Made by a program: the position numbers and the translations under genes
Part shown: positions 1 through 64,000 of the stretch, one piece after another
How the letters are laid out: every line of letters starts with the position of its first letter
Numbering within the stretch: the stretch's first letter is position 1
Notes under the pieces: generated by a model
What the model was told of the DNA's origin: nothing
What the model saw: only the letters and a program-made list of their open reading frames with translations
The model's database searches: none
Assembly (NCBI GenBank): GCA_026394375.1
Contig: JAPKYJ010000024.1
Coordinates: 35,259-99,258 of the forward strand
DNA from: Methanomassiliicoccales archaeon
Lineage (GTDB): Archaea > Thermoplasmatota > Thermoplasmata > Methanomassiliicoccales > UBA472
Direction of reading: 5' to 3'
DNA length: 64,000 nucleotides

Positions 1-257
1 TGTGCACCATCGGGGTCTTCGACCGCAGCTATACCTACGCCGAGAGCGGGACGATATGCGGAGAGGTGCGCAATTCGCTCTTCTCCCTGGCCAAGGACGT
101 GCACGTCAAGGGATACATCGGCGGTCTGGGTGGTAGAGATATCACCGAAGCTGACCTAGAACGCATCTTCGACGACCTTCTAGCGATATCTCACCAAGGC
201 AAGGTGGACCGAGATATGCAATGGATCGCGCTGCGGGACGGCAGCCTGAGGTGGTGA
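1..257 (+). CDS. 2-oxoacid:ferredoxin oxidoreductase alpha subunit, C-terminal fragment (5' end outside window)
   Basis: Frame 3 is open from the window edge. The translation ...VFDRSYTYAESG...YIGGLGGRDITEADLERIF... looks like the conserved C-terminus of POR/VOR/KOR alpha subunits. Its stop lies 1 nt before the beta-subunit start. Confidence 0.75.
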   Translation, partial: CTIGVFDRSYTYAESGTICGEVRNSLFSLAKDVHVKGYIGGLGGRDITEADLERIFDDLLAISHQGKVDRDMQWIALRDGSLRW

Positions 258-258
258 G

Positions 259-1140
259 ATGCCCAAGTTCACCATTCCCAAGGAAGAGCTGGAGTGCAAG
301 GGCCACAGCGGCTGCGCCGGATGCGGCGCCACCCTTCTGGCCCGCTACACCCTGAAGGCCCTGGGGCCGAGGACCATCATCAACGTCCCCGCCTGCTGCT
401 GGTCGGTGGTGCAGGGCGTATGGCCTCGAGCGGCGCTTAAGGTGCCGGTCATCGACCACGCTTTCGAATGCACGGGGGCGGTGTCATCGGGCATCAGAGC
501 AGCGCTGGACATCAAAGGCATCGAGGACGTCAACGTGGTCGGCTGGGCCGGGGACGGAGGCACGGTGGACATCGGGTTGCAAGCGCTTTCAGGGGCTGTG
601 GACCGGGGCACGGACATGATCTACATCATGTACGACAACGAGGCCTACATGAACACCGGCATCCAGAGGAGCGGCTGCACACCCTTGTACGCCTGGACGA
701 ACACCACTCCCGGCGGTCCGAACGGCGAATGGAACCTGGTGCCCAAGAAACGCATCATGGAGATGCTGGTCGCGAACGGCATAGTCTACGGGGCGACGGT
801 GAGCATCGCCTATCCCGAGGACCTCATCGCCAAGCTGCGCAAAGCTAAGCAGATCAAGGGGCCGAAGTTCATCCACGCCCTTTCTTCTTGTCCGTCCGGC
901 TGGAAGATCGATCCCTCGAAATCCATAGAGATGGCCCGCCTGGCCACGCTCACAGGCATCTTCCCTCTCTACGAGGTCGAGCACGGCAAGTACGCTCTGT
1001 CCAAGGACCTGAAATCGAAGCCGGTGGAGGAATACCTGAAACCTCAGGGAAGGTTCAAACACCTCACCCCCGAGATGATAGCCGAAATCCAGAAGAAGGC
1101 CGACGAGGATTACGCCGCGCTCAAATCGAAGTGCGAGTAG
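259..1140 (+). CDS. 2-oxoacid:ferredoxin oxidoreductase beta subunit (TPP-binding)
   Basis: 293 aa. N-terminal Cys cluster GHSGCAGCG and TPP-binding block GWAGDGGTVDIGLQALSGA. Sits directly after the alpha-subunit fragment. Confidence 0.9.
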   Translation: MPKFTIPKEELECKGHSGCAGCGATLLARYTLKALGPRTIINVPACCWSVVQGVWPRAALKVPVIDHAFECTGAVSSGIRAALDIKGIEDVNVVGWAGDGGTVDIGLQALSGAVDRGTDMIYIMYDNEAYMNTGIQRSGCTPLYAWTNTTPGGPNGEWNLVPKKRIMEMLVANGIVYGATVSIAYPEDLIAKLRKAKQIKGPKFIHALSSCPSGWKIDPSKSIEMARLATLTGIFPLYEVEHGKYALSKDLKSKPVEEYLKPQGRFKHLTPEMIAEIQKKADEDYAALKSKCE

Positions 1141-1162
1141 GGGAGGACGACCGCTGCCGGAT

Positions 1163-2962
1163 ATGAATGAGATAGACCGCAAGCTGCTCCTCGGGAACGA
1201 AGCGATCGCCAGGGGGTGCGTGGAAGCCGGAGTATCGGTGGCCACCACCTATCCGGGAGCGCCATCCTCCGAGATCGGCCTGATCATGGACGAGACCTCT
1301 GAAGAGTTCGGGTTCTACTTCGAATATTCCACCAACGAGAAAGTGGCCATGGAGACCGCGGCCGCCGCGGCAGCTAGCGGACTGCGTTCCTTCGTGTTCA
1401 TGAAGCACGTGGGAGTGAACGTCGCCAGCGATGCTTTGATGAGCCTGGGATACACCGGCGTGCGCGGAGGCATGGTGGTGCTGAGCGCTGACGACCCCTC
1501 GCTCCACTCCAGCCAGAACGAACAGGACAACCGCTACTATGCTCGTCTAGCGAATCTCCCGATGCTTGAGCCTTCCACACCGGCCGAGGCGAAGGAGATG
1601 GCCATTGCGGGTTTCGAGATCTCCGAGGAGCTGGGCTGCCCGGTCTTCCTGCGCACCACCACCAGGGTGAACCACACCCGGGGAGTGGTGCCCATAGGTT
1701 CGGCCGCACCAGTGAAGAGGAAAGGCCATTTCGACAAGGACCCTCAGCGCTTCGTGCCCGTGCCCAGCTTCGCCAGGAAGATGAGATTGCAGCTGCTGGA
1801 ACGGATGGCGCAGGCCCGGCTGCTCACCGAGAGGTGCCGTTTCAACTTCGCTCACGGTTCCGGAAAGGTGGGGGTGGTGGCGAGCGGGATAGCCTATGCC
1901 TACGCCCGCGAGTTCATCTACGGCTCAGAGATCCTCAAGCTGGGCATGACCAACCCGTTGCCGGAGAAGATGATAGCGGAGTTCCTCGGGGGCAAGAAGA
2001 GGGTGATCGTTCTGGAGGAACTGGAACCCCTCTTGGAGAACGATGTGTTGTGCATCGCCAAGGATGCCAATCCAGCCGTCGAGGTCATCGGCAAACGCTC
2101 CGGTCATCTGCCTAAGGCGTTCGAGTATACGCCGGAGACGCTGCTACCCTTGGCCGAGCTGGTGGAGGTGACGAAAGGTCAGAGACCGGTAGAAACGGGT
2201 CAGTTGACCGCTCCCTCTCGACCACCGGTGCTTTGCGCCGGCTGTCCTCACCGAGCTTCTTTCTACGCCGTCAAATGTGCGCTAGGGGGTCAGGAAGCGG
2301 TGGTCAGCACGGACATCGGCTGCTACACCCTCGGCCTCAATCCCCCCATGAACATGGCAGACTACCTGCTGTGCATGGGATCGAGCGTAGGGGCCGCCGG
2401 AGGCTTCGCCGAGGCCACGGACCAGAAGGTGGTGGCGTTCATCGGGGATTCGACCCTATTCCATTCGGGCATACCGGGCATAATCAACGCGGTCTTCAAC
2501 GATCACCGCTACTTGCTCGTCATACTGGACAACCGCACCACCGCCATGACCGGCCACCAACCTAATCCCGGGACGGGAAGGAGCGGCGGGCGGCAGACGC
2601 AACCGCTGGACATCGAGACGTTGGTCCGCGGATGTGGCGTCAAGAGCGTGACGACCGTCGATCCCTACGACATCAGGAGCACCACGGCCGCTGCCAAGGA
2701 GGCCCTGGCCAAGAACGAGCTAACGGTCATCGTGGCCCGCCGGGCGTGTCCTCTGGCCATCAAGAAGAAGGGGAAGGAAGAGAGATCGTCATATCGCGTT
2801 GATAGGGAGAAGTGCGTGTTCTGCAGGACCTGCTTCTCCAAATTCGCCTGCCCGGCCATGCGCGCTGACGGGGACAAGGCGATGATCGATAGTTCTCTCT
2901 GCATCGGTTGCGGCGCCTGCGTGGCCGTCTGTCCCAAGAACGCCATCGGGGTGAGGCAGTGA
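1163..2962 (+). CDS. iorA: indolepyruvate:ferredoxin oxidoreductase alpha subunit
   Basis: 599 aa. TPP motif GDSTLFHSG and two C-terminal ferredoxin-type clusters (CVFCRTCFSKFACP, CIGCGACVAVCP). Followed by an IorB-type gene. Confidence 0.85.
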   Translation: MNEIDRKLLLGNEAIARGCVEAGVSVATTYPGAPSSEIGLIMDETSEEFGFYFEYSTNEKVAMETAAAAAASGLRSFVFMKHVGVNVASDALMSLGYTGVRGGMVVLSADDPSLHSSQNEQDNRYYARLANLPMLEPSTPAEAKEMAIAGFEISEELGCPVFLRTTTRVNHTRGVVPIGSAAPVKRKGHFDKDPQRFVPVPSFARKMRLQLLERMAQARLLTERCRFNFAHGSGKVGVVASGIAYAYAREFIYGSEILKLGMTNPLPEKMIAEFLGGKKRVIVLEELEPLLENDVLCIAKDANPAVEVIGKRSGHLPKAFEYTPETLLPLAELVEVTKGQRPVETGQLTAPSRPPVLCAGCPHRASFYAVKCALGGQEAVVSTDIGCYTLGLNPPMNMADYLLCMGSSVGAAGGFAEATDQKVVAFIGDSTLFHSGIPGIINAVFNDHRYLLVILDNRTTAMTGHQPNPGTGRSGGRQTQPLDIETLVRGCGVKSVTTVDPYDIRSTTAAAKEALAKNELTVIVARRACPLAIKKKGKEERSSYRVDREKCVFCRTCFSKFACPAMRADGDKAMIDSSLCIGCGACVAVCPKNAIGVRQ

Positions 2963-3564
2963 AGTACAATGTGCTCATCGTGGGCGTGGGAGGGCAAGGC
3001 GTGCTGCTCGCCTCTCGCGTGCTGGGTGAAGCAGCTTTGCGTTCTGGAGAAGAGGTCGTCATCAGCGAGGTGCATGGCATGGCGCAAAGGGGAGGGAGCG
3101 TCACGTCCGTGGTACGCTTCGGAGAGGGCGTGATCAGCCCCCTCATACCTTTGGCCGGGGCGGACGTCATCCTGGGCTTCGAGCCCCTGGAGACCTACCG
3201 GGCCATGAACTACGCTCATCAAGGCACGACCGTCATCACCGACCTGGCTCCCATCCTGCCCGCTGGAGTGGTCAGCGGGAAGGAGGTGTACCCGGCCGTG
3301 GAGGACATCATGAGCGCCATCAGACACGCCCAGGTCAAGTTGTATTCCTTCGATGCGAGCGGCGAAGCGCTGCGAGCAGGCAGCAAGCTCGCCACCAACT
3401 CAGTGCTGCTCGGAGCGCTATGCGGTTCTCGCGCTCTGCCTCTGGAGCCAAAGCTGGTAAGGGCGGTCCTGCAGGAGAGCGTGCGTGAGAAGTCCCGCGA
3501 CATGAACGGCGAGGCGTTCGACAAAGGCTTCGAATACGCCCGTGGCGCTTCGAAAGAACGATGA
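2959..3564 (+). CDS. iorB: indolepyruvate:ferredoxin oxidoreductase beta subunit
   Basis: A GTG at 2959 overlaps the iorA stop (GTGA). The product begins VKYNVLIVGVGGQGVLLAS, typical of IorB/gamma-type subunits. The ORF-track start at 2908 lies inside iorA. Confidence 0.8.
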   Translation: MKYNVLIVGVGGQGVLLASRVLGEAALRSGEEVVISEVHGMAQRGGSVTSVVRFGEGVISPLIPLAGADVILGFEPLETYRAMNYAHQGTTVITDLAPILPAGVVSGKEVYPAVEDIMSAIRHAQVKLYSFDASGEALRAGSKLATNSVLLGALCGSRALPLEPKLVRAVLQESVREKSRDMNGEAFDKGFEYARGASKER

Positions 3565-3565
3565 C

Positions 3566-4666
3566 CTATTCGACCCGCATCATCTTCCATCTTCCCCGGC
3601 CTACCAGGACCTTCCGGTGACCGCGAAGAGAAATGTCGAGTTGAGGGTCCCCGGTGTCCACTCTCAACGTCCGAATGGTGGCGAGCTTGCTCGGCGCGGA
3701 GAGCACGACCAAGTTGTCTTGTCCGGTCATCTTGATGACCGCAGGGGAGATCTGTTGGTTCCCCCTTCCTAAGATGAACCCTTGGGAGCCGATCGGCGTG
3801 ACAACTATCTTGCTCTGAGGATGTCTGTCGAGCGCCCGCAGGATGTCCGTTTCTGTGACGTCCTTCGCCAGCATTCGCCTATTCTGGATGAGATCGACAC
3901 CCAGAAGCGTCTTCTCCAGGCCGATGCGCTGCGCCACGGCAGCCAAGGTCGTGCCAGGTCCGAGAACGTAGAGGGCGGAAGGATCAAGCTTTTCGACGAA
4001 ATACTCCGCTATCTCCTCCTTCTCCTCCTCCACGCTGAGCCCTTCCACCTCCCCTTTGATCGGCTGGACCAGTCTGCGGTCATAGGGCATGAGGAGATAC
4101 CCATAGAGCTTGGCGCTCAGCCTTCCCTGACGATAGGCTTCCTCGTCAATGTCCATGACCTCCGCTTCCCGGAGCTGGAGCTTGGTTCTCAGGTGGTTAG
4201 AGAGCAGGGCACCAGCGTCCCTAGCAGAGTTGGCGAAGACCGCGGAATGCATCTTGACCCCGGAAGGCACGCCTATCACCGGCATCGACGTGCCGATAGC
4301 ATCGAGCAGATCTCTGGCCGTGCCATCCCCTCCTGCGAACAGAAGCAACTCCGCCTTTCTATCCAAGAACCGTCCGCAAGCCTGCATCGTGTCCTTGGCA
4401 CTGGGATCATCTGGAGTGATATAGACCACTTCATGACCAATGCCCAGGGAGCTGAGCGCATTCTCCCCCATTGGCCCTCCGCACGTGATGATCTCCGCTT
4501 GCGTTAGGTCCCCGGCGGACGCCAATGCTGTTCGCATACGGTCCTCCGCCATTGGCTTCGCACCTCTATGGACAGCTTCGCGTATGACATCGTCTCCATC
4601 GGTTCCTTTGAGCCCCACGCTCCCGCCCATGCCCGCGATGGGATTGATGAGGACGGCCAAACGCAT
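3566..4666 (-). CDS. ATP-NAD kinase-like protein (AcoX/COG3199 type)
   Basis: 366 aa. N-terminus MRLAVLINPIAGMGGSVGLKGTDG plus the GGDGT motif (LLFAGGDGTARD). Confidence 0.7.
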   Translation of the reverse strand: MRLAVLINPIAGMGGSVGLKGTDGDDVIREAVHRGAKPMAEDRMRTALASAGDLTQAEIITCGGPMGENALSSLGIGHEVVYITPDDPSAKDTMQACGRFLDRKAELLLFAGGDGTARDLLDAIGTSMPVIGVPSGVKMHSAVFANSARDAGALLSNHLRTKLQLREAEVMDIDEEAYRQGRLSAKLYGYLLMPYDRRLVQPIKGEVEGLSVEEEKEEIAEYFVEKLDPSALYVLGPGTTLAAVAQRIGLEKTLLGVDLIQNRRMLAKDVTETDILRALDRHPQSKIVVTPIGSQGFILGRGNQQISPAVIKMTGQDNLVVLSAPSKLATIRTLRVDTGDPQLDISLRGHRKVLVGRGRWKMMRVE

Positions 4667-4753
4667 GCGGCTTGATTCCCTTGGTATGTAATAAGTGTGC
4701 AGCCGCGAAAGCTGTCTCTGTCCGACGTCGTTCAGATCAGAAAAGGTAGGGTG

Positions 4754-4775
4754 CGCGGGCCGGAATGGGCCCGCG
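4754..4775 (-). terminator. GC-rich hairpin followed by a T4 run downstream of the ftsZ-like gene
   Basis: CGCGGGCC (4754-4761) pairs perfectly with GGCCCGCG (4768-4775). On the minus strand the hairpin is followed by CCTTTTC. Confidence 0.3.
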
Positions 4776-4801
4776 GAGGTCTGAAAGGCAGGTGTTTCTC
4801 T

Positions 4802-5611
4802 CTAGCGCAGCATCAACGGATCGCCCAACCCTCCACCCACGTCCTTGTCATCCATCTCACCGATGGAGGCGTGGATGAGCTCTGCTTCGGGGGTGGCGAG
4901 CGGCGATAGTCCGCACATATCCTCCTCGTCGATCTTCTGCACCATCTCCTCGATCTCCGGGGTGATCTGACTGATGAACGACTCACCAATCTGCAGGCAA
5001 AGCGAGTCAATGATCTTGATGATGGAACGCTCCATCACCGCAAAGGCCTCCGAGATCGGACTGTCTCCCGCGAACTGCAGCAGACGATCGTTGTCAAGCA
5101 CCACCGTGGTCTCGGTGACCTCACGCAGCCTGCGAATGCCCTCGCTCGCCTTCTTCAACCTCTCGGTCTCGTATGAGAACGGGTTGATGGCGATCGCGAA
5201 CGTCACCGCATCAAGCTCCTTGGACACCTCGGCGATGATTGGCGCTGCCCCGGTCCCGGTGCCGCCGCCCATCCCTGCCACTATGATGACGATGTCACTG
5301 CCATCCAGGACCTGCTTGAAGGCGTCCCTCGCCCTCTCGGCGCAGTACTCCCCCACCTCGGGGAAGCCGCAAGCGCCCAAGCCTTGAGTGATGTCCTTTC
5401 CTATCAATACCTTCTTGCTCGCTTCGATACTATCCAGCTTCTTCTCGTCGGTATTGACAGCGACGGTCTCCACTCTGGTCCTGCAGTCCTCGTATATCCT
5501 TTGCACCACGTTGTTCCCGGCACCACCGCACCCAACTACCGTAATCTTGGGCTCGATCATGCCCTTGCTGAGCATCGTCACGATCTGCTCAGTTCTTGCG
5601 CTCTTGTCCAT
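4802..5611 (-). CDS. FtsZ/tubulin-family GTPase, N-terminal domain only (short FtsZ paralogue)
   Basis: 269 aa. Contains VVGCGGAGNNVV and the tubulin signature GMGGGTGTGAAP. Homology stops after helix H7. No T7 loop or C-terminal subdomain is present, and the tail is acidic. The gene ends at a TAG. Confidence 0.8.
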   Translation of the reverse strand: MDKSARTEQIVTMLSKGMIEPKITVVGCGGAGNNVVQRIYEDCRTRVETVAVNTDEKKLDSIEASKKVLIGKDITQGLGACGFPEVGEYCAERARDAFKQVLDGSDIVIIVAGMGGGTGTGAAPIIAEVSKELDAVTFAIAINPFSYETERLKKASEGIRRLREVTETTVVLDNDRLLQFAGDSPISEAFAVMERSIIKIIDSLCLQIGESFISQITPEIEEMVQKIDEEDMCGLSPLATPEAELIHASIGEMDDKDVGGGLGDPLMLR

Positions 5612-5731
5612 GTCCCCAGGCCTCCCGGTCTATCTTTCAGGAACAGGTGACCTAACGGTTCGTTGAAACCGTGCACCCCATCCCTTCTGCCCAGCAACCT
5701 GCCAGACAGCCCAACTTTCGTCCTTGCCGCT

Positions 5732-6100
5732 CTAGGGGAGCATCTTGACCGCGTCCCGCGCCTCGAGCACCCTCTTCTTCATCTCTTCCAGGTACTCCGG
5801 CTTGAGGAACTCCTTCCGGACCGTCTCCTCGATCGCCCCACCGACGGAGTTGTAGACGCCTTCTCGCACCATCGCTTGGACGACGAAGAGCGCAGCCCTT
5901 GGCAGCTCCACCGTCACACGGTTGCCCATCTCCTCTGACACCGATGATACTTGTGCCCCTTCAATGAACGCGCGGATCGCCATTCGGGCGAGCTGCGATC
6001 TCGAAGCGAATTCCGGACGCTTCTCTATGAAGCTGTCCAGAAGCTCGAGGTCTTCCGGCTCTAGCCGAAGGGTTATTCTCTCTCCGTCCATTGTTCTCAC
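5732..6100 (-). CDS. ribbon-helix-helix (CopG/CdrS-like) DNA-binding protein with two RHH-like repeats
   Basis: 122 aa. ERITLRLEPEDLELLDSFIEK..RSQLARMAIRAFIE fits a beta-alpha-alpha RHH. A second RHH-like unit is NRVTVELPRAALFVVQAMVREGVYNSVGGAIEETVRKEF. The gene lies immediately upstream of the ftsZ-like gene. Confidence 0.7.
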   Translation of the reverse strand: MRTMDGERITLRLEPEDLELLDSFIEKRPEFASRSQLARMAIRAFIEGAQVSSVSEEMGNRVTVELPRAALFVVQAMVREGVYNSVGGAIEETVRKEFLKPEYLEEMKKRVLEARDAVKMLP

Positions 6101-6140
6101 CAGTGTCCGCAGCGCAGACTGTCATATGAATGTCTTACCC

Positions 6141-6156
6141 GAATATATAAATATTT
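6141..6156. promoter_or_regulatory. TATA-like box in the divergent RHH/leuS intergenic region
   Basis: The sequence GAATATATAAATATTT is an AT island in an otherwise GC-rich region. It is about 45 nt from the RHH start codon and is flanked by four GTCAT repeats. Confidence 0.3.
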
Positions 6157-6293
6157 GCGTCATTGTCATACGAAGTCATACTGAGCCGAACATTAGCCTC
6201 CCGGCACAATCACCAAAATCACGTCACGGGATGAAAAACGACCACCGAAACCCTATTTATCAGCCACCCTCATAACCGGGGAAAGGTAATCTG

Positions 6294-9176
6294 ATGGCTG
6301 ACGACTGGTCTCACATCGAGGCAAAATGGCAGGAGCAATGGTATTCCGCCAAACTCAACGAGTCGAACCCAGACGGTCGCCCCAAGTTCATGATCATCTT
6401 CGCCTATCCAGGCGTGACCGGCTATTTGCACGTCGGCCACATGCGGGGATACACCTATGTGGATTCAATCGCCCGATACAAGCGAATGACCGGATTCAAC
6501 GTGCTCTTCCCGGTTGGCACTCATGCCACAGGCAACGGCGCCATAAGTCTGGCCAAGCGCGTGCGCAACAACGACCGGCAAACCATCGAGTACCTCCTTT
6601 ACAACGGCTGCCCCGAGGACAGACTGGAGGAACTGCAGGACCCCATCAAGGTGGTCAAGTTCTTCAACGAGGTCTACGTGAACGACTACTGGCGTCGCTT
6701 TGGATTCCTGGCCGATTGGCGTCGCTTCACCTCTACCATCTATCCAGAATATGGCAAGTTCATCCAATGGCAGTTCCGCAAGTTGATGGAGAAAGGACTT
6801 CTCATCCAGAAACCGTATTTTGCGCCAGCCTGCGTGTCCTGCGGACCGGTGGCTATCGATGCTTCCGAGACCGACCTTCAACGTGGAGGCAATGCCGAGA
6901 CGCAGGAATACACCCTGCTCAAGTTCAGATGCGGCGACATGTACCTCATGGCGGCCACCCTGCGTCCGGAGACGGTCTACGGACAGACCAACTTCTGGAT
7001 CAATCCGGACGTCTATTACGCCAAAGTGAGGAAAGGGGACGATACCTGGGTCATCAGCCAACCGGCGCTGGACAAGCTTCGCTATCAGATGGACGATCTA
7101 GAACAAGTGGGCACAGTCAATGGCCGTGATCTGGTCGGGATGAAATGCATCGCGCCGGTCATCCACCGCGAGATCATGGTGCTTCCTGCTTCCTTCTGCG
7201 ACCCCAACGTGGGGACGGGACTGGTGACGAGCGTGCCCTCCGACGCACCGGACGATTGGATCGCTCTCAAGAACATCCAGGACGACCCAGAAACCATGGC
7301 CAAGTTCGGACTCGACCCTTCTGAGGTTCGGGCAATCGTTCCCATCGCCATCATCGAGACCAAAGGATGGGAGCCCCTGCCGGCCGTGGAGATCGTGGAG
7401 AGGATGGGCATCAAGAGGTCGGGGGACCTTCAGCTCCTGGAGGCGAAGAAGGAGATATACAAGGCTGGCTTCCACACCGGGAAGATGAATTCCAATTGCC
7501 AGGAGTTCGCGGGCATGCCCGTGGAGACGGCCAAGGAGAAGATCCGTGCGATGATGCTCTCGGCTGGCGAAGCGGCCCTGTTCTACGACCTTTCGGAGGA
7601 GGTCATATGCCGTTGCGGGGGCAAGGTCGTCATCCGTAAAGTCCCTGACCAATGGTTCATCGACTATGCCAATCCCCTGCTTACCTTGGAGAGCAAGGAG
7701 CAGGCCAAGAACATGCACATCATGCCCCAAGAATACTCTCAGAACATCGGCGGGGTGTTGGATTGGTTCCGGGAGAGAGCCTGCGTGAGACAGGGCAACT
7801 GGCTCGGCACACATTTCCCATTCGACGAGAAGTGGATCATCGAGGCCATTTCCGATTCCACGCTATACCCTGCATTCTACCTGATATCCCATTTCGTTTC
7901 CAGGGGCGAGGTGCAAGCGGAACAGCTGACGGAAGAGGTCTTGGACCATGTCTATCTGGGAAGGGGGCTGAGGGAGGAGGTGGCAGAGCGAAGCGGCATC
8001 GCCAGCACCACTCTGGAGGCCATGCGGGCAGAAGTGGAGTACTGGTACCCGCTGGACATCAATCTGGGTGGCAAGGAGCACATGACGGTGCATTTCCCCG
8101 CCTTCCTCATGAATCATGTAGCGATCATGGACAAGAGGCATTGGCCCCAGGGGATACTGGTCCATTGGTACATCGTTGGAAAGGGGGGGAAGATATCCAA
8201 GTCCAAGGGCGGAGCTCAACCGATACCTGGTGCGGCCGAGCGCTTCGGCGTGGACTCCATGCGCTTCTACTACACGCACATCGCCTCTCCCTTCGCGGAT
8301 GTGGAATGGGAGGAGGAGGCGGTCGAGAACTACAAGGGGCGGATCGACCGGATCATGTCCACGGTCGCCGAACTGGATCGCCTTGAGTGCCTGGAGGAGC
8401 TCACGGATGCCGATCGCTGGTTGCTCTCCCGGGCTAACACTCGCATCGTGGAAATCCACGACTGCATGAAGGACTACGACCTGCGCACCCTGGCCAATAC
8501 CATCTATTTCGAGATGTTCAACGACGTGCGCTGGTATTCCCGGCGGGGGGGCTGCAACGGCGAGGTCGCAAAACGCGTCCTGGACATATGGGTGCGCTGC
8601 ATGACCCCGATAACCCCACACCTGGCGGAGGAGCTGTGGTCGAGAATCGGATCGAAAGGACTGGTCTCTGCGGAGGAATTTCCACGAGTTCGTCTAGGTG
8701 AAGTGGATCGCCAGGCGGAGGAGGCGGAGGAGTTCCTTCGTTCGGTCTTAGATGACATCAACGAGATCCTCAAGGTCACGGGCATCAAGCCAAAGATCGT
8801 GCACCTCTACACCTCCCCAGAATGGAAATCAAGGGTATGCCTCAAAGCGCTTGACATGGCCAGAGGGAAGCATCTCAACGTGCCCAATCTCACGAAGGCG
8901 GTCATGAGCGACGAGGAGATCAAGAAGCGGGGCAAGGAGGCGGCAGACTTCGCCCGCCGAAAGGCCGAGGACCTCATGAAGCGTTCTTCGGCAGAGCTGG
9001 AAAGGCTGAGCGTTCTCTTCGACGAGGTACGCTATCTCATGGAGGCGGCCCCATTCCTGGCGGCGGAAATTGGCTGTGACATTCTCGTTCACAGAGCGGA
9101 CGATCCTGAGGCTCCGGACCCGCAGCGCAAGGCCAGGGGAGCGCAGCCCAGACGCCCTGCGATCTACATCGAGTGA
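6294..9176 (+). CDS. leuS: leucyl-tRNA synthetase (archaeal type)
   Basis: 960 aa. HIGH-type motif (YLHVGHMRGY), KMSKS-type motif (KISKSKG), and a CP1 editing domain region. Confidence 0.95.
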   Translation: MADDWSHIEAKWQEQWYSAKLNESNPDGRPKFMIIFAYPGVTGYLHVGHMRGYTYVDSIARYKRMTGFNVLFPVGTHATGNGAISLAKRVRNNDRQTIEYLLYNGCPEDRLEELQDPIKVVKFFNEVYVNDYWRRFGFLADWRRFTSTIYPEYGKFIQWQFRKLMEKGLLIQKPYFAPACVSCGPVAIDASETDLQRGGNAETQEYTLLKFRCGDMYLMAATLRPETVYGQTNFWINPDVYYAKVRKGDDTWVISQPALDKLRYQMDDLEQVGTVNGRDLVGMKCIAPVIHREIMVLPASFCDPNVGTGLVTSVPSDAPDDWIALKNIQDDPETMAKFGLDPSEVRAIVPIAIIETKGWEPLPAVEIVERMGIKRSGDLQLLEAKKEIYKAGFHTGKMNSNCQEFAGMPVETAKEKIRAMMLSAGEAALFYDLSEEVICRCGGKVVIRKVPDQWFIDYANPLLTLESKEQAKNMHIMPQEYSQNIGGVLDWFRERACVRQGNWLGTHFPFDEKWIIEAISDSTLYPAFYLISHFVSRGEVQAEQLTEEVLDHVYLGRGLREEVAERSGIASTTLEAMRAEVEYWYPLDINLGGKEHMTVHFPAFLMNHVAIMDKRHWPQGILVHWYIVGKGGKISKSKGGAQPIPGAAERFGVDSMRFYYTHIASPFADVEWEEEAVENYKGRIDRIMSTVAELDRLECLEELTDADRWLLSRANTRIVEIHDCMKDYDLRTLANTIYFEMFNDVRWYSRRGGCNGEVAKRVLDIWVRCMTPITPHLAEELWSRIGSKGLVSAEEFPRVRLGEVDRQAEEAEEFLRSVLDDINEILKVTGIKPKIVHLYTSPEWKSRVCLKALDMARGKHLNVPNLTKAVMSDEEIKKRGKEAADFARRKAEDLMKRSSAELERLSVLFDEVRYLMEAAPFLAAEIGCDILVHRADDPEAPDPQRKARGAQPRRPAIYIE

Positions 9177-9207
9177 AGTGTCCCTAATCAGAAATCAATG
9201 GCCAAGG

Positions 9208-9213
9208 TTTTTT
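9208..9213 (+). terminator. oligo-T tract after leuS
   Basis: A T6 run lies 32 nt after the leuS stop, preceded by the palindromic TGGCCA. Confidence 0.3.
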
Positions 9214-9324
9214 ATTCCAATCCGCTAGTATTTGCCCAAATCGGTCCGAGGAGACGCGGCGGGAATCGGTCGCGAATGCATCCCCTGCGCGATCGGCGGT
9301 GATCGATTCGAAGGTTGGTCCGGC

Positions 9325-12300
9325 ATGGTCTTCAAGAAGATAGCGAACACGGTCATCAAGCGTTACAAACTGATCATAGCAATATGGATCATCCTGTTGC
9401 TTCCGGCGGCCTATTTCGCCCCGAAGGCCTTCGATGCGGTGCAGTACGAGGAGACGGACATGGCCCCGGCGGATCTGCCTTCCTCCGAAGCCACGGCTTT
9501 CATCAACAAGCATTTCACCAGCGGGGTCGAGTCCGCTTCTACCATCATCGTCATCACCAGCCCGAACGTATTCGACAACGCCACCAAGAAAGCGACCCTG
9601 GATATCCTCAATCGGACCGCTTCTCAGATCAAGTCCCAAATCGGAGCGACAGCCATCGCTTCCTCCATCTACAACGTGACGGCCACGCTCACCGCGCCCT
9701 TGCTCGGGGCCATGAACCAAGGATATCACATCGCCTGGAACACCACCAATCTCACCGCCTTCATGCTCTTCGAGCTGCCCCTGGAATACAGGACGCTGTT
9801 CAACGAGACCAATGTGACGGCCTTCGTGCTCTATGGGATCCCATCGATCCACCTAAGCATCTGGAAGCAGATCAACGCGAGCGCGCCCCTGCCTCCGCAT
9901 GTGGTCGATTCCTTGGCCTATGACCAGACAGTGCTGGCGTTGCAGCCGATATATGCAAGGATGAACGCCACGGAAAGGACGATCGCGCAGACATGGTTCG
10001 GCAACTATACCGAGGCCTGGAACGCGAGCATAGCCACGACCAATCCGGACATCAGAGCGGGCCATTCGATCAGCCAGGCGTTCAACGGCTTCGTCCAGAT
10101 GCCTTTCTTCGACGAAGAGATGCGCATCTTCCTCACCCTGGTCCGGTTCAGCTTCGACCTTGGCGATTTCGCTGACTATCACTTCATCAACCAGGTGGAC
10201 AAGGCATTGTTCTCCGTGGCCATCGACATCCTCCTTCCCAACGTGACCGCGCAGGAGAGACAGTTGGTGCATCTCTACTTCGACATCTTCCACGGCCGTT
10301 GGAACAACACCACCGCTCAAGCGCCGAATGAGGCCGACTTTCGGCTCATGGTCGGTCTCTCGGTCCAAGACTTCGCCACCGCCATCGGCGGCGCGCAAGG
10401 GCAGCTCGTCCTGGCCATCTATCAACAGCTGGGCTGGCAGAGTTTCAGGAATCCGGAGGCCATCAGCCAGTTCGTGACCGGGCTGATCGTCTCTCAGACC
10501 GGCGCCAAAGCCTGGTTGGTGGCCGAGGTAGGGCAGTATCCCACCAACATGCCACAGAAGTTCTGGAATGACATGGCCAGATCTTTGGTGGAGAACTACA
10601 CCATACCCGAGTTCCCCATCCCTCCCATCGAGGCCGTGGTCAGCGGCTTCGTGAACACCCCGCAGAACACCACCATGCTCATCCCCCTGCTTTTCAAGGA
10701 CTCAACCGCCGGGGCCAAGGCGGTGCCGATCGTTCGAGATATCGTGAAACAGGCCACCGCTGGAAAGGTCGGAATAAGGGTGTATGTCACCGGCAACGAT
10801 CCCCTCGGCGTGGATATCCAGAACGCGACCAACGAGGACGTAGGCCGCGTCGACCCCTTCACCATTCTATTGGTCCTGGTCTTGATCGGGGTCTTCTTCC
10901 GTTCCTTTGTCGCCTCCTCCATTCCTCCCATGGTCATCGGAGTGGCACTAGGCATGAGCTACGCGGCGATCTTCTTCCTCTCCTACCTGATGTCGGTGCA
11001 CTACAGCGTGCTCATGCTGCTCATCACCTCGATGATGGGGGCAGGGTGCGACTACTGCATTTTCATCCTCTCGCGCTACCGTGAGGAAAGGTTGAGGGGC
11101 CTGAACAAGGAGGATGCCGTCCGAACCTCAGTCACCTGGGCGGGCGAGTCCATCGCCACTTCCGGCGCAACCGTGATAATCGGATTCGGCGTCCTCGCCA
11201 TCGGCCGCTTCTCCATGCTCAAGTCCATGGGGATCGGGCTGGCGTTCGGGATTACCGTCGCGCTGTTGGCCTCATTGACCCTTCTTCCTTCGGTCCTCAT
11301 GCTCCTGGGCGACAGGATATTCTGGCCTTCGAAGCTCATCCCCAAGATAAAGAGGTCCTTGAAGGATGGCTACTTCGTTAGGGCCGCCAAGGCCTCCATC
11401 AAGCACGCTAAAATCCTCGTAGTGGCAGCGGTGCTCGTCTCCATCCCCACCACCTACATGGTGCTGACGTTGGACACCTCCTACGATTTCATAAGCGCCA
11501 TGCCCGACACGGAGAGCAAGCAGGGCCTGGAGGTCCTGAGTCACGGCTTTGGAGCAGGCAAGACCACCCCCACTCAGGTGGCCCTGAACATGACCTATCC
11601 AGTGGTGGTGAGCAACAACTTCTCGGTCGCCGAGATGCGCTCCATCGACAACGTCACCATGCAACTTGGCAACCTGACGAACGTGCAGAGCGTTCTCAGC
11701 CCTACCCGTCCATTGGGAGATCCGAGCTTCCAATGGTGGAACCTGAGCCACTATCCGCTGCAGCAGCAAGAGGTGTTCAAGGGGATCATGCGGGGCATGG
11801 TGGGCAAGAACGACACTCACGCCGTGCTCATGACCGTGGTCTTCAAGGCCGAGCCATTTGCCAAGGAGTCCATCGACTCCATCAACCAGATCAGGGTCAT
11901 CGCGGCCAACCTGGACAGGCAGGATTCGCGCATCCTAGCAACCTACGTGGGAGGTGCGACCGCCTCCATGTACGACATCTCGAACATGGTGCAGGGCGAC
12001 TTCAACCTCATCGGGGTGGTGGTGGTCGTGGGCATATACCTCGTGCTCATGATCGTCCTGGGATCGATGATCAGTCCCCTGAGGTCCATCATCACCATAT
12101 TGCTGAGCCTTTCCTGGACCATCGCCGCCACCATGGTGGTGTTCCAGTACGGCCAAGGGGTACCGGTTCTTTGGATGATACCCATGATCCTCCTGGTCAT
12201 ATGCCTGGGCATCGGCATGGACTACGACATCTTCATCACCACCCGCATACGGGAAGAGGCGTCCAAGGGCAGGGAGACCAATGACGCCATCGTCCATGCC

Positions 12301-12585
12301 ATGGAGCACACCGGTGGGGTCATCACCGCCTGCGGCCTGATCATGGCCGGAGCTTTCGGCACGTTGATGCTCTCTCAGGGTTCGCTGCTACAAGAGTTCG
12401 GCTTCGCCCTCATGTTCGCTATTCTGGTGGACGCGACCGTCGTCCGCATCTACCTGGTGCCAGCCATAGTCTCGTTGCTGGGCAAGTGGAACTGGTGGGC
12501 GCCCGGTCGGCTGCAGCGCGTAGGCCGCGAGGAGAAGATGTCCGCCAAGGCGAAGGAGAAGGCCGAGGGCAAGAAGAAAGAATAA
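9325..12585 (+). CDS. MMPL/RND-superfamily membrane transporter
   Basis: Two repeats of a large soluble loop followed by a multi-TM bundle, with MMPL-like blocks (GAGCDYCIFILSRYREE and GIGMDYDIFITTRIREE). The start was moved to ATG 9325 (MVFKKIANTV... just before TM1). Confidence 0.8.
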   Translation: MVFKKIANTVIKRYKLIIAIWIILLLPAAYFAPKAFDAVQYEETDMAPADLPSSEATAFINKHFTSGVESASTIIVITSPNVFDNATKKATLDILNRTASQIKSQIGATAIASSIYNVTATLTAPLLGAMNQGYHIAWNTTNLTAFMLFELPLEYRTLFNETNVTAFVLYGIPSIHLSIWKQINASAPLPPHVVDSLAYDQTVLALQPIYARMNATERTIAQTWFGNYTEAWNASIATTNPDIRAGHSISQAFNGFVQMPFFDEEMRIFLTLVRFSFDLGDFADYHFINQVDKALFSVAIDILLPNVTAQERQLVHLYFDIFHGRWNNTTAQAPNEADFRLMVGLSVQDFATAIGGAQGQLVLAIYQQLGWQSFRNPEAISQFVTGLIVSQTGAKAWLVAEVGQYPTNMPQKFWNDMARSLVENYTIPEFPIPPIEAVVSGFVNTPQNTTMLIPLLFKDSTAGAKAVPIVRDIVKQATAGKVGIRVYVTGNDPLGVDIQNATNEDVGRVDPFTILLVLVLIGVFFRSFVASSIPPMVIGVALGMSYAAIFFLSYLMSVHYSVLMLLITSMMGAGCDYCIFILSRYREERLRGLNKEDAVRTSVTWAGESIATSGATVIIGFGVLAIGRFSMLKSMGIGLAFGITVALLASLTLLPSVLMLLGDRIFWPSKLIPKIKRSLKDGYFVRAAKASIKHAKILVVAAVLVSIPTTYMVLTLDTSYDFISAMPDTESKQGLEVLSHGFGAGKTTPTQVALNMTYPVVVSNNFSVAEMRSIDNVTMQLGNLTNVQSVLSPTRPLGDPSFQWWNLSHYPLQQQEVFKGIMRGMVGKNDTHAVLMTVVFKAEPFAKESIDSINQIRVIAANLDRQDSRILATYVGGATASMYDISNMVQGDFNLIGVVVVVGIYLVLMIVLGSMISPLRSIITILLSLSWTIAATMVVFQYGQGVPVLWMIPMILLVICLGIGMDYDIFITTRIREEASKGRETNDAIVHAMEHTGGVITACGLIMAGAFGTLMLSQGSLLQEFGFALMFAILVDATVVRIYLVPAIVSLLGKWNWWAPGRLQRVGREEKMSAKAKEKAEGKKKE

Positions 12586-12634
12586 GCTCTATGATCCGTG
12601 GACCAATGGGGGAACGCCTTCCATCCCTCTTCGT

Positions 12635-13177
12635 TCATTCCCAGCGCTTGAAAAGCTCATGCCCGACACCGAGCCGGTCCAGCACCTTGCCCACCACGAA
12701 ATCGACCATGTCCTCCACGCTCTCTGGGCGAGGATAGAAGCCCGGAGATGCTGGCAGTATGGCGACGCCCAGACGAGCGAGCTTCAGTTCGTTCTCCAAC
12801 ATTATCGCGCTTACTGGTGTCTCGCGAGGCACGAGGATGAACCTCCGCCCTTCCTTGAGAGCCACGGCCGCCGTCCTGGTGATCAAGGTGTCAGCGATCC
12901 CGTTCGCGATCTTGGCCAAGGTGCTCTCCGAACAGGGGATGATGACCATTGAGTCGAACAAGTAGCTGCCCGATGCGGGGGCGGCAAAGAGGTCGGAGTC
13001 CTCATAGGTCCGGTCCGCCAAGGCCACGACCTCCTCCATTCTCAGGTGCGTCTCGTACTCAAGGATCCGCTTACCAGTGTCCGAGACGATGAGCACCTTC
13101 TCTCCGGTCAATGTCCTGAGCAATCTGATCCCATAGATCGAGCCTGAGGAGCCGGTCATGGCGATGATCGTCTTCAC
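12635..13177 (-). CDS. ubiX: flavin prenyltransferase UbiX/Pad1
   Basis: 180 aa. N-terminus MKTIIAMTGSSGSIYGIRLL, with flavoprotein-family length and motifs. Confidence 0.85.
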   Translation of the reverse strand: MKTIIAMTGSSGSIYGIRLLRTLTGEKVLIVSDTGKRILEYETHLRMEEVVALADRTYEDSDLFAAPASGSYLFDSMVIIPCSESTLAKIANGIADTLITRTAAVALKEGRRFILVPRETPVSAIMLENELKLARLGVAILPASPGFYPRPESVEDMVDFVVGKVLDRLGVGHELFKRWE

Positions 13178-13500
13178 GGGTCAAGGAACGACGGAAGGCA
13201 TACTTCAAGACTGCTCCCGCGACCTACCCCTCACGCATTGATGACCATCGCGGCCATGGCGATAATGGCCTTCCTGGTGTCGATGCATCGTTGCAGGAAC
13301 GAATAGGATCGCTCACATCTCGGTCGAGGGCGGCAGACCCCTAGGAACACACAGATGAGGCCGGTTCTCGCACGCCGCACGCACCAGCAGCTCCCGATCA
13401 AGCTCCCTACCAGGAAAACACTTTTATAATGGGACCTAGTTAGGCGGCCTGAGTTGTCCGACGATTGAGACGAGTTACACTCAATCAGAGGTAGGTCAGA

Positions 13501-13929
13501 ATGGTCACAGTCTACGACGTCCCCGCGGATAAGCTGATCGAGAAGACAGCGATAAAGCTGCGGGAGATCGACACGATCAAGCCGCCTGAATGGGCGGAGT
13601 TCGCACGCACGGGAAGGCATACTGAAAAGGCACCGGCACAACGAGACTGGTGGCACACGCGCGCAGCCTCGATTCTGCGCAAGGTGTACATCATGGGGCC
13701 CATCGGAAGCTCCCGTTTGGCCGAGGAATACGGCGGCTTCGCTGATCGCGGTTCGAGACCGAACAAGGCGGTCAAGGGCTCGCGCAACATCGCTCGCAAG
13801 TGCATCATGCAGCTGGAGGCAAGCGGTCTGGTGGCGAAGAACAAGAACAAGGGCCGCGTCATAACGCCCAAAGGGCAGAAGATGCTGGACGCGCTGGCCA
13901 AGGAGATCACGGATTCACAGAAGAAATGA
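13501..13929 (+). CDS. rps19e: 30S ribosomal protein S19e (eS19)
   Basis: 142 aa. Contains MVTVYDVPADKLIEKTAIKLRE... and the WWHTRAASILRKVY block typical of eS19. Confidence 0.95.
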   Translation: MVTVYDVPADKLIEKTAIKLREIDTIKPPEWAEFARTGRHTEKAPAQRDWWHTRAASILRKVYIMGPIGSSRLAEEYGGFADRGSRPNKAVKGSRNIARKCIMQLEASGLVAKNKNKGRVITPKGQKMLDALAKEITDSQKK

Positions 13930-13939
13930 GGGGAGCGAA

Positions 13940-14269
13940 ATGGAAGACAACGAGCTGGAGGGACTGCGGCGCCGCAAGATGGCCCAACTGCAACATCAAC
14001 AGGAGCAGCAGATGATGGCCGCGGAGCAGCAACGCCAGGTCGACCAGCAGAAGCAGGCGATCATGCGTCAGATACTCACCAACGAGGCAAGGGACCGGTT
14101 GGCCACCCTGAAGATGGCCTATCCAGAGATTGCTCGCTCGGTGGAGGACCAGCTCATTGCGCTCGTGCAGGCGGGAAGGATCAGTCAGCAGGTGGACGAT
14201 GCCATGCTTAAGACCATCCTGCGCAAGGTAGCACCCCAGAAGAGAGAGATCAGCATAGAGAGGAAGTGA
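13940..14269 (+). CDS. PDCD5/TFAR19-family DNA-binding protein
   Basis: 109 aa. Gln/Glu-rich N-terminus followed by [19 protein letters not shown]. Occupies the conserved archaeal position between S19e and L39e. Confidence 0.85.
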
Positions 14270-14274
14270 CAGTT

Positions 14275-14430
14275 ATGACTAGGAACAAACCCCCGGCGAT
14301 GAAATCGCGCCTACTTCGAAAGGTCAAGCAGAACCGCAGAGTTCCTGCCTGGGTCATGATGCGTACCAACCGCACCTTCCTCCGCCATCCAAAGCGGAGG
14401 ACCTGGCGGCGCAACAAGCTGAAGGAGTGA
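14275..14430 (+). CDS. rpl39e: 50S ribosomal protein L39e (eL39)
   Basis: My own translation, since it falls below the ORF-track cutoff: [51 protein letters not shown] (51 aa). Highly basic and in the canonical neighbourhood. Confidence 0.9.
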
Positions 14431-14435
14431 TGCGC

Positions 14436-14699
14436 ATGGCCGAAGAAGAGCAGATCATGATCATTCCCTTGCTGACGGCCAAGGCCTCACCCCGCTCCAA
14501 GAAATCGAGGAAGGCGGTGAACGAGATCCGCGTGCATGTGGCCAAGCATATGAAGGCGAAGCCTGAGGACGTTTGGATTGACCAGAAGCTCAACGAGTTG
14601 GTCTGGGCCAGGGGCATACAGAAGCCGCCGGCGAAGGTCAGGGTGAAAGCGGTCAAGTTCGAGGACGGACTGGTCGAGGTCTCCCTGCCCGAAGAGTGA
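14436..14699 (+). CDS. rpl31e: 50S ribosomal protein L31e (eL31)
   Basis: MAEEEQIMIIPL...KAVNEIRVHVAKHMKA...VWARGIQKPPAKVRVKA. Alternative starts are GTG 14427 and ATG 14430. Confidence 0.9.
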   Translation: MAEEEQIMIIPLLTAKASPRSKKSRKAVNEIRVHVAKHMKAKPEDVWIDQKLNELVWARGIQKPPAKVRVKAVKFEDGLVEVSLPEE

Positions 14700-14710
14700 T
14701 GGCATAGCGA

Positions 14711-15370
14711 ATGTTGCGCCTTTCCCATTACCTCGGTAATCCCTACGTCGGGGTTCATTGTGCGGCAAACAACGAGTACGCTTTCGTTCCGCGTGACGCC
14801 CCCGATTCATTGATCAGGGATATCACCGAAGTTCTGCAAGTGAAGGTGGAGCGCGTCACCGTAGGCAGCACTAACCTCATCGGTTCGCTTCTCTCTCTGA
14901 ACTCCTACGGAGCGGTGGTCACGAACATGGCCACCAATGCCGAGGTGGAGCATCTCTCCCGATTCTTCCCGGTGTACCGCATCGCGGACAAGATCAACGC
15001 TTCGGGCAACAACATCCTGGTCAATGACCATGGGGCGCTGGCCAACCCCGATCTGGGACGCAAGACCCTCAAGGCTATCGAGGACACGCTCCAGGTCGAG
15101 CTGCATCAGGGAACGATCGCCGAGCACAAGACGGTCGGTTCGGCCTGTATCGTCACTGACAAAGGAGCGTTGTGCCACCCAGCGAGCACGCCGGCCGAGA
15201 TGGAACTCGTTCGAAGCGTCTTCAAGGTCCCGGCCGCCATCGGCACGCTCAACTATGGAGCGCCCCTGATCGGGGCCTGCATGATCGCCAACTCCAAAGG
15301 GGGGGTGGTAGGCAACAAGAGCACCCCCATCGAGCTCGGCCGGGTCGAGGATGCTCTCTACCTCATCTAG
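14711..15370 (+). CDS. eif6: translation initiation factor 6 (aIF6)
   Basis: 219 aa. Begins MLRLSHYLGNPYVGVHCAANNEYAFVP and shows the repeated eIF6 pentein-like units. Confidence 0.9.
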   Translation: MLRLSHYLGNPYVGVHCAANNEYAFVPRDAPDSLIRDITEVLQVKVERVTVGSTNLIGSLLSLNSYGAVVTNMATNAEVEHLSRFFPVYRIADKINASGNNILVNDHGALANPDLGRKTLKAIEDTLQVELHQGTIAEHKTVGSACIVTDKGALCHPASTPAEMELVRSVFKVPAAIGTLNYGAPLIGACMIANSKGGVVGNKSTPIELGRVEDALYLI

Positions 15371-15408
15371 AAGCCCTCAATAGAACCCTTTGTTGCTGAT
15401 ATTGGCGC

Positions 15409-16044
15409 TCACGGCGAGAAGACCCAATACTCCGTGTCCTCCGGCAGGTCCTCCTTCTCAAGATCGACCTCGTTGCCCACCCGCCTCACTCTATTCTCAG
15501 GAACGCCAGCCAGGAACCCATCCACCGTCTGAATCGAGAGCGAAAGCCCTCCGATGCGGAAGTGCATGGGGACCACCACCTTCGGTTGGAGCCGGTCCAC
15601 GAGCCTTTGCGCCCCTTCCCCATCCAAGGTGAAGACCCCGCCCACCGGAACGAAAAGCACGTCCACCTTCCCCAACGCCTGCACCTGCTGATCACCTAGG
15701 TCTTGCCCAAGATCGCCGCAGTGGCAGAAACGTATGCCTCCGATGTCGAATCTGAATAGGGTGACCTTGCCTCGTTTCGTCCCCTCCGCGTCGTCGTGGT
15801 AGGCCGACAGTCCCAGCACCTTGATCCCTTTCAGCTCCTTCTTTCCCGGCTCCCTCATAGTGACAAAATCGCCTTTCACGATGCGGGAGCAGTTGTGATC
15901 GAAATGATCGTGGCTGATCAACAATACGTCCGCCCTGACCGAGGGTGTCTTGATGCCCAGGGATTTTCCGTCATGGGGGTCGATGACCACCGTGACCTTG
16001 TCGGAGACCTCGAAACAGGAATGGCCATGCCAGATGATCTTCAT
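15409..16044 (-). CDS. metal-dependent hydrolase, beta-lactamase fold (UPF0173 type)
   Basis: 211 aa. Contains MKIIWHGHSCFEV and HDHFDHN. Confidence 0.8.
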   Translation of the reverse strand: MKIIWHGHSCFEVSDKVTVVIDPHDGKSLGIKTPSVRADVLLISHDHFDHNCSRIVKGDFVTMREPGKKELKGIKVLGLSAYHDDAEGTKRGKVTLFRFDIGGIRFCHCGDLGQDLGDQQVQALGKVDVLFVPVGGVFTLDGEGAQRLVDRLQPKVVVPMHFRIGGLSLSIQTVDGFLAGVPENRVRRVGNEVDLEKEDLPEDTEYWVFSP

Positions 16045-16060
16045 TGCACCTACTCCTACC

Positions 16061-16975
16061 TCAGTCCATGTCGTGGAACCTGGCCCCGCAGTTGGGACAG
16101 GAGTCCGCTCTCTCGCTCACCAGTTCGTTACATTTGGGACAGATGACCACCTCGTTGGGGGCACTTTCGACCGTGCCGATGACCGGTTCGATCGGACCCC
16201 TCCCTATTTCCCGAGCTTCGTAAGCGAAGCCCGCCCCCAGGGTGATGGTGAAGGCACTGGCGATGGCCACTCCCCATCCCACAGACGTATCCAAGGCGGT
16301 GATGGAATAGAGCTCCAAGGCGACCAAATACACCACTACGCCCGCAGCCATGATCCCCACTGGCAGCCTCATGCTCTTGCCGAATCTGCTCGCCTTGGCC
16401 ACAGGTAGCTCCGAGCGAAGCTCCCCGATCGGACTGACCGGGGCCTCGACCACCTGCTTCTCGGCCATCAGTGAGGGGGCGGGTGGCTCAGAGACCGGCT
16501 GGCCGATCATGGTGTCTACGAAGGCCTTGACCTCGCGCATCTCCGCCGAAGGCATGTCCACCGGGGTCATGTGGTCCGCCGTCCATTTCTTACCCGCTGA
16601 CTGAAGCTCTTCCTCGCTCACTGGCGAGTCGGTATTCGCCAATCCTCGAGGCTCGGTGCGCTGGGCCGCCACCACTTCCCGACTGGCGTGAACGATGGTA
16701 GACTCGATCTTCTTGGAGAGCTCGTCGCCCAGGACTATGGAATCGGTCTCTCGGTTGAGCGTCTCCAGTACTTTCACATGGGAGGACCATTCATCGGAGG
16801 CGCCCTGGAACTCCCAGCCGCAGAAATCGCACTGGGCAACCGAGGGTTTGTTCCTCAGTCCGCATCGAGGGCACTCCTTGAATCCCGGTTTTCTCTCCAT
16901 CCAATCTATCAAGAACCCCCGTACATGATAATAATCTTTTTCGCCCGGATGGTCCGGATTGAGGATGGCTTCCAT
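16061..16975 (-). CDS. membrane protein with N- and C-terminal zinc ribbons
   Basis: 304 aa. CPRCGLRN..CDFCGWEF at the N-terminus, hydrophobic segments in the centre, and CPKCNELV..CPNCGARF at the C-terminus. Confidence 0.6.
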   Translation of the reverse strand: MEAILNPDHPGEKDYYHVRGFLIDWMERKPGFKECPRCGLRNKPSVAQCDFCGWEFQGASDEWSSHVKVLETLNRETDSIVLGDELSKKIESTIVHASREVVAAQRTEPRGLANTDSPVSEEELQSAGKKWTADHMTPVDMPSAEMREVKAFVDTMIGQPVSEPPAPSLMAEKQVVEAPVSPIGELRSELPVAKASRFGKSMRLPVGIMAAGVVVYLVALELYSITALDTSVGWGVAIASAFTITLGAGFAYEAREIGRGPIEPVIGTVESAPNEVVICPKCNELVSERADSCPNCGARFHDMD

Positions 16976-17142
16976 GCTCCTGGAACAGATCTGGAGGCTT
17001 GGTCGCTGGCTTGCGTCTTCATAGGATGTGTTTCCTATGGGAAAGGGGGATAAAGGGCCTGCACCGAGACGACCTGGATGGGGCCGGGGACATCTTTGGT
17101 AACAAAAAGATTAAAATATGGCAATACTGGATAGAGAAGCGG

Positions 17143-18291
17143 ATGAAGATACTGGTCCTCAGCGTTGATCGGGACGACGATTTCGGGTCCAAAGCCGGTC
17201 TCAACAGCCCGTTCGTGGGCAGGCAGGAGAACCTGGACGCAGCCCTGGGGCTGGGTCTCAAGGACCCCGAGGACTCGGACGTGAACACCATCCTGGCGGC
17301 CATCAGCATCTACGAGGAGATGGTCAAGAAGGGCATCGACGCCGAGATTGCGACCATCTGCGGCGATGTCAAGGTCGGCTACGAATCGGATTTGGTGCTC
17401 GCCACTCAGCTGGAGAACGTGCTCGAGATGATCAAGCCCGACCGAGTGGTGCTGGTCAGCGACGGGGCCGAGGACGAATACATCTTCCCCATGGTCGCCT
17501 CCCGGGTCAAGGTCGACTCGGTCAAGCGGGTCTTCGTGAAACAGGCGCCGACCGTGGAAGGCACCTACTACATCCTCCTGAAGATGTTCCAGGACGACAA
17601 GGTGCGCAAGCGGGTGCTCCCGCCCATTGGTCTGGTGCTGACGGTCCTGGGCATGTTCGCGGTCTTCCCCAAGTTCTTCCAGTACATGGCCACTCCCGCT
17701 TTCGGTTTGATATCGGAAATGGGGCTGGGGGCCATCGCCATAGTGCTTGGCCTGTATCTCATCTTCTACGCCTACAAGGTGGGCGAGAAGATGGAGCAAG
17801 GCTTCCTGCGCACGGGGCGGGCCATCCGTTCAGGCTCGCAGATGATCCCCTTTGCGGTGTTGTCCGTCATCCTCCTCATCGGAGGGATCACCTACGGTCT
17901 GGATGCGGCGCGGAGCGCACAGTCCAACGACCTGACGCTTCAGGTGTTGCTCTTCCTGGGCGCGATGCTATGGCTCGGCATATTCGCCGTTTTCTCCTAT
18001 ACCACCGGCAAGTTCGTCAACCAATATTTCCTCACTGGCAAGGTGCACTGGACATTCATCGTTGTCACTCTCTCGGTGTTTGCCATAGGGTTCATCAGCC
18101 AAGGTGCGATCGACGCCACCATGTACTTCCTGAACTACCGTCACTACAACGAGGCATTCATCGTCCTGGAGATCGTGACCGGTTTCCTACTGGCGACATT
18201 CGGGGGCCTGCTGAACTTCGCCATGCGGGCGCAATCCCCTCAAGCCTTGGCGGAGAGCGAATCGCCGGAGGGCGTGGAGTCCTCCAACTAG
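17143..18291 (+). CDS. DUF373-family archaeal membrane protein
   Basis: ATG 17143 gives MKILVLSVDRDDDFGSKAG..., followed by multiple TM segments. An AT-rich TATA-like box (AAGATTAAAATATGG) lies about 30 nt upstream. Confidence 0.65.
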   Translation: MKILVLSVDRDDDFGSKAGLNSPFVGRQENLDAALGLGLKDPEDSDVNTILAAISIYEEMVKKGIDAEIATICGDVKVGYESDLVLATQLENVLEMIKPDRVVLVSDGAEDEYIFPMVASRVKVDSVKRVFVKQAPTVEGTYYILLKMFQDDKVRKRVLPPIGLVLTVLGMFAVFPKFFQYMATPAFGLISEMGLGAIAIVLGLYLIFYAYKVGEKMEQGFLRTGRAIRSGSQMIPFAVLSVILLIGGITYGLDAARSAQSNDLTLQVLLFLGAMLWLGIFAVFSYTTGKFVNQYFLTGKVHWTFIVVTLSVFAIGFISQGAIDATMYFLNYRHYNEAFIVLEIVTGFLLATFGGLLNFAMRAQSPQALAESESPEGVESSN

Positions 18292-18966
18292 GTGGTTGGA
18301 GTGCAATTCACGGAATGGGAGCCCATTTATCTGGAAATCGTGCGGGAGTTCGGTCTCTCTCGCCAGAAGGATGAGGAATCGGCCGCCATTCTCGACTCCC
18401 TCTTAGCCGGAAAGGAGGAGTGCGACGACATCTGCCTGGAGAGGATCGTTGGCTGGGAGGCGACGGTATGCGGCGACGGTCCGAACCTCGATTCCGACCT
18501 GGACGCGCTCTCACCTCGCGGCACGCTAATCTCGGCTGATGGGGCTACGAGCACTCTGATGCACCGTCGCCTCTGGCCGGACATCATCGTCACCGATCTT
18601 GATGGCGAGGTGGAACCTCAGCTCATGGCCAATGGAGCGGGGGCGGTGGCCGTGATCCTCGCTCATGGAGATAACACAGCGAGGGTGAAGGAGATCGTAC
18701 CGCGTTTCCGAGGGCCGATCGTCGGTACGACGCAATCGACCCCTTTTGGTGGACGGAAGAATTATGGTGGGTTCACGGACGGCGACCGAGCGGTGGAGCT
18801 CGCTCGTCATTTCGGGGCGCGGAGGGTGAACCTCCTGGGGTTCGATTTCGAGAACCCACGCAGGGCGGAGGGCAAGGACCTGGAAAGGAAGAGGCGCAAG
18901 CTCAAGTGGGCCCGGAAGATCATCTTCGATAGAAACCCTACGCATGTCGTTCTGTGGATGCCCTGA
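18292..18966 (+). CDS. mptE: 6-hydroxymethyl-7,8-dihydropterin pyrophosphokinase, MptE-like (DUF115)
   Basis: 224 aa. The block ADGATSTLMHRRLWPDIIVTDLDGE...ILAHGDN matches the MptE/DUF115 signature. Confidence 0.65.
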   Translation: MVGVQFTEWEPIYLEIVREFGLSRQKDEESAAILDSLLAGKEECDDICLERIVGWEATVCGDGPNLDSDLDALSPRGTLISADGATSTLMHRRLWPDIIVTDLDGEVEPQLMANGAGAVAVILAHGDNTARVKEIVPRFRGPIVGTTQSTPFGGRKNYGGFTDGDRAVELARHFGARRVNLLGFDFENPRRAEGKDLERKRRKLKWARKIIFDRNPTHVVLWMP

Positions 18967-19433
18967 TCCAGTCCGGAAATGGGCGAAATCCCTCGAGATA
19001 CCATGTCTCACGATGCAAGGCGCTCCACCCGGATACATGCTGGCCATAGCATTCGTCACTCGGAAGGAATCGGAGGACCATGTTTTTGACAGGACGCTGA
19101 CCTCATCGGTCTGTTCGATATCTTGCTTCCAGCGGTGGAGCGAACGGACGCGGAATCGGTTCGCGCAAGCCGCGACGCGCCTCTTGACTAGGTCGCGGAC
19201 GATCGTCCTTACGACCGATTCATTGGAGGAGGGGTGGTGACCGATATCGTGACGTATCTTCTACCAGCTAGAACCGCCTGCTCTAGAACCTTCGTACTTG
19301 AGCACCCCGTTGGATCATCGCAGGACGTCCGCCCCCAAAGGCCGAACACCACATGAGGAACCAGAGGTTCGTCAAAGGAGTGGCTAGGCAATTGACCTTT
19401 GACCTGCTGGCTAACCATCTGGGTGCCGATAAG

Positions 19434-19442
19434 TTATATATA
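19434..19442 (+). promoter_or_regulatory. TATA-like box upstream of the ABC operon
   Basis: TTATATATA lies in an otherwise GC-rich spacer about 70 nt upstream of ATG 19512. Confidence 0.3.
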
Positions 19443-19511
19443 GCAACAAACCTCTATTCTGGACCAGTTTTCCCTACCGTTTGAGTGTGGGAGAAGAAAG
19501 GAGGAAAGCAA

Positions 19512-21389
19512 ATGGAAGGCAGTTCAAACGCTGGTGCTAAGCCTGCCCGCAGCGGAAGGACGATGATTATCGCCGCCGTTATCGTGATAATCCTCATCGC
19601 CGCCGCAGCAGCAGTGATGCTTACCCAGTCGAGTACCACCGAAAAGAAGCCCAACAACTGGTTGGACAGGGGCTTCAGCTTGGAAATCTATTACAACAGT
19701 GGCAACACTGCAAGACAGACCGGATGTCAACTGATGAAGACGAACCTAGAGAGCCTCAACCCCGGGAAGATCCACATCACGGTCACCGGCCTTGAATGGT
19801 CCCAATACCTAGCGTTGCAGAGGTCAGGCGCCATGCCGCTCTTCTTCCTAGGATGGGCGCCTGACTACGCGGACCCGAACGACTACACTGTGCCGTTCTT
19901 ACTCTCCCAGGGTACGTACCTGCGCAGCCTTGGCTACTCGAGCCCATTCCTGGACTCCATGGTGAGGCAGAGCGCGACCGAACTCAACGAGACGGTGCGT
20001 TCAAACCAGCTGCACGAGATAGCCCTGGCGGTGCAGAAGGAATGCCTGTACGTCTGGATGGCTCAGGGTGCGAACCTGTACGCGGGCAACAAGTGGATCA
20101 CCGGCTTTGAGTTCAACCCAATGTACTCCAACCTGTACTACTACCTGCTCAACAAGACCTCTAGCATACCCGCTAACCCGATCGACACCTTCACCTTTGG
20201 TACGATCGCAGGCAACCCCGACTACCTCGACCCGGCTCAGGACTACGAGACGGCGGGCGGCGAGGTACTCCAGAACGTGTTCGAGACCCTGGTGTTCTAC
20301 AACGGGTCCCACGCTTCGGAGTTCATCCCAATGCTCGCCACTGAAATACCAACGGTGGCGAATGGGGGCATCAGCGCAGACGGCCTGCACTACACGTTCC
20401 ACATCCGGGACGGCGTGAAGTTCCACGACGGCAGCGACCTCATCGCGCAGGACGTGAAGTTCAGCTTCGAAAGGGAGCTGCGCCTGAACGACGGTGCCGG
20501 GCCGGCTTGGATCCTCGGTGAAGTGATGATTCCGGACTACTACGACTACGGCTCAGCGATCTTCGACAGCAGCGGCACTATGACAGGCGGAATCAGCGAC
20601 CAGTCGATCTTCGACAACGCCATGTGGGTCATGGACGACCACACCATCATGATCAACCTGACGGTCAACGACCCGGCGTTTGTCTCCAGGCTGGCGTTCA
20701 ACTCGGCCTCTGTCCTTTCGCTGAACAACACGAAGGCGCACTCGTCGGACCTGCCCTTCTCGGAAGACGCGTTCGACTGGGTCAACACCAACCCGATCGG
20801 CACTGGTGCCTACAAGTTCTTGGAGTTCATATCGAACGATCACGTGGCCATGGACCGCTGGGACGGATACTGGCGCGCGCCTGCTAAGATCAAGAACGTT
20901 CTGGTCCTGCAGGTACCGACCGACAACGCGAGGGCCAGTGGCCTGATCGCGGGCACATTGGACGCGGCGATCATCCCAAGGGCGATCCAGGAGACACTGT
21001 ACAGCCACACTAATATAGAACTGATTAACAGTTCGACGTTCAACGTGAACTTCTTGGGTCTGAACCAGAACATCAACACAACTGGACTCAACAAGGAGCT
21101 GAACAACATCCCGGCTGACTTCTTCCGCGACCTGACCGTCAGGAAGGCGTTCGCGTATGCGTTCGACTTCGACACCTACAACGACCAGGTGATGAAGGGC
21201 ATGGCAATCCAACCGAACGGTGTGGTGCCGAAGGGCATGTTTGGCTACTTCGACGACGTCCCCGCGTACGAGTTCGACCTCGTGAAAGCGGCGGCGATGT
21301 TGAAGGGCACGAAGATTCCGACAGATAGTCAGTTCGAGATCTCGATTCTCGCTGAGCTTATCGCCAGGGACCAAACGCTATCAATTTGA
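19512..21389 (+). CDS. ABC transporter substrate-binding protein, family 5 (peptide/nickel), circularly permuted
   Basis: ATG 19512 is preceded by GGAGG. The protein has an N-terminal TM anchor. The DppA C-lobe-like segment (GFSLEIYY...FLGWAPDYADPNDY...) comes first, and the DppA N-terminal-like segment (TFTFGTIAGNPDYLDPAQDY...YTFHIRDGVKFHDG...) comes second. Confidence 0.8.
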   Translation: MEGSSNAGAKPARSGRTMIIAAVIVIILIAAAAAVMLTQSSTTEKKPNNWLDRGFSLEIYYNSGNTARQTGCQLMKTNLESLNPGKIHITVTGLEWSQYLALQRSGAMPLFFLGWAPDYADPNDYTVPFLLSQGTYLRSLGYSSPFLDSMVRQSATELNETVRSNQLHEIALAVQKECLYVWMAQGANLYAGNKWITGFEFNPMYSNLYYYLLNKTSSIPANPIDTFTFGTIAGNPDYLDPAQDYETAGGEVLQNVFETLVFYNGSHASEFIPMLATEIPTVANGGISADGLHYTFHIRDGVKFHDGSDLIAQDVKFSFERELRLNDGAGPAWILGEVMIPDYYDYGSAIFDSSGTMTGGISDQSIFDNAMWVMDDHTIMINLTVNDPAFVSRLAFNSASVLSLNNTKAHSSDLPFSEDAFDWVNTNPIGTGAYKFLEFISNDHVAMDRWDGYWRAPAKIKNVLVLQVPTDNARASGLIAGTLDAAIIPRAIQETLYSHTNIELINSSTFNVNFLGLNQNINTTGLNKELNNIPADFFRDLTVRKAFAYAFDFDTYNDQVMKGMAIQPNGVVPKGMFGYFDDVPAYEFDLVKAAAMLKGTKIPTDSQFEISILAELIARDQTLSI

Positions 21390-21421
21390 GAGGGCTTCTG
21401 GCCCTCATATCTCATTTTTTT
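21389..21421 (+). terminator. hairpin plus T8 tract after the SBP gene
   Basis: GAGGGC (21389-21394) pairs with GCCCTC (21400-21405). A T8 run follows at 21414-21421. Confidence 0.4.
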
Positions 21422-21877
21422 CTTGCCTCTCGCTTGCTCAACCCATCCGTCCGGGTTCCGCCGATTCCAACCGATGCGAAAGCCTAATTCTAGCCGATTA
21501 TTCCGTTCCTTTAGCGTTCCTCGGATCACAGACCATTTCCGGCGGACTGGCACTGACCACTGAAAGCGGACTACGCCGTGCATTCAGTGGCCGCTCGACG
21601 CCTGCGTGGAAAGGCGAGGCAAAGCCCGAGCCACTGTGATGTCGGTTTCGGCTTCGAGAGCCCGGCTCAACGTATGCAGGGCGGAGCCGCTCGCGGCAAC
21701 GATTCTTCCGTGTGGCGCGCCCGCTGAACGCACATTGTTTAAATAGCGGCGCCGTGTTCAGAAACAGTAAGTCAGGCAGGGTTTGGCTATGGTTTATCTA
21801 GCGGCATCGCGTTCAAGAAATTGCCCTGCATTATCGAAGCGCGATAGGAGTGGGCTCTTCGGAAGGGGGATCTGTAA

Positions 21878-22900
21878 ATGAGGATGTACCAGTTTGTGAT
21901 CAGAAGGCTTTTCCTACTCATTCCGGTGCTGATTGGTGTTTCGATCATCGTTTTCGCGTTGACAAGATTCACTGGCGATCCCGGCGCCGCCTACATCAAC
22001 CCGAAGATGTCAGAGAGCCAGATACAACAGGTCTACGCGAAATACCACTTCGACCAGTCGGCGATAAACCAATATTTTTACTGGCTCAATGGCCTGTTCC
22101 AGGGTGACTGGGGATGGTCCACTTCTGCGGATGAGCCGGTCACCAAGGCGATCGGGGAGAAATTTGCGGCAACATTTGAACTCGCGGCGGTGAGCATGGT
22201 CATCGCGATCGTCGTCGGGATCGCGCTGGGCACCACCGCGGCCGTCAAGAGGAACAAGCCGTTCGATCACGTGACGAGGGTGGTTTCCCTTATCGGCGTT
22301 TCGCTCCCGATATTCGTTCTCGGACTCCTCCTGCTTTACGTGTTCAGTTTCAACCTCGGATGGTTCCCGGACGGCGGAAGGGTCAGCAACACATACATAT
22401 TCGAGGCCGGAGGGGTACCTCGCATGACCGGTTTCGTGCTGATAGACTCGCTCCTGGTCGGCAATTACGGGCTGTTCTCGAACGCGGTATGGCACATGGT
22501 CCTGCCGGCGATAGCGCTGGCATTCGCGTCAATCGCGATCATTACAAGAATGATGAGGAACAGCATGCTCGAGGTGCTTGGCCTGGATTTCGTGAGGACG
22601 GCTAGGGCGAAGGGCGTGCCGGAGTCGGCCGTGATCCGGCGGCATGCCAGGAAGAACGCGCTCATTCCCACTACGACCGTGATCGGGTTGGTGTTCGGAG
22701 GAATGCTAGGGGGAGCGGTCCTCACCGAGAGCATTTTCAGATGGAACGGATTGGGCAGGTGGTCGGCTCAGGCTGTCATGGGGCAGGACATCGCTTCCAT
22801 CATGGGATTCGTGCTGCTCACGGCCATCATCTACGTGATCGTCAACCTAATTGTAGACGTCCTTTACGCGTACCTGGACCCGAGGGTCCGATTGGAGTAA
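21878..22900 (+). CDS. ABC transporter permease (OppB/DppB type)
   Basis: 340 aa. N-terminus MYQFVIRRLFLLIPVLIGVSIIVFAL and an EAA-like loop (ARAKGVPESAVIRRHARKNA). Confidence 0.9.
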   Translation: MRMYQFVIRRLFLLIPVLIGVSIIVFALTRFTGDPGAAYINPKMSESQIQQVYAKYHFDQSAINQYFYWLNGLFQGDWGWSTSADEPVTKAIGEKFAATFELAAVSMVIAIVVGIALGTTAAVKRNKPFDHVTRVVSLIGVSLPIFVLGLLLLYVFSFNLGWFPDGGRVSNTYIFEAGGVPRMTGFVLIDSLLVGNYGLFSNAVWHMVLPAIALAFASIAIITRMMRNSMLEVLGLDFVRTARAKGVPESAVIRRHARKNALIPTTTVIGLVFGGMLGGAVLTESIFRWNGLGRWSAQAVMGQDIASIMGFVLLTAIIYVIVNLIVDVLYAYLDPRVRLE

Positions 22901-22905
22901 TCTAG

Positions 22906-23871
22906 ATGGCGGGAGTACCTATACAGAGCCAGAAGAGCTTCGCCGACTCGCTGATGGCGGAGCTGAGGCCCAGGTTGAGGGAGGCGCGCAAGTCCTGGGA
23001 CCTGATCCGGACCAACTATACCGCAATGGCCGGTCTCTTCATGGTCGTGTTCATGGTCGCCGTGGCCCTGCTCGCCCCCGTTTTGGCGCCGCCCACGCCC
23101 TTCACCGACCCGCTCGAGATCCCCCGCGACTGGAGGTTTGCCAACCCCATCCCCCCCGGAGCTGAGGGGCACGTATTCGGGACCGGCACCAACGGCCTCG
23201 ACATGTTCTACGGCGTCATCTGGGGGGCGCGTACTACTCTAGTAGCATCGCTGTTCGTGGTGCTCACGTCGGCGATCATCGGGTTGGCGATTGGGGCCGT
23301 CGCAGGCTTCTACGGCGGCTGGATCGACGAGGCCTTGATGAGAATAACCGATGTCTTCCTTTCCCTACCAGCGCTGATCCTTGCCATGGCCATCACTTCG
23401 GTGCTTACCCGGAGCCTCAACAATATCATGCTCGCCCTCATCATCGTCTGGTGGCCCGGCTACGCGAGGCTGATGCGGGGGCAAGTGCTCATCATACGAG
23501 AGAGCATCTACGTGGAGGCGGCGCGCTCCATCGGAGCGCGGACGAGCCGCATCCTGTTCCGACACATTGTCCCTAACTCCCTCTCGCCCTTGGTGGTCAA
23601 CGTGACCCTAGACTTGGGAGCGGTGGCCCTGACCATGGCCGGGTTGTCCTTCATCGGGTTCGGCGTGCCCTCGGGCTTCGCGGAATGGGGCCGCATGGTT
23701 TCGGACGGCCAACTGTGGATGCCTCCGATTATGGTAATTTACAATGGCGCCGAGTACAACGCCTGGTGGACCTGGGCGATACCCGGGCTGTTCATATTGA
23801 TATTCACGATGGGCTTCTCCCTGCTTGGGGATGGCCTGAGGGACATTCTCGACCCAAGGACCAGAAGGTGA
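22906..23871 (+). CDS. ABC transporter permease (OppC/DppC type)
   Basis: 321 aa, multi-TM. Contains the EAARSIGARTSRILFRHIVPN loop. Confidence 0.9.
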   Translation: MAGVPIQSQKSFADSLMAELRPRLREARKSWDLIRTNYTAMAGLFMVVFMVAVALLAPVLAPPTPFTDPLEIPRDWRFANPIPPGAEGHVFGTGTNGLDMFYGVIWGARTTLVASLFVVLTSAIIGLAIGAVAGFYGGWIDEALMRITDVFLSLPALILAMAITSVLTRSLNNIMLALIIVWWPGYARLMRGQVLIIRESIYVEAARSIGARTSRILFRHIVPNSLSPLVVNVTLDLGAVALTMAGLSFIGFGVPSGFAEWGRMVSDGQLWMPPIMVIYNGAEYNAWWTWAIPGLFILIFTMGFSLLGDGLRDILDPRTRR

Positions 23872-23878
23872 TGCACTG

Positions 23879-25390
23879 ATGAACGAAGAGAAGATACTGG
23901 AGATCCGGGACCTTTACGTGAATTTCTACACCAAATCGGGTGTCGTCAAGGCTCTGGACGGAATCAGTTTCAGCATCGCCAAAGGGGAGACGTTCGGCCT
24001 GGTGGGCGAGAGCGGGTGCGGCAAGACCGTCACCGCCAACTGCGTGCTCCGCCTCATCGCCGAGCCGCCAGGTAAAATGGAGAGCGGCAGCATCATCTTC
24101 TCTCCGGACCTAAAGGGGATCGAGACCAGGATCGCCACCCTGGAGGTGGAGAAGATCGAGGACGACCACGAGCTGAGCTACCTTCGCAAGCGGGTGGAGG
24201 TGCTCAGGGAACAGAGGGCGAAGGAGGACAGCGTCAAGGCCAAGATCGCCGACCTGGAGAAGGCGGGAGGCTCGGCCGAAGATCTGGCGAAAGCAAAGGA
24301 GGAGCTCCTGGCCCTGGAGTCCGAGAACGACATCCTGAAATTCGACCGCGCCCACCTTCAGAAGCTACGGGGGAAGTCGATCTCCATGATATTCCAGGAG
24401 CCAATGAGCGCTCTCAACCCGGTCTTCACCGCCGCTGACCAGATATCCGAGGTGCTGCTACTGCACGAACGTTCAGACCTCGCCAAGGCGGTCATCAGGG
24501 AGATGGATCGGCGGGTGAAGGAGATCGATTCCTATCATCATAGGGTGAGCCGGGAGAAGACGGTGAAGGGGGAATTCAAGTGCAGCAACTGCGGCGCCCT
24601 CATGGCCGAGGAGGTCGATTGCTGCCCACAGTGCGCCGGCAGCTTTAGCAGCCAGCCGTTGCGGGCCCTTGAGAAGTGGCGTCTGAAGTTCAACCGCCGG
24701 TACTATGTGCTGATGGCGAAGAACCCCGATTCCCGCCGGCTCCGGTACGCGGCCAAAATACCGATCTTGCGTCGCTACATGCACTTCGCCAAGGAGGAGG
24801 CGGGCGCCCGGGCCGAGCGCATGCTCCGGCTGGTGCGCATCCCCGATCCGAGGAACGTGATGAAGTCCTATCCTCACGAGCTGTCGGGAGGGATGCAGCA
24901 GAGGGTCATGATCGCAATGGCCCTAGCCTGTCGCCCGAAACTGCTGATCGCGGACGAGCCCACCACCGCGCTGGACGTCACCGTCCAAGCGCAGATACTC
25001 AAGCTCATGCGGGACCTCCAGTTGGAGACCGGCACCTCGATCATGCTCATCACTCACAACTTGGGGGTGGTGGCGGAGACCTGCGACCGGGTCGGCGTGA
25101 TGTACGCGGGCACCATGGCCGAGATCGCCTCCACTATGGACATCTTCAAGGATCCCTTGCACCCCTACACTCAGGGCCTGATGCATCTCATTCCCAAAAT
25201 CAACGTCGATATCGAGCGGCTGGAGACCATCGAGGGCGTGGTGCCTAATCTAATGGAGCCCCCTCCAGGATGCCGCTTCCATCCCCGCTGTTCATACGCG
25301 ATGGAGGCGTGCAAGCGCATCAAGCCGATAATGCGCGAGGTCCGACCCGGCCACTTCGCCGCCTGTCATCTGTTCGAGGGGGCGAAATGA
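23879..25390 (+). CDS. ABC transporter ATP-binding protein (OppD/DppD type) with two large insertions
   Basis: 503 aa. Walker A GESGCGKT, signature LSGGMQQR, Walker [13 protein letters not shown], and a C-terminal oligopeptide-type tail (CRFHPRC). It also has a coiled-coil insert of about 70 aa and a further insert of about 100 aa that contains CSNCG..CCPQC. Confidence 0.9.
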
Positions 25391-26487
25391 TGGAGCAGCA
25401 GCAGGTGCTGATCGAGGCCAGGCAGCTGAAGAAGCATTTCCCCATCCGCTCCGGGCTGATCCGTAGGAGCGTGGGGGCGGTACGTGCCATCGACGGCATC
25501 GATATCGCGCTCCACAAGGGCGAGACCTTGGGGCTGGTCGGAGAGTCCGGTTGCGGCAAGACCACCACCGGCCGCTGCCTCCTACAGCTCACCCCGCCCA
25601 CGGACGGGAACGTCTACTACAAGATGCCGGTCGAGGTCCGGCAGGAGATGCTCAAGCTCGAGGCGGAGGAGGTAGAACTGGTAAGCAAGAATCCCACCGA
25701 GAAGAAGAAGCTCCGCCCCACCATCGACCGGCTGGAGCAGATCCGAGACCAGTACGCTCTGAACCGCAAGAAGGGCGAGGCCATGCGCGCCATTCGCCGG
25801 GAGATGCAGGTGGTGTTCCAGGACCCCTATTCCTCCCTGAACCCCAGGATGCTCATCAAGGATGTCATCGCCGAACCCCTCCTGGTGCACGGCGTGGCGC
25901 GGCGCGGCGAAACGCTGGCGCGGGTGGATGCCCTCCTGAAAAGGGTCGGCCTCGACTCCGACCATCTGTACCGCTATCCACACGAGTTCAGCGGCGGGCA
26001 GAGACAGAGGATCGGGGTGGCCCGGGCCCTGGCGCTCAACCCGGGCGTGGTGGTGCTGGACGAGCCCACCTCGGCGCTGGACGTGTCGGTGCAGGCTCAG
26101 ATACTGAACATGCTCAACGATCTGCAATCAGAGTTCAACCTGACCTATCTATTCATATCGCACGACCTGAGCACCATCCGCTACATGTGCGACCGCATCG
26201 GGGTCATGTACCTTGGCAAGGTCGTGGAGATGGCGAGCAAGCAGGACCTGTTCTCCAAGCCGCTGCATCCCTACACGGAGGCGCTGCTTTCCGCGATCCC
26301 GATCCCCGACCCGACGATGAAGCGGCACCCGATTCTGCTCAGTGGGGATGTGCCATCGCCGGCGAAGCCGCCCCCGGGATGCCGGTTCCACACCCGGTGC
26401 CGCTACCGGGAAGCGATATGCGAGAAAGTCGAACCGCCGCTGGTCGACAAGGGCAACGGCCATATGGCCGCTTGCCACTTCCGCTGA
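25387..26487 (+). CDS. ABC transporter ATP-binding protein (OppF/DppF type)
   Basis: An ATG at 25387 overlaps the oppD-like stop (ATGA). Walker [10 protein letters not shown], signature FSGGQRQR, Walker B VVLDEPTSALD, and a CRFHTRC tail. Confidence 0.9.
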   Translation: MMEQQQVLIEARQLKKHFPIRSGLIRRSVGAVRAIDGIDIALHKGETLGLVGESGCGKTTTGRCLLQLTPPTDGNVYYKMPVEVRQEMLKLEAEEVELVSKNPTEKKKLRPTIDRLEQIRDQYALNRKKGEAMRAIRREMQVVFQDPYSSLNPRMLIKDVIAEPLLVHGVARRGETLARVDALLKRVGLDSDHLYRYPHEFSGGQRQRIGVARALALNPGVVVLDEPTSALDVSVQAQILNMLNDLQSEFNLTYLFISHDLSTIRYMCDRIGVMYLGKVVEMASKQDLFSKPLHPYTEALLSAIPIPDPTMKRHPILLSGDVPSPAKPPPGCRFHTRCRYREAICEKVEPPLVDKGNGHMAACHFR

Positions 26488-26491
26488 TGGC

Positions 26492-26776
26492 ATGGCCATA
26501 AAGAGAAAGGTCGTGGAGCCGCCGACGGGGACAACCGTCCAGCCTCAGGAACAGGGCGCCCCGCCGCCTCCTCGCAGATCGGAGTGGGTCCGGGAGGAGC
26601 TAGCACGGCGGTACTACTACCTCCTGTGCCTAGCCATAGACGTCTTCGTTCCGCTGCAGATCCTGCAGTGGGTGCCCGGGCTGGCTGGGTTCATTGTGGT
26701 GCTCGTCTTCCTAACAATCGCCATCCTGGCGGAGTTCTACGTGCACCGGCGGTTGTGGCCGCGAGAGATGGAGTAG
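26492..26776 (+). CDS. small membrane protein, last gene of the ABC operon
   Basis: ATG 26492 gives MAIKRKVVEPP..., a Pro-rich stretch followed by two hydrophobic helices. The start lies 5 nt after the oppF-like stop. Confidence 0.5.
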   Translation: MAIKRKVVEPPTGTTVQPQEQGAPPPPRRSEWVREELARRYYYLLCLAIDVFVPLQILQWVPGLAGFIVVLVFLTIAILAEFYVHRRLWPREME

Positions 26777-26879
26777 AGCGGGGAACGATGCTTGGGCCAG
26801 GTCCGCCCAGCGCCGACCTGGCATCAGACTACGGCAAAATACTATTTACCTAAGACGACGATTCGGGCCGGGGAACTAG

Positions 26880-27272
26880 GTGACCGTCGTCAGCATGGAG
26901 GATGTCGTTCTAGCGCTCCATAACACCCTGGGAAAGAAGGGCATGTCGGAGGAGGACATTCAGAAGCTCGCTGAATACCTGATGAGCTTCTTTGGGTACA
27001 CAGACGAGGTCATTGACAACCGACTCACCTCCGAGGACCGGGACGTCTTCTACATGCTCGAGGAGGAGGGGTTCCTCACCACCACTCAAGAGGAAGTGCA
27101 TCTGAAGAAGGGGAAGCTTTGGCGCATCCACTACTGGATCTTGAAGAAGGACCAGATCCTGCGCTTGGTTCAGCGACACGAAGAGGAGCGGCAGAAGAAG
27201 GACGAGTGCTCCGCCGTCTACGATGAAATCTCCGAGGACATGTGGAAGGGTGGTAGGGAAGAGGCGCGATAG
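26880..27272 (+). CDS. hypothetical cytoplasmic protein
   Basis: 130 aa with an acidic, coding-like composition. I recognise no family. An alternative start is ATG 26895. Confidence 0.5.
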   Translation: MTVVSMEDVVLALHNTLGKKGMSEEDIQKLAEYLMSFFGYTDEVIDNRLTSEDRDVFYMLEEEGFLTTTQEEVHLKKGKLWRIHYWILKKDQILRLVQRHEEERQKKDECSAVYDEISEDMWKGGREEAR

Positions 27273-27328
27273 TCCACATCAAGAATCCTTTAATAGTGTT
27301 CTCACATTAGAGCGGTCCAGAAGTTGAT

Positions 27329-28939
27329 ATGGCAGACCTCACGCCGTACATCATATTGGTCGCCATCCTCGCGGTATGGATCGGCATCGTTTACTACGTG
27401 AAGAAGAAGGGGGCGCTCTCCAAGTATGGAGTTGGAACGTACGGCCCCCTGATCATGTGGAAGACGCAGGCGGGCAAGAGATTAATTGATCGCCTGGCCA
27501 AGCCCAAGCGCCTCTGGCTGACGTACGCTGCGGCGGCCAAGGTCATCTGCCTGCTGGTAGGCATCTTCATCATGGCCCTCCTCGTATGGGAGGCGACCAT
27601 CGTCAACCGCATCCCGGCGGACCGGGCCCCGACGCCGGAGATGATGCTGGGGATCCCGGGCATCAACCCTGTCATCCCAGTGGTCTACGGCATCATCGGC
27701 CTGATCGTAGGCATCGTGGTGCATGAGTTCGCTCATGGCATACTGACCAGGGTGGGAAATCTCTCGCTAAAATCGCTGGGTGTGATCTTATTGGTCGTGC
27801 CCCTGGGGGCTTTCGTCGAGCCGGACGAGAAGGAGCTCACCAACTCCGATCGCAAACGGAGGTCCAACGTCTACGCCGCCGGTCCTGCGACCAATATAAT
27901 CGTGGCGATATTATGCGCCCTCCTCTTCTCCTCCGTTCTCATGTCCTCGGTCACGGCGGTAAGGGAGAACCCCGTCGTGGTGGGCATCGGAGATGACAGC
28001 CCAGCGAGAATTGGAGGCATGCAGTTCGGCATGCAACTGGAGGAGGTCGGAGGGAAAAGCATCCGCACCTTGGAGGATTTCCAGAGTTTGGCCGCCGACG
28101 ATCCAGGGACTTCCGTTTCCATCACCTACTATTACAACGGTCAGAACCATACCACCACGTCCATTTCCGGGCTGACCCTCATCGACGTCGTGCATGGAAT
28201 GTCCGCCGACAAGGCGGGCATGAAGGCGGGCATGACATTCGTGTCCCTGAACGGCACGGTCATCCGCAACCAGACCAGCCTGGAGACCGTCCTTTCGCAA
28301 ACGAAGCCCTATCAAGTGGTCAACGCCAACATGCTCGAGTACGACTATTCCGCGAGCATGTACAAAAGTGTGAACCTGACCGTGACGCTCTCCAACCGCA
28401 CCGAGTATCTATTGAGAGTGTCTCCCGATCTGGTGAACGCTTCAACGAAGGACCGCGGCTTCCTGGGCGTGAACACCGCCTACATGGGCCTGATCGTGAA
28501 CTCGCCCGACCGGATCATCAACCGCCTCATGAATCCGTATGCAAACGTGAAAGACCCGGGCCAATTCATTTCTGCCACTCTGTTATTCATCGCCTTGCCC
28601 TTCCAAGGATTGGCACCGATCGAATCGCCCCTCTCGGACCTCTTCCTGCCAACCGGGGCCATGGCCGCCCTTCCCTCGGGAGTGTTCTGGTTCATAGCCA
28701 ACTCCTTGTACTGGATATTCTGGATCAATCTGATGTTGGGCATGACCAACGTGCTGCCGGCGGTGCCTTTGGACGGAGGCTACCTGTTCCGGGACGGAAT
28801 GGAATCGCTCATCTCCCGCCTGAAGAAGAACGCCACGGAGAAGGACAGACAGCGCATCGTCGCCACCGTGACCTACGTACTGGCGATAACGGTCTTCTTC
28901 CTAATTATTTGGCAGCTGATAGGCCCGCGCCTTCTATGA
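27329..28939 (+). CDS. site-2 protease family (M50) membrane metalloprotease with PDZ-like insert
   Basis: 536 aa. HExxH motif in a TM helix (VVHEFAHGILTR), a second conserved block near the C-terminus (NVLPAVPLDGG), and a central soluble domain. Confidence 0.85.
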   Translation: MADLTPYIILVAILAVWIGIVYYVKKKGALSKYGVGTYGPLIMWKTQAGKRLIDRLAKPKRLWLTYAAAAKVICLLVGIFIMALLVWEATIVNRIPADRAPTPEMMLGIPGINPVIPVVYGIIGLIVGIVVHEFAHGILTRVGNLSLKSLGVILLVVPLGAFVEPDEKELTNSDRKRRSNVYAAGPATNIIVAILCALLFSSVLMSSVTAVRENPVVVGIGDDSPARIGGMQFGMQLEEVGGKSIRTLEDFQSLAADDPGTSVSITYYYNGQNHTTTSISGLTLIDVVHGMSADKAGMKAGMTFVSLNGTVIRNQTSLETVLSQTKPYQVVNANMLEYDYSASMYKSVNLTVTLSNRTEYLLRVSPDLVNASTKDRGFLGVNTAYMGLIVNSPDRIINRLMNPYANVKDPGQFISATLLFIALPFQGLAPIESPLSDLFLPTGAMAALPSGVFWFIANSLYWIFWINLMLGMTNVLPAVPLDGGYLFRDGMESLISRLKKNATEKDRQRIVATVTYVLAITVFFLIIWQLIGPRLL

Positions 28940-28958
28940 TCTGCTGGAAGAGGAATGC

Positions 28959-29219
28959 TTAGGAGCGCTCCAGTTCTATTCGCTCTAAATTGCATTCCGG
29001 GCATATCTCGTAGTCCAAGGCAGCGAAGTTGGAGAAGACCTCAAACACCTGGCCGCAGCATGAGCATTTCTTGAACGCGAGAAAGGGAGCGACATGCTCA
29101 GAGCACTCGATGACGCGGCAGCGTCGGAGGTCGACGCAGGACACGACTTGGCAATTGTCGCATAAGCTCCTTCGCTTGATGTTCACAACGACGTGCTTGC
29201 CTACCTGAACTCTCGTCAA
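28959..29219 (-). CDS. Cys-rich small protein (10 Cys) downstream of nrdD
   Basis: 86 aa from a TTG start. Contains CDNCQVVSC...C..IEC...CSCCG...CPEC. An ATAAATATT box sits directly upstream, so the true start may be the internal GTG near 29186. Confidence 0.45.
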   Translation of the reverse strand: MTRVQVGKHVVVNIKRRSLCDNCQVVSCVDLRRCRVIECSEHVAPFLAFKKCSCCGQVFEVFSNFAALDYEICPECNLERIELERS

Positions 29220-29376
29220 ATATTTATCGCTCCGCCTATGTTAGTGTTTGTCACACTTTTTTCCTCGTATTTGAACATTGTCAAGACTGGTTCGAACGGA
29301 GTCTGGGTCAGAGAGAAGCGACAAGATAGAATCAAGAGATGAAGGGGTTTGGACGGGCGCTTTTCGAGAACGACCA

Positions 29377-31500
29377 TCAGATGTTGTTCCTCACCCGGTC
29401 CTTGAGCTCGCCCAGCTTGCCCTTGTTCCAGCTGTTGATCTTGGAGAAGAAGCCCGTGACCCTGGTGATACCCTCAACATTGGGCGATTGGCAGTTGGGA
29501 CAGGTATCCCTCAGGCCCCTGCTGGTCCGGCCACAGTCGAGGCAGGAGGTGAACTCCGGGCTGAACGCCACTTGCGCGTTCTGCGTGCTCTCGAAGGTCT
29601 TCTTCACGAAGGAGGCTATGCTCTCCGCGGGAGGCTTGTGCTCCCCCAGCCAGACATGCGTCAGCGAGCCTGCCTCTATCAGCGGATGGAAGAGGCCTTC
29701 TTCCTTCACCCTCTCGATGGCGCTGGTGGGCGCGCCCACATTGAGGTAGGTGGAGTTGGTGTAGTACACCTCGCCGGTGGACTTGTTGCCTCTGATCACC
29801 GTCGGCGCCTGTAGTGGATAGTATTTCATATCCAACCTGGCGAAGCGATAGGCGGTCGATTCGGCAGGGGTCTGCTCCAGCGGCATCCGCACTCCGTACT
29901 CCTTGCCCAGTTCCTCCGCGTCCTTCTTCATGTTGGAGATGAGCTTGAGGCCGAACTTGAGCGCGTCCTTGGATTCGTGCATCTGCTTGCCGGTGTGGTA
30001 TTGCACCGCCTCGTTCAGACCGACCATGCCCACCAAGAAGGAGGCCTTCTGGAGGCGGTAGTACGGTTCTCCATCCAGGTTCATGGTCAGCAGGGAGAGC
30101 GGACCTTGCTTGCCCATGGAAAGCAGCTTGGTGATGAACTCCTTCTTCTGCACGTGGGCCTGCGCCACGATCTCCAACCGCTCTCGAACGATATCGAACA
30201 TCCGTTTGTCGTCCTGATGTGCCTCGTAGGCAATGCGCGGTAGGTTGATGGTGACGTTCTGCATGGCGGAGTAGCGCATCTTCCATGGCGTCTTGGCGTC
30301 CTCCAGGTCACTGTTGTCCAACTGGAAGGCCAGACGGCAGCACTCGCTGATCTTGGCCGTGTTGCCTCTATCGAATACGAAATAGGTGTTGCCCTTCTCC
30401 GAGGCCACCTGGGATATCTTCTGCAGGAACTCCTCGTGCCCATCGGTGTGGAAGAACTTCTCTGTCATGTGTACGTTGGGCTTGGGGAAGAAGAACGGTC
30501 GCCCGAGGGCGTCGCCTTCCAAGTAGACGTCGAAGAGCGCGCTGACGAACCTCTGGCTTTCATCGAGATAGTCTTCGTAGTTGGCGCCGGTGAACTGTCC
30601 TTTTGGGCCTATGGCGGGAACGCCCATGAAGTGGTTCGGCACCTCCCAATAGAGGTTGAGGTCGCTGAAGATCGACTGCCCTCCACGGGCTACCGCTTGT
30701 TGCGCGAACTCGAATATCAATATCTGCGCTAGCTGTTTCATGCGTTCATCGTCGACGCCTTCGAGGTATGGAGCGAGGAACAAGTTCACCGCGTCCCAGC
30801 CGATCGCCCCGGCGAAATGGCCTTGCAGAGCCGCCGAGAACTTGATGATCTGTTCGATGAGAACCTCTGGGTGCTTGGCCGGTTTGGCGATGGAAATCGC
30901 ATTGGGAAGGTTGAGACCGAATTTCTTGACATACTCGATGCTCTGACCTGAGCAATACGGGCGGTCGATCATTCCCAGGTCGTGAAGGTGAATATCCCCT
31001 CTCATGTGTGCGTCCGCCATATCCTGGGTAAAGACCTCGAGCAACGCGAACTCCTTCTTGATGCGTTCGGAGAGCGTGAGGTTCGTTGCCTCAGGCCCAT
31101 GCGGCACATTGGCGTTCTCCTTGTTCGGATTCATGATGATCTGCCGCGCATCGTAGAGCGGCACCCCAAGACGGGTGTGCTGCTTCCTGACCTTGGCGAG
31201 ACCATATTCCACCAGTTTCGCGTTCGTAAGCTCGCGTATGAGCGGGGCGGTGACGAAATCGAGCTCTAGCTCAAGAATGAGCTTCTCCACCTCTCTCGCT
31301 ACGATGGAGGCGGCATCTTCGCTGATGCTCGTCTCCCGGATTAGCGCGTCGTATATTCGGTTCCTGTCCCACTTCTTTATCTCCTCGTCTGAGGTTCGCA
31401 CGAATAGTGAAAGCTCTGTCGATTCCTTATCGTCGGAATAGATCAGTCCAGGCTCGCCCATTTCGCGAGAGTCAGTCGGAGACTCCGTCATCTTCATCAT
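29377..31500 (-). CDS. nrdD: anaerobic ribonucleoside-triphosphate reductase (class III)
   Basis: 707 aa. N-terminal ATP-cone-like region, a C-terminal zinc site (CLDCG...CPNCQ), and a glycyl-radical-type tail (ITRVTGFFS). Confidence 0.9.
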   Translation of the reverse strand: MMKMTESPTDSREMGEPGLIYSDDKESTELSLFVRTSDEEIKKWDRNRIYDALIRETSISEDAASIVAREVEKLILELELDFVTAPLIRELTNAKLVEYGLAKVRKQHTRLGVPLYDARQIIMNPNKENANVPHGPEATNLTLSERIKKEFALLEVFTQDMADAHMRGDIHLHDLGMIDRPYCSGQSIEYVKKFGLNLPNAISIAKPAKHPEVLIEQIIKFSAALQGHFAGAIGWDAVNLFLAPYLEGVDDERMKQLAQILIFEFAQQAVARGGQSIFSDLNLYWEVPNHFMGVPAIGPKGQFTGANYEDYLDESQRFVSALFDVYLEGDALGRPFFFPKPNVHMTEKFFHTDGHEEFLQKISQVASEKGNTYFVFDRGNTAKISECCRLAFQLDNSDLEDAKTPWKMRYSAMQNVTINLPRIAYEAHQDDKRMFDIVRERLEIVAQAHVQKKEFITKLLSMGKQGPLSLLTMNLDGEPYYRLQKASFLVGMVGLNEAVQYHTGKQMHESKDALKFGLKLISNMKKDAEELGKEYGVRMPLEQTPAESTAYRFARLDMKYYPLQAPTVIRGNKSTGEVYYTNSTYLNVGAPTSAIERVKEEGLFHPLIEAGSLTHVWLGEHKPPAESIASFVKKTFESTQNAQVAFSPEFTSCLDCGRTSRGLRDTCPNCQSPNVEGITRVTGFFSKINSWNKGKLGELKDRVRNNI

Positions 31501-31686
31501 ATCACCTGATTAAATTGAGCTTGAAGTGATTAGGGGCTATTAGTAGAGTTACCCATCCCTATTACTCAAAGCAGAGGGATGTATTGTCCACCTGATGTAA
31601 ACTACTTTTTGGGGAACGACCTGCTAACAGAAACACCGTTAAGAAAGCTTAATACTTACCAAGTTTGTTACCATATCTGTGAGCAT

Positions 31687-32271
31687 GTGTTCCATCCAGA
31701 GCGCGATCTGAGGTTCGCTATCCTCGATATCATCAAGGAAGATGGAAAATCCATAAGTGCCATCTCTAGGGAGCTGGAGGAGAGGGGGTTCGAGCTGCAC
31801 CGTCTGATCCTCACCGGATATCTTCGCGCTATGACCGACCTCAGCGTCCTGCGGGAGAAGCAAGTACCACCTTCGAAAGTGTACGCGCCGATAAAAGGCA
31901 GGGAGAAGGACATCTATGAGGTCGTGGGCGAAGGAGCTCGTTCGATCTGCGGAGATGAGGAGAAGGCGGGGCTCCTCATCCTCTACGCCCTGGGGCGGCT
32001 CTTCCGACGCCCTGTTTTTCAAGAGGAACTTGCGCGCGCCGGTCTATCAGGGCAGTTGCCGGGCAGGCAAGCGACGAAAGAGGAGCGCCTTGAGGCGAAA
32101 CAGATCCTCGTCAAGTCGGGCTTCAAGATACCAGACAGTAGCAAGGCCTATGTTCTTGAGTCGGCGACTTTGGAGGGGGACTACTGCGAGCTTCTCGCAC
32201 GAATCGTGGGTTCGAATTGGGACCTGAGCTATCTCGTTCGGGAAACCAAGCAGACCAAGCTTACTTTCTAG
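31687..32271 (+). CDS. winged-helix DNA-binding protein (hypothetical regulator)
   Basis: An in-frame GTG at 31687 lies about 35 nt after an AT-rich box. The N-terminus RFAILDIIKEDGKSISAISRELEERGFELHRLILTGYLRAMTD looks like a wHTH. The ORF-track start at 31579 is an alternative. Confidence 0.5.
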   Translation: MFHPERDLRFAILDIIKEDGKSISAISRELEERGFELHRLILTGYLRAMTDLSVLREKQVPPSKVYAPIKGREKDIYEVVGEGARSICGDEEKAGLLILYALGRLFRRPVFQEELARAGLSGQLPGRQATKEERLEAKQILVKSGFKIPDSSKAYVLESATLEGDYCELLARIVGSNWDLSYLVRETKQTKLTF

Positions 32272-32328
32272 GCAAGAGGTAACGGGGCAAAGGGGCATCT
32301 ATTTAATGTGCCATTCTATTGCAGTGGC

Positions 32329-33336
32329 ATGGACCTTCAGGCGTTGATCTCGAACATCAGAGCTCACCCTGGCATAACCAGGAAGCGCACCATCGCCGAA
32401 GTCCTCAACTTCTTTCCCAGGACGCAAGGAACGAACATCATCGCGGCCTACGGGGAGGATGCTGCGGTCATCGATTACGGCGAGAGCGTGCTGCTGTTGG
32501 CAGCGGACGGCATCATGGAGACGCTGGTGAAGGCCAATCCGTTCTTCGCTGGCTACTACTCGATCCTGGTCAACATCAACGACATCTCCGCCATGGGCGG
32601 GATACCATTGGCCATTGTAGACGTCATCTCCATGAAAGAGGAGAAGGTCTGCGGCCAAGTGATGAGGGGGATGGAAAGTGCCGTACGTAAGTTCGGAGTG
32701 CCGGTAGTGGGAGGGCATACCCACCCCGACTGCGACTACAACGCTGTGGACGTGGCCATCCTAGGCACGGCCAAGAAGAATGAGGTCTTATACAGTCATA
32801 CAGCGGAGGCAGGCGACGACATCGTCTTCGCCATGGACCTGGATGGTTTCTATCCGGAGAAGTTGAAGTTCGCCTGGGACACCACCAGCAAGAAGGAGAG
32901 CGACATCGTCCGTCGGCAGATGCTCATAATGAATGAGATCGGGAAGAGACATCTCGCGCATGCGGCCAAGGACATGAGCAATCCCGGCTCGCTTGGGACC
33001 TTGGGCATGCTGTTGGAGACCAGTGGCATGGGTGGTTCGGTGGACCTGGACAAGATCCCTTCGCCCAAGAGAGTGGATTATCTCCAGTGGCTAAAGTCCT
33101 ATCAAGGCTGCGGCTTCGTGCTCACCTGCCCACCGAAGTGCTCGAAGAAGGTGATGGGGACGTTCGAGTCGGTGGGCGTGACCGCCGCAGTGGTGGGGAA
33201 GGTCACAGAGGAGAACAAGCTTCGCCTCAAGCAGGGCTCGGAAGAAGGCGTGCTTTTCGATTTCTCCAAGGAAATCATCACCGGCTGCGACCGCTCGAGG
33301 GTGCCCGTCTCAGAGCGATGTGACAGATGCGAATGA
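32329..33336 (+). CDS. AIR synthase-related protein (PurM/ThiL/HypE superfamily)
   Basis: ATG 32329 gives MDLQALISNIRAHPG.... Contains GEDAAVIDYG and NDISAMGGIPLA blocks typical of the PurM-like fold. Confidence 0.7.
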   Translation: MDLQALISNIRAHPGITRKRTIAEVLNFFPRTQGTNIIAAYGEDAAVIDYGESVLLLAADGIMETLVKANPFFAGYYSILVNINDISAMGGIPLAIVDVISMKEEKVCGQVMRGMESAVRKFGVPVVGGHTHPDCDYNAVDVAILGTAKKNEVLYSHTAEAGDDIVFAMDLDGFYPEKLKFAWDTTSKKESDIVRRQMLIMNEIGKRHLAHAAKDMSNPGSLGTLGMLLETSGMGGSVDLDKIPSPKRVDYLQWLKSYQGCGFVLTCPPKCSKKVMGTFESVGVTAAVVGKVTEENKLRLKQGSEEGVLFDFSKEIITGCDRSRVPVSERCDRCE

Positions 33337-33350
33337 AGAACACAGGAAGT

Positions 33351-33660
33351 GCTAGGCCGCAGAGGTTGCCGCCTGGTCCCGCGCATGTGATCCAGCCACC
33401 TTCTCAGCCCCGCCCCCCTTCGAGCGCCGGTAGTCCAGGGTAAGGCTGCTCCCGTCAGGGCCTGACCCGTTCTCCCTGATCAGGGCCAGGGGCGCCGCCC
33501 TCCAGCTGCGCCACGAGACCGCCACCGGCCCCGAAGGACAGAGCCTCATAGTCGGCAGCTGGGCATGAACGGTTCCAGTTACGTCGCCCCCTGCTGTCAC
33601 CCCCGTTGTCGACGGTTTACGGTGTACAAGGACACGCCGAACGTCCCGGTCAAGCCTAGC
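33351..33660 (+). ncRNA. signal recognition particle RNA (7S/SRP RNA)
   Basis: About 310 nt and GC-rich, with no credible ORF. The 5' GCUAGGC pairs with the 3' GCCUAGC. There is an Alu-like UGUGAUCCAGCCAC (compare human UGUAGUCCCAGCUAC). A helix-8-like CCGAAGGACAGAGCC (compare 4.5S CCGGAAGGAAGCAGCC) is closed by CCAGCUGC/GCAGCUGG. The ends are approximate. Confidence 0.7.
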
Positions 33661-33772
33661 GAGTCCCGATTGCGCTACCATGCTATTAATACCTATGTCG
33701 CCTGGGCCATCTGGCCCTTGACCTTCCGCTCCACGCACAATCGGTCCATGTGATTAAAAAGGAGGCGAACGG

Positions 33773-34072
33773 CTACTGGCCGCTGGCCCATTTCGCGAGC
33801 CTCTCGGCGTTGATCCGCGCCCCGCAGATGGCCTTGCCGCTCTTCTCGTTGTAGAACGCCGGCACTCCCAGACCTCCGCCGCAGGCCTCGGTGATGACGG
33901 TGGCATGCTTGCGCATTAGCTGAGCGTTGCTCTCATCGTGCCATACTTCTAGCTTGGTGATCTCCGTCCCGGTGCCCTCGCAGAACTTGTCCACTAGGGG
34001 ATGCAAGGCTTTGCAATGAGGGCATTCCCTTCCGTAGAACCAGATGAGCCGCTGTCCTTGGCCCGCCATCAA
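33773..34072 (-). CDS. thioredoxin/glutaredoxin-like protein
   Basis: 99 aa with the active-site motif CPHC (FYGRECPHCKAL). The start codon lies 1 nt after the stop of the FTR-like gene. Confidence 0.8.
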   Translation of the reverse strand: MMAGQGQRLIWFYGRECPHCKALHPLVDKFCEGTGTEITKLEVWHDESNAQLMRKHATVITEACGGGLGVPAFYNEKSGKAICGARINAERLAKWASGQ

Positions 34073-34073
34073 A

Positions 34074-34502
34074 TCACCTCTTCACGAACAGACCGCACCA
34101 GCATTCCCCATACTCCTTCCAGGTCTTCTGGGCCTTGAAGTTGCAGGGACATATGAGCTGCAGGTCCTTCTCCCTTTCGCCGGTGGTGATGCGGCAGGGG
34201 CAATATTTCGCACCGTTGCTGCGCATGTTCTCCAGCACTCCATTGGAAAGGTCGCTCACCGCTTGCTTGTCATCCCAAAGGAGGAAGTCGGCTTTGGCGG
34301 CTAGGTCCTCCCAGGCTTGGACTACCTTCTCCGGGGTGTCGATGGCGTATTCTACGTCCTTCATGACGTTCAATGCCTCGGCTCGATCGCAGAGCACGAA
34401 AGCGTTCTTGAACCCGCAGGTGGGACAAACCTCCGGTGGCTTGACGCCAAAGTGAATGTCCCCGCAGATATGGCAGCGCCAGAACCTCTTTTGCTGTACC
34501 AT
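34074..34502 (-). CDS. ferredoxin:thioredoxin-reductase-like catalytic protein with N-terminal rubredoxin-like zinc ribbon
   Basis: ATG 34502 gives MVQQKRFWRCHICGD...CPTCG, followed by the FTR catalytic pattern KYCPCR...LICPCNF...ECWCGLF. Confidence 0.75.
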   Translation of the reverse strand: MVQQKRFWRCHICGDIHFGVKPPEVCPTCGFKNAFVLCDRAEALNVMKDVEYAIDTPEKVVQAWEDLAAKADFLLWDDKQAVSDLSNGVLENMRSNGAKYCPCRITTGEREKDLQLICPCNFKAQKTWKEYGECWCGLFVKR

Positions 34503-34651
34503 GGTCTCGACAATTGCTCCTACGAATCCGCGCGGATATAATGTTTTTGAGGAACGACCATTGGTTCCGGGCCAGAGCATGTGTGCATCTTGGTAGCACA
34601 GCGCGCACAACCATTAATACCCTCAGGCGAATTCGCATGCTGGAGGTAGGC

Positions 34652-35284
34652 ATGTCGGACCTGGATACCCTGATCTATGCGGTGGCGCTGCTGTTCTTCA
34701 TCTTCGATCCGTTCGCCAGCCTGCCGATCTTCATCAGCATGACCAAGAACTTCGACGACAAAGAGAAGGAGATGTCCGCCAACCGGGCGATCTTCGTGGC
34801 GGCCGTGCTCTTCGTCATCTTCACTCTCATCGGCACGAACCTCCTGGGCATCTTCGGGGTGAGCACGGACAGCTTCCGCGTGGCCGGGGGCATAATTCTC
34901 ATCCTCATGGCGGTGGAGATCATATTCGGGTTCAACCTCACCAAGCAGAGCGACGTCAACGTCGCCTGGGTGATCATAGCCACGCCCATCTTGACCGGCC
35001 CGGGCGTCATAACCACCGCCATCCTCCTCACCTCGACCATCGGCATATTTCCAACGCTGATCGCTGGCGTCATCTCCCTAGCTGTGACATGGGGCCTGCT
35101 GCGCAACGCCATCTACATCGTCCGTCGGGTCGGCAACAACGTCATCGAGATCTTCTCCAAGATCATCGGACTGCTCATCGCCGCCATGGCGGTGGAGTTC
35201 ATCCTCCGGGGGGTGGCGGACTGGTTCGCCAAGTACGATCCCCAACTGATAGGGGCGGCCCTCCATCTACTCGCTCCTTGGTGA
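34652..35284 (+). CDS. MarC-family (UPF0056) integral membrane protein
   Basis: ATG 34652 gives MSDLDTLIYAVALLFFIFDPFASLPIF..., with six hydrophobic segments. Confidence 0.8.
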   Translation: MSDLDTLIYAVALLFFIFDPFASLPIFISMTKNFDDKEKEMSANRAIFVAAVLFVIFTLIGTNLLGIFGVSTDSFRVAGGIILILMAVEIIFGFNLTKQSDVNVAWVIIATPILTGPGVITTAILLTSTIGIFPTLIAGVISLAVTWGLLRNAIYIVRRVGNNVIEIFSKIIGLLIAAMAVEFILRGVADWFAKYDPQLIGAALHLLAPW

Positions 35285-35374
35285 GCTTTCTTTTCACCGG
35301 CGCATACGCATGATCAAGCGCCGGTTACTAGTAGGAGAAGCTGGCAATCAGTTCTCACGGAAGGAACGCAAGAT

Positions 35375-35602
35375 ATGAGCGACAAGGAGACGGTGGTCAA
35401 GGAGCTGCGTGCCATTCCCGGAGTGAGCGAGAAGGCTGCCGAGGGACTTTACTCGTTGGGCATCAGGTCGGCAGAGGAATTGAAGGGCAAGGACCCGGTC
35501 CAGCTATATGAGGAATTGAGGAATCAGCCGGGCTCCTATGCAGAGCCGTGCATGCTCAACCAGCTCAAGATAGCGGTGAAGTCTGCCCAGACAAAGAAGT
35601 GA
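35375..35602 (+). CDS. helix-hairpin-helix domain protein (Cdd1-like)
   Basis: 75 aa with an HhH-type pattern: LRAIPGVSEKAAEGLYSLGIRSAEELKGKDPVQLY. Confidence 0.6.
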   Translation: MSDKETVVKELRAIPGVSEKAAEGLYSLGIRSAEELKGKDPVQLYEELRNQPGSYAEPCMLNQLKIAVKSAQTKK

Positions 35603-35682
35603 GAGTTGATTCGCCTCGGCGGCCGGGCGAATGAAAAGACATAAATCTCCTTGTCCTCAAGTAGCAAAGGAGAGGGAAGAAA

Positions 35683-35946
35683 ATGCCAGAAGCGGAAAGG
35701 ACGCAGAGCGGCTCGTGCGGTTCGGCCTCGGTCGACGAATCGAAGAAGATCTGGATCTCAGGAGCGAACGTAGGCATCAGCGGCTGGAGCAAGATGGTGG
35801 AGGAGATCAAGGCCCTGAAGCTCAAGGACGACGAGAAGATCGCGGACGAGCTGCTGAAGCGGGTCAAGAAGAACGATTTCGTGCCGTCCAGCAAGGAGAA
35901 GGAGTTCCGTAAGGTTCTGCTCGAGGAGTACAAGAAATCGGCCTGA
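35683..35946 (+). CDS. hypothetical small protein
   Basis: 87 aa with a Lys/Glu-rich C-terminus. No family recognised. Confidence 0.4.
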   Translation: MPEAERTQSGSCGSASVDESKKIWISGANVGISGWSKMVEEIKALKLKDDEKIADELLKRVKKNDFVPSSKEKEFRKVLLEEYKKSA

Positions 35947-35949
35947 GCA

Positions 35950-36612
35950 TCAGTAGATGTAGGGAATGAGGCGGTAACGTACTCTGTTCATGTAAGCCCG
36001 GTACTCACACTCCTGGCCGAGCTTCTTCTCTTCAATGCCGATCCGGATCGCTAGTAGGATCATCGCCACGGCGAAAAGTGCCAAGGCCAACAAGTTGAAA
36101 CGCAGCATCATCAGTCCGAAGAGGAAGAGGGCCTCTCCCAAATAGACCGGATGCCTCACCATCGAGTAGGGACCAGAGGTGACGATGTTACGCACCGATG
36201 GCAGAATGGCAAAAGACCTCCGGAGATAGAGCAGCCCTGCCACGCTCAAAATGGCACCAGGTATTGCGATCAGCCCGAGTATTGGTTCGGCGTACTGGGG
36301 AGGTGTAAGGATGGAAGCGTTGAGGACCGCGGTGGGAAAGATGAAGGATGCGGAAGGCACGACCATCTCGCGTACATATGTCGGACCCTTTGGCGGTGAG
36401 CGAACGAGGAAGGAGAACGCCGCGGCGAGGTTGATCGGGATCGAAGCGAGAGCCTGCAGGCGAATGAAGTTCTCGCTTGCTAGATAGGCAGAATACACCG
36501 AGGCGCCGCACAGAACAAGGAAGAGCAGGGCCAAGGCCCGATCAATGTCCTTGTCTCCCAGGTACATCGAGGCTGGCATCCGTGCTTCCTCCGGTTCGCT
36601 AGAACGATACAT
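35950..36612 (-). CDS. isoprenylcysteine carboxyl / phospholipid methyltransferase-family membrane protein
   Basis: 220 aa, multi-TM. Contains the conserved block GPYSMVRHPVYLGEALFLFG. Confidence 0.75.
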   Translation of the reverse strand: MYRSSEPEEARMPASMYLGDKDIDRALALLFLVLCGASVYSAYLASENFIRLQALASIPINLAAAFSFLVRSPPKGPTYVREMVVPSASFIFPTAVLNASILTPPQYAEPILGLIAIPGAILSVAGLLYLRRSFAILPSVRNIVTSGPYSMVRHPVYLGEALFLFGLMMLRFNLLALALFAVAMILLAIRIGIEEKKLGQECEYRAYMNRVRYRLIPYIY

Positions 36613-36635
36613 AGGTAAAATGGTTCCTCACTGCA

Positions 36636-37331
36636 TCAATCGTTCACGAGCCCGCTCGTGATCAGGTGACCGAGCCAAAGAAGTGCGATGATCACGAATT
36701 CCGTGATGGTGGCCGCCAACAGCAGTCGGCGACGCTGTCTGCCTGGAGCTAGGGTAAACCCCCTGGTCGCCCCCCAGGCCAGCATTGCCAGCAGTAGGAA
36801 GAAGCCCAGAAATCCGATTGAGATAACGGTGGCAAGAACGTACCATCCGATGACGCCGGGGTCAGTCCATACCAAGAGGGCCCAGAGGAAGGCCGCGGGA
36901 AAGTAGAAGAAGGAGAGGTCCAGCCAGGTGAAGACGCGTTCCTTCGGATCGCCCTTGGTCAGCAATACGGAAGCGGCTGTGCAGAGCAATAAGCCTGCCG
37001 AGATGCCGAACAATAGCCCGGTGGCCAGGCGCATAGGGTTGTTGGTGCTCAACAGCCCAAGGTATGAAGAGGCGGCGTCGAACAAGTAGAGCGCCATCCC
37101 GAAGATCGCCGCTATCATAGTGGGGCGGTCGAAGATCTTCGCCTTTCTGTACCTTTTAGTGAGGATGTAAAATAGGACCACTGTCAGGAAGCCCAAATAG
37201 ATGCCAGTGTCGCGCGCGCACATCGGCATCTGGTATCCACCCAGAACGAAGGAGCGCTCTGGCAGTTGATGACAGATGGCGAACCCTAGGTTCCAAAGTA
37301 TGGAAGAGAACGGATCGGACGGGATAGCCAT
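36636..37331 (-). CDS. DUF2085-family membrane protein
   Basis: 231 aa. Contains CHQLPERSF...MPMCARDTGIYLG, followed by TM helices. Confidence 0.7.
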   Translation of the reverse strand: MAIPSDPFSSILWNLGFAICHQLPERSFVLGGYQMPMCARDTGIYLGFLTVVLFYILTKRYRKAKIFDRPTMIAAIFGMALYLFDAASSYLGLLSTNNPMRLATGLLFGISAGLLLCTAASVLLTKGDPKERVFTWLDLSFFYFPAAFLWALLVWTDPGVIGWYVLATVISIGFLGFFLLLAMLAWGATRGFTLAPGRQRRRLLLAATITEFVIIALLWLGHLITSGLVND

Positions 37332-37370
37332 CGACTGTGGAAAGGAAAAGAAGGATAAAAAGGGAAGTGT

Positions 37371-37736
37371 TTAGTACCAGAACATCGAAGAGGCGAAGAC
37401 CACGAATAATACGACCCAGCAAAGCACGTACAACACGATACCGGCGATGCTCAAGAGCAGGCAGTTCTTGCCCACATGACGCTTCTCCGGGTTGGGGTCG
37501 TTGTTCCAGACCAGGAACATGATGAACCCGATCACGACGCTGAAGAGCGATACCAGGTAGAGTATGTACTTCAGCGCTCCGAGAGACTCCTGTGGGACTG
37601 GTTGTCCATATCCTGGTGCGGGCTGGCCCATTGGCACGCCCTGCGGCCTTCCGCAGTGCGGGCAGACGTTGTACTCGAGCGGGATCTGCCGACCGCATCC
37701 GGTACACATCCTTGTTCCTTGTGGACTTGTTGCCAC
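37371..37736 (-). CDS. zinc-ribbon protein with two C-terminal TM helices
   Basis: 121 aa. CTGCGRQIPLEYNVCPHCGRP, then a Pro/Gly-rich linker, then two hydrophobic helices. Confidence 0.6.
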   Translation of the reverse strand: MATSPQGTRMCTGCGRQIPLEYNVCPHCGRPQGVPMGQPAPGYGQPVPQESLGALKYILYLVSLFSVVIGFIMFLVWNNDPNPEKRHVGKNCLLLSIAGIVLYVLCWVVLFVVFASSMFWY

Positions 37737-37905
37737 TTTAGTTTCCCTCCTTGATCATACATCTGGCCCAATAGACCAGACCTATTTGGCCACATTATGG
37801 CCTTTTTCTATATTAAAGGTTGCCAGCGTTTGGAAAGCGAGTGCTCGTTGTGAATACAAAAGAGCGAAACGGCCAGGTCCTTACTCTAGCCTGGTCATCG
37901 GAGAA

Positions 37906-39378
37906 CTACCTCCTGTCCTTAGGGGCACCGCACTCCGGGCAGAACTTGGAGTTCGCCGGAACCTCGGCAGAGCAGGAGGGACAGAAGCGCATTCCTTCCT
38001 TAGGCACAGGTGCAGGCGGCGCTGCGACCGGTACCGGTGCTGGCGGAGCGGGCTCAAGCGCCGGAGGCGCGGGAGCGGGAATATCCATCGGTGGACCGAC
38101 CGGGCCCGGTCGGCCGCAGTAAGGGCAGTATCTCAGCCCTTCTGGCACATCCCTGCCACAGCTAGGGCAAAGCCTGGTCTTCTGCAGTGCTGGAGCTGAA
38201 GGCGCGGGAGCTCCTCCGCCGACGTTCGGCTTGCCGCAGAACGGGCAGAAATTGAGGTTCATCGGGAATTCGCGGCCGCAGCCCATGCACCTGATGTTCT
38301 GCTTCGCCTGATCAGGTGGAGGTGCTGTCGGTGGAGGTCCAGCAGGAGCCGGCTTGCCGCAGAAAGGGCAGAAGGCAAGGCCTTCCGGTGCATCCCTGCC
38401 GCATCCAGGGCAGAGCCGAGTAGTTGGTGCCGCTGGCGCTTGAGCAGGTGTCGTTGGCGCGGCCTGAATCGGTTGCGGTCCGGTGTCCGGCATCCCGCAA
38501 TAGGGGCAGAAGTTGAGCCCTTTGGGCGCATCGCGTCCACAGCCCATGCACTTGCGCATCTCCCTCGTCGCCGGGGGTGGAATGGGGACGAGTGGCTGTG
38601 ATGGAGGAACGGGCGCAGGCTGAGGCATTGCGCTTTGATCGTATGGCGCGGGCTTTCCGCATGACGGACAGAAGTTCAATCTCTCTGGGACCTCTTTCGC
38701 GCAACCAGCGCAGCGCACCATCTTCTTGGGCGGTTCGGGCGCGGGCAGTGGGGGCGGGGGCAACTGATCGTAAGGGGCGGGCTTGCCGCAACCGGGGCAG
38801 AAGCTCAGGCCAGCGGGGACTTCGCGACCACAACCGACGCATTTGACCATCGGCTTTGGTGGCGGCGAAGGTGCTGGCGTCGGCGGCGCAGCACTTGCCG
38901 AATAGGGTGCTTGCTTGCCGCATGAAGGGCAGAAGTTGAGACCGTCTGGAACGTCCTTGGCACAGGAGATGCAACGCGTCATTGGTTTGGGCGCTTGGAC
39001 GGGTTCTGGGGCAGGGACCAGCGGAGCTCCCGCCGGTCCAGGCCTTCCACAGTAGGGGCAATAGCTCAATCCCTCGGGCACCTGTCGTCCGCAGCCAGGG
39101 CAGAGGCGGGTTTGTTTCTGTGCTCCCGTCTGCGCTCCAACGGCCACGGGCGGGCCGGATGGACCCTCGCGACCGCAGTAAGGGCAGAACTTGAGTCCCT
39201 CCTGGACCTCGCGCCCGCAGCCGGGACATAGTCTTTTGGCAGGAGCACCCGGTGCTTGAGCCCCAGCATAGTCGCTCGGCGCTTCGGAGCCTCTGGGCCT
39301 GCCGCAGTACGGGCAGTAAGACAGCGCTCCCGAGATCTCCCTTCCACAACCTGGACAAAGCCTCATACCTTCCTTCAT
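37906..39378 (-). CDS. protein of 11 tandem zinc-ribbon units joined by Pro/Ala-rich linkers
   Basis: 490 aa. I count eleven units of the form (R/K)xCxxC(G/A)(R/K)(D/E)xPxGLxFCPxCGxP, each followed by a 15-35 aa Pro/Ala-rich linker. GGGAGG lies 8 nt upstream of the ATG. No TM segment or signal peptide. Confidence 0.75.
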   Translation of the reverse strand: MKEGMRLCPGCGREISGALSYCPYCGRPRGSEAPSDYAGAQAPGAPAKRLCPGCGREVQEGLKFCPYCGREGPSGPPVAVGAQTGAQKQTRLCPGCGRQVPEGLSYCPYCGRPGPAGAPLVPAPEPVQAPKPMTRCISCAKDVPDGLNFCPSCGKQAPYSASAAPPTPAPSPPPKPMVKCVGCGREVPAGLSFCPGCGKPAPYDQLPPPPLPAPEPPKKMVRCAGCAKEVPERLNFCPSCGKPAPYDQSAMPQPAPVPPSQPLVPIPPPATREMRKCMGCGRDAPKGLNFCPYCGMPDTGPQPIQAAPTTPAQAPAAPTTRLCPGCGRDAPEGLAFCPFCGKPAPAGPPPTAPPPDQAKQNIRCMGCGREFPMNLNFCPFCGKPNVGGGAPAPSAPALQKTRLCPSCGRDVPEGLRYCPYCGRPGPVGPPMDIPAPAPPALEPAPPAPVPVAAPPAPVPKEGMRFCPSCSAEVPANSKFCPECGAPKDRR

Positions 39379-39545
39379 GAAATGAACCTCCCAAGACGGT
39401 GCGCAGAATGCGCCGCTCTGGATATTCCGCAGTAGAGGTTAATAAGATTGTGGCTTCCAGATTGCTAAATGAGAGCACCATCTCTTCTTGGATGGAGAAG
39501 AGGTTTTGCGCCGGCCGTCACCGACGCCTGCGAAAGTTGCTGAAT

Positions 39546-39827
39546 TCACTTCTGGTCGTTGATCTTGATCAGGTGCCAGCCGAACTGCGTCTTTACCGGA
39601 CCGACGATCTTGCCCTTCTCCCCCTCGAAAGCGGCCTTATCGAACTCCGCCACCATCTGGCCCTTCCCGAACCAGCCGAGCTCCCCTCCCTTCTTACCGG
39701 AGGGGCATTTGGACCATTTCTTCGCCAGGTTCGGGAAGCTCTGCCCGGAGCTGAGCTTGGCCATCAGGTCCTTGGCTTCTTTCTCGCTGCTGACCAGGAT
39801 GTGCGAACAGTTCACCTGCTTTGGCAT
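39546..39827 (-). CDS. parvulin-type peptidyl-prolyl cis-trans isomerase
   Basis: 93 aa. Contains CSHILV...GGELGWFGKGQMVAEFDKAAF...KTQFGWHLIK. Confidence 0.9.
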   Translation of the reverse strand: MPKQVNCSHILVSSEKEAKDLMAKLSSGQSFPNLAKKWSKCPSGKKGGELGWFGKGQMVAEFDKAAFEGEKGKIVGPVKTQFGWHLIKINDQK

Positions 39828-39947
39828 GCGCGAGCGAATTGCTTGGAGGGCGATATAATTTACCGTTGCGAAGTCGCAGGCTCGCTCGCATTTGAACGAT
39901 GGGGAGCGCCAGAAACTTAAAAGCGGGCAGCCGCGATACTGCGATGC

Positions 39948-41210
39948 ATGTGGCGGCCGCTTGACCTGGAAGCCTGGAGCTCTAAACGTCGAGAGAATCT
40001 GGACAGCGTCAAGCCTTCCGTCTCAGAGATTATCGATTACGTTAGGAACGAAGGCGACAAAGCGCTTTTCGACCTGGCCGAGCGCTTCGATAAGGTGAAG
40101 CTGAAAGCCCTGAGAGTGGACGAAGAGCAGTTGAAGGCCGCCCGCGAAAGCATCGAGCCAGCACTTGTCAGCACCCTGCAGGAGGCAAGAAAGCGGATCG
40201 AGCGCTTCCACCGCATGCAGCTGAAGGACCAGACCTGGCTGAAGGAAGTGGAGCCGGGCGTATCCCTCGGAGTAAGGGTAACGCCTTTGGAACGGATCGG
40301 TGCCTACATACCTGGTGGCAGAGCATCGTATCCAAGCACCGCCCTGATGTGCGTGATCCCCGCCAAAGTGGCAGGAGTGAAGGAGATCGTCTGTTGCACG
40401 CCTCCCCCCGCCAACCCATTGACGTTGGCCGCCCTGGAGATCGTAGGGGCGGACGAGGTGTACCTGGTCGGGGGGGCGCAGGCGGTAGCGGCCATGGCCC
40501 TCGGAACGAAGACGATCAGGCGGGTGCAGAAGATCGTCGGTCCAGGCAACGTCTACGTCACCGCGGCCAAGATGATGCTGCGCGATCGCGTTGAGATAGA
40601 TTTTCCTGCCGGTCCGAGCGAGATCGTCATCGTTGCGGATTCGAGCGCGAACCCGGAGTTCATAGCCGCCGATATCCTGGCCCAGGCGGAGCACGATCCG
40701 AGGTCCCCCTGTGCCCTGGTGACCACCGATCCCGATCTGCCGAGGAAGGTGGGAGATGCTCTGAGACGGCAGCTGAAGGGATCGAAGCGCCAGGAGATAC
40801 TCCTCAAATCAATGGACAACGCCGGCTATCTGGTGATTAAAGGCATCCATGAGGCCGGGGAAGTGGTCAACCGCATCGCGCCCGAGCACTTGTCCGTTCA
40901 ATGCTCCAACCCTCTGCGTTTCCTGGATGAAGTGCAGAACGCCGGCTCCATCTTCCTCGGACACTATGCGGCGGTGGCTTGTGGCGATTACGCCTCGGGC
41001 ACGAACCACGTACTGCCCACCGCCGGCTTCGCCTCGCTCTACTCCGGACTGGACGTCTGGCACTTCTGCAAGCGCACGTCGGTGCAGATGATCGAGCGCG
41101 AAGGTCTGGAGGAGATCGGTGATGTGGTGGAGCGGCTTGCCAAAGCGGAAGGGCTGGAAGCTCATGCAAGATCGGTGAGTCTGCGGAGAAAGAGCAAGCA
41201 GGGCAGCTGA
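39948..41210 (+). CDS. hisD: histidinol dehydrogenase
   Basis: 420 aa. Contains YIPGGRASYPSTALM and the AQAEHDP and GDYASGTNHVLPT blocks. Confidence 0.9.
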   Translation: MWRPLDLEAWSSKRRENLDSVKPSVSEIIDYVRNEGDKALFDLAERFDKVKLKALRVDEEQLKAARESIEPALVSTLQEARKRIERFHRMQLKDQTWLKEVEPGVSLGVRVTPLERIGAYIPGGRASYPSTALMCVIPAKVAGVKEIVCCTPPPANPLTLAALEIVGADEVYLVGGAQAVAAMALGTKTIRRVQKIVGPGNVYVTAAKMMLRDRVEIDFPAGPSEIVIVADSSANPEFIAADILAQAEHDPRSPCALVTTDPDLPRKVGDALRRQLKGSKRQEILLKSMDNAGYLVIKGIHEAGEVVNRIAPEHLSVQCSNPLRFLDEVQNAGSIFLGHYAAVACGDYASGTNHVLPTAGFASLYSGLDVWHFCKRTSVQMIEREGLEEIGDVVERLAKAEGLEAHARSVSLRRKSKQGS

Positions 41211-41260
41211 CGGCAAAGGGTAATTGGCCGGTCGGAGCATTACCATCGGAGAGGTGTCGC

Positions 41261-41896
41261 TTGCCCGCTGGCGGTCAGAGCACGAAAAGCGCCTGGGAAC
41301 GGCAATACGAACGCAACAAGCGCTTGTGGCGCGGTCCTGGTGAAACGGAGTTCGATCTTCCTCCGAAAGCTCTCGTGCTGGAGATTGGATGCGGTTCGGG
41401 CAAGACCCTGAGCGCCCTGGCCGGCAAGGAAGCGGAGATCGTGGCTTTGGATATTTCCCGAGCGGCCCTGAGATTTTGCGCATCGGCCAACTTTGGAGGT
41501 GCGATCCACTTCCTCGAGGCTAAGGTCGAGAGGCTGCCGTTGAGGGACGCTCGATTCGATGCTGTGATCGTTCATCACATTCTTGGTCATCTGGTCGAGA
41601 ATGAAAGGAAGGAAGCGGTCGATGAGATCGCCCGAGTCTTGAAACCTGGAGGCATGGTACATGTTCGGGTCTTCTCCACTTCGGACATGCGTTATGGCAA
41701 AGGAGAGGAGATGGAAGCGAACACCTTCCGAAAGGGAACGGGGGTGTTCTGCCATTTCTTCTCCGAGCTTGAGCTGAAGGAGCTTTTCTCAGGATTTGAA
41801 ACGATGGGCGTGAAAAAGGTCGAGGCATCGAAGCGATTTGAAGGAGCGGAACAACGAAGAAGCGAGATCGTCGCCGCCTATCGCTCTGCTCGGTGA
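41261..41896 (+). CDS. class I SAM-dependent methyltransferase
   Basis: 211 aa from a TTG start. SAM motif I VLEIGCGSGKT and post-I ALDIS. Confidence 0.75.
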   Translation: MPAGGQSTKSAWERQYERNKRLWRGPGETEFDLPPKALVLEIGCGSGKTLSALAGKEAEIVALDISRAALRFCASANFGGAIHFLEAKVERLPLRDARFDAVIVHHILGHLVENERKEAVDEIARVLKPGGMVHVRVFSTSDMRYGKGEEMEANTFRKGTGVFCHFFSELELKELFSGFETMGVKKVEASKRFEGAEQRRSEIVAAYRSAR

Positions 41897-41954
41897 ACGC
41901 CCGCGATGACCGAAACGCATCTAAACCTAGAAGACCGATTACGCCGCAGAAGAG

Positions 41955-42344
41955 GTGGGCGAGTTGTCCAAACCCAGGTCTGGAAAGACAGCGAGAGAAG
42001 AGAAGGAGGTCCAGCGCAGGTTGAAGGAGATCGAAAAGGTCTTCGGAGAGGTCCCATTTGTGCCCAAGATGCTCTCCGAGCACCCGGACATGTTCCTTCC
42101 TTATGCTGAAATGTCCGACCGAGTGATGCTGAACCCTCGCTTCATGGACAGGAAGTCGCTGGAGCTGGCCGCGGTGGCAGCCGGCTCCGCCTTGGCGAGC
42201 GAACATTGCCTGGCCGTGCATATCCGCCAGGCCAAGACGGATGGAGCGAGCGAAGGCGAGCTGATGGAGGCCATCATGGTGGGCGCTTTCATGGCCTCGA
42301 CCCGAAGCCAATCGGTGGCGTTGCGCAAGCTGAAAGAGCTTTGA
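41955..42344 (+). CDS. carboxymuconolactone decarboxylase (AhpD-like) family protein
   Basis: 129 aa. Contains LELAAVAAGSALASEHCLAVHIRQAK. Confidence 0.65.
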   Translation: MGELSKPRSGKTAREEKEVQRRLKEIEKVFGEVPFVPKMLSEHPDMFLPYAEMSDRVMLNPRFMDRKSLELAAVAAGSALASEHCLAVHIRQAKTDGASEGELMEAIMVGAFMASTRSQSVALRKLKEL

Positions 42345-42353
42345 GCCGGGTTC

Positions 42354-43559
42354 TCAGACGATCCCCAGCTCCTTTCCCACCTTGAGGAACTTCTCGATGG
42401 CGAAGTCCACGTCCTTCCGGGCCATGGCCGCGTTCATGATGGTGCGGATGCGCGCCTTGTCCTTGGCCACCATCGGAAAGACGATCGGCAGGGCGAACAC
42501 ACCTTCCTGGAAGAGCCTTTCGCTCAACTTCTTGGCCACGCCGCTCTCTCCGACCATTATGGGTATGATGGGCGTTTCGCTTCGGCCCGTGTTGAAACCG
42601 AGGTCCTGCATGGCCTTCTTGAAGTAGCGCGTATGGTCCCAGAGCCTCCTGACATGCTCTGGTTCCGTCTCCAGCACGTCTACGGCCGCAATGCACGCCG
42701 CCGCCACCGCCGGAGGATGCGAACCGCTCAGCAGCCAGGTGCGCGATCTGTTGTAGGCGAAGTTCACCAGGTCTCGCGATCCTGAGATATGTCCTCCTAC
42801 CACTCCGAAGGCCTTGGAGAACGTCCCCATCTCCACCTGCACCTTCTCCCGGGGAAGATGGAAGTGATGCACGATGCCCCTTCCTCCCTCACCAAGAACG
42901 CCCTCGCCATGGGCATCGTCCACGTAGAGCATGGCTCCATGTTCTTCCGCCGCCTTCGCGACCTCCGGCAGAGGCGCGATGTCCCCGTCCATGGAGAACA
43001 CTCCGTCGGTGATGATCAGGATCCGTCTTGGTGCGGGCGTTTTCTTTTCCATCTCTTGCAGAACGCGGTGCAGGTCCGCCACGTCGCAGTGCTTGTAGAC
43101 CGCACGCTCCGCATAGGACAGTCGAACGCCATCGATGATGCTCCCGTGGTTGAGCTCGTCGCTGATGATGATGTCCCCTTTTCCAGCAAGCTGCGGGATT
43201 AGGCCGGCGTTGGCAGCGAAGCCGGTCTGGTAGACCAGGGACGCTTCCGCTTCCTTGAACCTGGCAAGTCTTCTTTCCAGCTCGAAGTGCAGGTCCATGC
43301 TGCCGGCGATGGGACGGACGGAACCTGATCCAGCTCCGTGAGTCTTGATCGCCTCGATGGCGGCATCTTTCAGCTTCTGGTGATTGCTCAGCCCCAGATA
43401 GTTGTTGGAGCAGAACATGAGGACCTTCTTGCCGTCGACCACGCACCAAGGACTGCTCGGTCCCTGCAACTCGCGCAGCCTCCAGTCCAACTCATCTTTG
43501 ACCAGGGCTTCATACTCTTCCTTCAGGAACGATGTGGGATCGCGCTTCAAATGCCTCAC
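42354..43559 (-). CDS. kbl: 2-amino-3-ketobutyrate CoA ligase (glycine C-acetyltransferase)
   Basis: Alpha-oxoamine synthase family with a PLP-lysine region (GTFSKAFGVVGG). A GTG at 43559 overlaps the tdh stop (GTGA) and gives about 401 aa. The ORF-track start at 43646 would overlap tdh by 91 nt. Confidence 0.85.
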   Translation of the reverse strand: MRHLKRDPTSFLKEEYEALVKDELDWRLRELQGPSSPWCVVDGKKVLMFCSNNYLGLSNHQKLKDAAIEAIKTHGAGSGSVRPIAGSMDLHFELERRLARFKEAEASLVYQTGFAANAGLIPQLAGKGDIIISDELNHGSIIDGVRLSYAERAVYKHCDVADLHRVLQEMEKKTPAPRRILIITDGVFSMDGDIAPLPEVAKAAEEHGAMLYVDDAHGEGVLGEGGRGIVHHFHLPREKVQVEMGTFSKAFGVVGGHISGSRDLVNFAYNRSRTWLLSGSHPPAVAAACIAAVDVLETEPEHVRRLWDHTRYFKKAMQDLGFNTGRSETPIIPIMVGESGVAKKLSERLFQEGVFALPIVFPMVAKDKARIRTIMNAAMARKDVDFAIEKFLKVGKELGIV

Positions 43560-44530
43560 CTTCTCTTGTTTATCAAGCGTTTGCTGAGCCTTGTGATCAT
43601 GTCCTCGGTCATCGAGCTCAGATCGTAGGATGGCTGCCAGCCCCAATCTCTCCTCGCCCCTCGGTCGTCGATGGACATGGGCCAGGAGTCAGCGATCTTC
43701 TGTCTGTGATCAGGTCTGTATTCGATCTCGAAGTCCGGGATGTGCTTCCTGACCTCAGCGGCCAGTTCGCCAGCGGTGAAGCTCGCCCCGGCCACGTTAT
43801 AGCCGTCGTGGTGCTTGATCTTGTTCCGGGGAACGCCCATGATCTGCAAAGTGCAATTGATGCAATCAGGCATGTACATCAACGGGAGGATGGTGTCCTC
43901 GCGTACGAAGCATGTGTATCTTCCTTTCTGAATGGCCTCGTAGAACATCTCCACCGAGTAGTCGGTCGTGCCCCCGCCGGGCGGCGTCTCTGAGGATACG
44001 ATGCCAGGATAGCGCACCGAGCGAACGTCCAGACCGTACTTGACGAAGTAGTAGTTGCAGAGAAGCTCGCCCGCCACCTTCGTCACTCCATACATTGAGG
44101 TCGGCACAAGCACGGTATCTTGAGGCGTTTCGATGCGAGGCGAGGTCGGTCCGAAGACGGCGATGGAAGAGGGCCAGAATACCTTCTCCAGCTTGAGCTT
44201 GCGCGCCACCTCTAGGACGTTGCAGAGGGAGCTCATGTTCACTTTCCAGGCGGCCTGAGGATCTTCCTCTCCAGTGACTGAAAGGATGGCAGCGAGATGC
44301 CATATCTCAGTGATCTTCATCTCTCTCACTAGGTCGTAGATCGCCTGTTCACTGGCCAGATCCGCCTTCACCACCGGCCCCGATTCCATGACCTCTTTGC
44401 TCGGTTGGCGGGTGTGCACAACGGCTATGACATTCTCTCCACCGTATCGTTTCCTCATCTCCAGAACGAGCTCCGAACCGATCTGACCCGTGGCGCCGGT
44501 GAGCAGTATCCGCCTCCCTTGCTTGGCCAT
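43556..44530 (-). CDS. tdh: L-threonine 3-dehydrogenase, NAD-dependent epimerase/dehydratase type
   Basis: 324 aa. Contains ILLTGATGQIGSEL and a YxxxK region. Coupled to kbl. Confidence 0.8.
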   Translation of the reverse strand: MAKQGRRILLTGATGQIGSELVLEMRKRYGGENVIAVVHTRQPSKEVMESGPVVKADLASEQAIYDLVREMKITEIWHLAAILSVTGEEDPQAAWKVNMSSLCNVLEVARKLKLEKVFWPSSIAVFGPTSPRIETPQDTVLVPTSMYGVTKVAGELLCNYYFVKYGLDVRSVRYPGIVSSETPPGGGTTDYSVEMFYEAIQKGRYTCFVREDTILPLMYMPDCINCTLQIMGVPRNKIKHHDGYNVAGASFTAGELAAEVRKHIPDFEIEYRPDHRQKIADSWPMSIDDRGARRDWGWQPSYDLSSMTEDMITRLSKRLINKRR

Positions 44531-44603
44531 TCTCCCCCTCTTCGGAGAATGATGAGCACCGGGGGCTTATATCGCTTGGCAATGCCTCGCTCTGGCATGG
44601 CAC

Positions 44604-45014
44604 GTGGAGCGAAAGGTATTCTTGGTGGGAGATGCCCTAGCATGGTTGACGGTGCAAATGCAGAAGTTCTCATGCAGCTGGGGATGGCTGGAGGTAGAAG
44701 GCAAGCGCCACGAGAAGGATGTTGTCGTCCACGTCGATGGCTCCGTCACCTCCAGGAACGTGGAAGTTTCGAAACCCTACTTGGGGGAGTACTTCCACAT
44801 CCCGCTGTCGGAGCTTGAACTGGATTTCCTCGCGGCGGAGGATCCGGAAGTTGTGATCGTCGGTGGCGGGTACAAAGGTATGATGACCATTACTCCTAGG
44901 GCGAAGGAGATACTGGCGAGGTATGAAGTGCAGGCGGTTACGACCCCTAGAGCCATCGAGCTGATGGATATGGAGAAGCGCAGGTTCGTGGCCATTCTGC
45001 ACTCAACTTGCTAG
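44604..45014 (+). CDS. Mth938-like domain protein (DUF498)
   Basis: Contains WLEVEGKRHEKDVVVHVDG...VVIVGGGYKGMM. The probable true start is ATG 44658. Confidence 0.65.
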   Translation: MERKVFLVGDALAWLTVQMQKFSCSWGWLEVEGKRHEKDVVVHVDGSVTSRNVEVSKPYLGEYFHIPLSELELDFLAAEDPEVVIVGGGYKGMMTITPRAKEILARYEVQAVTTPRAIELMDMEKRRFVAILHSTC

Positions 45015-45140
45015 GACCATCGGATGTCCGTTCTAAGCCCTATTGCATCATAAACTGAGAAGAGCATCATTTTGAGGCGTGCTCATTCAGTCTCTTTCTA
45101 CGGGTTGATTTGGCGGCCCTGCACCTTTCGTATCCCTGGC

Positions 45141-45347
45141 CTATTTCTTCTCCTCATCAACTTTCGCTCTAAAAATGTCTATATTCTTATTATGACCAAT
45201 CGTCGGGGGACAGTCCGGCGTACGACAGCCTATGTAATCCGCGGTCTTGCCCAGCAGGCAAACGGCCATCTTCTGACACTTCATCTTCACTCGCGCTCCG
45301 TCTCTGCATGGCGATATGCATTTTCCCGGTATATGAGCAACCGCCAT
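45141..45347 (-). CDS. Cys-rich small hypothetical protein
   Basis: 68 aa with 6 Cys (KCISPC...KCQKMAVC...GCRTPDC). Lies in an AT-richer stretch left of the island. Confidence 0.3.
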   Translation of the reverse strand: MAVAHIPGKCISPCRDGARVKMKCQKMAVCLLGKTADYIGCRTPDCPPTIGHNKNIDIFRAKVDEEKK

Positions 45348-45430
45348 CTTTCGTTAACTGAATTCCGTAGGATATCGCTTTTGAGGATTGGGTTTGGCAA
45401 AGCGTAGTCGACATGATTGTGGAACTAAGA

Positions 45431-45450
45431 GTGGACAAGGGGAGATTCGA
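45431..45450. repeat. degenerate copy of the tRNA-Ala 3' end (att-like, outermost)
   Basis: GTGGACAAGGGGAGATTCGA differs at 1 of 20 positions from 51423-51442 within the tRNA-Ala gene. Confidence 0.7.
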
Positions 45451-45915
45451 TCGTCACCTCATCCAGACCTTCATTTATTGAAGGGGCTCAAGACAATTAT
45501 TCGAGATAGGGAGGTGAGACCTTTTCTCTTGGAGGGTTCGAACCCCATCGAGCCCGCCTCTTTTAGCGCAGCCAATGGTCCACTGCACTATGATTCCCGG
45601 AAGGTGAGGTTGATGGGATTTGTGTTTCCGATCGATGTAGACGATGTCATTATGTTTTCGGAGCCAATTCCCACACTCAATTCAGTAACCATACATTTGG
45701 AGGGGCGCGGACACATGAACGTAGAGAGCATGATGACTTTGGCAATGAGCTTAGCTGTCAGGCATTTCTCGCGTTGAATGGCCAGGTGTCGTAACTATTG
45801 GAGGCCCATGAGCGAACATACCATAAAAGGGGAGGAATCGATGAGGAGAAAGGGTCGAACTAGTAATAAGGAGATAGATATTCTTCCTCCGACCCCGAGG
45901 ATAGGCGATTGAGAC

Positions 45916-46707
45916 ATGGCTGTAATCGAAGCCAAGGCACTGACGAAGAAATTCGGCAAGTTCGTGGCTGTCGATAGCCTCAGTCTCACGGTCGAAGAAG
46001 GGGAGATATTTGGACTACTTGGTCCGAACGGAGCAGGGAAGACCACCACCATAAAGATGCTCACTACCTTGCTGATTCCGACCTCTGGACGAGCCATTGT
46101 GGCGGGGTTCGATGTTGTGAAGAGGCCAGAGGAGGTGCAAGCCATCATCGGCTATGTCCCCCAACTTCTATCTGCCGAAGGTTCAATAACCGGGTACGAG
46201 AACCTGCTCATTTTCGCGAAGCTTTACGATGTTCCGAAGGCGGAGCGCCAGGAACGCGTGCGGCATGCTCTCCAGATAATGGGGTTGACCGATGCAGCGG
46301 ACAAGTTGGTCCGCCAATACTCGGGTGGAATGGTTCGCAGGTTGGAGATCGCTCAATCCGCTCTCCACAAGCCGAAGGTGATGTTCATGGACGAGCCGAC
46401 GGTGGGGCTCGACCCATTGGCAAGAAGGACCGTATGGGAACTGGTTAGGGAGCTGAGAAGGGAGAGCAACGCCACCATCGTGCTCACCACGCATATCATG
46501 GAGGAGGCGCAGAGCCTGTGCGACCGCGTAGGCATCATGCACAGAGGGAAGCTGGTGGCAATAGGCACGCCCGATGAATTGATTGCATCCACGGGAGAAA
46601 AGGATCTGGATGAGGTTTTCATCCATTTCACCGGTGACATGATCGAAGAGTCGGGCAACCTGCGGCAGATCGAGGCCGAACGCAAAACCGCCAGGAGACT
46701 GGGGTGA
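45916..46707 (+). CDS. ABC transporter ATP-binding protein (ABC-2/DrrA type)
   Basis: 263 aa. Walker A GPNGAGKTT, signature YSGGMVRR, Walker B MFMDEPTVGLD. Confidence 0.9.
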   Translation: MAVIEAKALTKKFGKFVAVDSLSLTVEEGEIFGLLGPNGAGKTTTIKMLTTLLIPTSGRAIVAGFDVVKRPEEVQAIIGYVPQLLSAEGSITGYENLLIFAKLYDVPKAERQERVRHALQIMGLTDAADKLVRQYSGGMVRRLEIAQSALHKPKVMFMDEPTVGLDPLARRTVWELVRELRRESNATIVLTTHIMEEAQSLCDRVGIMHRGKLVAIGTPDELIASTGEKDLDEVFIHFTGDMIEESGNLRQIEAERKTARRLG

Positions 46708-46711
46708 TCGA

Positions 46712-47509
46712 GTGGCTCCGCGGACCCCACTGGAGACGGCAATCAGGTTCTTCACCAAATCCGGGGTGATCGCTGAGCTGGAGATCAGGAAGCTGGCTCA
46801 TGATCCTACGGAACTTCTGACCAGGGCGGTACAGCCAGTCCTCTGGCTCCTGGTCTTCGGCACGGTCTTCACCCAAGCTCGGATCATTCCGACTGGCAAC
46901 CTGCCCTACATTGATTTTATGACACCAGGCGTCTTGGCGCAAAGCGTTCTCTTCATCTCCATTTTCTATGGGCTGTCGATCATATGGGAGCGCGACCTCG
47001 GAATTGTGCAGAAGTTCCTCACCAGTCCTACACCCAGGACCGCCCTCGTCACCGGCAAGGCGCTTTCCGCCGGAGTAAGGGGGCTGGCCCAGGGGGTTAT
47101 CATCTATCTTCTGGCCATTGGCATAGGGGTGAAGGTGAACCTCGATCCACTTTCGATCCTTGTGGTGATTGCCCTCATCCTGCTAGGCGCAGCGATTTTC
47201 TCCACCCTATCGCTCATCATCGCGTGCCTGGTCAAAACCCGGGAGAGATTCATGGGTATCGGTCAGATGATCACCATGCCCCTATTCCTGGCAAGCAATG
47301 CCATCTACCCCATCTCGCTGATGCCGGATTGGCTCAGGGTCATCGCCCATGGCAACCCACTAACCTACCAGGTCGATGCCATGCGCGGACTGATGATAGT
47401 CGGAGGCGTTAGCGAGTACGGCGTGCTGTTCGACCTTGCGCTTCTATTCGTGATCGCCGCGGTGCTCATTTGGATTGGAGGTAAACTCTATGCAAGGGTG
47501 GCCAGGTGA
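46712..47509 (+). CDS. ABC-2 type transporter permease
   Basis: 265 aa from a GTG start 5 nt after the ATPase stop. Six hydrophobic segments typical of ABC-2 permeases. Confidence 0.85.
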   Translation: MAPRTPLETAIRFFTKSGVIAELEIRKLAHDPTELLTRAVQPVLWLLVFGTVFTQARIIPTGNLPYIDFMTPGVLAQSVLFISIFYGLSIIWERDLGIVQKFLTSPTPRTALVTGKALSAGVRGLAQGVIIYLLAIGIGVKVNLDPLSILVVIALILLGAAIFSTLSLIIACLVKTRERFMGIGQMITMPLFLASNAIYPISLMPDWLRVIAHGNPLTYQVDAMRGLMIVGGVSEYGVLFDLALLFVIAAVLIWIGGKLYARVAR

Positions 47510-47827
47510 CAAGGGGGAGGGCATCACTTCGAGGCAATATGGCTTCTTCTATGGCCTGTCATGAAGAAGAACAATTGCACCACGTTCTTGCCTTCTGCCT
47601 TACTCTGCAATATGGCAGCCTTTACCTTTTCCTCGTCCCACTTACGAGGGGGCATCTTAGCAATGATTAGACGTGGTCGGGGATGTTAAGGTTGCTCCGC
47701 CTTCAACTTGTCCACGTTCATACTCTGCCTCTTGCTGCGAGAATCGGTTACCGATATGTTTATATCATAAAGTATTTCAATCACCACAGCCCAAGATAGT
47801 CTTGGGGGTGAATACCTGATTTTCATA

Positions 47828-48082
47828 ATGTTGGTTAAGAACAAGGAGAAACCCTCCAAACAAATGATCGCCAATACGGACAAATTAAAGGAAAAACTGT
47901 CGAAGGAGGGCATCAAGGTCCTCAGCCATTATTGGACGCTTGGAAGGTACGACGATGTCGCGATTATCGAAGCCCCTGATGAGAAAGCAATGCTGAAAGT
48001 GGGACTTGCATTGGCGGGCACCGTCGCGACCGAGACTCTTGTTGCCATTCCGAGAAAAGAAGCGATCAAGCTCCTCGGTTGA
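47828..48082 (+). CDS. GYD-domain protein
   Basis: 84 aa. Contains SHYWTLGRYDDVAIIEAPDEKAMLKVGLAL (GRYD core). Confidence 0.75.
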   Translation: MLVKNKEKPSKQMIANTDKLKEKLSKEGIKVLSHYWTLGRYDDVAIIEAPDEKAMLKVGLALAGTVATETLVAIPRKEAIKLLG

Positions 48083-48173
48083 AACCATTTCCCTTCCTTT
48101 CCTTATCACAGACCAATCGGGATGCGGTGAGGTTCGGGGCTCAGAGTCCTAATTGGCTCGATGACGAGAAAAA

Positions 48174-48193
48174 TGGACAAGGGGGGATTCGAA
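48174..48193. repeat. exact 20-nt copy of the tRNA-Ala 3' end (att-like, internal)
   Basis: TGGACAAGGGGGGATTCGAA is identical to 51424-51443. Confidence 0.8.
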
Positions 48194-48448
48194 TATCCTC
48201 CGAGCCAGATGTTCATTTCCTGAAGGGAATCAAAATGGAAATTCGAGTCTAAGGACGGAAAACCCTTTACTTCTTCTTTATTCACTAGACTTCATACTTC
48301 TTGATCCATCTGGCACTCTTCATTCGATGTCTAGCATCAGAATACTAGAGGTACTAGAGCTGATCATCCAGCATTACAACCCATGTCTAGTAGTGAGAAC
48401 TAGACTTGAGAAGGACCGTGAACTGTCGTAATCTAGGGGAGAACATGA

Positions 48449-49326
48449 CAAACGAAGCTGAAATGTGGCGATGTCCGCTTCGTAATCGCCTGCCCCGACC
48501 GGCACGAAAAGCACCTGGTCCACCAGGTCTGCCATCGTCTCCAATGCCCGACCTGCTACCAGGACGCGTCCGGCAGGTCGGCCCATCGCATCGAGGAACG
48601 CCTGAAAGGGTTGCGCAACGCCTACGGGCGGAATGGCGTCCGCCTGGGCAAGCCGAAGCACATTGTTTTCTCGCCGCCCCAGGAGGACTGGCCTGTGGAA
48701 AAGCTGGCCATGGATGGTGGCCGCGGCCTACGCGAGGAGCTCTACCGTCTCCTCCGCGGATACGCCAAGGACCGCGTCTATGGCGGTGCAGCCATCCTCC
48801 ATGATGAACGCCGCAAGCATCTGGACGACACCAATTGCGATACCAGGTGGTGCCGCCGGCGGCATAAGTGGGTGTGGGGGCCGCACATCCACTTCATCGG
48901 CTACGGGTTCTTCGAGAACTCCGCTCTGGTCTACGCCGAGACCGGCTGGGTCTACAAACGAATCGAGGATGACGGCGAACGGGACATCTTCGGCACCGCC
49001 AAGTACCAGCTCACCCACGCCGCCCTGTTCGTGGGTGCCGACGGCGAGCAGGTCGGCACCGCTTACCAGTTCGTCGGTACCATGGCGAACTGCAAGGGGG
49101 TCGGAAGGTGTTGGAGAAGTGGCAGGAGCCAGTGCCCTGCGGCACCTGCAAGAAGGAAATGCATGAGTATGGCGCCTTGGCCGGCGGGGGCGAGCCAGAC
49201 CTGACCGACGACCGTGGCGAGCATCTGGTCTGGCGGGTCGAGGTCGAGTGGTACATCAACGGACGGACCAGGGTGTTCGTTCAGAAGCTGCTCGCTGAGT
49301 GGCTTGAGGACGACGGGGGCGGCTGA
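48449..49326 (+). pseudogene. HUH-endonuclease gene (IS91-like transposase / rolling-circle Rep-like), disrupted
   Basis: The main frame reads KCGDVRFVIACPDRHEKHLVHQVCHRLQCPTC (Zn-binding) ... KHIVFSPP ... WGPHIHFIGYGFF (HUH) ... AKYQLTHAAL (Tyr motif). It has no canonical start after the upstream stop. It shifts frame at the G5 run at 49096-49100 into ...LEKWQEPVPCGTCKKEMHEYG... (ORF 49108-49326). Confidence 0.55.
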
Positions 49327-49367
49327 TGGGAGAAAGCGCGCCGGCCCGCAAGCTATCCTCTCGCAGG

Positions 49368-49397
49368 GCGGGCCTGCGATCGCTTAGGCAGGCCCGC
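49368..49397. repeat. perfect 10-bp inverted repeat (hairpin) downstream of the HUH gene
   Basis: GCGGGCCTGC (49368-49377) pairs with GCAGGCCCGC (49388-49397) across a 10-nt loop. The hairpin is 42 nt after the stop. Confidence 0.7.
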
Positions 49398-49407
49398 CGA
49401 GGCCACC

Positions 49408-49465
49408 TAGAAGGTCTTCTAGAGGGTCTTGTAGAAGGTCTCTAGAAGGTATCCTGGAAGGTCTT
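49408..49465. repeat. five tandem 11-12-nt iterons, TAGAAGGTCTT-like
   Basis: The units are TAGAAGGTCTT, TAGAGGGTCTT, TAGAAGGTCTC, TAGAAGGTATCC and TGGAAGGTCTT, starting at 49408, 49420, 49432, 49443 and 49455. Confidence 0.75.
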
Positions 49466-49519
49466 GTCGGTCTCGCGCGTAGCGCGTAGGGCCTGAGTTC
49501 GAAAAGGACAAGTGAGTAA

Positions 49520-49771
49520 ATGGCTGTTAAGAGAATCGGTGACTCATTGAAGTCCGAGGAGCGGCGGCGGCGGTATGACTTGACACTAGAATCGATACAG
49601 TTAAAATACATCTTCTGTCCGGCCTGTCACAAATCAATGTTGCGATGCAAGAAATGCCTTAACTGCGGATGGGGTACGGTCACCGTCACGCCGAAGGCGA
49701 CGGAGAGCATTGCGGCCAGCGCTGGCTTCGTCTACCATGTCACTGTTGCCTACACGCTTGCTCAGACCTAG
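49520..49771 (+). CDS. small zinc-ribbon protein (island-encoded)
   Basis: 83 aa. Contains CPACHKSMLRCKKCLNCG. Confidence 0.4.
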   Translation: MAVKRIGDSLKSEERRRRYDLTLESIQLKYIFCPACHKSMLRCKKCLNCGWGTVTVTPKATESIAASAGFVYHVTVAYTLAQT

Positions 49772-49851
49772 AGGGCGTGCGCTGAGAGCTGACGGAGTCG
49801 AAAGGACCGGAGGCCAAACCTCTTCCGTTCTTTCTTTGATGGTGACAGGCT

Positions 49852-50064
49852 GTGTGGACCTGGATTGAATGGCTGATGATGATTGGCAGTGGCCTGTTCC
49901 TGGCCGGGGCCTTCGTCGCCGTCGGCGGCAGCTCCGCCCTGTTGCCAGGCGTTGCTCTCATCGCCGGAGGGGTTCTGCTGATCCTGCTCGGAGCGTGGTC
50001 GTTCCGGAAGGCGCGGGAGAGCGGGGGAGAGAACGGGATAGTTTCTGACGGTCATCAGCGATGA
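49852..50064 (+). CDS. small two-TM membrane protein (island-encoded)
   Basis: 70 aa with two hydrophobic helices (WLMMIGSGLFLAGAFVAVGG and GVALIAGGVLLILLGAW). Confidence 0.4.
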   Translation: MWTWIEWLMMIGSGLFLAGAFVAVGGSSALLPGVALIAGGVLLILLGAWSFRKARESGGENGIVSDGHQR

Positions 50065-50082
50065 CACTATAGACAAAAGGGG

Positions 50083-50187
50083 GTGAAAAACGAAATGACA
50101 GCGGAAGTGAAGAAAGAGGAAGTGAAGAAACCGGAAGTGAAGAAAGAGGAAGTGAGCCGGTGGAAGAGGAAGTGAAAAACGAAATGA
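50083..50187. repeat. GGAAGTGA array (15-nt spacing) bracketed by a 16-nt direct repeat
   Basis: GAAGTGA starts at 50104, 50119, 50134, 50149 and 50169. GTGAAAAACGAAATGA occurs at 50083-50098 and 50172-50187. The array overlaps a 26-codon mini-ORF (50095-50175, MTAEVKKEEVKKPEVKKEEVSRWKRK). Confidence 0.7.
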
Positions 50188-50189
50188 AA

Positions 50190-50259
50190 GTAACGAAGGC
50201 TTTGACGCTAAACCCCAGTAATCCGTAACGAAGGCTTTGACGCTAAACCCCAGTAATCC
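50190..50259. repeat. perfect 35-bp tandem duplication
   Basis: GTAACGAAGGCTTTGACGCTAAACCCCAGTAATCC occurs at 50190-50224 and again at 50225-50259. An inverted near-copy of the core (TTAGCGTCAGAGCC) lies at 50321-50334. Confidence 0.85.
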
Positions 50260-50439
50260 TTCCTATGAGTAATAAGAATGAAACGACTGGCTAACCATCA
50301 TATCCGATGGAATAAGTAGTTTAGCGTCAGAGCCAACATTAATTCACCTTTATTTGACAGTCGTTGGCATTTCTTCCTCTACGATCTTTATCTCATCATT
50401 TGTCAGTTGATATAGTTCGTAGGCCCTGTTGCAAAAGTC

Positions 50440-50928
50440 TCAGGACCAGAATTCCTTTCGCATGGTCAGCTGAATTAGATTGAAGAGAGCGAGCTTGACC
50501 CGAACCTCATTTCTTCGACCGTTTTCCGACCGACATCGAAGAGGATATCCGAGCAGCGCTCCAATCATGCTGAAGACCGTCTCGGCATGTGCGCGCTTCG
50601 CGTACAGCGAAGCGAAACGGTTCGGCCAGTGATGCGCGAAGTTGACCAGCTTTTGATAGAAGTTCTTCGGCCGTTCAAAGTCACGAGCGTTCTTCCTGAT
50701 GCCATGGAGCGGCGTAGCTCCATGCTGGCGAGCTGCCAGCAGGCAGTCCTCCCCGTGATAAGCGGAGTCGGCCAGACTCCGCTTCACTTGCACGTTCGAG
50801 GGCAGACCGCTCCACACCTGCCTGAACATCTGGCTGTCGTGCACGTTCGAGCGCGTGAGCTCGAACGATAGAACGATGAACTCATCGACCTCGACACGGA
50901 CGACTGGGTCGTCTACGTGATCTCCCTG
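50440..50928 (-). pseudogene. IS4/IS5-superfamily DDE transposase, 5'-truncated remnant
   Basis: Only the C-terminal catalytic part is present: ...FELTRSNVHDSQMF...LADSAYHGED...YAKRAHAETVFSMI. The frame is open upstream only to 50928, with no start codon and no N-terminal domain. Confidence 0.7.
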
Positions 50929-51242
50929 TTATCGGGCTTTTTCAGCTGGGGAAGTTTCCTCAACCTCGCAGGCGACCTTATGCTGAACTGGACATTCGGC
51001 TCAAAGTGGTAAGCCGGTTCGCCGGACATGGGGTTGTTCTCATTGAGGATTCGGTACGCCCTCATGAGCGTAATCCGCATCCTGACCTCGGTTCCGTCGC
51101 TTAGATTGGCGACAATCCATGGGTCGTTCTTCTGCTCCACCAATACCTCAACAGCATCCTTGATGACACCTTTCACAATTAGCTGGATGACGTCCTCAGC
51201 CGGTTCTTGCTGTTTCTCCTGGGGTTTTTCTGCCATAGGCAT
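50913..51242 (-). CDS. hypothetical protein (island-encoded)
   Basis: 109 aa with coding-like composition. No family recognised. A 16-bp palindrome and a TATA-like box lie just upstream. Confidence 0.4.
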   Translation of the reverse strand: MPMAEKPQEKQQEPAEDVIQLIVKGVIKDAVEVLVEQKNDPWIVANLSDGTEVRMRITLMRAYRILNENNPMSGEPAYHFEPNVQFSIRSPARLRKLPQLKKPDNREIT

Positions 51243-51420
51243 CGTGATATAGAATGGATGTGGCCTAAAAAGGATATCCTTTTAACGCATGATTTCCCCG
51301 CTTCACGCCAACATAGCTGGTTTCTAACAAAGGGAGGGGGGTCTATCACCCCCATCCTTTTGCTTTGCCGTTGAAGATCTCGAGAACGCGGTCGGGCAGT
51401 CTTGGCGTGAGCCAGGAAAA

Positions 51421-51495
51421 TGGTGGACAAGGGGGGATTCGAACCCCCGGCTTCCGCCTTGCGAAGGCGGCGATCTTCCGCTGATCTACTTGCCC
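51421..51495 (-). tRNA. tRNA-Ala (anticodon CGC), CCA encoded
   Basis: Manual cloverleaf: GGGCAAG-TA-GATC-AGCGGAA-GATC-G-CCGCC-TTCGCAA-GGCGG-AAGCC-GGGGG-TTCGAAT-CCCCC-CTTGTCC-A-CCA. It has the G3:U70 alanine identity pair. Confidence 0.9.
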
Positions 51496-51589
51496 GTTGG
51501 CGTGGGGAATGAACGAGCGGGATATAACCTTTTGTCCGATTGGCCCTGGCTCTTGCCGTGACTCCAGTGAACCCTATGGAGAGCCATTC

Positions 51590-52945
51590 TTACTTTGTCT
51601 TCAATGAGGAGCGGACCCGCCTCACCACTTTCATGGTCATCTCCGGCGCCTTGCCGAGGTAAGATGCAGGGTCCATGACCTCCTCCAATTCCGCGCGCAT
51701 GAAAAGCTTGGCCACCTTCTTGTCCACTAGGAGCACGTCCATCAGATGAGCGCCCTCCATCTCCGCTTTCAGAGAGGCTTTGCGCACGATGGCATGAGCA
51801 TCCTGCCTTCCGAGGCCCTTACCCACCATGGCGATCATCACCGCCTCGGCCATGATCAGGCCGTTGGCGCTCTCGATGTTCTCCCTCATCTTTCCTTCGT
51901 GCACTTCCAGGCCGGAGAAGACCTCGTCCATCTTGATCAGGATGTCGTCCGTGAGCACGAACAAATGAGGCAGGATGAAACGCTCTGCGCTCGAGTTCGT
52001 GAGATCGCGCTCGTGCCACAGGTTCATATCCTCGATAGCCGGAATGGCGAATCCTCTAGCGATCCTAGCCAAGCCGCAGACGTTCTCCGAGAGCATGGGG
52101 TTGCGCTTCTGCGCCATGGTCGAGCTGCCCACCTGCTTCTCTCTGTCGAAACCCTCGGCCACCTCGTTGATCTCCGAGCGTTGCAGGTTGCGGACCTCGG
52201 TGGCGTATCTTTCGCAGGCTGAAGCGATGAGCGCAAGCAGGCATGCCAGTTCTGCATAACGATCGCGGCACACGATCTGGGTGGCCACCTCCTCCACGCC
52301 CAGGCCGAGCTGCTTCATGACATCGTCCTGCACCTTGAGGAAGTTCCGGCCAAGGGCGGCCCCGGTGCCCACTGCTCCGGACATCTTGCCCACGCACGCC
52401 CGCTTCCTGACCTCCTTCAGACGCTCCTGGAAACGCAGCATCTCCGCCACATAGCCGGCGATCTTGAAGCCGAAGGTCGTGGGGATGGCGAATTGGCCGT
52501 GGGTGCGGGCCACCATGATCGTGTTCTTGTGCCTCTCCGCCAGAGAGGCGAGGGTGAACGTGAACTGGGTCAGATCCCTCTCGATCAACGCCATCGCTCT
52601 TTTGATCTCCAGGGCCATGGCCGTGTCCACTATGTCGTTGGAGGTGGCGCCCAGATGAACATATCGTCCTGCTGGGCCGCTCTTCTCCGTGATGGCTTGG
52701 ACCATGGCCATGACGTCGTGCTTGGTGTCCGCCTCGATCCTCTTCACTCGTTCCAGCGTCACCAGTTTGGAGTGGCAGACCTTGGCGATGGCCTTGGCAT
52801 CTTTCAGAGGGATATCCCCTACCTTCGCAAGAGCGAGCGCCAGAGCTCCCTCCACCTTCAGTTGGGCGCGCAGGCGGCTCTCCTCGCTCAGGATGGCCTT
52901 CATCTCTTCTCGACCATAGCGGAAGTCCAGGGGACAGACGACCAT
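51590..52945 (-). CDS. purB: adenylosuccinate lyase
   Basis: 451 aa of the fumarate-lyase family. Contains HLGATSNDIVDTA and the GSSTMAQKRNP signature. Confidence 0.9.
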   Translation of the reverse strand: MVVCPLDFRYGREEMKAILSEESRLRAQLKVEGALALALAKVGDIPLKDAKAIAKVCHSKLVTLERVKRIEADTKHDVMAMVQAITEKSGPAGRYVHLGATSNDIVDTAMALEIKRAMALIERDLTQFTFTLASLAERHKNTIMVARTHGQFAIPTTFGFKIAGYVAEMLRFQERLKEVRKRACVGKMSGAVGTGAALGRNFLKVQDDVMKQLGLGVEEVATQIVCRDRYAELACLLALIASACERYATEVRNLQRSEINEVAEGFDREKQVGSSTMAQKRNPMLSENVCGLARIARGFAIPAIEDMNLWHERDLTNSSAERFILPHLFVLTDDILIKMDEVFSGLEVHEGKMRENIESANGLIMAEAVMIAMVGKGLGRQDAHAIVRKASLKAEMEGAHLMDVLLVDKKVAKLFMRAELEEVMDPASYLGKAPEMTMKVVRRVRSSLKTK

Positions 52946-53100
52946 AGGTTCACTGCCAAACGAATCAGGCTCTCTCGCCTTAAGTCTATCCTCTTTCCCC
53001 TCGAAGAGGGCGCCAGCACCTTTGCGACAAGGCCAACGGATGATAATGAACGAGAAAGGATTAAGAACAGTGCGGCGTCATATTCTGCCAAGGTAAGCAG

Positions 53101-54702
53101 ATGGTTGATGATTATAGAGGGAGGACACCAGTCGAACTGCTAAACTTCTTCCGTTCGCCTGGCGGGCACTCCCTTCTCATCAAGGGAGACGCCGGCACGG
53201 GAAAGACCACCTTGGCGCTCCAGCTCATAGAGGAGCTAGCAGAGGAGATGCCGGACTACTACATGTCCATGCGAGTCTCGGATGAAGCGCTATACCGTCA
53301 ATTCCCCTGGCTGGAGGAGAAGTCCCGGCGCAACAACGTGCTGCGTATGGGACGGGCGTTCCTCACCCGGACCAAGAAGACGTTCCCTAGGGACGCTCAG
53401 ACGATACAAGACGAGGGCAAGCTACGGGTGGCCAAGGATCTGCTCAAAGTGCTATCCGGACCAGAGGGCAGCAAGACGGTCACACGCACGGAGCTGCTCA
53501 AGCTAGAGGGCCAGATCGAGAGCGGGGAGATAGGCAGAGAGGAAGTAGCCACATTCTCCGCCGAGGTGAGCGAGGAATCCATCGTTTTCGACGTGGGAGC
53601 GATCCTGCCGGAGCTGGAGCTTGCCTACGACCTGGTCGAGGCTAACCTGCCCAAGAGGACGTTCCTAGTAGTGGATAGCATCGACGCGCTGGCTGAGCAT
53701 TATGGCATCGAACGGCAGCGCATAATGAATACCTTGCAGAAGGACCTGGTCGAGCAATCGGGCACGAACATCGCCTACGTCATGGAGACGTCGGAGAAGA
53801 GCCTCTTCGACTATCTGGGCGATGGCTTGGTGCGACTTTACAATGAACAGAGGGGCGGCAGGCGCATCCGGGAGCTGGTACTGGAGAAGCTGCGCGGCCT
53901 ACGGGTGGACCGTTGGAAGTATCCTTTCACACTGCTTGATGGAAGATTGAGGGTGCTAGAGAGCTTGCAGCTGCGGATCCCGGAGGACCTGGAGAAGCAT
54001 CTCCCGGTCAAGGATCCGAACGAGGAGAGCATCTCCACCGGCAACATCAGCATGGATGGCGTCCTTGGAGGCTTGCCTCGAGGCGGAGTGGTCCTGCTGG
54101 AAGTGGGCGAGGACGTCTCGCAGGAGTTCTTGAAGGCCATGGAGCACGTTCTCATCGCCGATCAACTGAGCAAGCGGCGGGGAGTGGTCTGGTTCCCGCT
54201 TTTTGCCATCAACTACGCCGTCCTGGAGAAACAGATGCGGAAGTTGGCCGGGAAGGAGGCACTCTCCAGTGGGCTACGAATCTTGGACGCGGAGGCTGAC
54301 CTGGAGAGCCGCTACGATTTCGTTTCCATGGTGGAGGGGAGCGATGCCACCCAGGACCTCCGCTTCAACACCGTGCGATACGCGCTTTCCTCAGCGCAAG
54401 AGCCCTATCTATCCTTGCTCGGATTCGACTCCCTGCAGGCGACATACGGGATGGATGCGCTGACGGATGTCCTGGTGCACGTGGAGGCGATGAAGCGCAA
54501 CGGTCATGTGGTCGTGATCGAAGCAACATCCTCCTCAGGAGCGCTCAAGCAGCTGGCGCACCAGGCGCAGCTTCACATCCGGTTGGAGAGCCTGGCCGGG
54601 ACGGTGGTTCTGTGCGGGATCAAGCCTTATACGCAGTACTACTACCTGGACTTCGAGCGGAGCACGGGCAAGATCGCACCGGACCTCGTAGCCATGGTAT
54701 GA
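53101..54702 (+). CDS. GvpD/KaiC-like RecA-superfamily ATPase with degenerate second domain
   Basis: 533 aa. Domain 1 has LLNFFRSPGGHSLLIKGDAGTGKTTLALQLIEEL (Walker A) and FLVVDSIDAL (Walker B). Domain 2 begins ISTGNISMDGVLGGLPRGGVVLLEVGEDVSQEF, so the P-loop position is not a Walker A. Confidence 0.65.
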   Translation: MVDDYRGRTPVELLNFFRSPGGHSLLIKGDAGTGKTTLALQLIEELAEEMPDYYMSMRVSDEALYRQFPWLEEKSRRNNVLRMGRAFLTRTKKTFPRDAQTIQDEGKLRVAKDLLKVLSGPEGSKTVTRTELLKLEGQIESGEIGREEVATFSAEVSEESIVFDVGAILPELELAYDLVEANLPKRTFLVVDSIDALAEHYGIERQRIMNTLQKDLVEQSGTNIAYVMETSEKSLFDYLGDGLVRLYNEQRGGRRIRELVLEKLRGLRVDRWKYPFTLLDGRLRVLESLQLRIPEDLEKHLPVKDPNEESISTGNISMDGVLGGLPRGGVVLLEVGEDVSQEFLKAMEHVLIADQLSKRRGVVWFPLFAINYAVLEKQMRKLAGKEALSSGLRILDAEADLESRYDFVSMVEGSDATQDLRFNTVRYALSSAQEPYLSLLGFDSLQATYGMDALTDVLVHVEAMKRNGHVVVIEATSSSGALKQLAHQAQLHIRLESLAGTVVLCGIKPYTQYYYLDFERSTGKIAPDLVAMV

Positions 54703-54777
54703 TCAGGACCTGGGTCAAGTATCAGTTTTGATAGTCCGGCGAGAAATGCTTTATCAGTCCACCTCCTAGAAGGGAAC

Positions 54778-55089
54778 ATGCCTGGGGAGCAAGCTCGGCG
54801 GACTGCGGCCAAGCTCTTGGCGGATGACTACGCCGGGCGCATTTTGTCGGCCACGTATAAAAGCCCGAGGTCCATCCAACAGCTGAGCCGTTTGTGCGAC
54901 ATCCCCATCGCCGTGGCGTACCGTCGAGTGGCGCTGATGGAGAGGCTCGGCCTGGTCCGATGCGTGCGGCAGGACGAATCCTACCGGGGGAAGAAGGTGA
55001 AGTACTATTCCTGCGCCGTTCGCTCCCTCGAGCTGTCGTTCAGGAACGGCGAGTTCTCGGTCAGTTTGGACCCGTTGCGACCGGAGTGA
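54778..55089 (+). CDS. ArsR-like winged-helix transcriptional regulator
   Basis: 103 aa. Contains LLADDYAGRILSATYKSPRSIQQLSRLCDIPIAVAYRRVALMERLGLV...GKKVKYY. Confidence 0.65.
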   Translation: MPGEQARRTAAKLLADDYAGRILSATYKSPRSIQQLSRLCDIPIAVAYRRVALMERLGLVRCVRQDESYRGKKVKYYSCAVRSLELSFRNGEFSVSLDPLRPE

Positions 55090-55199
55090 GGAGGATTCTC
55101 GGTCATCATGTATCCAGGTGGCCATTGCTAGAGGTTAAGTATTGCGGACGATGATTCTGGACGCAGAGGAGCTCCGAACCCTGACGAGGGGCGGAGGGG

Positions 55200-55595
55200 G
55201 TGATTACCAGGGTCGACCTATTGCGAACATCGCAGCTGCTCACGGACGAGTATTCGGTCAAGATCCTGGTGGCCACCATCCGCATCCCCAAGTGCGCTCA
55301 GGAGATCGCGGACTCGTTCGGCATACCCATCGCCGCCTGCTACCGGCGCATTCGGGACCTGGAGAAGGAAGGGCTGCTAACCTGTACGGAACGGAGGCTC
55401 TCCCGCCAGGGCAAGCGCGTTTCCTACTACATTTCAATGCTCAAATCGGCCTACGTCTTCTTCGAGAACGGCCGTCTGAAGGTCAAGTTCGAGCTCAAGA
55501 CCGGGGGCGCGGACCAGTATGGCACCGACTGGCATGACATCCCGTTGGAGAACAGTGGGAAAGGGAATGAGGATGATCGAGGGAGCAAGGACTGA
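55200..55595 (+). CDS. ArsR-like winged-helix transcriptional regulator (paralogue of the preceding gene)
   Basis: 131 aa from a GTG start. LLTDEYSVKILVATIRIPKCAQEIADSFGIPIAACYRRIRDLEKEGLL...GKRVSYY is colinear with the 54778 product. Confidence 0.65.
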   Translation: MITRVDLLRTSQLLTDEYSVKILVATIRIPKCAQEIADSFGIPIAACYRRIRDLEKEGLLTCTERRLSRQGKRVSYYISMLKSAYVFFENGRLKVKFELKTGGADQYGTDWHDIPLENSGKGNEDDRGSKD

Positions 55596-55717
55596 GCCGT
55601 TCGGCGAGCACCTGGCTTGAACGGCTTCCCACCGCATCCACCCGAAAGGGTTATAAACGGAGGTCATTATGTGGTTGCTGCTTTACTGGTGTCTTATAGG
55701 CGATTGAGCGTGAACTT

Positions 55718-56587
55718 ATGACGGAATTGTTGGAGGAACTAGACCAAAAACGACAATTCAACAACAACGAGGCGGAGAAGCACAGACGACTTCGTGATGA
55801 ATTGAACGAGCAGACGAAGCAGTGGGTACAGAAGCGGGACGAGCTGAACGCCAAAGTGCGTTCATTGGTGGAAGAGGCCGCGAAGAAGCGCGAGACCCGA
55901 GACTCCTTGAACGTGCATGTGCGCCAGGTCAAAGCCGAGCGCGACGTTTGGAACAAGAAGGTCAACGAGCTTAACGACAAGGTGGGAGAGCTCAAGAAGA
56001 CTCAGCTGCCGCGGGAAGGCCCCCCTGTTTCTAAGATGAAGAAGGACCTGAAGGCGCTTGAGTTCCGACAGATGACTTCCACCCTGACGGTGGAGAAGGA
56101 AAGGGAACTGATCGAGGAGATGCAGGACCTTGACAAGCTGATAAAGGAGCGGGAGAAGCAGCTAGAAGCGAATGACTCGATCCGCTCCGTCATCAAGGAG
56201 CTCCGCGAGGCCAAAGAGAAAGCCGAGTCGAACCACCGAGCGGTGGGCGAGCTCGCTGAGAAGGCGCAGACGGAGCATGATGAGATGATCAAGCTCTACG
56301 AGCAGGCGGACGCCATGAGGAAGGAGGCGGACGAGGCTCAGGAGAAGTTCATCGAGACCAAGCTCAAAGCGGACGATGAGCACAAGAGGCACATCGACAG
56401 CATCCGCCAAGTGCATGATTTCGACAAAATCCTCACCGGTCTTAAGCAGAAGGCGCGCAAGGCACGGAAGAGGAAGGAAGAGACGCAGGCCATGAAGGAG
56501 GCTGAGGACATCTTCGACAAGTTCAAGAAGGGAGAGAAGCTCAGCACCGATGACCTCATGTCATTGCAGAGGTCTGGCTACCTATAG
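55718..56587 (+). CDS. archaeal coiled-coil protein (COG1340-like)
   Basis: 289 aa. Heptad-rich Glu/Lys/Arg composition along almost the whole length. Confidence 0.7.
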   Translation: MTELLEELDQKRQFNNNEAEKHRRLRDELNEQTKQWVQKRDELNAKVRSLVEEAAKKRETRDSLNVHVRQVKAERDVWNKKVNELNDKVGELKKTQLPREGPPVSKMKKDLKALEFRQMTSTLTVEKERELIEEMQDLDKLIKEREKQLEANDSIRSVIKELREAKEKAESNHRAVGELAEKAQTEHDEMIKLYEQADAMRKEADEAQEKFIETKLKADDEHKRHIDSIRQVHDFDKILTGLKQKARKARKRKEETQAMKEAEDIFDKFKKGEKLSTDDLMSLQRSGYL

Positions 56588-56627
56588 ACGAAACCCATTA
56601 CCCAAACCCTTTCCGTATCCTGATTTG

Positions 56628-56680
56628 AACAAATGTTGCCTATTGGCCAGCATTTGTTTTCATTCTTTAAGCTCTTTTTT
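56628..56680 (+). terminator. hairpin plus T-tracts after the coiled-coil gene
   Basis: AACAAATG (56628-56635) pairs with CATTTGTT (56651-56658). It is followed by TTTT and then a T6 run at 56675-56680. Confidence 0.35.
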
Positions 56681-56718
56681 CGGCAATCTTTAAATAGCTC
56701 AATATAGATAATTGGCTC

Positions 56719-56792
56719 GGGAAGGTCTGGGCTAGTTTTCAGAGTGCATCCCATCCCTTCTGATCAGGCTAGCCCTTCCCACCCCTTTTTTC
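56719..56792 (+). ncRNA. candidate small structured RNA (promoter-to-T7 unit)
   Basis: TTTAAATA (56689-56696) lies about 25 nt upstream. The bipartite outer stem is GGGAA/TTCCC (56719-23 / 56776-80) plus GGGCTAG/CTAGCCC (56729-35 / 56769-75). The inner stem is TCAGA/TCTGA (56739-43 / 56759-63). The unit ends in a T7 run at 56786-56792. There is no ORF. Confidence 0.3.
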
Positions 56793-56853
56793 TTATTCAT
56801 TAGGAACAAAGGTTATCTATTGTCGTTGTGGTTGCCGTGGCAGGTGAACGATA

Positions 56854-58194
56854 GTGGTGCTTGAAGGCCTGGGGCGATCTCTGCGGGACGCGCTGAAGAA
56901 GGTCGCCAACGCCAGCAGCGTGGACGAGAAGCTGGTGAAGGAGGTCACCAAGGATATCCAGAGGGCGCTGCTGCAGGCCGATGTGAACGTGAAGCTCGTG
57001 CTCGAAATGACCAAGGAGGTCGAGCGCCGCGCGTTGACGGAAAAGCCACCGGCGGGCATGGCGGCCAGGGAGCACGTGGTGCGGATCATCTACGAGGAGC
57101 TGGTGAAGGTGTTGGGCGAGAAAAAGGCTCTGCCCCTCTCCAAACAGACCATCATGATGGTCGGTCTCTACGGCCAAGGCAAGACGACCACCTCCGGCAA
57201 GTTGGCCCGATACTTCCATAAGAAGGGATTGAAGGTCGGCCTGGTGGCCGCGGACGTGCACCGGCCGGCGGCCTATGAGCAGCTGAGGCAGATCGGGGAG
57301 CAGATCGGGGTGCCGGTCTTCGGGAACCAAGAGGAGAAGGACGCTGCCCGGATAGTGACGGAGGGCATAAGGCACTTCGAAGGCAGCGACGTCATCATAA
57401 TCGATACTTCGGGACGGCACGCGCTAGAGAAAGACCTTATCGATGAGGTCAAGAAGGTGGCGGAGATCGCCAAACCGAACGAGCGCATATTGGTGCTCGA
57501 TGCTTCGACCGGTCAGCAGGCCGGTCCGCAGGCCCAGGCGTTCCACGATGCGATCGGGGTGACGAGCGTGATACTCACCAAGCTCGACGGCACGGCCAAG
57601 GGCGGTGGGGCTTTGAGCGCGGTCGCCCGGACGAAGGCGCCCATCGTTTTCATCGGGGTCGGGGAGCACTTGGAGGACCTGGACCCTTTCAATCCTGAGC
57701 GCTTCATATCTCGGTTGTTAGGAATGGGCGACATCCAGACCTTGCTGGAGAAGGCCAAGGAACAGATGACCGAGGAGGAAGCCTTGGAGACGACCAAGAA
57801 GATCATGTCCGGGCGCTTCACCCTCAAGGAGATGTACGAGCAGATGGAGATGCTCACCAACATGGGACCGCTGAAGAAGCTGCTCTCCATGCTGCCCGGC
57901 ATGCCGGGCATGTCTGACAAGATCGACATCGAGGAGTCGCAGAAGCGCCTCGGCACCTACCGCATCATCATGGACTCCATGACCGACGAGGAGATGGAGA
58001 ACCCCCGCCTCATCAAGTCCTCCCGCGTTCTTCGCATAGCCAAGGGGGCAGGGGTGGACCCTAAGGAAGTCCGCTCCCTTCTGCACCAATACAATGACAG
58101 CAAGAAGGCGGTCAAGGGGCTCATGGGCAACCGCAAGCTCCGCCGGCAGCTGATGAAGCAGTTCGAGTCTGGGGAGATGGGGCTGAAGCCATGA
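56854..58194 (+). CDS. srp54: signal recognition particle protein SRP54
   Basis: 446 aa. Contains GLYGQGKTTTSGKLA, DTSGRH and TKLDGTAKGG, plus a Met-rich M domain. Confidence 0.95.
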   Translation: MVLEGLGRSLRDALKKVANASSVDEKLVKEVTKDIQRALLQADVNVKLVLEMTKEVERRALTEKPPAGMAAREHVVRIIYEELVKVLGEKKALPLSKQTIMMVGLYGQGKTTTSGKLARYFHKKGLKVGLVAADVHRPAAYEQLRQIGEQIGVPVFGNQEEKDAARIVTEGIRHFEGSDVIIIDTSGRHALEKDLIDEVKKVAEIAKPNERILVLDASTGQQAGPQAQAFHDAIGVTSVILTKLDGTAKGGGALSAVARTKAPIVFIGVGEHLEDLDPFNPERFISRLLGMGDIQTLLEKAKEQMTEEEALETTKKIMSGRFTLKEMYEQMEMLTNMGPLKKLLSMLPGMPGMSDKIDIEESQKRLGTYRIIMDSMTDEEMENPRLIKSSRVLRIAKGAGVDPKEVRSLLHQYNDSKKAVKGLMGNRKLRRQLMKQFESGEMGLKP

Positions 58195-58790
58195 GGCGCT
58201 TCGTGGTCATAGGACATCGGGCGGTGACGTCGGGCGACTTCAAACTAGACGACCTCGCCGGGGGAACGGGGCGCTTGGATGTCCTGCTCCGCTGCATCAA
58301 TTCCGCTTTCTTCCTTTCCCACAACATCCGCCGAGATACGGAGATCCATCTGATATTGCAGGGACCGCCGCATCCTCCCAAGACCGTTCGCTTGGTCGGA
58401 TCGGAGCTGAAGTATCTGAACCCGGACGAGCGCAGCACGGCCGCCTTGGTCCGGAACGCTTTGCTGCAGAAGGTGGCCGCGGAGGAGCGATCGTCTCCGG
58501 GCATCTACGTCTCCAACCGCTCTTATCGCGACGTGCTCTCCCTCGTCCCGAAAGGCGAGCAGATCGTGTACCTGCGCGAGGACGGGACCGATGTACGGGA
58601 GTTCCAGTTCGAGCAGGACGTGACCTTCGTCCTAGGCGACGACCAGGACCTGACGCTGGAGGAGGAGGGCATGCTGCTCAAGTACGAACCGAAGATCATC
58701 TCCCTCGGTCCGGCCTCCTACCACGCCGATCACTGCATCAGCACTGTCAACAACGAACTGGACAGACGCTGGCTGTCGAAGAGCGACTAG
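58191..58790 (+). CDS. trmY: tRNA (pseudouridine54-N1)-methyltransferase TrmY (SPOUT, DUF358)
   Basis: 199 aa. Begins MRRFVVIGHRAVTSGDFKLDDLAGGTGRLDVLLRCINSAFFLSH. The start overlaps the srp54 stop (ATGA). Confidence 0.8.
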   Translation: MRRFVVIGHRAVTSGDFKLDDLAGGTGRLDVLLRCINSAFFLSHNIRRDTEIHLILQGPPHPPKTVRLVGSELKYLNPDERSTAALVRNALLQKVAAEERSSPGIYVSNRSYRDVLSLVPKGEQIVYLREDGTDVREFQFEQDVTFVLGDDQDLTLEEEGMLLKYEPKIISLGPASYHADHCISTVNNELDRRWLSKSD

Positions 58791-59971
58791 GTCAGAGGCC
58801 GCTCCTTGACCTTGGACGCCATGAGCTTGCCCAGCTCCGCGGCCTTCTGCAGGTCCGTTTCCATCGGCCTGCCGTTCACTTCTACCGCACCCAACAGCTC
58901 GATCTTCGTCGGACCGAGGATATCGAGGGCTTGCTTCACCGCCCCCCCACCCCAGCCGAAGGATGAGAGAACGGCGGCGTACTTCGCTGGAGGCTTGAAC
59001 GCCTTAACCAAGGCTGCGGCATAGAGCCCCTGCGGATGCAACCCTCCCAGCACCGTCGGGGCGCCGAGCACGATGCCTTCGGCGTCGACCAGCTCTCCGG
59101 CGAGGGAAGCGACCTCCGACTCGGCCAAGTTGAAGACCCGGACGTCGACGCCTTGGTCCAGCATGGCCTGCACCATAGCCTCCACTAGTTGTTGAGTGGA
59201 ACGCCACATGGAGACGTAGGCCACGACCACCTTGCGCACCGTCCGTCCGTTGGTCCAGTTGCGGTACAGCCCCATGATGTGTCCGGGATCGTCATGCATC
59301 GGTCCGTGGCTGGGCGCGATGAGCTTGATCTCCAGCTTATCCAGCTTATCCATGGCGTTGCGGCCGCTCTTGGCGAAGGGCATCATGATCTCACCGAAAT
59401 ACGTCTTCGCCAGCCAGTCGTAGTCTACTATCTCTTGGGACACGTCCCCGGCCGCGGTGTGCGCACCGAAGAAGTCGCAGGGGAAGAGAATCTTATCTTC
59501 TTCCAGGTAGGTGAACATCGTCTCCGGCCAGTGCAGGAACGGAGCATCGATGAAACGCAATGTCTTGCCACCCAGGTCGATGCGGTCGCCCTCCTTGACC
59601 ACCATGACGCGGTCGACCGGGGGATGGTAGAGGGCCGTCGCCAGCTTCGCCCCCTTCTCCGTCAGCACCAGCTTGGCCCTAGGGCTCCTTTCCAGAATGA
59701 AAGGAATGGCGCTGGCGTGGTCCGGCTCGGCGTGGTTCATTATCAAGTAGTCGATCTTGTCCAAAGGGGTGAGGGTCTCCACCTTGGCCTTCAACTGCTC
59801 CTCGAAGCCCGGGTTGACGGTGTCGATGAGCGCTATTGCCTTCTCCCCTTTCACCAGATAGGAGTTGTAAGTGGTGCCGTGGGGCAGTGGTATCAGACCG
59901 TCGAAAAGCCTCCGGTCCCAATCCCTCGCTCCCACCCAATGCACGCCCTTGGCTAGTTCCCTGACCTCCAT
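58787..59971 (-). CDS. fprA: flavodiiron protein (FprA type: metallo-beta-lactamase plus flavodoxin domains)
   Basis: ATG 59971 gives MEVRELAKGVHWVGARDWDRRLFD.... It has the di-iron motif NHAEPDH and a C-terminal flavodoxin-like domain (KVVVAYVSMWRST). About 394 aa. Confidence 0.85.
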   Translation of the reverse strand: MEVRELAKGVHWVGARDWDRRLFDGLIPLPHGTTYNSYLVKGEKAIALIDTVNPGFEEQLKAKVETLTPLDKIDYLIMNHAEPDHASAIPFILERSPRAKLVLTEKGAKLATALYHPPVDRVMVVKEGDRIDLGGKTLRFIDAPFLHWPETMFTYLEEDKILFPCDFFGAHTAAGDVSQEIVDYDWLAKTYFGEIMMPFAKSGRNAMDKLDKLEIKLIAPSHGPMHDDPGHIMGLYRNWTNGRTVRKVVVAYVSMWRSTQQLVEAMVQAMLDQGVDVRVFNLAESEVASLAGELVDAEGIVLGAPTVLGGLHPQGLYAAALVKAFKPPAKYAAVLSSFGWGGGAVKQALDILGPTKIELLGAVEVNGRPMETDLQKAAELGKLMASKVKERPLT

Positions 59972-60088
59972 AGCTATAGCACCTGAGAGAAGCATTGGCA
60001 GCTCCAAGGATAAAAACCGTGCGGAGGTCCGAAGCTCCGATGCTGGAGAAAGAAGCCTTTTATGGCCTGAAGCGATTAGGCGTCTCGG

Positions 60089-60286
60089 ATGACGGAGAAG
60101 ATACCGCAGCACAAACATTGTCGCCAGTGTGGCAAGGCCTTCATCGGCAAGGAGAACTTCTGTTCCGTTGAGTGCACGGGCACCTCGGACGCCCAGATGA
60201 AGAAGAAGAAACGGCAGCTGCTCATGCTCTATGTCTTCAGCTTCATGATCCTGATCCTCATGATAGTCTTCATAGGGCTCAGATGA
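60089..60286 (+). CDS. DUF2116-like zinc-ribbon protein with C-terminal TM helix
   Basis: 65 aa. CRQCGKAF...FCSVEC, followed by LLMLYVFSFMILILMIVFIGL. Confidence 0.6.
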   Translation: MTEKIPQHKHCRQCGKAFIGKENFCSVECTGTSDAQMKKKKRQLLMLYVFSFMILILMIVFIGLR

Positions 60287-61257
60287 TCTATATGAAAGTG
60301 GGCGTTGGCGGCACGTTCGATGTCCTGCACCGCGGGCATAGGGCGCTGCTGGACAAGGCTTTCGAGGTTGGCGACGAGGTGGCGATCGGGCTTACGTCCG
60401 ATGCCTATACCTCCCGGCACAAGGCCAGGTCATCACCGCTGGAGAAGCGCATGCTGGCGGTGCAGGAGTACGCTGCCACAAAAGGCAAGCCTTTCACCGT
60501 GCAACCGATAGACGAACCTCAAGGCACGCTGCTCTCCGATCCCACATTGCAGGGCTTGGTGGTCTCGCCCGAAACATATAAAGAGGCTGACCGGCTGGCA
60601 AAGGAAAGGACGGCATTGGGAATGCCCCCTCTGCGCGTCTTCCGGGTGGAGTACGTCCTGGCCGATGATTGCGTGCCGATATCTTCCACTCGCATCCTCG
60701 AGGGAGAGGTGGACGAGAACGGGAGGATGCTGCGGCCGATGCGCATCGCCGTTGGATCGGAGAACCCCGTCAAAGTGCATGCGGTGGAGAACGTCATGCG
60801 CCGCATCTACGGCGAGGTGAAGATGTATCCGTTGCGCGTTTCTGCCTCCGTTCCAGCTGAGCCCTGGGGGGAAGAGGTCGAAAGAGGAGCGGTGGAGAGA
60901 GCTCGTCGCTGCCTAGGCCGGAACGACTACGGAGTAGGCGTGGAAGCGGGCATTTTCGAGCATGAGGGAGAGCTGTATGACGTGCAGTTCTGCGCCGTGG
61001 CCGACAAGATGGATAGGGTGACGATCGGCCATGGGTCGGGATTCTGCTATCCTCCAAAGGTCGCCGCGCTCCTGCGCCATGGAAGCACGATAGGCGAGGC
61101 GTTCCAAAACCTCTATGGCCAGGAACGCACTGGGCGAGGGGTAGGGGCGATAGGCTACCTCACTCACGGCCTTCTGCCGAGGTCAGAACTCACCGAGCAG
61201 GCGGTGGTGGCCGCCATGGTCCCCCGGATAAGAAAGGAGCTCTATTTCGAAGGCTGA
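60283..61257 (+). CDS. fusion protein: archaeal-type phosphopantetheine adenylyltransferase domain plus YjjX/DUF84-type NTPase domain
   Basis: An ATG at 60283 overlaps the preceding stop (alternative ATG 60292). The N-terminus VGVGGTFDVLHRGHRALL is a cytidylyltransferase HxGH motif. The C-terminal half begins MRIAVGSENPVKVHAVENV and resembles inosine/xanthosine triphosphatase. Confidence 0.7.
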   Translation: MIYMKVGVGGTFDVLHRGHRALLDKAFEVGDEVAIGLTSDAYTSRHKARSSPLEKRMLAVQEYAATKGKPFTVQPIDEPQGTLLSDPTLQGLVVSPETYKEADRLAKERTALGMPPLRVFRVEYVLADDCVPISSTRILEGEVDENGRMLRPMRIAVGSENPVKVHAVENVMRRIYGEVKMYPLRVSASVPAEPWGEEVERGAVERARRCLGRNDYGVGVEAGIFEHEGELYDVQFCAVADKMDRVTIGHGSGFCYPPKVAALLRHGSTIGEAFQNLYGQERTGRGVGAIGYLTHGLLPRSELTEQAVVAAMVPRIRKELYFEG

Positions 61258-61478
61258 GCGCCCTTCTGTCTCCGATCGACGAACTGCATGTAGTCCTCGA
61301 ACGACCCACAGTTGCCGATCCCGATGCATTCGAAGCGACGGAACTTGCGACAGTAGAAGCCTTGCTCGTTGAACTCGCATACCGTCGTCTTCTCCGCCGT
61401 GCACATCTCCTTGATGCATCCGAATCCGTTGTAGGGGCCTTTGCACTTGCCTTCCAAATCCAGGTAGGTGCATTCCAT
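61242..61478 (-). CDS. 8-Cys small protein (paralogue A)
   Basis: ATG 61478 gives MECTYLDLEGKCKGPYNGFGCIKEMCTAEKTTVCEFNEQGFYCRKFRRFECIGIGNCGSFEDYMQFV... (78 aa). The upstream part of the ORF-track call is low-complexity and overlaps the next gene. Confidence 0.55.
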   Translation of the reverse strand: MECTYLDLEGKCKGPYNGFGCIKEMCTAEKTTVCEFNEQGFYCRKFRRFECIGIGNCGSFEDYMQFVDRRQKGAQPSK

Positions 61479-61479
61479 G

Positions 61480-61794
61480 CTAAGGCCTCCATTGCGACTG
61501 CTTGTAGTTGGTGAGGTGCTGCATGTATCCCTCCACCGTGGTGCAGTTCTCCTTTCCCGCGCAGTAGAAGCGCTGGTACTTGGCACAATATAGACCGAAC
61601 CACTGCTCCCGGTCGCAGTCATGGTGGTGTCGGCGCTCACCTGGCTCGTGAGAGATCATCGAGCAAGATTCCTCGCCCACGCAATGCTTCGCGTCCACGG
61701 ACCTATGCGCGCAATAGACCCCACGGTAACGGTACCTGCACGTGACGACCCCATCCCAGCCAGCTAAGGCAGATGAGTATTGGGCCGACCGCAT
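61480..61794 (-). CDS. 8-Cys small protein (paralogue B)
   Basis: 104 aa: ...CRYRYRGVYCAHRSVDAKHCVGEESC...CDREQWFGLYCAKYQRFYCAGKENCTTVEGYMQHL. All 8 Cys and the E.YM tail are colinear with paralogue A. Confidence 0.55.
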   Translation of the reverse strand: MRSAQYSSALAGWDGVVTCRYRYRGVYCAHRSVDAKHCVGEESCSMISHEPGERRHHHDCDREQWFGLYCAKYQRFYCAGKENCTTVEGYMQHLTNYKQSQWRP

Positions 61795-61816
61795 ATAAAT
61801 CTAGCGAAGGAAATGC

Positions 61817-61906
61817 TGGCGCCGAGGGGGAGATTCGAACTCCCGTGGTGCAGAGCACCACCGGCTCTCAAGGCCGGCGCCGTGATCCGGGCTTAGCTAC
61901 CTCGGC
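61817..61906 (-). tRNA. tRNA-Ser (anticodon TGA), CCA encoded
   Basis: Manual fold: acceptor GCCGAGG/CCTCGGC, anticodon arm CCGGC-CTTGAGA-GCCGG, long variable arm TGGTGCTCTGCACCAC, T arm GGGAG-TTCGAAT-CTCCC, discriminator G, then CCA. Confidence 0.9.
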
Positions 61907-61946
61907 TCGAGCGCACGATGTGCTTCTCGGTATAAGAGAGAAGCGC

Positions 61947-63602
61947 TCACACGATCCTTTCCAGCTTCCCTTCCAGGGCCTTCTCCAGGTCCAGCTCGAA
62001 TCCCACGATGGGGTATCCAAGCTCCGCGCGGACGATGACCTCGGGATGCAGTTCTCCGAAATGCCCGATCGGTTCTCCGCGGACGTATACCTGGGCTGCC
62101 CTCCCCTCGATGTACGTCGGCAGGCTGCAAGGTTCCAAAGAGAACTCCAGCGCCATATCTCTCATGATGCCCTCCAGCAGGGATTTCATCTCCGTGAACG
62201 AGGCCTTGGAATGAATGGCCACGGCGGCCAGCTTGCGCCTTCTGGCCGTTCCTACGAGAACATCGCCCACCTCGAAGATGCGCTGCGGCAGGTCCCGGTG
62301 CTTGCTCTTCCTCAGCACCGCCAGCAGCGAAGGCATGAGGTTGATCCTCAGGCAGGTGTGGTCCTCGCTGATGGGGTTGAGCACTTCCACCACTTCCGCC
62401 CTGGGCAGGCGCATGCCCTCGAACTGCTCTTTTTCGCTCGATAATGTCAGGGTGGTGACCTCGTAGTAGCCATAGCCGACCATCATCTGGCGCACCAGGT
62501 CGGAGATGCGCTCTATCCTTCGCTCAGCGCCAAGGGAGTGCACCTCCGGTCGCTTGCTGCCGAACTTGGCGTAGCCGTAGCCCTTGGCCACGTCCTCGAC
62601 CAGGTCCACGGGATGCAGGATGTCCGTGCGAGTGGCGGGGACCTGCACCTTCAGCTTCTTCTTCAATGGCTTGGCGGCGTATCCCATGCGCTCCAGGCAG
62701 GCGGCCGTCTCTTGGGTGGTGAGGTTCAATCCCAGCCATTGATTGCAGTAGCTCTGTTCCAGGTCCCACTTCGCCGGTTTCAGGTTGGGCGTGGTGATGC
62801 GCGTCATGCCCGTCAAACGGACGCTCTGGATGATCCCTCCCCGCTCGGCCAACATCGTGGCCACGATATTCAAGGCACCCGAGACGGCATTGTGGTCGGT
62901 GCCAGTCACGTCGATGAAGAAGTTCTGCGTCTTTTCGGTCACGGCCGTGAGCGTGCCGTTGATGATGGGCGGGAAGGAGAGCACGTTCTTGTTCTTGTCC
63001 AGGATGATCGGGTACTTGTCCTTCCCTTCCAGGATGAAGGCGTAGTCGATGCCTTTCTCGTGCTTCTGCAGGATCTCCCGCAAATTCATCCTTTCCTCCT
63101 TGGCCAGAGGCACGAAGGAGATGGATTCTGGGATCACAGCCTTGTAAACGAACGGCGGGGTGACCCTGTCCAGGTCGTGGATGCCGATGGATACCTTCTC
63201 CCTTTTCCTTCCCATGGTCAGATGCAGCTTCTCCTGCACCTCCATCAGGGAGCGGATTAGGTAATCGTTCATCGTCACGCCACGTACCACGCCCGCAACG
63301 GCGAACGGGCGCACTTCTCGCACGGACGGATCGATGCGCATGCTGATGCCAGACTTCTCCACTGGGTAGGTCTTCAGTCCTCGTTCGAAGCCCAGGAACG
63401 TTCGCAGAGCGCGCGCCACCCCTTCCACCGAGAAAAGGTCCGGCCGGTCGGGGAAGAACTCGATGCCCATCTCCTCCCCCACCTCGTCGTAATGGTGGAA
63501 GTCCGCGCCCATCATGGGAATGGTGTCGATGAGCTCCTGCGGAGGCACCTCCTTTCCTAGGAGGGAGACCAGGTCCCGGTAGTTGAAAGTGATGACTGGC
63601 AT
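61947..63602 (-). CDS. pheT: phenylalanyl-tRNA synthetase beta subunit (archaeal type)
   Basis: 551 aa. Begins MPVITFNYRDLVSLLGKEVPPQELIDTIPMMGADF.... Has B3/4 and B5 domains and a C-terminal catalytic-like domain. Confidence 0.9.
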   Translation of the reverse strand: MPVITFNYRDLVSLLGKEVPPQELIDTIPMMGADFHHYDEVGEEMGIEFFPDRPDLFSVEGVARALRTFLGFERGLKTYPVEKSGISMRIDPSVREVRPFAVAGVVRGVTMNDYLIRSLMEVQEKLHLTMGRKREKVSIGIHDLDRVTPPFVYKAVIPESISFVPLAKEERMNLREILQKHEKGIDYAFILEGKDKYPIILDKNKNVLSFPPIINGTLTAVTEKTQNFFIDVTGTDHNAVSGALNIVATMLAERGGIIQSVRLTGMTRITTPNLKPAKWDLEQSYCNQWLGLNLTTQETAACLERMGYAAKPLKKKLKVQVPATRTDILHPVDLVEDVAKGYGYAKFGSKRPEVHSLGAERRIERISDLVRQMMVGYGYYEVTTLTLSSEKEQFEGMRLPRAEVVEVLNPISEDHTCLRINLMPSLLAVLRKSKHRDLPQRIFEVGDVLVGTARRRKLAAVAIHSKASFTEMKSLLEGIMRDMALEFSLEPCSLPTYIEGRAAQVYVRGEPIGHFGELHPEVIVRAELGYPIVGFELDLEKALEGKLERIV

Positions 63603-63634
63603 GGTTTCACGCCATCCCCTTGAGCGTATTTATA

Positions 63635-64000
63635 TTATCTGCCAAGTGCCTGGTGCGCACTGGCCAGCTGACCGGTGGCTTGAGCGGCAAGCGTGGAAAG
63701 CTCGCCTGCCAGGACCACGGCGGCCACGATCTCCGCGAATTTCTTCGCTTTGCCGGTTCCCAGGCAATTCATGATGGAGAGCGCTTCGCTCTGGCATGGC
63801 AGCTTCGTTCCTCCTCCCACCGTTCCCACTTCTAGGGAGGGAAGCCGGACCGAGATGTACAGGTCGCCGTCCACGACCTCGGCGCTGGTCAAGCCCATGC
63901 TCCCTTCGACCACCTGGGCCGGATCTTGCCCGGTGGCGATGTATACTGCCGCCAGCATGTTCGCCACGTGAGCGTTGAAGCCGTAGGCGAGGGACATGGC
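63635..64000 (-). CDS. hmgA: HMG-CoA reductase, C-terminal fragment (5' end outside window)
   Basis: The frame is open to the window edge. Contains ...[22 protein letters not shown]...[10 protein letters not shown]...HQALGR, typical of the class I HMGR C-terminus. Confidence 0.85.

What the first reader, a model, noticed from the sequence alone, without database searches (positions are those of the whole stretch)
4802..6293. Double-RHH gene followed by an FtsZ homologue that lacks the whole C-terminal (T7-loop) domain
The 269-aa product has an intact FtsZ/tubulin GTP-binding domain (GCGGAGNN and GGGTGTG signatures). Similarity ends after helix H7. I find no T7 or synergy loop and no C-terminal subdomain, only an acidic tail of about 60 aa. 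In FtsZ and tubulin polymers, the T7 loop of one subunit completes the GTPase site of the next subunit. A protein of this shape could therefore bind a filament end without activating hydrolysis, acting as a capper or regulator; that role is inference. Reading through the TAG stop adds only 22 unrelated residues. Directly upstream and co-oriented is a 122-aa protein with two RHH-like repeats. An RHH gene preceding ftsZ2 (cdrS/cdrL) has been described in halophilic euryarchaea, and RHH/wHTH plus tubulin-like pairs also form type III partition systems. The upstream spacer carries four GTCAT(A) repeats (6121, 6159, 6165, 6175) around a TATA-like box.
Basis: partly seen in the sequence, partly recalled or inferred. 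Interest (0 to 1): 0.55.

Follow-up and report, generated by a model that had tools for sequence, protein, structure and literature searches.

The report
Conserved half-FtsZ with tandem-RHH partner
This archaeon (order Methanomassiliicoccales) carries an anciently conserved gene pair, a tandem ribbon-helix-helix regulator plus a cell-division FtsZ paralogue that keeps the GTP-binding half and a C-terminal docking tail but has lost the half needed to extend filaments; it probably regulates division, and I found no description of it.

Summary
ORF 4802-5611(-) encodes a 269-aa FtsZ with an intact GTP-binding domain and helix H7. It has no T7 loop and no C-terminal globular domain.

It is not a truncation artefact. 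More than 100 protein clusters of 257-297 aa share this architecture in Methanomassiliicoccales. A second, very distant high-GC archaeal lineage has it too.

In every locus the gene order is the same: divergent LeuRS, then a ~120-aa tandem-RHH gene, then the short ftsZ.

Phylogeny, a T3-loop signature and synteny place the short protein inside the cdrS-linked FtsZ2 group.

After H7 come a predicted helical extension and a disordered tail. The tail carries two conserved short motifs, one of them a terminal peptide resembling the FtsZ C-terminal peptide.

The GTCAT(A) repeats are TATGAC boxes flanking the TATA box. They are conserved in both lineages and are probably the RHH operator.

Most likely mechanism (inferred, not shown): a GTP-loaded subunit that binds the T7 end of FtsZ filaments and blocks elongation, under an autoregulated CdrS-like regulator.

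I class it as a new variant of a known kind.

The parts
4802..5611 (-). Short ftsZ coding sequence (269 aa, TAG stop at 4802-4804)
   Evidence: ORF list. Pfam Tubulin only. More than 100 homologous clusters of 257-297 aa.
4997..5557 (-). FtsZ GTPase domain plus helix H7 (residues 19-205). Nucleotide loops: T1 G27-N34, T2 N53-T54-D55, T3 G79-P84 with the family-specific aromatic F83, T4 G113-G121, T5 P144-F145-E148, then N174-D175, F190 and E194.
   Evidence: PDB and TIGR00065 alignments. Invariant columns in family alignment A1. AF2 pLDDT ~90 and FtsZ superposition at rmsd 1.5-2.2 A.
4913..4996 (-). Predicted helical extension of H7 (residues 206-233). It has no counterpart in FtsZ and replaces the T7 loop and C-terminal domain.
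   Evidence: AF2 predicts a single helix over residues 186-233, with pLDDT falling from 82 to 66. No T7 motif. tblastn alignment is noise after H7.
4805..4912 (-). Disordered tail (residues 234-269) with two conserved short motifs: PEAELIHAS (residues 241-249, nt 4865-4891) and the terminal peptide GDPLMLR (residues 263-269, nt 4805-4825).
   Evidence: pLDDT below 50. Both motifs are conserved in Methanomassiliicoccales and in the distant lineage (...PPETVQASW...GFIGLR). Full-length FtsZ2-type proteins end in GID[FI][IV][RQN].
5671..5689 (-). Invariant 19-nt core CAGAAGGGATGGGGTGCAC in the RHH-ftsZ spacer. It contains an ATG that opens a variable short ORF starting MGCT.
   Evidence: Conserved in all 10 protein-ascertained close loci, in deep loci L014 and L015, and in a cdrS-ftsZ2 spacer in L017. 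About 25 distant-lineage loci carry it in the same position. No Rfam match. No conserved enclosing hairpin.
5621..5626 (-). Shine-Dalgarno-like GGGAGG, 9 nt upstream of the short ftsZ ATG. The 120-nt spacer has no TATA box, so the two genes are probably co-transcribed.
   Evidence: Sequence. Aligned spacers of 10 loci. Co-transcription is an inference.
5732..6091 (-). Tandem-RHH gene (119 aa from the ATG at 6091; 122 aa if the GTG at 6100 is used). The N-terminal RHH is nearly invariant. A second, degenerate RHH-like unit and a C-terminal helix follow.
   Evidence: PF01402 over residues 8-47. The CdrS model gives 2 stretches. The family has 37 clusters of 118-145 aa (alignment A2). AF2 shows two helix-helix units plus a C-terminal helix. 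In a distant homologue the second half matches CdrS at E 2e-9.
6121..6180 (-). Promoter with TATGAC boxes. An upstream pair lies at 6175-6180 and 6165-6170, plus ATGAC at 6159-6163. The TATA box TTTATATA is at 6144-6151. A downstream pair lies at 6132-6137 (TAAGAC) and 6121-6126 (TATGAC), over the expected transcription start.
   Evidence: Sequence. The same arrangement is found in 8 orthologous promoters while the rest of the spacer diverges. TATGAC/GTCATA boxes also flank the TATA box in the distant lineage. This is the only paired-box site in the 64-kb window.
6294..9176 (+). Divergently transcribed leucyl-tRNA synthetase, the conserved neighbour of the module in both lineages.
   Evidence: Pfam and NCBIfam leuS_arch. 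Synteny.
3566..4666 (-). NAD-kinase-like gene downstream. It is a conserved neighbour only within Methanomassiliicoccales. In this genome it is in frame with the short ftsZ ORF across the TAG.
   Evidence: Pfam NAD_kinase N and C domains. Synteny. Absent from distant-lineage loci. Read-through frame.
56719..56785 (-). Second copy of the 19-nt core (56744-56762), displayed in the apical loop of a long hairpin. It lies between a 289-aa coiled-coil gene and the SRP54 gene and is antisense to both.
   Evidence: Exact match. Sequence. About 45 metagenome loci show the same geometry. Flanks pair far better than shuffled flanks, mean z -3.8, in 29 of 32 sequences.

Best explanation
WHAT IT IS
The locus is an old duplicate of the archaeal cdrS-ftsZ2 cell-division operon in which both genes were remodelled.
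- The RHH regulator became a ~120-aa tandem-RHH protein.
- The FtsZ2 paralogue lost its globular C-terminal domain, including the T7 catalytic loop.
- It kept the complete GTP-binding N-terminal domain, helix H7, a flexible linker and a terminal docking peptide.

PROPOSED MECHANISM (inferred)
1. The RHH protein binds the TATGAC boxes that flank the TATA box and cover the transcription start. In this way it autoregulates a bicistronic RHH-short-ftsZ transcript.
2. The short FtsZ binds GTP but cannot hydrolyse it alone, and it cannot offer a T7 face to another subunit.
3. Its GTP-bearing 'top' face can accept the T7 face exposed at the growing 'bottom' end of a full-length FtsZ filament, or the T7 face of a free FtsZ monomer.
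4. Once bound, nothing can add below it, so it caps or sequesters. This would shorten filaments and raise their turnover.
5. Hydrolysis triggered by the partner's T7 loop would release it again.
6. The conserved tail motifs would dock it to a ring or membrane partner, such as SepF or another factor.

SHOWN VERSUS INFERRED
- Shown: the architecture, its conservation, its affiliation with FtsZ2, and the conservation of the promoter boxes.
- Inferred: DNA binding by the RHH protein, GTP binding, and every protein-protein step.
For: Architecture:
- all show the GTPase domain plus H7 and nothing corresponding to the C-terminal domain.

Selection on the nucleotide pocket:
- T1, T2, T4, T5, N174 and the H7 Phe and acidic residue are invariant or nearly so in 28 sequences down to 42% identity.

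Not an artefact:
- More than 100 clusters of 257-297 aa.
- 53 short proteins form one NJ clade.
- Complete 256-258-aa ORFs in a lineage whose LeuRS is only 36-38% identical.

Origin from FtsZ2:
- The closest full-length proteins have a cdrS-type RHH gene upstream.
- They share the aromatic T3 residue, GG(F/Y)PE, where FtsZ1 has GGNP.
- The same GGGATGGGATGC core occurs in a cdrS-ftsZ2 spacer (L017).

Tail:
- The terminal peptide occupies the same position and has the same character as the FtsZ2 'GID' C-terminal peptide. Pende et al. describe that peptide as the SepF-binding motif (PMC8178401).

Targets exist:
- Methanomassiliicoccaceae genomes encode full-length FtsZ homologues and SepF elsewhere (Pende Supplementary Data 1).

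Capping logic:
- FtsZ subunits add at the bottom end, and a subunit with a blocked bottom face, FtsZ-MciZ, caps it (bioRxiv 10.1101/2020.02.25.965095).

Regulator:
- RHH hits.
- Promoter footprint in both lineages.
- CdrS is a transcription factor for division genes (PMC7439475; PMC8406309).
Against: - No interaction was tested, and no multimer modelling was available.
- An isolated N-terminal domain supplies only part of the longitudinal interface and cannot undergo the inter-domain switch that strengthens FtsZ contacts (PMC5414002). Affinity for filament ends may therefore be low.
- The tail lacks the signature Asp of the GID motif, so SepF binding is uncertain.
- Some deep family members have degenerate T1 or T4 motifs. 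GTP binding may not be universal.
- The NJ tree rests on 187 columns, and exact-clade bootstrap is only 2/100 with a mean Jaccard of 0.90.
- Co-occurrence with full-length FtsZ was checked only through a published table covering three Methanomassiliicoccaceae genomes. It was not checked for the window's own genome or for the distant lineage.
- A long helix after H7 could instead mediate self-association or some unrelated function.
Confidence: 0.4

Rival explanations
1. Neofunctionalised GTP switch or scaffold. The short FtsZ no longer touches FtsZ filaments. It self-associates through the long H7 extension and recruits partners through its two tail motifs in a GTP-dependent way, for a division-related or unrelated process.
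For: - A 48-residue helix is predicted where the C-terminal domain used to pack.
- Two tail motifs are conserved across very distant lineages.
- The family has its own T3 and T5 peculiarities: a one-residue deletion and loss of the Gly of 'FEG'.
- Relatives carry other C-terminal additions, such as a SIR2-like domain in P0190 or unknown extensions in P0253 and P0162. This shows the isolated GTPase domain is reused as a module.
Against: - Confidence in the helix is only moderate, and no oligomer model was possible.
- The residues kept invariant are those of the FtsZ nucleotide or 'top' face.
- Linkage to a CdrS-like regulator and origin from FtsZ2 both point to division.
Confidence: 0.25
2. Co-regulator of the RHH protein. 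The short FtsZ senses GTP, or free FtsZ, and binds the tandem-RHH protein through its tail. This would modulate transcription of the operon and other division genes, in the way the TubZ tail binds TubR-DNA in type III systems.
For: - The ~120-aa RHH gene and the short ftsZ are strictly adjacent in every locus examined, including deep branches.
- The RHH protein has an extra C-terminal helix.
- The tail motifs are conserved.
Against: - Adjacency is inherited from cdrS-ftsZ2, where no such complex is reported (PMC7439475, PMC8406309).
- No interaction evidence exists.
- No repeat array resembling a centromere was found. The locus is chromosomal.
Confidence: 0.12
3. Split FtsZ. The missing C-terminal domain is encoded by a separate gene, and the two polypeptides reassemble into a functional FtsZ.
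For: From memory, not verified here: the FtsZ N- and C-terminal domains fold independently.
Against: - No FtsZ_C-like sequence lies anywhere in the 64-kb window (tblastn with full-length P0127).
- None is among the called neighbours in related loci.
- H7 continues as a helix with no T7 loop.
- The linker and terminal peptide are attached directly to the N-terminal half.
Confidence: 0.04
4. Decaying pseudogene, or a sequencing or assembly truncation of ftsZ2.
For: Only the shape of the single gene, seen in isolation.
Against: - The short length is conserved in more than 100 clusters and in two distant lineages.
- ORFs are intact, GTP-binding motifs are invariant, and the tail motifs are conserved.
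- Only 135 nt separate the stop codon from the next gene.
Confidence: 0.01

Closest known systems
Archaeal cdrS-ftsZ2 operon (CdrS RHH regulator plus FtsZ2; Halobacterium and Haloferax)
   Same: - A small RHH gene lies immediately upstream of, and co-oriented with, an FtsZ2-type gene.
- The GTPase domain is 45-50% identical to FtsZ2-type proteins and carries the same aromatic T3 residue.
- The RHH protein matches the CdrS model.
- The GGGATGGGATGC core also occurs in one cdrS-ftsZ2 spacer (L017).
   Different: - The FtsZ lacks T7 and the whole C-terminal domain, so it cannot act as the upper subunit in a filament.
- The RHH protein is a ~120-aa tandem form, scoring 28-37 bits against the CdrS cutoff of 100.
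- The two genes are separated by a 107-136-nt spacer, compared with 3 nt in H. volcanii.
- The terminal peptide lacks the GID Asp.
FtsZ bottom-end cappers and sequesterers: the MciZ-FtsZ complex, SulA, engineered bottom-face mutants and N-terminal-domain fragments
   Same: The predicted net effect is the same: a unit with an intact GTP or 'top' face and an unusable bottom face adds to the growing end, or binds monomers, and blocks further addition.
   Different: - Those are small peptides or unrelated proteins that bind FtsZ, or laboratory mutants.
- Here the capper would be a dedicated, anciently conserved FtsZ paralogue with its own regulator and tail.
- The dominant-negative effect of isolated N-terminal domains (Osawa & Erickson 2005; Redick 2005) is recalled from memory. 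Neither paper could be read here.
Truncated or accessory FtsZ paralogues in bacteria (for example the third FtsZ homologue of Agrobacterium tumefaciens)
   Same: An extra FtsZ-family gene with an incomplete domain set sits beside a canonical FtsZ. The abstract seen says only two of the three homologues localise and polymerise.
   Different: - The details of the Agrobacterium truncation are from memory and were not read.
- That case is lineage-restricted, with no known partner gene.
- The archaeal family is deeply conserved, keeps a complete GTPase domain plus tail, and is always paired with an RHH gene.
Tandem-RHH (single-chain pseudo-dimer) DNA-binding proteins such as F-plasmid TraY
   Same: Two RHH units sit in one polypeptide, and the target sites in Methanomassiliicoccales are direct repeats at 10-12-bp spacing.
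   Different: - The TraY comparison is from memory.
- The AF2 monomer model did not form an intramolecular beta-ribbon (pTM 0.34).
- In the distant lineage the start-site boxes form a palindrome. A domain-swapped dimer is therefore equally possible.
TubZ-TubR type III plasmid partition
   Same: A small DNA-binding protein gene lies next to a tubulin-superfamily GTPase gene whose product has a C-terminal tail.
   Different: - TubZ has both tubulin domains and polymerises, and the system is on plasmids or phages with a centromere.
- PDB TubZ hits are weak (E 1e-5, compared with 1e-47 for FtsZ).
- This locus is chromosomal and syntenic with LeuRS.

Membership tests
FtsZ (TIGR00065 equivalog / canonical FtsZ) | N-terminal tubulin/FtsZ GTPase domain with GGGTGTG and the T1-T6 loops | tested here: met
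   PF00091 at E 2e-41. PDB FtsZ at E 6e-47. Motifs invariant in the family.
FtsZ (TIGR00065 equivalog / canonical FtsZ) | T7 synergy loop (NxDxxD) and the C-terminal globular domain (PF12327) | tested here: not met
   No FtsZ_C hit at E <= 0.1. The profile match stops at position 202 of 353. No T7 regex match. No structural match beyond H7.
FtsZ (TIGR00065 equivalog / canonical FtsZ) | Whole-protein score above the curated cutoff | tested here: not met
   228.1 bits against a cutoff of 295.2.
Archaeal FtsZ2 subfamily | Groups with FtsZ2 rather than FtsZ1 or bacterial FtsZ | tested here: inconclusive
   In the NJ tree of 231 GTPase domains the short clade sits inside the group that holds all cdrS-linked proteins and excludes M. 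jannaschii FtsZ1. Exact-clade bootstrap is 2/100 with a mean Jaccard of 0.90. The shared aromatic T3 residue supports the placement. No ML tree with curated FtsZ2 references was possible.
Archaeal FtsZ2 subfamily | RHH (cdrS/parD) gene immediately upstream | tested here: met
   An RHH gene lies upstream in the window and in all related loci. Here, however, it is a tandem form.
Archaeal FtsZ2 subfamily | C-terminal 'GID' peptide (SepF-binding) | tested here: not met
   FtsZ2-type proteins end in ...GID[FI][IV][RQN]. The short proteins end in ...DPLMLR, PELLSR or GFIGLR, without the Asp. The position and hydrophobic-plus-Arg character are retained.
CdrS (NF058555) | Single ~60-aa RHH protein scoring above the curated cutoff | tested here: not met
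   The window protein is 119-122 aa and scores 28.4 bits against a cutoff of 100. The distant homologue scores 37.1 bits, on its second half.
CdrS (NF058555) | Sequence-specific DNA binding and control of division genes | not testable with these tools
   Only indirect evidence is available: conserved TATGAC boxes around the TATA box and transcription start.
CdrL | RHH plus a C-terminal double zinc ribbon; restricted to Halobacteria | tested here: not met
   No zinc-ribbon domain or Cys clusters are present in the sequence. Definition taken from PMC7439475.
TubZ/TubR type III partition | Two-domain polymerising TubZ, on a plasmid or phage, with a centromeric repeat array | tested here: not met
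   TubZ PDB hits reach only E 1e-5 to 7e-5. There is no C-terminal domain. The chromosomal synteny with LeuRS is conserved.
CetZ | Closest similarity to CetZ structures or sequences | tested here: not met
   CetZ chains 4b45, 4b46 and 3zid score E 6.5e-12 to 1e-6, compared with 6e-47 for FtsZ.
Known RNA families (Rfam 15), for the 19-nt core and hairpin | Match to any covariance model | tested here: not met
   No relevant hit at E <= 10 in 4600-6400. At gathering thresholds the whole window yields only the SRP RNA and two tRNAs.

The most novel reading that the evidence does not exclude
Archaea of at least two distant lineages encode a dedicated, genetically hard-wired FtsZ filament-end capper. 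It is a half-FtsZ that uses GTP as a timer, docks through a C-terminal-peptide-like tail, and is expressed from an autoregulated tandem-RHH operon. Its leader shares an invariant 19-nt recognition element with a conserved hairpin next to the SRP54 gene, which would imply an unrecognised post-transcriptional or DNA-level circuit linking division control to that second locus.
Probability: 0.25. Interest if true: 0.8.

Novelty: new variant of a known kind. Interest (0 to 1): 0.62.

Why it matters
FtsZ-based division in archaea is poorly understood. Known regulators of filament dynamics come from bacteria, for example MciZ, SulA, MinC and MipZ.

A naturally occurring FtsZ paralogue that keeps only the nucleotide face plus a docking tail would be a new class of endogenous regulator. 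The principle is a 'dominant-negative paralogue'.

It would also provide a ready-made tool to probe the polarity and end-dynamics of archaeal FtsZ1 and FtsZ2 filaments.

The family is currently annotated as 'cell division protein FtsZ' or 'hypothetical protein'. The short-FtsZ contig of one surveyed genome is absent from the FtsZ list of a major archaeal FtsZ/SepF survey. Counts of FtsZ paralogues in Thermoplasmatota may therefore be misread.

The tandem-RHH partner and its conserved TATGAC operator give a directly testable regulatory unit.

The invariant 19-nt core, shared with an SRP54-adjacent hairpin, is an unexplained element that merits its own study.

Tried and rejected
- **C-domain remnant after the stop.** The tblastn alignment with P0127 runs past the TAG but is noise, and only 135 nt remain before the next gene. 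Rejected.
- **Programmed TAG read-through giving an FtsZ-NADK fusion.** The path is open and in frame in this genome but not conserved. Judged incidental.
- **Tandem FtsZ-FtsZ proteins P0121/P0122 as the cognate full-length partners.** They are from Altiarchaeota, and P0123 is from a green alga. Irrelevant here.
- **Structured-RNA model for the ftsZ leader.**
  - The RNAalifold outer helix showed no compensatory changes and did not generalise to the distant lineage.
  - Fold z-scores were weak.
  - The flank-pairing test was negative.
- **Fixed-column covariation test for the SRP54-adjacent hairpin.** Negative on the MAFFT alignment. Only the register-free flank test supports the hairpin.
- **The core as a conserved micro-ORF.**
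  - It starts MGCT, and the fourth codon varies synonymously.
  - Length and frame vary widely, and the 9 nt upstream of the ATG are equally invariant.
  - Left unresolved.
- **Naming the distant lineage.** Cluster look-ups returned no organism names.
- **CdrS binding motif.** It is given only in a figure, so it could not be compared.
- **Osawa & Erickson 2005, Redick 2005 and the Erickson review.** Not held. Statements about N-terminal-domain dominant negativity are from memory.
- **Literature searches for a described C-domain-less archaeal FtsZ.** Nothing found.
Full report
**1. What is in the sequence**

The window's minus strand carries a 269-aa ORF (4802-5611). Upstream of it, after a 120-nt gap, is a 122-aa ORF (5732-6100, GTG start).

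The 269-aa product has a Pfam Tubulin/FtsZ GTPase domain over residues 22-181 (E 2e-41). There is no FtsZ_C hit.
- The TIGR00065 ftsZ model aligns only its positions 16-202 of 353. The score is 228 bits, below the 295-bit cutoff.
- Solved FtsZ structures match residues 19-206, best to M. jannaschii FtsZ1 at E 6e-47. The match stops there.
- No T7 motif is present.
- The closest full-length relative aligns convincingly only to H7.
- Only 135 nt separate the stop codon from the next gene.

One detail is wrong. Read-through of the TAG stays open for 45 codons and enters the downstream NAD-kinase-like ORF in frame. Orthologues mostly use TGA, are out of frame, or have intervening stops. I therefore regard this as incidental.

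**2. Not an artefact: a conserved family**

A search of 5.8 billion proteins returned more than 100 clusters of 257-297 aa. All have PF00091 only, at 45-98% identity. Wherever a source gives a taxon it is Methanomassiliicoccales, apart from one entry labelled only 'Euryarchaeota archaeon'.

In an alignment of 28 members, down to 42% identity, the following are invariant or nearly so:
- the T1 loop (G27-N34)
- the T2 loop (N53-T54-D55)
- the T4 loop (GGGTGTG)
- the T5 loop (P144-F145-E148)
- N174, and the H7 Phe and acidic residue

From established knowledge of FtsZ structures, these are the nucleotide-contacting elements. GTP binding is therefore very probably retained, though this is an inference.

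An exhaustive HMMER search of 1.84 billion representatives found further short proteins at 34-50% identity.
- In a neighbour-joining tree of 231 GTPase domains, all 53 short proteins fall in one clade of 57.
- Four of the five extra members are also short. The fifth, P0253 (407 aa), has an unrelated C-terminal extension.

**3. Structure**

An AlphaFold2 model built from the family alignment has mean pLDDT 76.7 and pTM 0.70.
- The GTPase domain is confident, at pLDDT about 90.
- H7 continues as one helix over residues 186-233, with confidence falling from 82 to 66.
- Residues 233-269 are disordered.

Foldseek against the PDB returns only FtsZ. About 180-200 columns align at rmsd 1.5-2.2 A, which corresponds to the N-terminal domain plus H7.

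**4. Origin**

The closest full-length proteins examined are each preceded by a 62-75-aa RHH/ParD-type gene. This is the published cdrS-ftsZ2 arrangement (PMC7439475; 'ftsZ2 frequently with parD' in PMC8178401). The proteins are:
- P0127
- P0326, from Geoglobus acetivorans
- P0346, from a Thermoplasmata MAG

The short family and these proteins share an aromatic residue in the T3 loop, GG(F/Y)PE. M. jannaschii FtsZ1 has GGNP at that position.

In the tree, the short clade nests in the large group that contains every cdrS-linked protein and excludes FtsZ1. Exact-clade bootstrap is weak, at 2/100 with a mean Jaccard of 0.90. The FtsZ2 affiliation is therefore supported but not proven.

**5. The tail is not just acidic filler**

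Two short motifs are conserved.
- The first has the form P-x-x-[ELV]-[LIV]-x-A-[SA]. In the window protein it is PEAELIHAS, residues 241-249.
- The second is a terminal peptide. In the window protein it is GDPLMLR. Elsewhere in the family it is PELLSR or PQFLTR.

Both recur in a lineage that is only 32-44% identical (...PPETVQASW...PVAFDxxGFIGLR).

Full-length FtsZ2-type proteins end in ...GID[FI][IV][RQN]. Pende et al. describe this as the SepF-binding C-terminal peptide.

The short proteins keep the position and the hydrophobic-plus-Arg character, but they lack the Asp. The simplest reading is an internal loss of the globular C-terminal domain with retention of the linker and a diverged terminal peptide. 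This too is an inference.

**6. The RHH partner and its promoter**

The upstream protein probably starts at the ATG at 6091. NCBI annotates a 100%-identical 119-aa form.
- Its first 45 residues are a significant RHH (PF01402, E 8e-5) and are almost invariant in 22 homologues.
- The second half is a degenerate RHH-like unit. Evidence for this:
  - Half-versus-half hhalign gives a local E of 0.005, in register.
  - Sub-threshold RHH_1 and RHH_8 hits appear in 2 of 4 members.
  - AF2 shows two helix-helix units plus a C-terminal helix.
  - In a distant homologue the CdrS model matches the second half at E 2e-9, while the first half matches the aCcr1 RHH family.
- It is not CdrL, which carries a zinc ribbon and is restricted to Halobacteria.

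- One pair, at 10-bp spacing, lies just upstream of the TATA box (6144-6151).
- A second pair, TAAGAC and TATGAC, lies downstream, over the expected transcription start.
- The same layout holds in eight orthologous promoters whose remaining spacer sequence is not conserved.
- TATGAC/GTCATA boxes also flank the TATA box in the distant lineage, often as a palindrome at the start site.
- TATGAC is not enriched in the window overall: 24 observed against 15 expected. This is, however, the only paired-box site in the 64 kb.

Autoregulation by the RHH protein is the natural inference, but it is untested.

**7. Depth of conservation**

In nine Methanomassiliicoccales genomes and contigs the gene order is the same: LeuRS (divergent), then RHH, short ftsZ, a NADK-like gene, and a convergent POR gene.

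A metagenome scan with a 16-mer from the spacer recovered about 25 loci from a different, high-GC (63-69%) lineage. In these loci:
- LeuRS is archaeal-type, but only 36-38% identical over its full length.
- The RHH protein is 33-41% identical.
- The FtsZ is a complete 256-258-aa ORF with no T7 loop.
- The order is again LeuRS (divergent), RHH, core, short ftsZ.

Two deep loci found through the protein alone, L014 and L015, show the same pair.

The module is therefore ancient. I could not name the distant lineage.

**8. An unflagged element**

The 107-136-nt RHH-ftsZ spacer has no TATA box. It ends in a Shine-Dalgarno-like GGGAGG. It contains an invariant core, CAGAAGGGATGGGRTGCAC, at window 5671-5689 on the minus strand. 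The core is found in:
- all close loci
- L014 (exact) and L015 (one variant)
- the distant lineage, often preceded there by extra GGGATG repeats
- the spacer of a canonical cdrS-ftsZ2 pair, as TAGGGATGGGATGCGC in L017

A second exact 19-mer lies at 56744-56762 on the minus strand. It sits between a 289-aa coiled-coil gene and the SRP54 gene, antisense to both. About 45 metagenome loci repeat that geometry.

At the SRP54 site the flanks pair far better than shuffled flanks. Mean z is -3.8, with 29 of 32 distinct sequences below -2, and divergent members use different stem sequences. The core is therefore displayed in a hairpin loop. A fixed-column covariation test on a sequence-based alignment was negative.

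At the ftsZ leader no enclosing hairpin is conserved (mean z -0.5).

Rfam has no match.

The core contains an ATG that opens a variable ORF starting MGCT. Whether protein, RNA or DNA-level recognition explains the conservation is unknown.

**9. Genomic and literature context**

The window contains no other FtsZ gene.

Pende et al.'s Supplementary Data 1 gives the following:
- Ca. Methanomassiliicoccus intestinalis has three FtsZ-family proteins plus SepF.
- MAG PNBI01 has six FtsZ hits, all on other contigs. Its short-FtsZ contig, PNBI01000174.1 (L010), is not listed.
- Methanomethylophilaceae have no FtsZ, SepF or ESCRT-III.

Full-length FtsZ targets therefore exist in this family.

I found no paper describing a C-domain-less archaeal FtsZ. 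The library searched is incomplete, so this is absence of evidence only.

**10. Mechanism**

In a protofilament, the T7 loop on a subunit's bottom face completes the GTPase site on the top face of the subunit below. This is established FtsZ/tubulin knowledge.

Subunits add mainly at the bottom end. A subunit whose bottom face is blocked caps that end, shortening filaments and raising turnover (Corbin & Erickson preprint).

The short FtsZ has the top face and no bottom face. The best-supported model is therefore a GTP-loaded cap, or a binder of the monomer's T7 face, positioned by its tail and supplied by an autoregulated CdrS-like operon.

My confidence in this model is 0.4. The main rival is a neofunctionalised GTP switch or scaffold that uses the H7 extension and the tail motifs (0.25). 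The others are an RHH co-regulator role (0.12), a split FtsZ (0.04) and an artefact (0.01).

**11. Verdict**

The finding is real. It is best classed as a new variant of a known kind: an FtsZ2-derived half-FtsZ with a remodelled CdrS-type partner. Its function remains inferred.

Noticed in passing
window 5671-5689 (-): An invariant 19-nt core, CAGAAGGGATGGGRTGCAC, lies in the RHH-short-ftsZ spacer. It is conserved across lineages whose proteins are only ~35% identical, and it also occurs in one cdrS-ftsZ2 spacer (L017). It has no Rfam match and no conserved enclosing hairpin. Extra GGGATG repeats precede it in the distant lineage.
   Followed up: partly
window 56719-56785 (-), core at 56744-56762: A second exact copy of the 19-nt core sits in the apical loop of a long hairpin, between a 289-aa coiled-coil gene (55718-56587) and the SRP54 gene (56854-58194), antisense to both. 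The same geometry appears in ~45 metagenome loci. The flank-pairing z-score is -3.8. It may be an unannotated small RNA or a shared binding site.
   Followed up: partly
window 5671-5683 and 56744-56756 (-); loci L004-L137: The ATG inside the core opens a short ORF beginning M-G-C-T at both sites. The fourth codon varies synonymously (ACG, ACT, ACA, ACC). The ORF is 7 to more than 40 codons long, and in some loci it is in frame with the FtsZ ORF. Whether it is coding or non-coding is unresolved.
   Followed up: partly
window 4667-4804 (-): The TAG stop of the short ftsZ is followed by 45 sense codons, and the frame then runs into the NAD-kinase-like gene. From memory, this order decodes TAG as pyrrolysine. 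The arrangement is not conserved in orthologues, so it is probably incidental.
   Followed up: yes
P0190 (562 aa, metagenome); P0253 (407 aa); P0162 (363 aa): FtsZ GTPase domains with no FtsZ_C domain but other C-terminal parts. P0190 carries a SIR2-like domain (PF13289). P0253 and P0162 have unassigned extensions. The isolated FtsZ N-terminal domain therefore appears to be reused as a module.
   Followed up: no
L002 6001-9670 (Candidatus Altiarchaeum hamiconexum, GCA_009995055.1): An 826-aa protein made of two complete FtsZ units (Tubulin + FtsZ_C, twice) is followed directly by a third full-length FtsZ gene and preceded by a 67-aa gene. Similar fusions occur in other Altiarchaeales (P0122), and P0123 comes from the alga Closterium.
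   Followed up: partly
Pende et al. 2021, Supplementary Data 1 (PMC8178401): Methanomethylophilus alvus and a Methanomethylophilaceae MAG are listed with no FtsZ, SepF, FtsA or ESCRT-III at all, whereas Methanomassiliicoccaceae have 3-6 FtsZ hits plus SepF. Whether the short FtsZ follows the same split was not checked.
   Followed up: no
window 33350-33661 (-); 51424-51495 (-); 61820-61906 (-): An archaeal SRP RNA (155.8 bits) and two tRNA genes are the only Rfam families that reach gathering thresholds in the window.
   Followed up: no

What the first reader, a model, noticed from the sequence alone, without database searches (positions are those of the whole stretch)
19512..21877. Circularly permuted family-5 substrate-binding protein, with a possible decayed remnant of the original 3' end in the long spacer
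After an N-terminal TM anchor, residues about 63-224 of the ORF-track protein (nt about 19671-20156) align by eye with the C-terminal lobe segment of DppA/OppA-type SBPs. The matching segment is GFSLEIYYNSGN...LEWSQYL...FFLGWAPDYADPNDY...SPFLD...YAGNKWITGFEFNP. The rest of the protein (nt about 20184-21386) matches the normal N-terminal and central parts. That stretch is TFTFGTIAGNPDYLDPAQDYETAGGEVLQNVFETLV...YTFHIRDGVKFHDG...DLVKAAAMLKG. The protein then stops just after a FEISIL strand, which duplicates the FSLEIYY strand that opens the protein. This is the pattern left by a tandem duplication trimmed at both ends, and it produces a circular permutant. The unusually long 490-bp spacer before the permease gene contains a frame reading ADYSVPLAFLGSQ (21493-21531). 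That resembles NDYTVPFLLSQG of the relocated lobe and may be the decaying original copy. This last point rests on only 13 residues and could be chance.
Basis: partly seen in the sequence, partly recalled or inferred. Interest (0 to 1): 0.6.

Follow-up and report, generated by a model that had tools for sequence, protein, structure and literature searches.

The report
Circularly permuted archaeal ABC-transporter binding protein
The gene encodes a membrane-anchored nutrient-binding protein of an ABC importer whose two sequence halves are swapped relative to every characterised relative; the swap is real and conserved, one of several independent swaps in this archaeal protein family, and it records how proteins get re-wired by gene duplication.

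Summary
The core observation is confirmed. ORF 19512-21389 (625 aa, Methanomassiliicoccales-type) is a family-5 (cluster C, DppA/OppA-like) substrate-binding protein. After its N-terminal membrane anchor comes the canonical C-terminal ~170 residues. The canonical N-terminal and central ~375 residues follow, then a ~27-residue tail.

It is not a misassembly. Fifty-three of the 120 best database clusters and 12 species-level genomes share the order and breakpoint. Both halves are under purifying selection (dN/dS about 0.2). The gene heads a complete Opp/Dpp-type operon.

Normal-order orthologues, 65-75% identical, occupy the same syntenic locus in sister genomes. The whole five-gene operon behaves as an exchangeable cassette.

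The wider family holds at least four breakpoint classes. It also holds tandem-fused double binding proteins, the intermediate that permutation by duplication predicts.

The 13-residue "remnant" in the 488-bp spacer is a chance match; the spacer carries a terminator-like hairpin and an internal promoter. The FEISIL/FSLEIYY strand duplication is not significant at family level.

No description of a permuted cluster C binding protein was found in the searchable literature. I rate it a new variant of a known kind.

The parts
19434..19442 (+). TATA-like box (TTATATATA) upstream of the binding-protein gene
   Evidence: Read directly from the sequence. It lies about 70 nt upstream of ATG 19512. Its role as an archaeal promoter is inferred, not tested.
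19500..19504 (+). Shine-Dalgarno-like GGAGG, 7 nt before the start codon
   Evidence: Homologues begin with MEG at the equivalent ATG.
19512..21389 (+). Gene for the circularly permuted family-5 substrate-binding protein (625 aa plus stop)
   Evidence: Against L003, dN/dS is 0.18 for the relocated segment and 0.22 for the rest.
19512..19652 (+). N-terminal cytoplasmic stub, single membrane-anchor helix (residues 17-38) and short linker (residues 1-47)
   Evidence: AlphaFold helix at 17-38. The anchor is homologous to that of normal-order orthologues, with 60% identity between P0019 and P0048.
19653..20165 (+). Segment A (residues 48-218): the canonical C-terminal part, relocated to the front. 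It corresponds to about DppA 341-507: the second part of domain III plus the last strands of domain I.
   Evidence: It contains the invariant W115, P117, D118 and D121. D118 aligns to DppA D408, the residue that binds the ligand amino group.
20166..20189 (+). Join of the old C-terminus to the old N-terminus (residues 219-226, within NKTSSIPANPIDTF)
   Evidence: The same join is present in every permutant class and in the tandem-fused double proteins.
20190..21305 (+). Segment B (residues 227-598): the canonical N-terminal and central parts. It corresponds to about DppA 1-340: domain I, domain II and the first part of domain III.
21306..21386 (+). C-terminal tail (residues 599-625, ...KIPTDSQFEISILAELIARDQTLSI), found only in the permuted form
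   Evidence: An amphipathic motif hLxEhhA(R/K)h is present in all 49 permuted relatives with a complete C-terminus. pLDDT is below 50. dN/dS is about 1 against L003. Its origin is not demonstrable.
21390..21421 (+). Hairpin GAGGGC-TTCTG-GCCCTC followed by a T7 run, directly after the stop codon
   Evidence: The stem is conserved in L001 and L003 while the loop differs. A terminator or attenuator role is inferred. The generic terminator scan did not list it, by my reading because the T run starts more than 2 nt after the stem.
21738..21877 (+). TTTAAATA box (21738-21745) and conserved leader upstream of the permease genes
   Evidence: This is the best-conserved part of the spacer, 84-85% identical to L003. 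The rest of the spacer is 42-75% identical (68-75% for most of it), and third codon positions of the gene are 75% identical.
21878..22900 (+). Permease 1 (BPD_transp_1 with BPD_transp_1_N)
22906..23871 (+). Permease 2 (BPD_transp_1 with OppC_N)
23879..25390 (+). ATPase 1 (ABC_tran split by an insertion, plus oligo_HPY)
25390..26487 (+). ATPase 2 (ABC_tran plus oligo_HPY)

Best explanation
WHAT IT IS (shown). The gene encodes the substrate-binding subunit of an Opp/Dpp-type ABC importer in a Methanomassiliicoccales archaeon. The operon holds the binding protein, two permeases and two ATPases with the oligo_HPY C-terminal region.

The mature domain has the three-domain cluster C fold, but the chain is circularly permuted. 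The chain enters in the middle of domain III, at the strand that in DppA starts near residue 341. It runs to the old C-terminus in domain I. It then crosses an 8-20-residue join to the old N-terminus and ends after the helix that in DppA precedes residue 341.

HOW IT WORKS (inferred). It binds and delivers ligand as any Venus-flytrap binding protein does. Both halves are under purifying selection. The Asp equivalent to the amino-group-binding Asp of DppA (D118) is invariant. The ligand itself is unknown. The one mechanical difference is the attachment point of the short membrane tether, which moves from domain I to domain III.

ORIGIN (inferred; about 0.6 for duplication-based routes). The most likely route is an in-frame duplication and fusion of the mature coding region, followed by loss of the redundant first N-part and last C-part, with the anchor retained.

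HISTORY (partly shown). In Methanomassiliicoccales the permuted-type and normal-type operons are old alternative cassettes at one chromosomal locus. They have been exchanged or sorted among close relatives. On the cassette tree the topology changed more than once.
For: PERMUTED ORDER..

FOLD.
- The AlphaFold model has pLDDT 86.2 and pTM 0.81.
- Order-dependent Foldseek aligns only about 390-400 columns to DppA/GbpA, at target-normalised TM 0.53-0.57 and E about 1e-18.
- The model of the normal-order orthologue P0048 aligns 575-580 columns at TM 0.81-0.87 and E about 1e-36.
- The secondary-structure strings of the two models are rotations of each other.

NOT AN ARTEFACT.
- The same architecture appears in independent assemblies from ENA, JGI and NCBI.
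- Fifty-three of the 120 best clusters are permuted, all at the same breakpoint.
- dN/dS is 0.18-0.22.
- The operon is complete.

SYNTENY WITH NORMAL-ORDER ORTHOLOGUES..

CASSETTE BEHAVIOUR.
- L022 (normal) against L014 (permuted): flanking genes are 76-94% identical, operon genes only 53-67%.
- L022 against L027 (both normal): flanks are 59-87% identical, operon genes 73-85%.
- The tree of upstream genes conflicts with the tree of transporter genes.

DUPLICATION ROUTE.
- Fused double or multi binding proteins exist: P0148, P0177, P0122, P0209 and P0251. P0122 has 4 cluster members and P0177 has 2.
- At least four breakpoint classes all keep the same join.
- An independent permutation in Nitrososphaeria, Bathyarchaeia and Brockarchaeota is nested within normal-order relatives of those lineages at 89-95% bootstrap.
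- Tandem permuted genes 85% identical occur at this locus in L018.
- The model follows the published description of permutation by duplication (PMC3320104).
Against: - There is no experimental evidence for binding or transport. The ligand cannot be assigned: all NCBIfam equivalog scores are far below cut-off, for example 105.8 bits against a cut-off of 650.
- No permutation-aware structural superposition could be run, because model coordinates are not exposed.
- No fused or partly trimmed intermediate was found within Methanomassiliicoccales. The fused proteins are 28-35% identical to the query, and the one that carries a name is from Thorarchaeota.
- No decayed remnant exists at any of 35 loci.
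- The anchor is retained, so at least three separate DNA events are needed.
- The number and direction of topology switches inside Methanomassiliicoccales is unresolved. Permuted proteins are not a clade in neighbour-joining trees (0 of 100 bootstraps). L017 (permuted) lies outside the group of permuted group 3 plus normal group 1 at 100% on the transporter tree. Yet all permuted forms share one breakpoint and a similar tail.
- The trees are distance-based only.
Confidence: 0.82

Rival explanations
1. Assembly artefact: the permuted order results from a chimeric join or a collapsed tandem repeat in this one assembly.
For: Nothing positive. It was raised only because the window is a single assembled sequence.
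Against: - The same order and breakpoints occur in 53 protein clusters from separate ENA, JGI, NCBI and Logan assemblies.
- They also occur in 12 species-representative genomes.
- Relatives are collinear over the full length down to 40-44% identity.
- Both halves are under purifying selection.
Confidence: 0.01
2. Non-functional relic: a rearranged pseudogene that is no longer a working binding protein.
For: The tail evolves at dN/dS of about 1 between close relatives. No biochemical data exist.
Against: - The ORF is intact in all relatives.
- dN/dS is about 0.2 in both halves.
- Forty-six columns are invariant across 49 sequences, including the ligand-contact Asp.
- In all loci examined except L018, which has two permuted copies, it is the only binding-protein gene of a complete, conserved five-gene operon.
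- The AlphaFold model is confident.
Confidence: 0.03
3. The permutation arose by fission and fusion, or by cut-and-paste of the ~510-bp 3' segment to a site just after the anchor, rather than by duplication and trimming.
For: - The anchor is retained in both forms. A single relocation of the 3' segment would explain this with fewer steps.
- No duplication remnant is present at any locus.
- No intermediate is known within Methanomassiliicoccales.
- Both alternatives are recognised models (PMC3320104).
Against: - No split A-only or B-only genes were seen. The short hits sit on short contigs or carry a 'partial' label, so they are probably truncated by contig ends.
- Fused tandem binding proteins exist in the family.
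- A series of permutants with different breakpoints but one identical join is what duplication and trimming predicts. Repeated cut-and-paste would not predict it.
Confidence: 0.2
4. The 488-bp spacer holds the decaying original 3' copy of the relocated segment.
For: A 12-13-residue resemblance: DYSVPLAFLGSQ in the spacer against DYTVPFLLSQ in the protein.
Against: - E=1.8 in a 488-bp search space, with a better chance hit (E=0.35) on the other strand.
- By my reading of the alignment, L003 has a 1-nt gap and a stop in that frame.
- Spacer identity to L003 (68-75% over most of its length) equals third-codon-position identity (75%), so it evolves about neutrally.
- The permutation predates a divergence to about 40% protein identity, so no neutral remnant could remain recognisable.
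- Orthologous spacers are as short as 68 bp.
- No remnant was found at any of 35 loci.
Confidence: 0.02
5. Inside Methanomassiliicoccales the permuted form arose once, and the interleaving with normal-order forms reflects reversions or recombination between co-occurring cassettes, not repeated independent origins.
For: - All permuted forms share the same breakpoint, the same join and a similar tail motif.
- Elsewhere in the family, independent events hit different breakpoints.
- Parsimony on the cassette tree favours one gain plus two reversions over four gains.
- Normal-order group 1 proteins carry a 4-12-residue C-terminal extension that resembles the start of the permuted-form join.
Against: - The gene body has no residues specific to the permuted form.
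- Deep nodes have weak support, 41-61%.
- No genome with both forms side by side was found.
Confidence: 0.5

Closest known systems
E. coli DppA, Haemophilus GbpA/HbpA and other cluster C (family 5) substrate-binding proteins (PDB 1DPP, 1DPE, 3M8U, 6OFQ, 8Z1Y)
   Same: - Same Pfam family (E=1.9e-68).
- Same three-domain fold according to Foldseek (probability 1.0).
- Same operon partners: two permeases and two ATPases with oligo_HPY.
- The Asp equivalent to the amino-group-binding DppA D408 is conserved.
   Different: - The chain order is rotated, reading about DppA 341-507 and then 1-340.
- It is held by an N-terminal membrane helix rather than being a free periplasmic protein.
- It has an extra ~27-residue C-terminal tail.
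- Identity is only 19-25%, and all ligand-specific NCBIfam models score far below cut-off.
Normal-order orthologues at the same locus, e.g. P0048 (GCA_964477865.1, locus L007)
   Same: - Same syntenic position: DUF373, MptE-like, binding protein, two permeases, two ATPases, a small ORF, DUF6015, M50 peptidase.
- Same anchor.
- 65-75% identical to the permuted P0019 and 48-51% identical to the window protein, segment by segment.
   Different: The order of the two segments differs. There is no C-terminal tail, and the protein ends a few residues after the YYYxLxK motif.
Treponema pallidum Tp0684 (TpMglB-2), the 'Cluster Bc' glucose-binding protein (PMC4990184)
   Same: - A naturally occurring circularly permuted ABC-transporter binding protein.
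- It is membrane-tethered.
- The authors likewise speculate that tethering may relate to the altered topology.
   Different: - It has a different fold class (type I / cluster B, not cluster C).
- The moved segment there shows poor sequence similarity to the canonical N-terminus, and the authors could not exclude acquisition from another gene. Here both segments are 46-75% identical to normal-order relatives, and orthologous pairs exist.
Textbook permutation-by-duplication families: saposin/swaposin and DNA methyltransferases (PMC3320104)
   Same: The family contains the canonical form, tandem-fused forms and several permutants with different breakpoints, as that model predicts.
   Different: - The fold and function are different.
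- An N-terminal anchor must be kept, so the 5' trimming has to be an in-frame internal deletion rather than a new start codon.

Membership tests
SBP_bac_5 / cluster C substrate-binding proteins (DppA, OppA, NikA type) | Significant match to the family sequence profile | tested here: met
   PF00496 at E=1.9e-68, 231.7 bits against a cut-off of 32.4. Ninety-seven PDB sequences matched at E<=1, and those listed are family-5-type binding proteins.
SBP_bac_5 / cluster C substrate-binding proteins (DppA, OppA, NikA type) | Canonical collinear order of the family's sequence segments | tested here: not met
   There are two profile stretches in rotated order, with the break at profile position about 283/284. 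Alignment to a doubled normal-order orthologue gives a single HSP. The protein is homologous to the family but is a topological variant of it.
SBP_bac_5 / cluster C substrate-binding proteins (DppA, OppA, NikA type) | Three-domain Venus-flytrap fold | tested here: inconclusive
   The AlphaFold model is confident (pLDDT 86.2, pTM 0.81). About 390-400 residues superpose on DppA/GbpA in sequence order. The remaining ~170 residues could not be superposed, because no permutation-aware tool or coordinates were available. Their secondary-structure string matches the C-terminal part of the P0048 model.
SBP_bac_5 / cluster C substrate-binding proteins (DppA, OppA, NikA type) | Encoded with Opp/Dpp-type permeases and ATPases | tested here: met
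   BPD_transp_1 (+BPD_transp_1_N), BPD_transp_1 + OppC_N, and two ABC_tran + oligo_HPY genes lie directly downstream. The arrangement is conserved in orthologous loci.
SBP_bac_5 / cluster C substrate-binding proteins (DppA, OppA, NikA type) | Binds a ligand and delivers it to the translocator | not testable with these tools
   Indirect support only: purifying selection, and an invariant D118 aligned to DppA D408.
Specific equivalogs (DppA dipeptide, Opp4A, NikA nickel, GsiB glutathione, OppA) | Score above the curated NCBIfam cut-off | tested here: not met
   The best score is Opp4A at 105.8 bits against a cut-off of 650. DppA scores 95.6 against 1005. No ligand assignment is justified.
'Cluster Bc' circularly permuted binding proteins (TpMglB-2 type) | Type I / cluster B fold with the N-lobe strands moved to the C-terminus | tested here: not met
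   The listed sequence and structure matches are family-5 / cluster C-type proteins. The similarity to TpMglB-2 is one of principle only.
Products of permutation by duplication | Existence of tandem-fused and differently trimmed relatives that share the same join | tested here: met
   Fused proteins P0148, P0177, P0122, P0209 and P0251. Rotations start at reference offsets of about 161-204, 227, 281-313 and 377-401. This holds at family level only. No intermediate was found in the window's own lineage.

The most novel reading that the evidence does not exclude
This archaeal branch of family-5 binding proteins is a hotspot of circular permutation.
- It shows at least four independent breakpoints, plus surviving fused intermediates.
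- In Methanomassiliicoccales, the permuted-type and normal-type five-gene operons persist as alternative cassettes at one locus.
- The topology may have toggled more than once at the same two soft sites.
- The toggling may be adaptive, because it moves the short membrane tether from domain I to domain III and so changes how the tethered protein docks on its permeases.
Probability: 0.3. Interest if true: 0.8.

Novelty: new variant of a known kind. Interest (0 to 1): 0.62.

Why it matters
Natural circular permutants of ABC-transporter binding proteins are very rare. The full-text searches here found only one described case, in a different fold class, and there the moved part has almost no sequence similarity left.

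This case offers more to work with:
- Orthologous permuted and normal proteins are 65-75% identical and sit in the same operon context.
- At least three further breakpoint classes occur in the family.
- The fused double proteins that the duplication model predicts are still present.

Together these make a nearly complete natural series for studying how a large three-domain protein tolerates re-wiring. They also allow a direct test of whether the tether position matters for docking on the translocator.

Two practical points follow:
- Order-dependent annotation and structure searches under-score these proteins (Foldseek E about 1e-18 against 1e-36, with half the TM-score).
- The natural breakpoints mark permissive sites that could guide engineering of cluster C binding-protein biosensors.

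Tried and rejected
- **Rfam on 21300-21950** at E<=1: no match.
- **tRNA scan:** nothing in the region.
- **Remnant in the window spacer:** tblastn of the whole protein against the spacer gave only chance-level hits.
- **Remnants elsewhere:** tblastn of 121 family proteins against 67 spacers of 35 syntenic loci found no remnants. The only hits were N-terminal PKD extensions and translated leaders.
- **Paralogues:** there is no other binding-protein copy elsewhere in the window.
- **Tail as a copy of the first strand of the relocated segment:** two profile tests were not significant. I also tried an ungapped BLOSUM comparison by hand, which was not convincing.
- **Residues specific to the permuted form in the gene body:** none found.
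- **Junction motif YLxNAT against YLKAAK as a marker of direction:** abandoned. Some normal-order proteins (P0063) carry the YLKLAK form, because the loop before the break is homologous in both forms.
- **Monophyly of permuted proteins:** not recovered in neighbour-joining trees. I could not run maximum-likelihood or topology tests.
- **AlphaFold database fold search:** the library was not available.
- **Generic terminator scan:** it did not list the hairpin after the stop codon, by my reading because the T run starts more than 2 nt after the stem.
- **Literature:** five of the seven full-text searches targeted permuted binding proteins. They returned TpMglB-2 and engineered biosensors, and nothing on family 5 or cluster C.
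- **Spacer as a structured RNA:** not pursued further, because its middle part evolves at about the neutral rate.
Full report
**NUMBERING.** Residues are counted from ATG 19512 (625 aa). Searches used the longer mechanical ORF from GTG 19485 (634 aa), so 9 is subtracted from their coordinates.

**1. What is there**

The ORF list shows one long + strand ORF, 19485-21389. Four further ORFs follow it. These are two BPD_transp_1 permeases (the second with OppC_N) and two ABC_tran ATPases with the oligo_HPY C-terminal region. Together they form a standard Opp/Dpp-type ABC importer operon.

GGAGG lies 7 nt upstream, a TTATATATA box lies about 70 nt upstream, and all homologues begin with MEG.

**2. 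The permutation is real**

- Pfam SBP_bac_5 matches at E=1.9e-68, but as two stretches. The main one stops at profile position 284 of 368.
- Against the Protein Data Bank, residues 279-610 align to E. coli DppA 47-346. Residues 52-157 align to DppA 341-450, and residues 90-209 to HbpA/GbpA 382-503.
- Against the normal-order protein P0065 from the same archaeal order, residues 227-598 match 52-422 (46% identity). Residues 48-218 match 429-598 (52%).
- Against a doubled copy of the mature normal-order orthologue P0048, residues 48-598 form one HSP of 557 columns at 48.8% identity. This is the classic test for a simple circular permutation.
- The AlphaFold model, built on 49 permuted relatives, is confident: pLDDT 86.2, pTM 0.81, with a membrane helix at 17-38.
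- Order-dependent Foldseek aligns only about 390-400 columns to DppA/GbpA, at target-normalised TM 0.53-0.57 and E about 1e-18.
- The model of P0048 aligns 575-580 columns at TM 0.81-0.87 and E about 1e-36.
- The secondary-structure strings of the two models are rotations of one another.

The resulting architecture is: anchor (1-47), segment A (48-218, about DppA 341-507), a short join (219-226), segment B (227-598, about DppA 1-340), and a tail (599-625).

From my own knowledge of the DppA and OppA structures, both canonical termini lie in domain I, and the new termini fall inside domain III.

**3. It is not an artefact or a pseudogene**

- Of the 120 best 90%-identity clusters, 53 share the permuted order with the same breakpoints, down to 40% identity. 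Sixty-six are normal order.
- They come from independent ENA, JGI, NCBI and Logan assemblies.
- Twelve species-representative genomes carry the permuted form.
- Against L003 (79% protein identity), dN/dS is 0.18 for segment A and 0.22 for segment B.
- Forty-six columns are invariant across 49 permuted proteins. They include W115, P117, D118 and D121. D118 aligns to DppA D408 (D436 in precursor numbering), which binds the amino group of the dipeptide (PMC12136057).
- No NCBIfam equivalog comes near its cut-off, so the ligand cannot be named.

**4. The two side claims fail**

*The spacer remnant.*
- The 13-residue match in the spacer has E=1.8 in a 488-bp search space, and a stronger chance match (E=0.35) lies on the other strand.
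- By my reading of the alignment, the frame is shifted and carries a stop in L003.
- None of 35 syntenic loci has a remnant.
- The spacer is 488-498 bp only in the window's close relatives. It is 285 bp in L004 and 68 bp in L005.
- For most of its length it diverges at about the neutral rate: 68-75% identity to L003, against 75% at third codon positions.
- What it does contain is a conserved hairpin (21390-21406) with a T7 run (21415-21421) directly after the stop codon. It also contains a TTTAAATA box (21738-21745), followed by the best-conserved ~135 nt up to the permease start.
- I infer a terminator or attenuator after the binding-protein gene and an internal promoter for the permease genes.
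- Rfam finds nothing there.

*The duplicated strand.*
- The pairwise alignment to DppA/HbpA does extend through FEISILAE onto the same strand that GFSLEIYY matches.
- AlphaFold gives the tail pLDDT below 50.
- Two family-level profile tests are not significant: 85 of 200 and 18 of 200 shuffles do as well as the observed score.
- The tail is nevertheless a constant feature of the permuted form. It carries an amphipathic motif hLxEhhA(R/K)h.
- Its function and origin are unknown.

**5. Orthologues with the normal order sit at the same locus**

The permuted P0019 (L008) and the normal-order P0048 (L007) are 65% identical in segment B, 75% in segment A and 60% in the anchor. P0019 is only about 49% identical to the window protein.

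Both lie in the same gene neighbourhood as the window gene. The order is: DUF373, MptE-like, binding protein, two permeases, two ATPases, a small ORF, DUF6015, M50 peptidase.

Trees and identities show that the whole five-gene operon behaves as a cassette:
- L022 (normal) and L014 (permuted) have flanking genes 76-94% identical but operon genes only 53-67% identical.
- L022 and L027 (both normal) have less similar flanks (59-87%) and more similar operons (73-85%).
- The upstream-gene tree interleaves the two forms among close relatives at 92-100% bootstrap.
- The permease/ATPase tree groups by binding-protein type within each group.

Either the cassettes are exchanged by recombination in the conserved flanks, or an ancestral pair was lost differentially.

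Even on the cassette tree the permuted type is not one clade. L017 (permuted) lies outside the group formed by permuted group 3 plus normal group 1, at 100% bootstrap (76% and 96% on the binding-protein tree).

All permuted forms share one breakpoint, one join and a similar tail. One origin with later reversions or inter-cassette recombination is therefore somewhat more likely than repeated origins. I could not settle this. The trees are distance-based, the deep nodes are weak, and the gene body has no residues specific to the permuted form.

L018 carries two tandem permuted genes that are 85% identical. Tandem duplication does happen at this locus.

**6. The family is a hotspot for permutation**

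I searched 1.84 billion cluster representatives (475 hits at E<1e-30). I then mapped the best 150 with twelve block profiles laid out in canonical order, a to l. The canonical protein reads abcdefghijkl. Several rotations appear:

| Rotation | Members |
|---|---|
| ijkl\|abcdefgh | the window type; also P0121, P0156, P0180, P0194, P0240, P0188 |
| hijkl\|abcdefg | L037, L041, P0167, P0213, P0226, P0229, P0253 |
| f(g)hijkl\|abcde | P0202, a cluster of 10 members from four sources |
| ef(g)hijkl\|ab(c)d | P0216, P0261, probably P0210 |
| defhijkl\|abc | P0227, a singleton, so tentative |

Each of the nine representatives tested gives a single HSP against a doubled normal-order reference. The HSPs start at reference offsets of about 161-204, 227, 281-313 and 377-401.

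The second rotation occurs in Nitrososphaeria, Bathyarchaeia and Brockarchaeota genomes. It is nested within normal-order proteins of those lineages at 89-95% bootstrap. L037 and the normal-order L048 are 69-72% identical segment by segment. In Pfam terms, the break is at profile position about 188 rather than 283. It is therefore an independent event.

The same search found tandem-fused proteins:
- P0148 (1346 aa) and P0177 (1372 aa) each hold two complete units after one anchor.
- P0122 (4308 aa, four cluster members) holds two units inside a giant protein.
- P0209 (2754 aa) holds about four units.
- P0251 holds one unit plus the start of a second.
- P0178 is annotated as partial and comes from a Thorarchaeota MAG.

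All rotations and all fusions use the same join of old C-terminus to old N-terminus. This is the pattern that permutation by duplication predicts (PMC3320104). The caveat is that the fused proteins are only 28-35% identical to the window protein. None was found within Methanomassiliicoccales.

**7. How it most likely works**

*Shown:* a complete importer operon, a conserved permuted binding protein with a membrane anchor, and purifying selection.

*Inferred:* it captures a ligand between its lobes and docks on the permeases like any cluster C binding protein. Because the anchor stays N-terminal, the permutation moves the attachment point of a 10-15-residue tether from domain I to domain III.

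The basal normal-order proteins at this locus carry two PKD domains between anchor and binding domain. The permutants in Nitrososphaeria and related lineages carry a CARDB domain there. The window type and its nearest normal-order relatives have only a short linker.

An effect of tether position on docking is a plausible selective factor, but it is untested. The authors of the only described precedent made the same suggestion for their tethered protein (PMC4990184).

**8. Comparison with what is known, and novelty**

The protein is homologous to family 5 / cluster C binding proteins but fails the family's collinearity. It is a topological variant, not a new fold or a new system.

The only natural permuted binding protein found in the searchable literature is Treponema pallidum TpMglB-2, in cluster B. 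Its moved segment has little sequence similarity to the canonical one. Five full-text searches for permuted binding proteins found nothing on a permuted cluster C or family-5 protein. Absence from that library does not prove that nothing has been published. Source annotations simply call these proteins ABC transporter substrate-binding proteins.

**Verdict.** The main finding is confirmed and considerably extended. The two side claims are rejected. I rate it a new variant of a known kind, of moderate to high interest for protein evolution and for transporter mechanics.

Noticed in passing
window 21390-21421: The hairpin GAGGGC-TTCTG-GCCCTC starts one base after the stop codon and is followed by a T7 run. 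The stem is conserved in L001 and L003 while the loop differs. It is probably a terminator or attenuator that uncouples binding-protein expression from permease expression.
   Followed up: partly
window 21738-21877: A TTTAAATA box and the following ~135 nt up to the permease ATG are the only part of the spacer conserved above the neutral level (84-85% identity to L003). This suggests an internal promoter with an unusually long conserved leader.
   Followed up: partly
window 23879-25390: ATPase 1 (503 aa) has an insertion of roughly 200 residues that splits its ABC_tran domain. The insertion has a coiled-coil-like stretch and a CSNCG...CCPQC zinc-ribbon-like motif. Both ATPases end in a four-Cys motif (GCRFHxRC...C...C) resembling the [4Fe-4S] domain described for E. 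coli DppD/DppF.
   Followed up: no
L018 7717-9627 and 9869-11788: Two tandem permuted binding-protein genes, 85% identical, lie at the orthologous locus of a Methanomassiliicoccaceae MAG. The first permease gene downstream gives hits in two pieces and may be disrupted.
   Followed up: partly
L007/L008, L022/L014, L023/L016, L024/L017, L026/L010 (whole loci): Closely related genomes carry either a normal-type or a permuted-type five-gene operon between the same flanking genes. Flanks are 73-98% identical and operon genes 51-77% identical. This indicates cassette replacement or differential loss at a fixed locus.
   Followed up: yes
L037 688-2694, L041 9596-11686 (also L038, L042): An independent circular permutation of the same protein family occurs in Nitrososphaeria, Brockarchaeota and Bathyarchaeia. 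Its breakpoint differs (Pfam profile position about 188), and a CARDB domain sits between the anchor and the binding domain.
   Followed up: yes
P0148, P0177 (L088 1672-5790), P0122, P0209, P0251: Single polypeptides contain two to about four complete family-5 binding units in tandem. P0177 lies next to three GH116 glycosidase genes, so some members of this subfamily probably bind sugars rather than peptides.
   Followed up: partly
L025, L028, L030, L032-L036, L039, L044, L052, L056 (upstream part of the binding-protein genes): The basal normal-order proteins at this locus carry about 200-250 extra residues, with PKD domains, between the membrane anchor and the binding domain. The permuted proteins and their nearest normal-order relatives have lost them.
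   Followed up: no
L026 11636-12576: A 942-bp gap lies between the binding-protein gene and the first permease gene in this normal-order locus. It has no binding-protein remnant, and its content was not examined.
   Followed up: no

Follow-up and report, generated by a model that had tools for sequence, protein, structure and literature searches.

What might a protein do that consists of eleven zinc ribbons and nothing else, and what is it doing next to a membrane-anchored single ribbon? To our knowledge, zinc ribbons of the DZR and C(P)XCG types are among the commonest uncharacterised modules of archaea, with almost nothing known of what they bind, and Methanomassiliicoccales, the methanogen order from which the 64,000-nucleotide stretch of DNA analysed here (the window) derives, has no genetic model. 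The locus is a clean natural experiment in this respect: its units are individually recognisable, their number shifts by whole units from one close relative to another, and it adjoins a membrane-tethered ribbon. The array is encoded on the reverse strand behind a canonical start (ATG):

39387..39392 (-): Shine-Dalgarno GGGAGG of the array gene, 8 nt 5' of the ATG and kept in the nearest relative, L006
37906..39378 (-): multi-zinc-ribbon protein CDS, 490 aa, with 11 Cys4 modules and disordered P/A-rich linkers (ORF and translation, Pfam, AF2, dN/dS)

A regular expression finds exactly 11 C-x2-C-x10-C-x2-C units in the protein, each spanning 18 residues from first to last Cys, and both Pfam and AF2 agree with this number, which a preliminary description of the locus had already given. 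Across the six frames of the 64-kb window just 8 ORFs have any Cys4 motif, and all except the array have two or fewer. The composition is unusual (P 22%, A 12%, G 11% and C 9%, that is 44 Cys, with a His count of zero), and the charged residues comprise R28, K23, D12 and E20. We found no TM segment, since the maximum Kyte-Doolittle score over 19 residues is only 0.70, and no signal peptide at the N-terminus (MKEGMRLCPGCG), in keeping with the earlier statement that the protein lacks these and any other domain. In the AF2 model there are 11 beta-hairpin beads with pLDDT of 85-93, each with two short strands, while every linker lies below 50 and the pTM is 0.23. As modelled, the protein is a cytoplasmic beads-on-a-string of eleven independently folding modules of ~28 residues, each predicted to present four Cys in a zinc-ribbon arrangement, with two CxxC knuckles on a beta-hairpin, and separated by what appear to be flexible linkers of ~20-40 residues. 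Successive ribbon cores are 22-44 residues apart; the linker length first given as 15-35 residues falls short at the last linker, which is longer (44 residues between cores). We rejected an overlapping 389-aa ORF (38312-39481(-)), an artefact that the G+C-rich repeat produces in an alternative frame; selection acts in the 490-aa frame.

The expected zinc-ribbon identity was recovered in profile searches. The array protein matches DZR (PF12773; 171.2 bits, cut-off 27.3, E 4.5e-51), DUF7575 (PF24460; 155.2 bits, cut-off 28.5, E 2.4e-46), Zn_ribbon_15 (PF17032; 141.6 bits, cut-off 28.9, E 1.4e-41) and Zn_Ribbon_1 (PF13240; 124.6 bits, cut-off 25, E 7.1e-37), with which it has in common the C(P)xCG...C(P)xCG knuckles and the 10-residue hairpin. 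At a relaxed threshold, Pfam covers eleven separate stretches, such that every unit matches. The domains are already catalogued, and the public annotation of an orthologue is 'zinc ribbon domain-containing protein'. The match to a characterised family considered earlier is clear as a match but uninformative as to role, for DZR-type families are defined by the domain alone, without an assigned function; their typical members have 1-3 ribbons, in many cases followed by a TM segment, as opposed to the 11 ribbons without any other domain seen here. The JGI label of orthologues as the Nob1 endonuclease, which stems from generic ribbon similarity, was discarded: there is no PIN domain, and Zn_ribbon_NOB1 scores 16.4 bits against a cut-off of 24.9. 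An exact-sequence look-up found the 490-aa protein not to be on record, NCBIfam has no family for it, and in a PDB sequence search no match went below E 0.07, those above it being generic ribbons (Nop10, L37Ae, L32, rubrerythrin, MIOS). The same kind of search with an SPFH-plus-ribbon protein (P0024) returned no solved relative. PADLOC gave no match for the array, its 121-aa neighbour or the DUF2085, ICMT-like and parvulin proteins encoded nearby.

The units themselves can be told apart, and run from the N-terminus as follows:

Ribbon 1, 39304..39357 (-): N-terminal cap type, CPGCGREIS..CPYCGRPRG
Ribbon 2, 39175..39228 (-): A type, RLCPGCGRxxxEGLxFCPYCGR
Ribbon 3, 39049..39102 (-): A type
Ribbon 4, 38920..38973 (-): B type, CxxCxKxVPDGLNFCPxCGKxAPY, corresponding to the sole B unit of other orthologues
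Ribbon 5, 38788..38841 (-): B type, an extra copy common to the window and L006
Ribbon 6, 38659..38712 (-): B type, missing with its linker in the nearest relative, L006
Ribbon 7, 38497..38550 (-): C type, MRKCxGCGRDxPxGLNFCPYCGxPD
Ribbon 8, 38359..38412 (-): A type
Ribbon 9, 38236..38289 (-): D type, IRCMGCGREFPxNLNFCPFCGKPN
Ribbon 10, 38116..38169 (-): A type
Ribbon 11, 37930..37983 (-): C-terminal cap type, CPSCSAEVPANSKFCPECGAPKDRR

To judge from the aligned sequences, the modules are not interchangeable: an N-cap, a C-cap and internal A, B, C and D types recur in an order that is fixed across distant orthologues. Ribbon 1 is closest to the first unit of the 9-unit orthologue L018 (66%), and Ribbon 11 shares 75% identity outside the Cys with the last unit of L012/P0006; against L022, Ribbon 1 is matched better by unit 2 than by unit 1 (66% vs 58%). 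Since units keep their individual character and collinear order between orthologues of only ~45% identity, on a 9-unit ground plan beyond which the window carries two extra B units, the array is old. At the DNA level the units of the gene are 37-68% identical to one another and Tandem Repeats Finder detects no array, as the divergence remarked upon earlier had suggested. The earlier notion of an old, maintained array accordingly holds for its age, but 'maintained' is too simple: orthologues, which are restricted to one subclade of Methanomassiliicoccales, have 6-11 units, and the whole gene is missing in several lineages that still carry the gene for the 121-aa neighbour (L009, L019 and L023, and probably also L013, L024 and L027). 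The nearest relative, L006 (91% identical), has 10 units and lacks exactly unit 6 and its linker, with a repeated peptide, GKPAPYDQ, flanking this indel. Linkers drift in composition, from P/A-rich in the window to S/T/Q-rich in P0002 and P0003, while the spacing stays at ~20-50 residues; their sequence is rather free to change, whereas their length is kept. The non-Cys residues conserved in the ribbons (G, R/K, P, F/Y, L) might all have a structural role, in which case they would mark no evident binding surface.

Variation of this kind also invites the reading that the gene is a non-functional or decaying low-complexity repeat ORF, and the preliminary description had tied this reading to a variable or frameshifted locus. 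Unit number does vary, the gene is absent in some lineages, one of which (L009) has a possible remnant, and frameshifted copies occur in some assemblies. However, against the 91%-identical relative the ribbons have a dN/dS of 0.056 (dS ~0.22) and the linkers of 0.32, for which parvulin (0.06) and hisD (0.15) serve as yardsticks, and because of the ribbon value the gene is not junk: it is real and under selection. Moreover, the array indels are all in frame and remove whole units, intact orthologues are present in at least 13 species-level genomes, and the good Shine-Dalgarno sequence and the start codon are conserved. We also dismissed the frameshifted orthologues L007 and L052 as a sign of decay, as they come from error-prone long-read assemblies in which several adjoining genes are likewise broken. 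Decay is effectively refuted, and we give it almost no weight.

Immediately downstream of the array, on the same strand, lies a block of genes for membrane proteins:

37809..37817 (-): TATA-box-like element TTTAATATA, 5' of the 121-aa gene
37757..37785 (-): predicted hairpin in the leader of the 121-aa gene, MFE -15.2 kcal/mol
37371..37736 (-): 121-aa protein; a single Cys4 ribbon occupies aa 11-28, a disordered P/Q/G/Y tether aa 35-48, and helices at aa 53-78 and 83-119 form a hairpin
36636..37331 (-): DUF2085 polytopic membrane protein (Pfam E 6.7e-25), starting 39 nt past the 121-aa gene
35950..36612 (-): ICMT/PEMT-like membrane methyltransferase (Pfam ICMT E 2.2e-9, PEMT E 2.9e-8), starting 23 nt past DUF2085

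AF2 places helices at residues 53-78 and 83-119 of the 121-aa protein; both are hydrophobic, and the hairpin that they form carries the conserved motif DPNPEKRHVGKNC. The composition first proposed for this neighbour, one ribbon, a linker and two hydrophobic helices, is borne out, and the data support a membrane-anchored single ribbon. Its gene has a GTG start with a AAGGAGGG Shine-Dalgarno sequence, and the DUF2085 gene is probably co-transcribed with it. Relatives, even those that have no array gene, carry an element of the TTTAAGTAT type at the position matching the TATA-like box. For the leader hairpin, RNAalifold on a MAFFT alignment yielded no pairs in the consensus, and an Rfam search over 35800-40000 gave nothing credible. 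A Foldseek search of the 121-aa model against the PDB produced no match at E <= 0.001, the nearest, non-significant (E >= 1) neighbours of the ribbon being the Nup358/Nup153 ZnF-Ran and NZF-ubiquitin complexes, and NCBIfam offered only sub-threshold, pilin-like matches for the hairpin. As for the other members of the block, the NCBIfam match of the ICMT-like protein is far below its cut-off, and a literature search on DUF2085 turned up three passing mentions, none of which gives a function.

The arrangement of a multi-ribbon gene followed by the 121-aa, DUF2085 and, usually but not always, ICMT-like genes is kept in two different flanking contexts. In the first, hisD and parvulin lie upstream and p87-Cdd1-MarC downstream; in the second (L003-type), Lactamase_B and a paralogue with two ribbons and the hairpin lie upstream and aconitase downstream. 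In one clade the array is flanked on its opposite side by a second membrane-anchored paralogue with two ribbons. The array is directly upstream of the 121-aa gene in the window and in L001/L012, L002, L003-5, L006, L008/L025, L010, L011, L015, L016, L018, L020, L021, L022 and L026, and also in L014 and L017, where a contig end cuts it. Because the pair is kept in every array-bearing lineage and in two flanking contexts, the 121-aa protein is a credible partner of the array. Elsewhere ribbons are fused to the same type of hairpin (four in P0115, two in P0098, two with PKD in P0089, and three with an M48 peptidase in P0111). The suggestion that this neighbour might act as anchor or partner is credible on both counts, but it has to accommodate the fact that the 121-aa gene does not solely serve the array, since a conserved TATA-like element of its own precedes it and its family is a much wider one. 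As the gene with its promoter-like element persists without the array, the latter is an accessory rather than an obligate partner. What links the array to these membrane proteins is synteny alone.

Parvulin, a foldase, is encoded directly upstream of the array in the window. We considered it as a partner of a protein that is 22% proline and rejected it, its adjacency being background synteny that persists without the array and is missing in the other context. The wider neighbourhood includes redox genes, namely FeThRed_B/rubredoxin-like, thioredoxin-like (from the annotation of L006) and CMD.

These genes, together with the very high Cys density and disordered content of the array protein, are points in favour of a different reading, a thiol or metal switch. 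Here, the 44 Cys would make up 11 metal-thiolate centres for sensing or buffering oxidants or metal; oxidation in a strict anaerobe would release the metal and unfold the protein into a disordered holdase of the Hsp33/Ruc type, or the array would act as a reservoir of zinc or another metal. Ruc is built on a ribbon that we take to be of the FmdB/Zn_ribbon_8 (CxxC_CxxC_SSSS) type, and Pfam finds no Zn_ribbon_8 match in the array protein. There is a precedent in Ruc (Rv0991c) itself, in which a zinc ribbon with a disordered tail acquires chaperone activity on oxidation (PMC7448276). Like the array, Ruc joins a Cys4 zinc ribbon with extensive intrinsic disorder; it differs in having one ribbon and one disordered C-terminal tail rather than 11 ribbons, and in being bacterial and linked to chaperone genes. 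Furthermore, the parvulin and redox genes are local synteny background: in L003-type surroundings they are not beside the array, and in the array's absence parvulin adjoins the 121-aa gene. The individualised unit types keep their order over a long divergence, which a generic sponge would not need, and metallothionein-like Cys-Cys or Cys-X-Cys clusters are absent. On balance, we regard such a switch as unlikely.

Instead, we posit, as our best guess and still somewhat short of an even bet, that the array is a multivalent adaptor at the cytoplasmic face of the membrane, which works with the products of the block that follows it; this adaptor function is something we infer. In such an arrangement, the array would act with the 121-aa protein, in which one very conserved ribbon hangs from a two-helix membrane hairpin by a short P/Q-rich tether, with the DUF2085 protein and usually with the ICMT-like methyltransferase. 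The ribbons would serve as small knobs that each bind protein, their many weak contacts in series adding up to avidity and reach; docking would fall to the differentiated end units, and length and valency would depend on the variable middle. Two precedents work in this way: the ribbon-linker-ribbon protein CdpC, which tethers FtsZ1 to the membrane in haloarchaea, and the zinc-finger arrays of Nup358 and Nup153, which collect Ran.

In CdpC (HVO_0399, DUF7093), which anchors FtsZ1 to the membrane in Haloferax volcanii, a single 243-aa linker joins two ribbons, one of C3H type in which an N-terminal amphipathic, membrane-targeting helix is embedded and one of C4 type; FtsZ1 is bound by the C-terminal ribbon. 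Its distant relatives in all Thermoplasmatota classes are reported to be multi-zinc-ribbon proteins of unknown function, and its remote homologues to have no evident linker (bioRxiv 10.64898/2026.07.16.738847). Both CdpC, which acts at the membrane, and the array are archaeal and string ribbons on fast-evolving, disordered linkers, such that the ribbons and key residues are conserved while the linkers drift. However, the array has eleven C4 ribbons and ten short linkers, against the single linker of CdpC and none evident in its remote homologues, and its N-terminus is a C4 ribbon for which AF2 shows no helix. Neither the 490-aa nor the 121-aa protein has a DUF7093 match at E up to 10, the preprint bases its remote homology on a generic likeness between ribbons, and the FtsZ-family gene nearest to the array, at 4802-5611, is 33 kb away. 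A more specific version of the adaptor treats the four-gene block as a hitherto undescribed, membrane-associated module of Methanomassiliicoccales. In it the array would serve some cytoskeletal or envelope machine as a tether or clustering factor of tunable length, for instance as an FtsZ/SepF-type divisome tether like CdpC, with unit number setting reach or valency. Such a module is by analogy conceivable, and we consider it improbable. If the array is a multivalent tether, as the CdpC work hints for Thermoplasmatota multi-ribbon proteins, it would be a testable candidate for membrane or divisome organisation; if it is not, it would be one more annotated 'zinc ribbon domain-containing protein'.

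The second precedent, that of the eukaryotic RanBP2-type/NZF arrays, comprises eight fingers in Nup358 and four in Nup153 (PDB 7MNT, 7MO5), and their ligands are Ran-GDP, ubiquitin and ssRNA. These share with the array the C-x2-C-x10-C-x2-C spacing, a two-hairpin mini-fold and a tandem layout on disordered linkers, and are multivalent binding platforms. The zf-RanBP signature includes a conserved W-x-C and N; no zf-RanBP match to the array was found at E up to 10, and no Trp precedes the first Cys. The likeness is one of design, an analogy rather than membership.

Another alternative is that the ribbons contact RNA or DNA, in the manner of ZRANB2-type fingers, ribosomal zinc ribbons or TFIIB/TFS-type ribbons, and that the array coats or bridges nucleic acid. 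The apo-sequence is basic (pI 8.8, or 10.0 with Cys taken as non-ionising), each ribbon carrying 0 to +3 (K/R minus D/E), but the holo-protein would be at about -3 if each Zn(Cys)4 counts as -2, and the role of the basic residues may be no more than to offset the charge of the metal sites. Likewise, Nop10, L37Ae/eL43, L32 and the ZRANB2-ssRNA complex are weak neighbours in sequence or fold, all of them non-significant (E >= 0.07 for sequence, >= 1 for fold). The array lacks the aromatic or base-stacking residues (the conserved W) typical of RanBP2 fingers that bind RNA, and the genomic neighbours are membrane proteins rather than nucleic-acid enzymes. Nucleic-acid binding hence strikes us as distinctly unlikely.

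Finally, the knuckles of the array (CPGCG, CPYCG) and its archaeal origin are shared with the C(P)XCG micro-proteins of haloarchaea, which are single-domain proteins of 40-70 aa, as opposed to a 490-aa concatenation (PMC11241148). C(P)XCG proteins of more than 100 aa are rare in H. volcanii (0.6%), and the Haloferax motifs are sometimes metal-free or hold another metal (PMC11241148). Other long, uncharacterised ribbon arrays were recovered in P0081 (12 matched stretches, ~14 ribbons by count), P0138 (at least 11 ribbons and a TM segment) and P0197 (7-8 ribbons).

The array protein is soluble and consists of eleven constrained Cys4 modules strung on flexible spacers, and its gene lies in the same-strand order parvulin, array, 121-aa gene, DUF2085 gene and ICMT/PEMT-like methyltransferase gene:

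39546-39827, minus strand: parvulin, upstream of the array
37906-39378, minus strand: array gene, an ORF of 490 aa
37809-37817, minus strand: TATA-like element TTTAATATA, within the 169-nt gap ahead of the 121-aa gene
37371-37736, minus strand: 121-aa gene, an ORF with a GTG start behind AAGGAGGG
36636-37331, minus strand: DUF2085 gene, beginning 39 nt past the 121-aa gene
35950-36612, minus strand: ICMT/PEMT-like methyltransferase gene, beginning 23 nt past the DUF2085 gene

The array ATG is preceded, 8 nt upstream, by GGGAGG. A regular-expression count gives exactly 11 C-x2-C-x10-C-x2-C units in a protein composed of 22% P, 12% A, 11% G and 9% C. In a six-frame scan of the window the ribbon motif occurs in only eight ORFs, and more than twice solely in the array ORF. 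Pfam matches are to DZR (E 4.5e-51), DUF7575 (E 2.4e-46), Zn_ribbon_15 (E 1.4e-41) and Zn_Ribbon_1 (E 7.1e-37), with 11/11 units detected at a relaxed threshold. AlphaFold2, with 17 sequences, models 11 two-stranded modules (pLDDT 85-93) and 10 linker segments with pLDDT <50; together with a pTM of 0.23, the latter indicate that the overall shape is not fixed. By score and predicted fold the array thus belongs to the DZR, Zn_Ribbon_1 and DUF7575 domain families, although C(P)XCG motifs are not invariably zinc-loaded (PMC11241148). No TM segment was found (top 19-residue hydropathy 0.70), nor a signal peptide, the N-terminus MKEGMRLCPGCG not being of that kind. The ORFs, motif count, Pfam and AlphaFold2 hence agree with the preliminary description of an eleven-ribbon array beside a single-ribbon neighbor with hydrophobic helices. 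The linker length of 15-35 residues given there needs one small correction, in that the last linker exceeds 35 (cores are 22-44 residues apart). The unit-to-unit divergence that it reported at the DNA level was borne out: units share 37-68% identity, and TRF detected no DNA repeat within the gene. An Arg/Leu/Ser-rich 389-aa ORF overlapping the array in another frame (38312-39481, minus strand) was dismissed as a by-product of the G+C-rich repeat.

A homology search with the array recovered 32 relatives, the best being 39-46% identical and 278-368 aa long; some carry the wrong label "Nob1". Across these and the orthologues from species-level genomes, proteins have 6, 7, 8, 9, 10 or 11 units, the window's having the most, and the module types keep a fixed order, only the number of internal modules being variable.

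Unit types of the array
N-terminal cap: ..CGREIS..
A: RLCPGCGRxxPEGLxFCPYCGRPGP
B: CxxCGKxVPDGLNFCPMCGKxAPY
C: MRKCxGCGRDxPxGLNFCPYCGRPD
D: KIRCMxCGREFPxNLNFCPYCGRxN
C-terminal cap: ..KFCPECGxP..

The window's B, C, D and C-terminal cap units each match best, in order, at the same position of each orthologue; the A units and N-terminal cap discriminate less well. The 9-unit proteins of loci L018 and L022 read cap-A-A-B-C-A-D-A-cap and that of the window cap-A-A-B-B-B-C-A-D-A-cap. This 9-unit ground plan, with gains and losses of whole units, is new and particular to the array family. The exact array protein is absent from the public collection searched; its closest orthologue, on the JGI contig L006, is 91% identical in a fully syntenic region whose remaining proteins are 93-99% identical. 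The L006 array has two B units and lacks exactly 43 aa, namely unit 6 of the window with its linker, the breakpoints lying inside the peptide GKPAPYDQ, which is terminal in both unit 5 and unit 6. Since unit 6 has only 61-65% DNA identity to units 4 and 5, it is not a fresh duplicate; that the L006 line lost it by deletion would be the simpler explanation. The linkers do not keep their composition (P/A-rich in the window, S/T/Q/N-rich in the homologs P0002 and P0003), yet unit spacing across orthologues stays at ~20-50 residues, which fits the linkers acting as spacers.

Substitution rates between the window and L006 (Nei-Gojobori)
Array ribbons: dN 0.012, dS 0.22, dN/dS 0.056
Array linkers: dN 0.077, dS 0.24, dN/dS 0.32
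Parvulin: dN 0.018, dS 0.304, dN/dS 0.06
121-aa gene: dN 0.027, dS 0.199, dN/dS 0.135
hisD: dN 0.026, dS 0.167, dN/dS 0.15

These values place the constraint on the ribbons level with that on the adjacent enzymes; selection on the linkers is relaxed, yet not neutral. The array is a genuine gene under selection, and that it should be a junk repeat is scarcely credible. Frameshifted copies do occur (L007 4751-5870; L052 3001-4044, encoding P0018; P0017), with the shifts falling within Pro-rich linkers and intact ribbons legible in the other frame. We rejected their reading as pseudogenes because these contigs are long-read assemblies in which GCS2 and Lactamase_B genes are fragmented too; they are probably assembly errors. 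As a separate observation, the array uses Pro, Ala and Gly codons far more evenly than 22 other window genes (for Ala, GCC 16% vs 46% and GCA+GCT 48% vs 18%), its GC3 is 0.63 vs 0.75-0.84 in other window genes, and its C or G runs do not exceed 5. This could avoid slippage-prone or recombinogenic repeats, or spread tRNA load.

When a single genome of each species was scanned with the profile of the 121-aa family, 18 full-length loci were found, 18/18 from Methanomassiliicoccales or Methanomassiliicoccaceae MAGs. The array immediately precedes the 121-aa gene in L010, L011, L012, L015, L016, L018, L020, L021, L022, L025 and L026; in L014 and L017 it does so too but is truncated where the contig ends. 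Downstream, DUF2085 follows nearly always and the methyltransferase usually. This conserved four-gene block is new and particular to the array family, and it locks the array genomically to a ribbon on a membrane tether and to a pair of polytopic membrane proteins. It occurs in two settings: one with hisD and parvulin upstream and p87-Cdd1-MarC downstream (the window, L001, L002, L006, L010, L011, L018, L022), the other with Lactamase_B and a 2-ribbon-plus-hairpin paralogue upstream and aconitase downstream (L003-5, L015, L016, L020). Arrays of the 6-unit clade are directly preceded by a 152-aa protein paralogous to the 121-aa one, its PExRHVGKxC hairpin being the same but bearing two ribbons (L003/L004 7465-7923; L015, L016, L020), so that the soluble array there has membrane-tethered ribbon proteins on both sides. 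Otherwise the window has the usual content of an archaeal chromosome (aminoacyl-tRNA synthetases, SRP54, eIF6, S19e, NrdD, Opp transporter).

In the 121-aa protein, a single ribbon at aa 11-28 is joined through a disordered P/Q/G/Y tether at aa 35-48 to a helical hairpin (aa 53-78, 83-119). This protein shows much stronger conservation than the array (45-96% identity across 39 clusters), the ribbon RMCTGCGRQIPxEYNVCPHCGRP and the motif DPNPEKRHVGKNC being near-invariant. Its TATA-like element lies ~70 nt before the SD, and almost all of the relatives examined, array-less ones included, have an element of the TTTAAGTAT type at an equal distance; the 121-aa, DUF2085 and methyltransferase genes therefore look like a transcription unit of their own. 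Between this element and the SD is a predicted hairpin (37757-37785, minus strand), and a stable, sequence-divergent one is found in every lineage (L001-L027), with MFE of -11 to -16 kcal/mol and a mean z of -2.4 against shuffles in 14 lineages; for these leader hairpins RNAalifold gave no consensus structure and Rfam no match.

A profile search for the 121-aa protein across 1.8 billion representatives returned 135 clusters at E <1e-10 and 4329 at E <1e-3. Many top matches span the entire ribbon-tether-hairpin architecture; others carry the hairpin with 2, 3 or 4 ribbons (P0079, P0098, P0115), the hairpin alone, or PKD or M48 fusions (P0089, P0111). P0115 (L050/L051 5001-5636; 211 aa) fuses four ribbons to the hairpin, comes from JGI 3300032118, the metagenome that also yielded L006, and has as neighbors EamA and archaeal genes of the shikimate pathway, and no DUF2085. 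Long arrays likewise recur in unrelated metagenomic proteins: P0081 (801 aa; 12 matched stretches, ~14 ribbons by manual count, after a predicted helical N-terminal region), P0197 (411 aa) and P0138 (423 aa; at least 11 ribbons and a C-terminal TM). In two of these three, a region helical or coiled-coil-like by eye precedes 7 to ~14 ribbons on acidic, P/E-rich linkers. Given such arrays and the breadth of the 121-aa family, neither component is unique in kind; the array's domains are already catalogued and comparable arrays exist.

The array is absent from L009, L019 and L023, where parvulin abuts the 121-aa gene, and none was seen in L013, L024 and L027. In an NJ tree of the 121-aa protein, short and of low resolution, most array-less lineages branch deep; array-less L019 is sister to array-bearing L017, implying at least one loss. 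In L009, where DUF2085 and the ICMT-like gene are missing as well, two frames of the 314-nt parvulin-to-121-aa spacer (5687-6000) give split-ribbon-like fragments, ..PACGNTASQGLS.. and ..EFRPFCGTMPSYG.., which may be a decayed ribbon remnant.

As to function, we tentatively favor, by analogy, an adaptor that is multivalent and membrane-proximal and whose ribbons would serve as small protein-binding knobs; against it, some lineages do without the array, and the residues conserved besides Cys may have a purely structural role. Possible precedents are CdpC and the arrays of zinc fingers in Nup358 and Nup153; the latter have the same C-x2-C-x10-C-x2-C spacing and turn up among non-significant fold neighbors. 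Haloarchaeal CdpC, in which a disordered linker of 243 aa connects two ribbons, is the membrane anchor of FtsZ1, and the authors of that work note remote relatives in Thermoplasmatota that are multi-ribbon proteins of unassigned function (bioRxiv 10.64898/2026.07.16.738847); this remote homology does not discriminate, because it rests on profiles that were broadened around ribbons. The array is unmatched by the DUF7093 (CdpC) model even at E up to 10 and lacks the N-terminal amphipathic helix and C3H site, histidine being wholly absent; we therefore rejected membership, the likeness being one of design. Assignment to Ruc, zf-RanBP or Nob1 failed too, and PADLOC did not place the array in any of its systems. 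A thiol/metal switch or holdase like Ruc (PMC7448276) or Hsp33 appears unlikely, as the units are individualised and ordered and have no Zn_ribbon_8 match. Nucleic-acid binding we consider more doubtful still: the sequence is basic (pI 8.8-10), but counting each Zn(Cys)4 as -2 the holo-protein would carry ~-3 (R28, K23, D12, E20), so the basic residues may merely offset the metal sites.

Elsewhere in the window, a 269-aa ORF (4802-5611, minus strand) contains a Tubulin/FtsZ GTPase domain (E 2e-41) and would make a short FtsZ; 33 kb from the array, it is relevant only since CdpC-type ribbon proteins bind FtsZ1. Just upstream of it, a 122-aa ORF (5732-6100) has no Pfam match. A 304-aa protein (16061-16975, minus strand) contains the CxxC..CxxC motif twice; its C-terminal copy matches Zn_ribbon_3, Zn_Ribbon_1 and DZR, and no Pfam domain lies elsewhere in the protein. 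An 86-aa protein (28959-29219, minus strand) weakly matches Zn_ribbon_8 (E 2.5e-4, 21 bits; cut-off 34 bits), the family to which the ribbon of the redox chaperone Ruc belongs. The window also holds a 134-aa DDE transposase fragment (50440-50844, minus strand) and a 533-aa GvpD/KaiC-like P-loop ATPase (53101-54702, plus strand).
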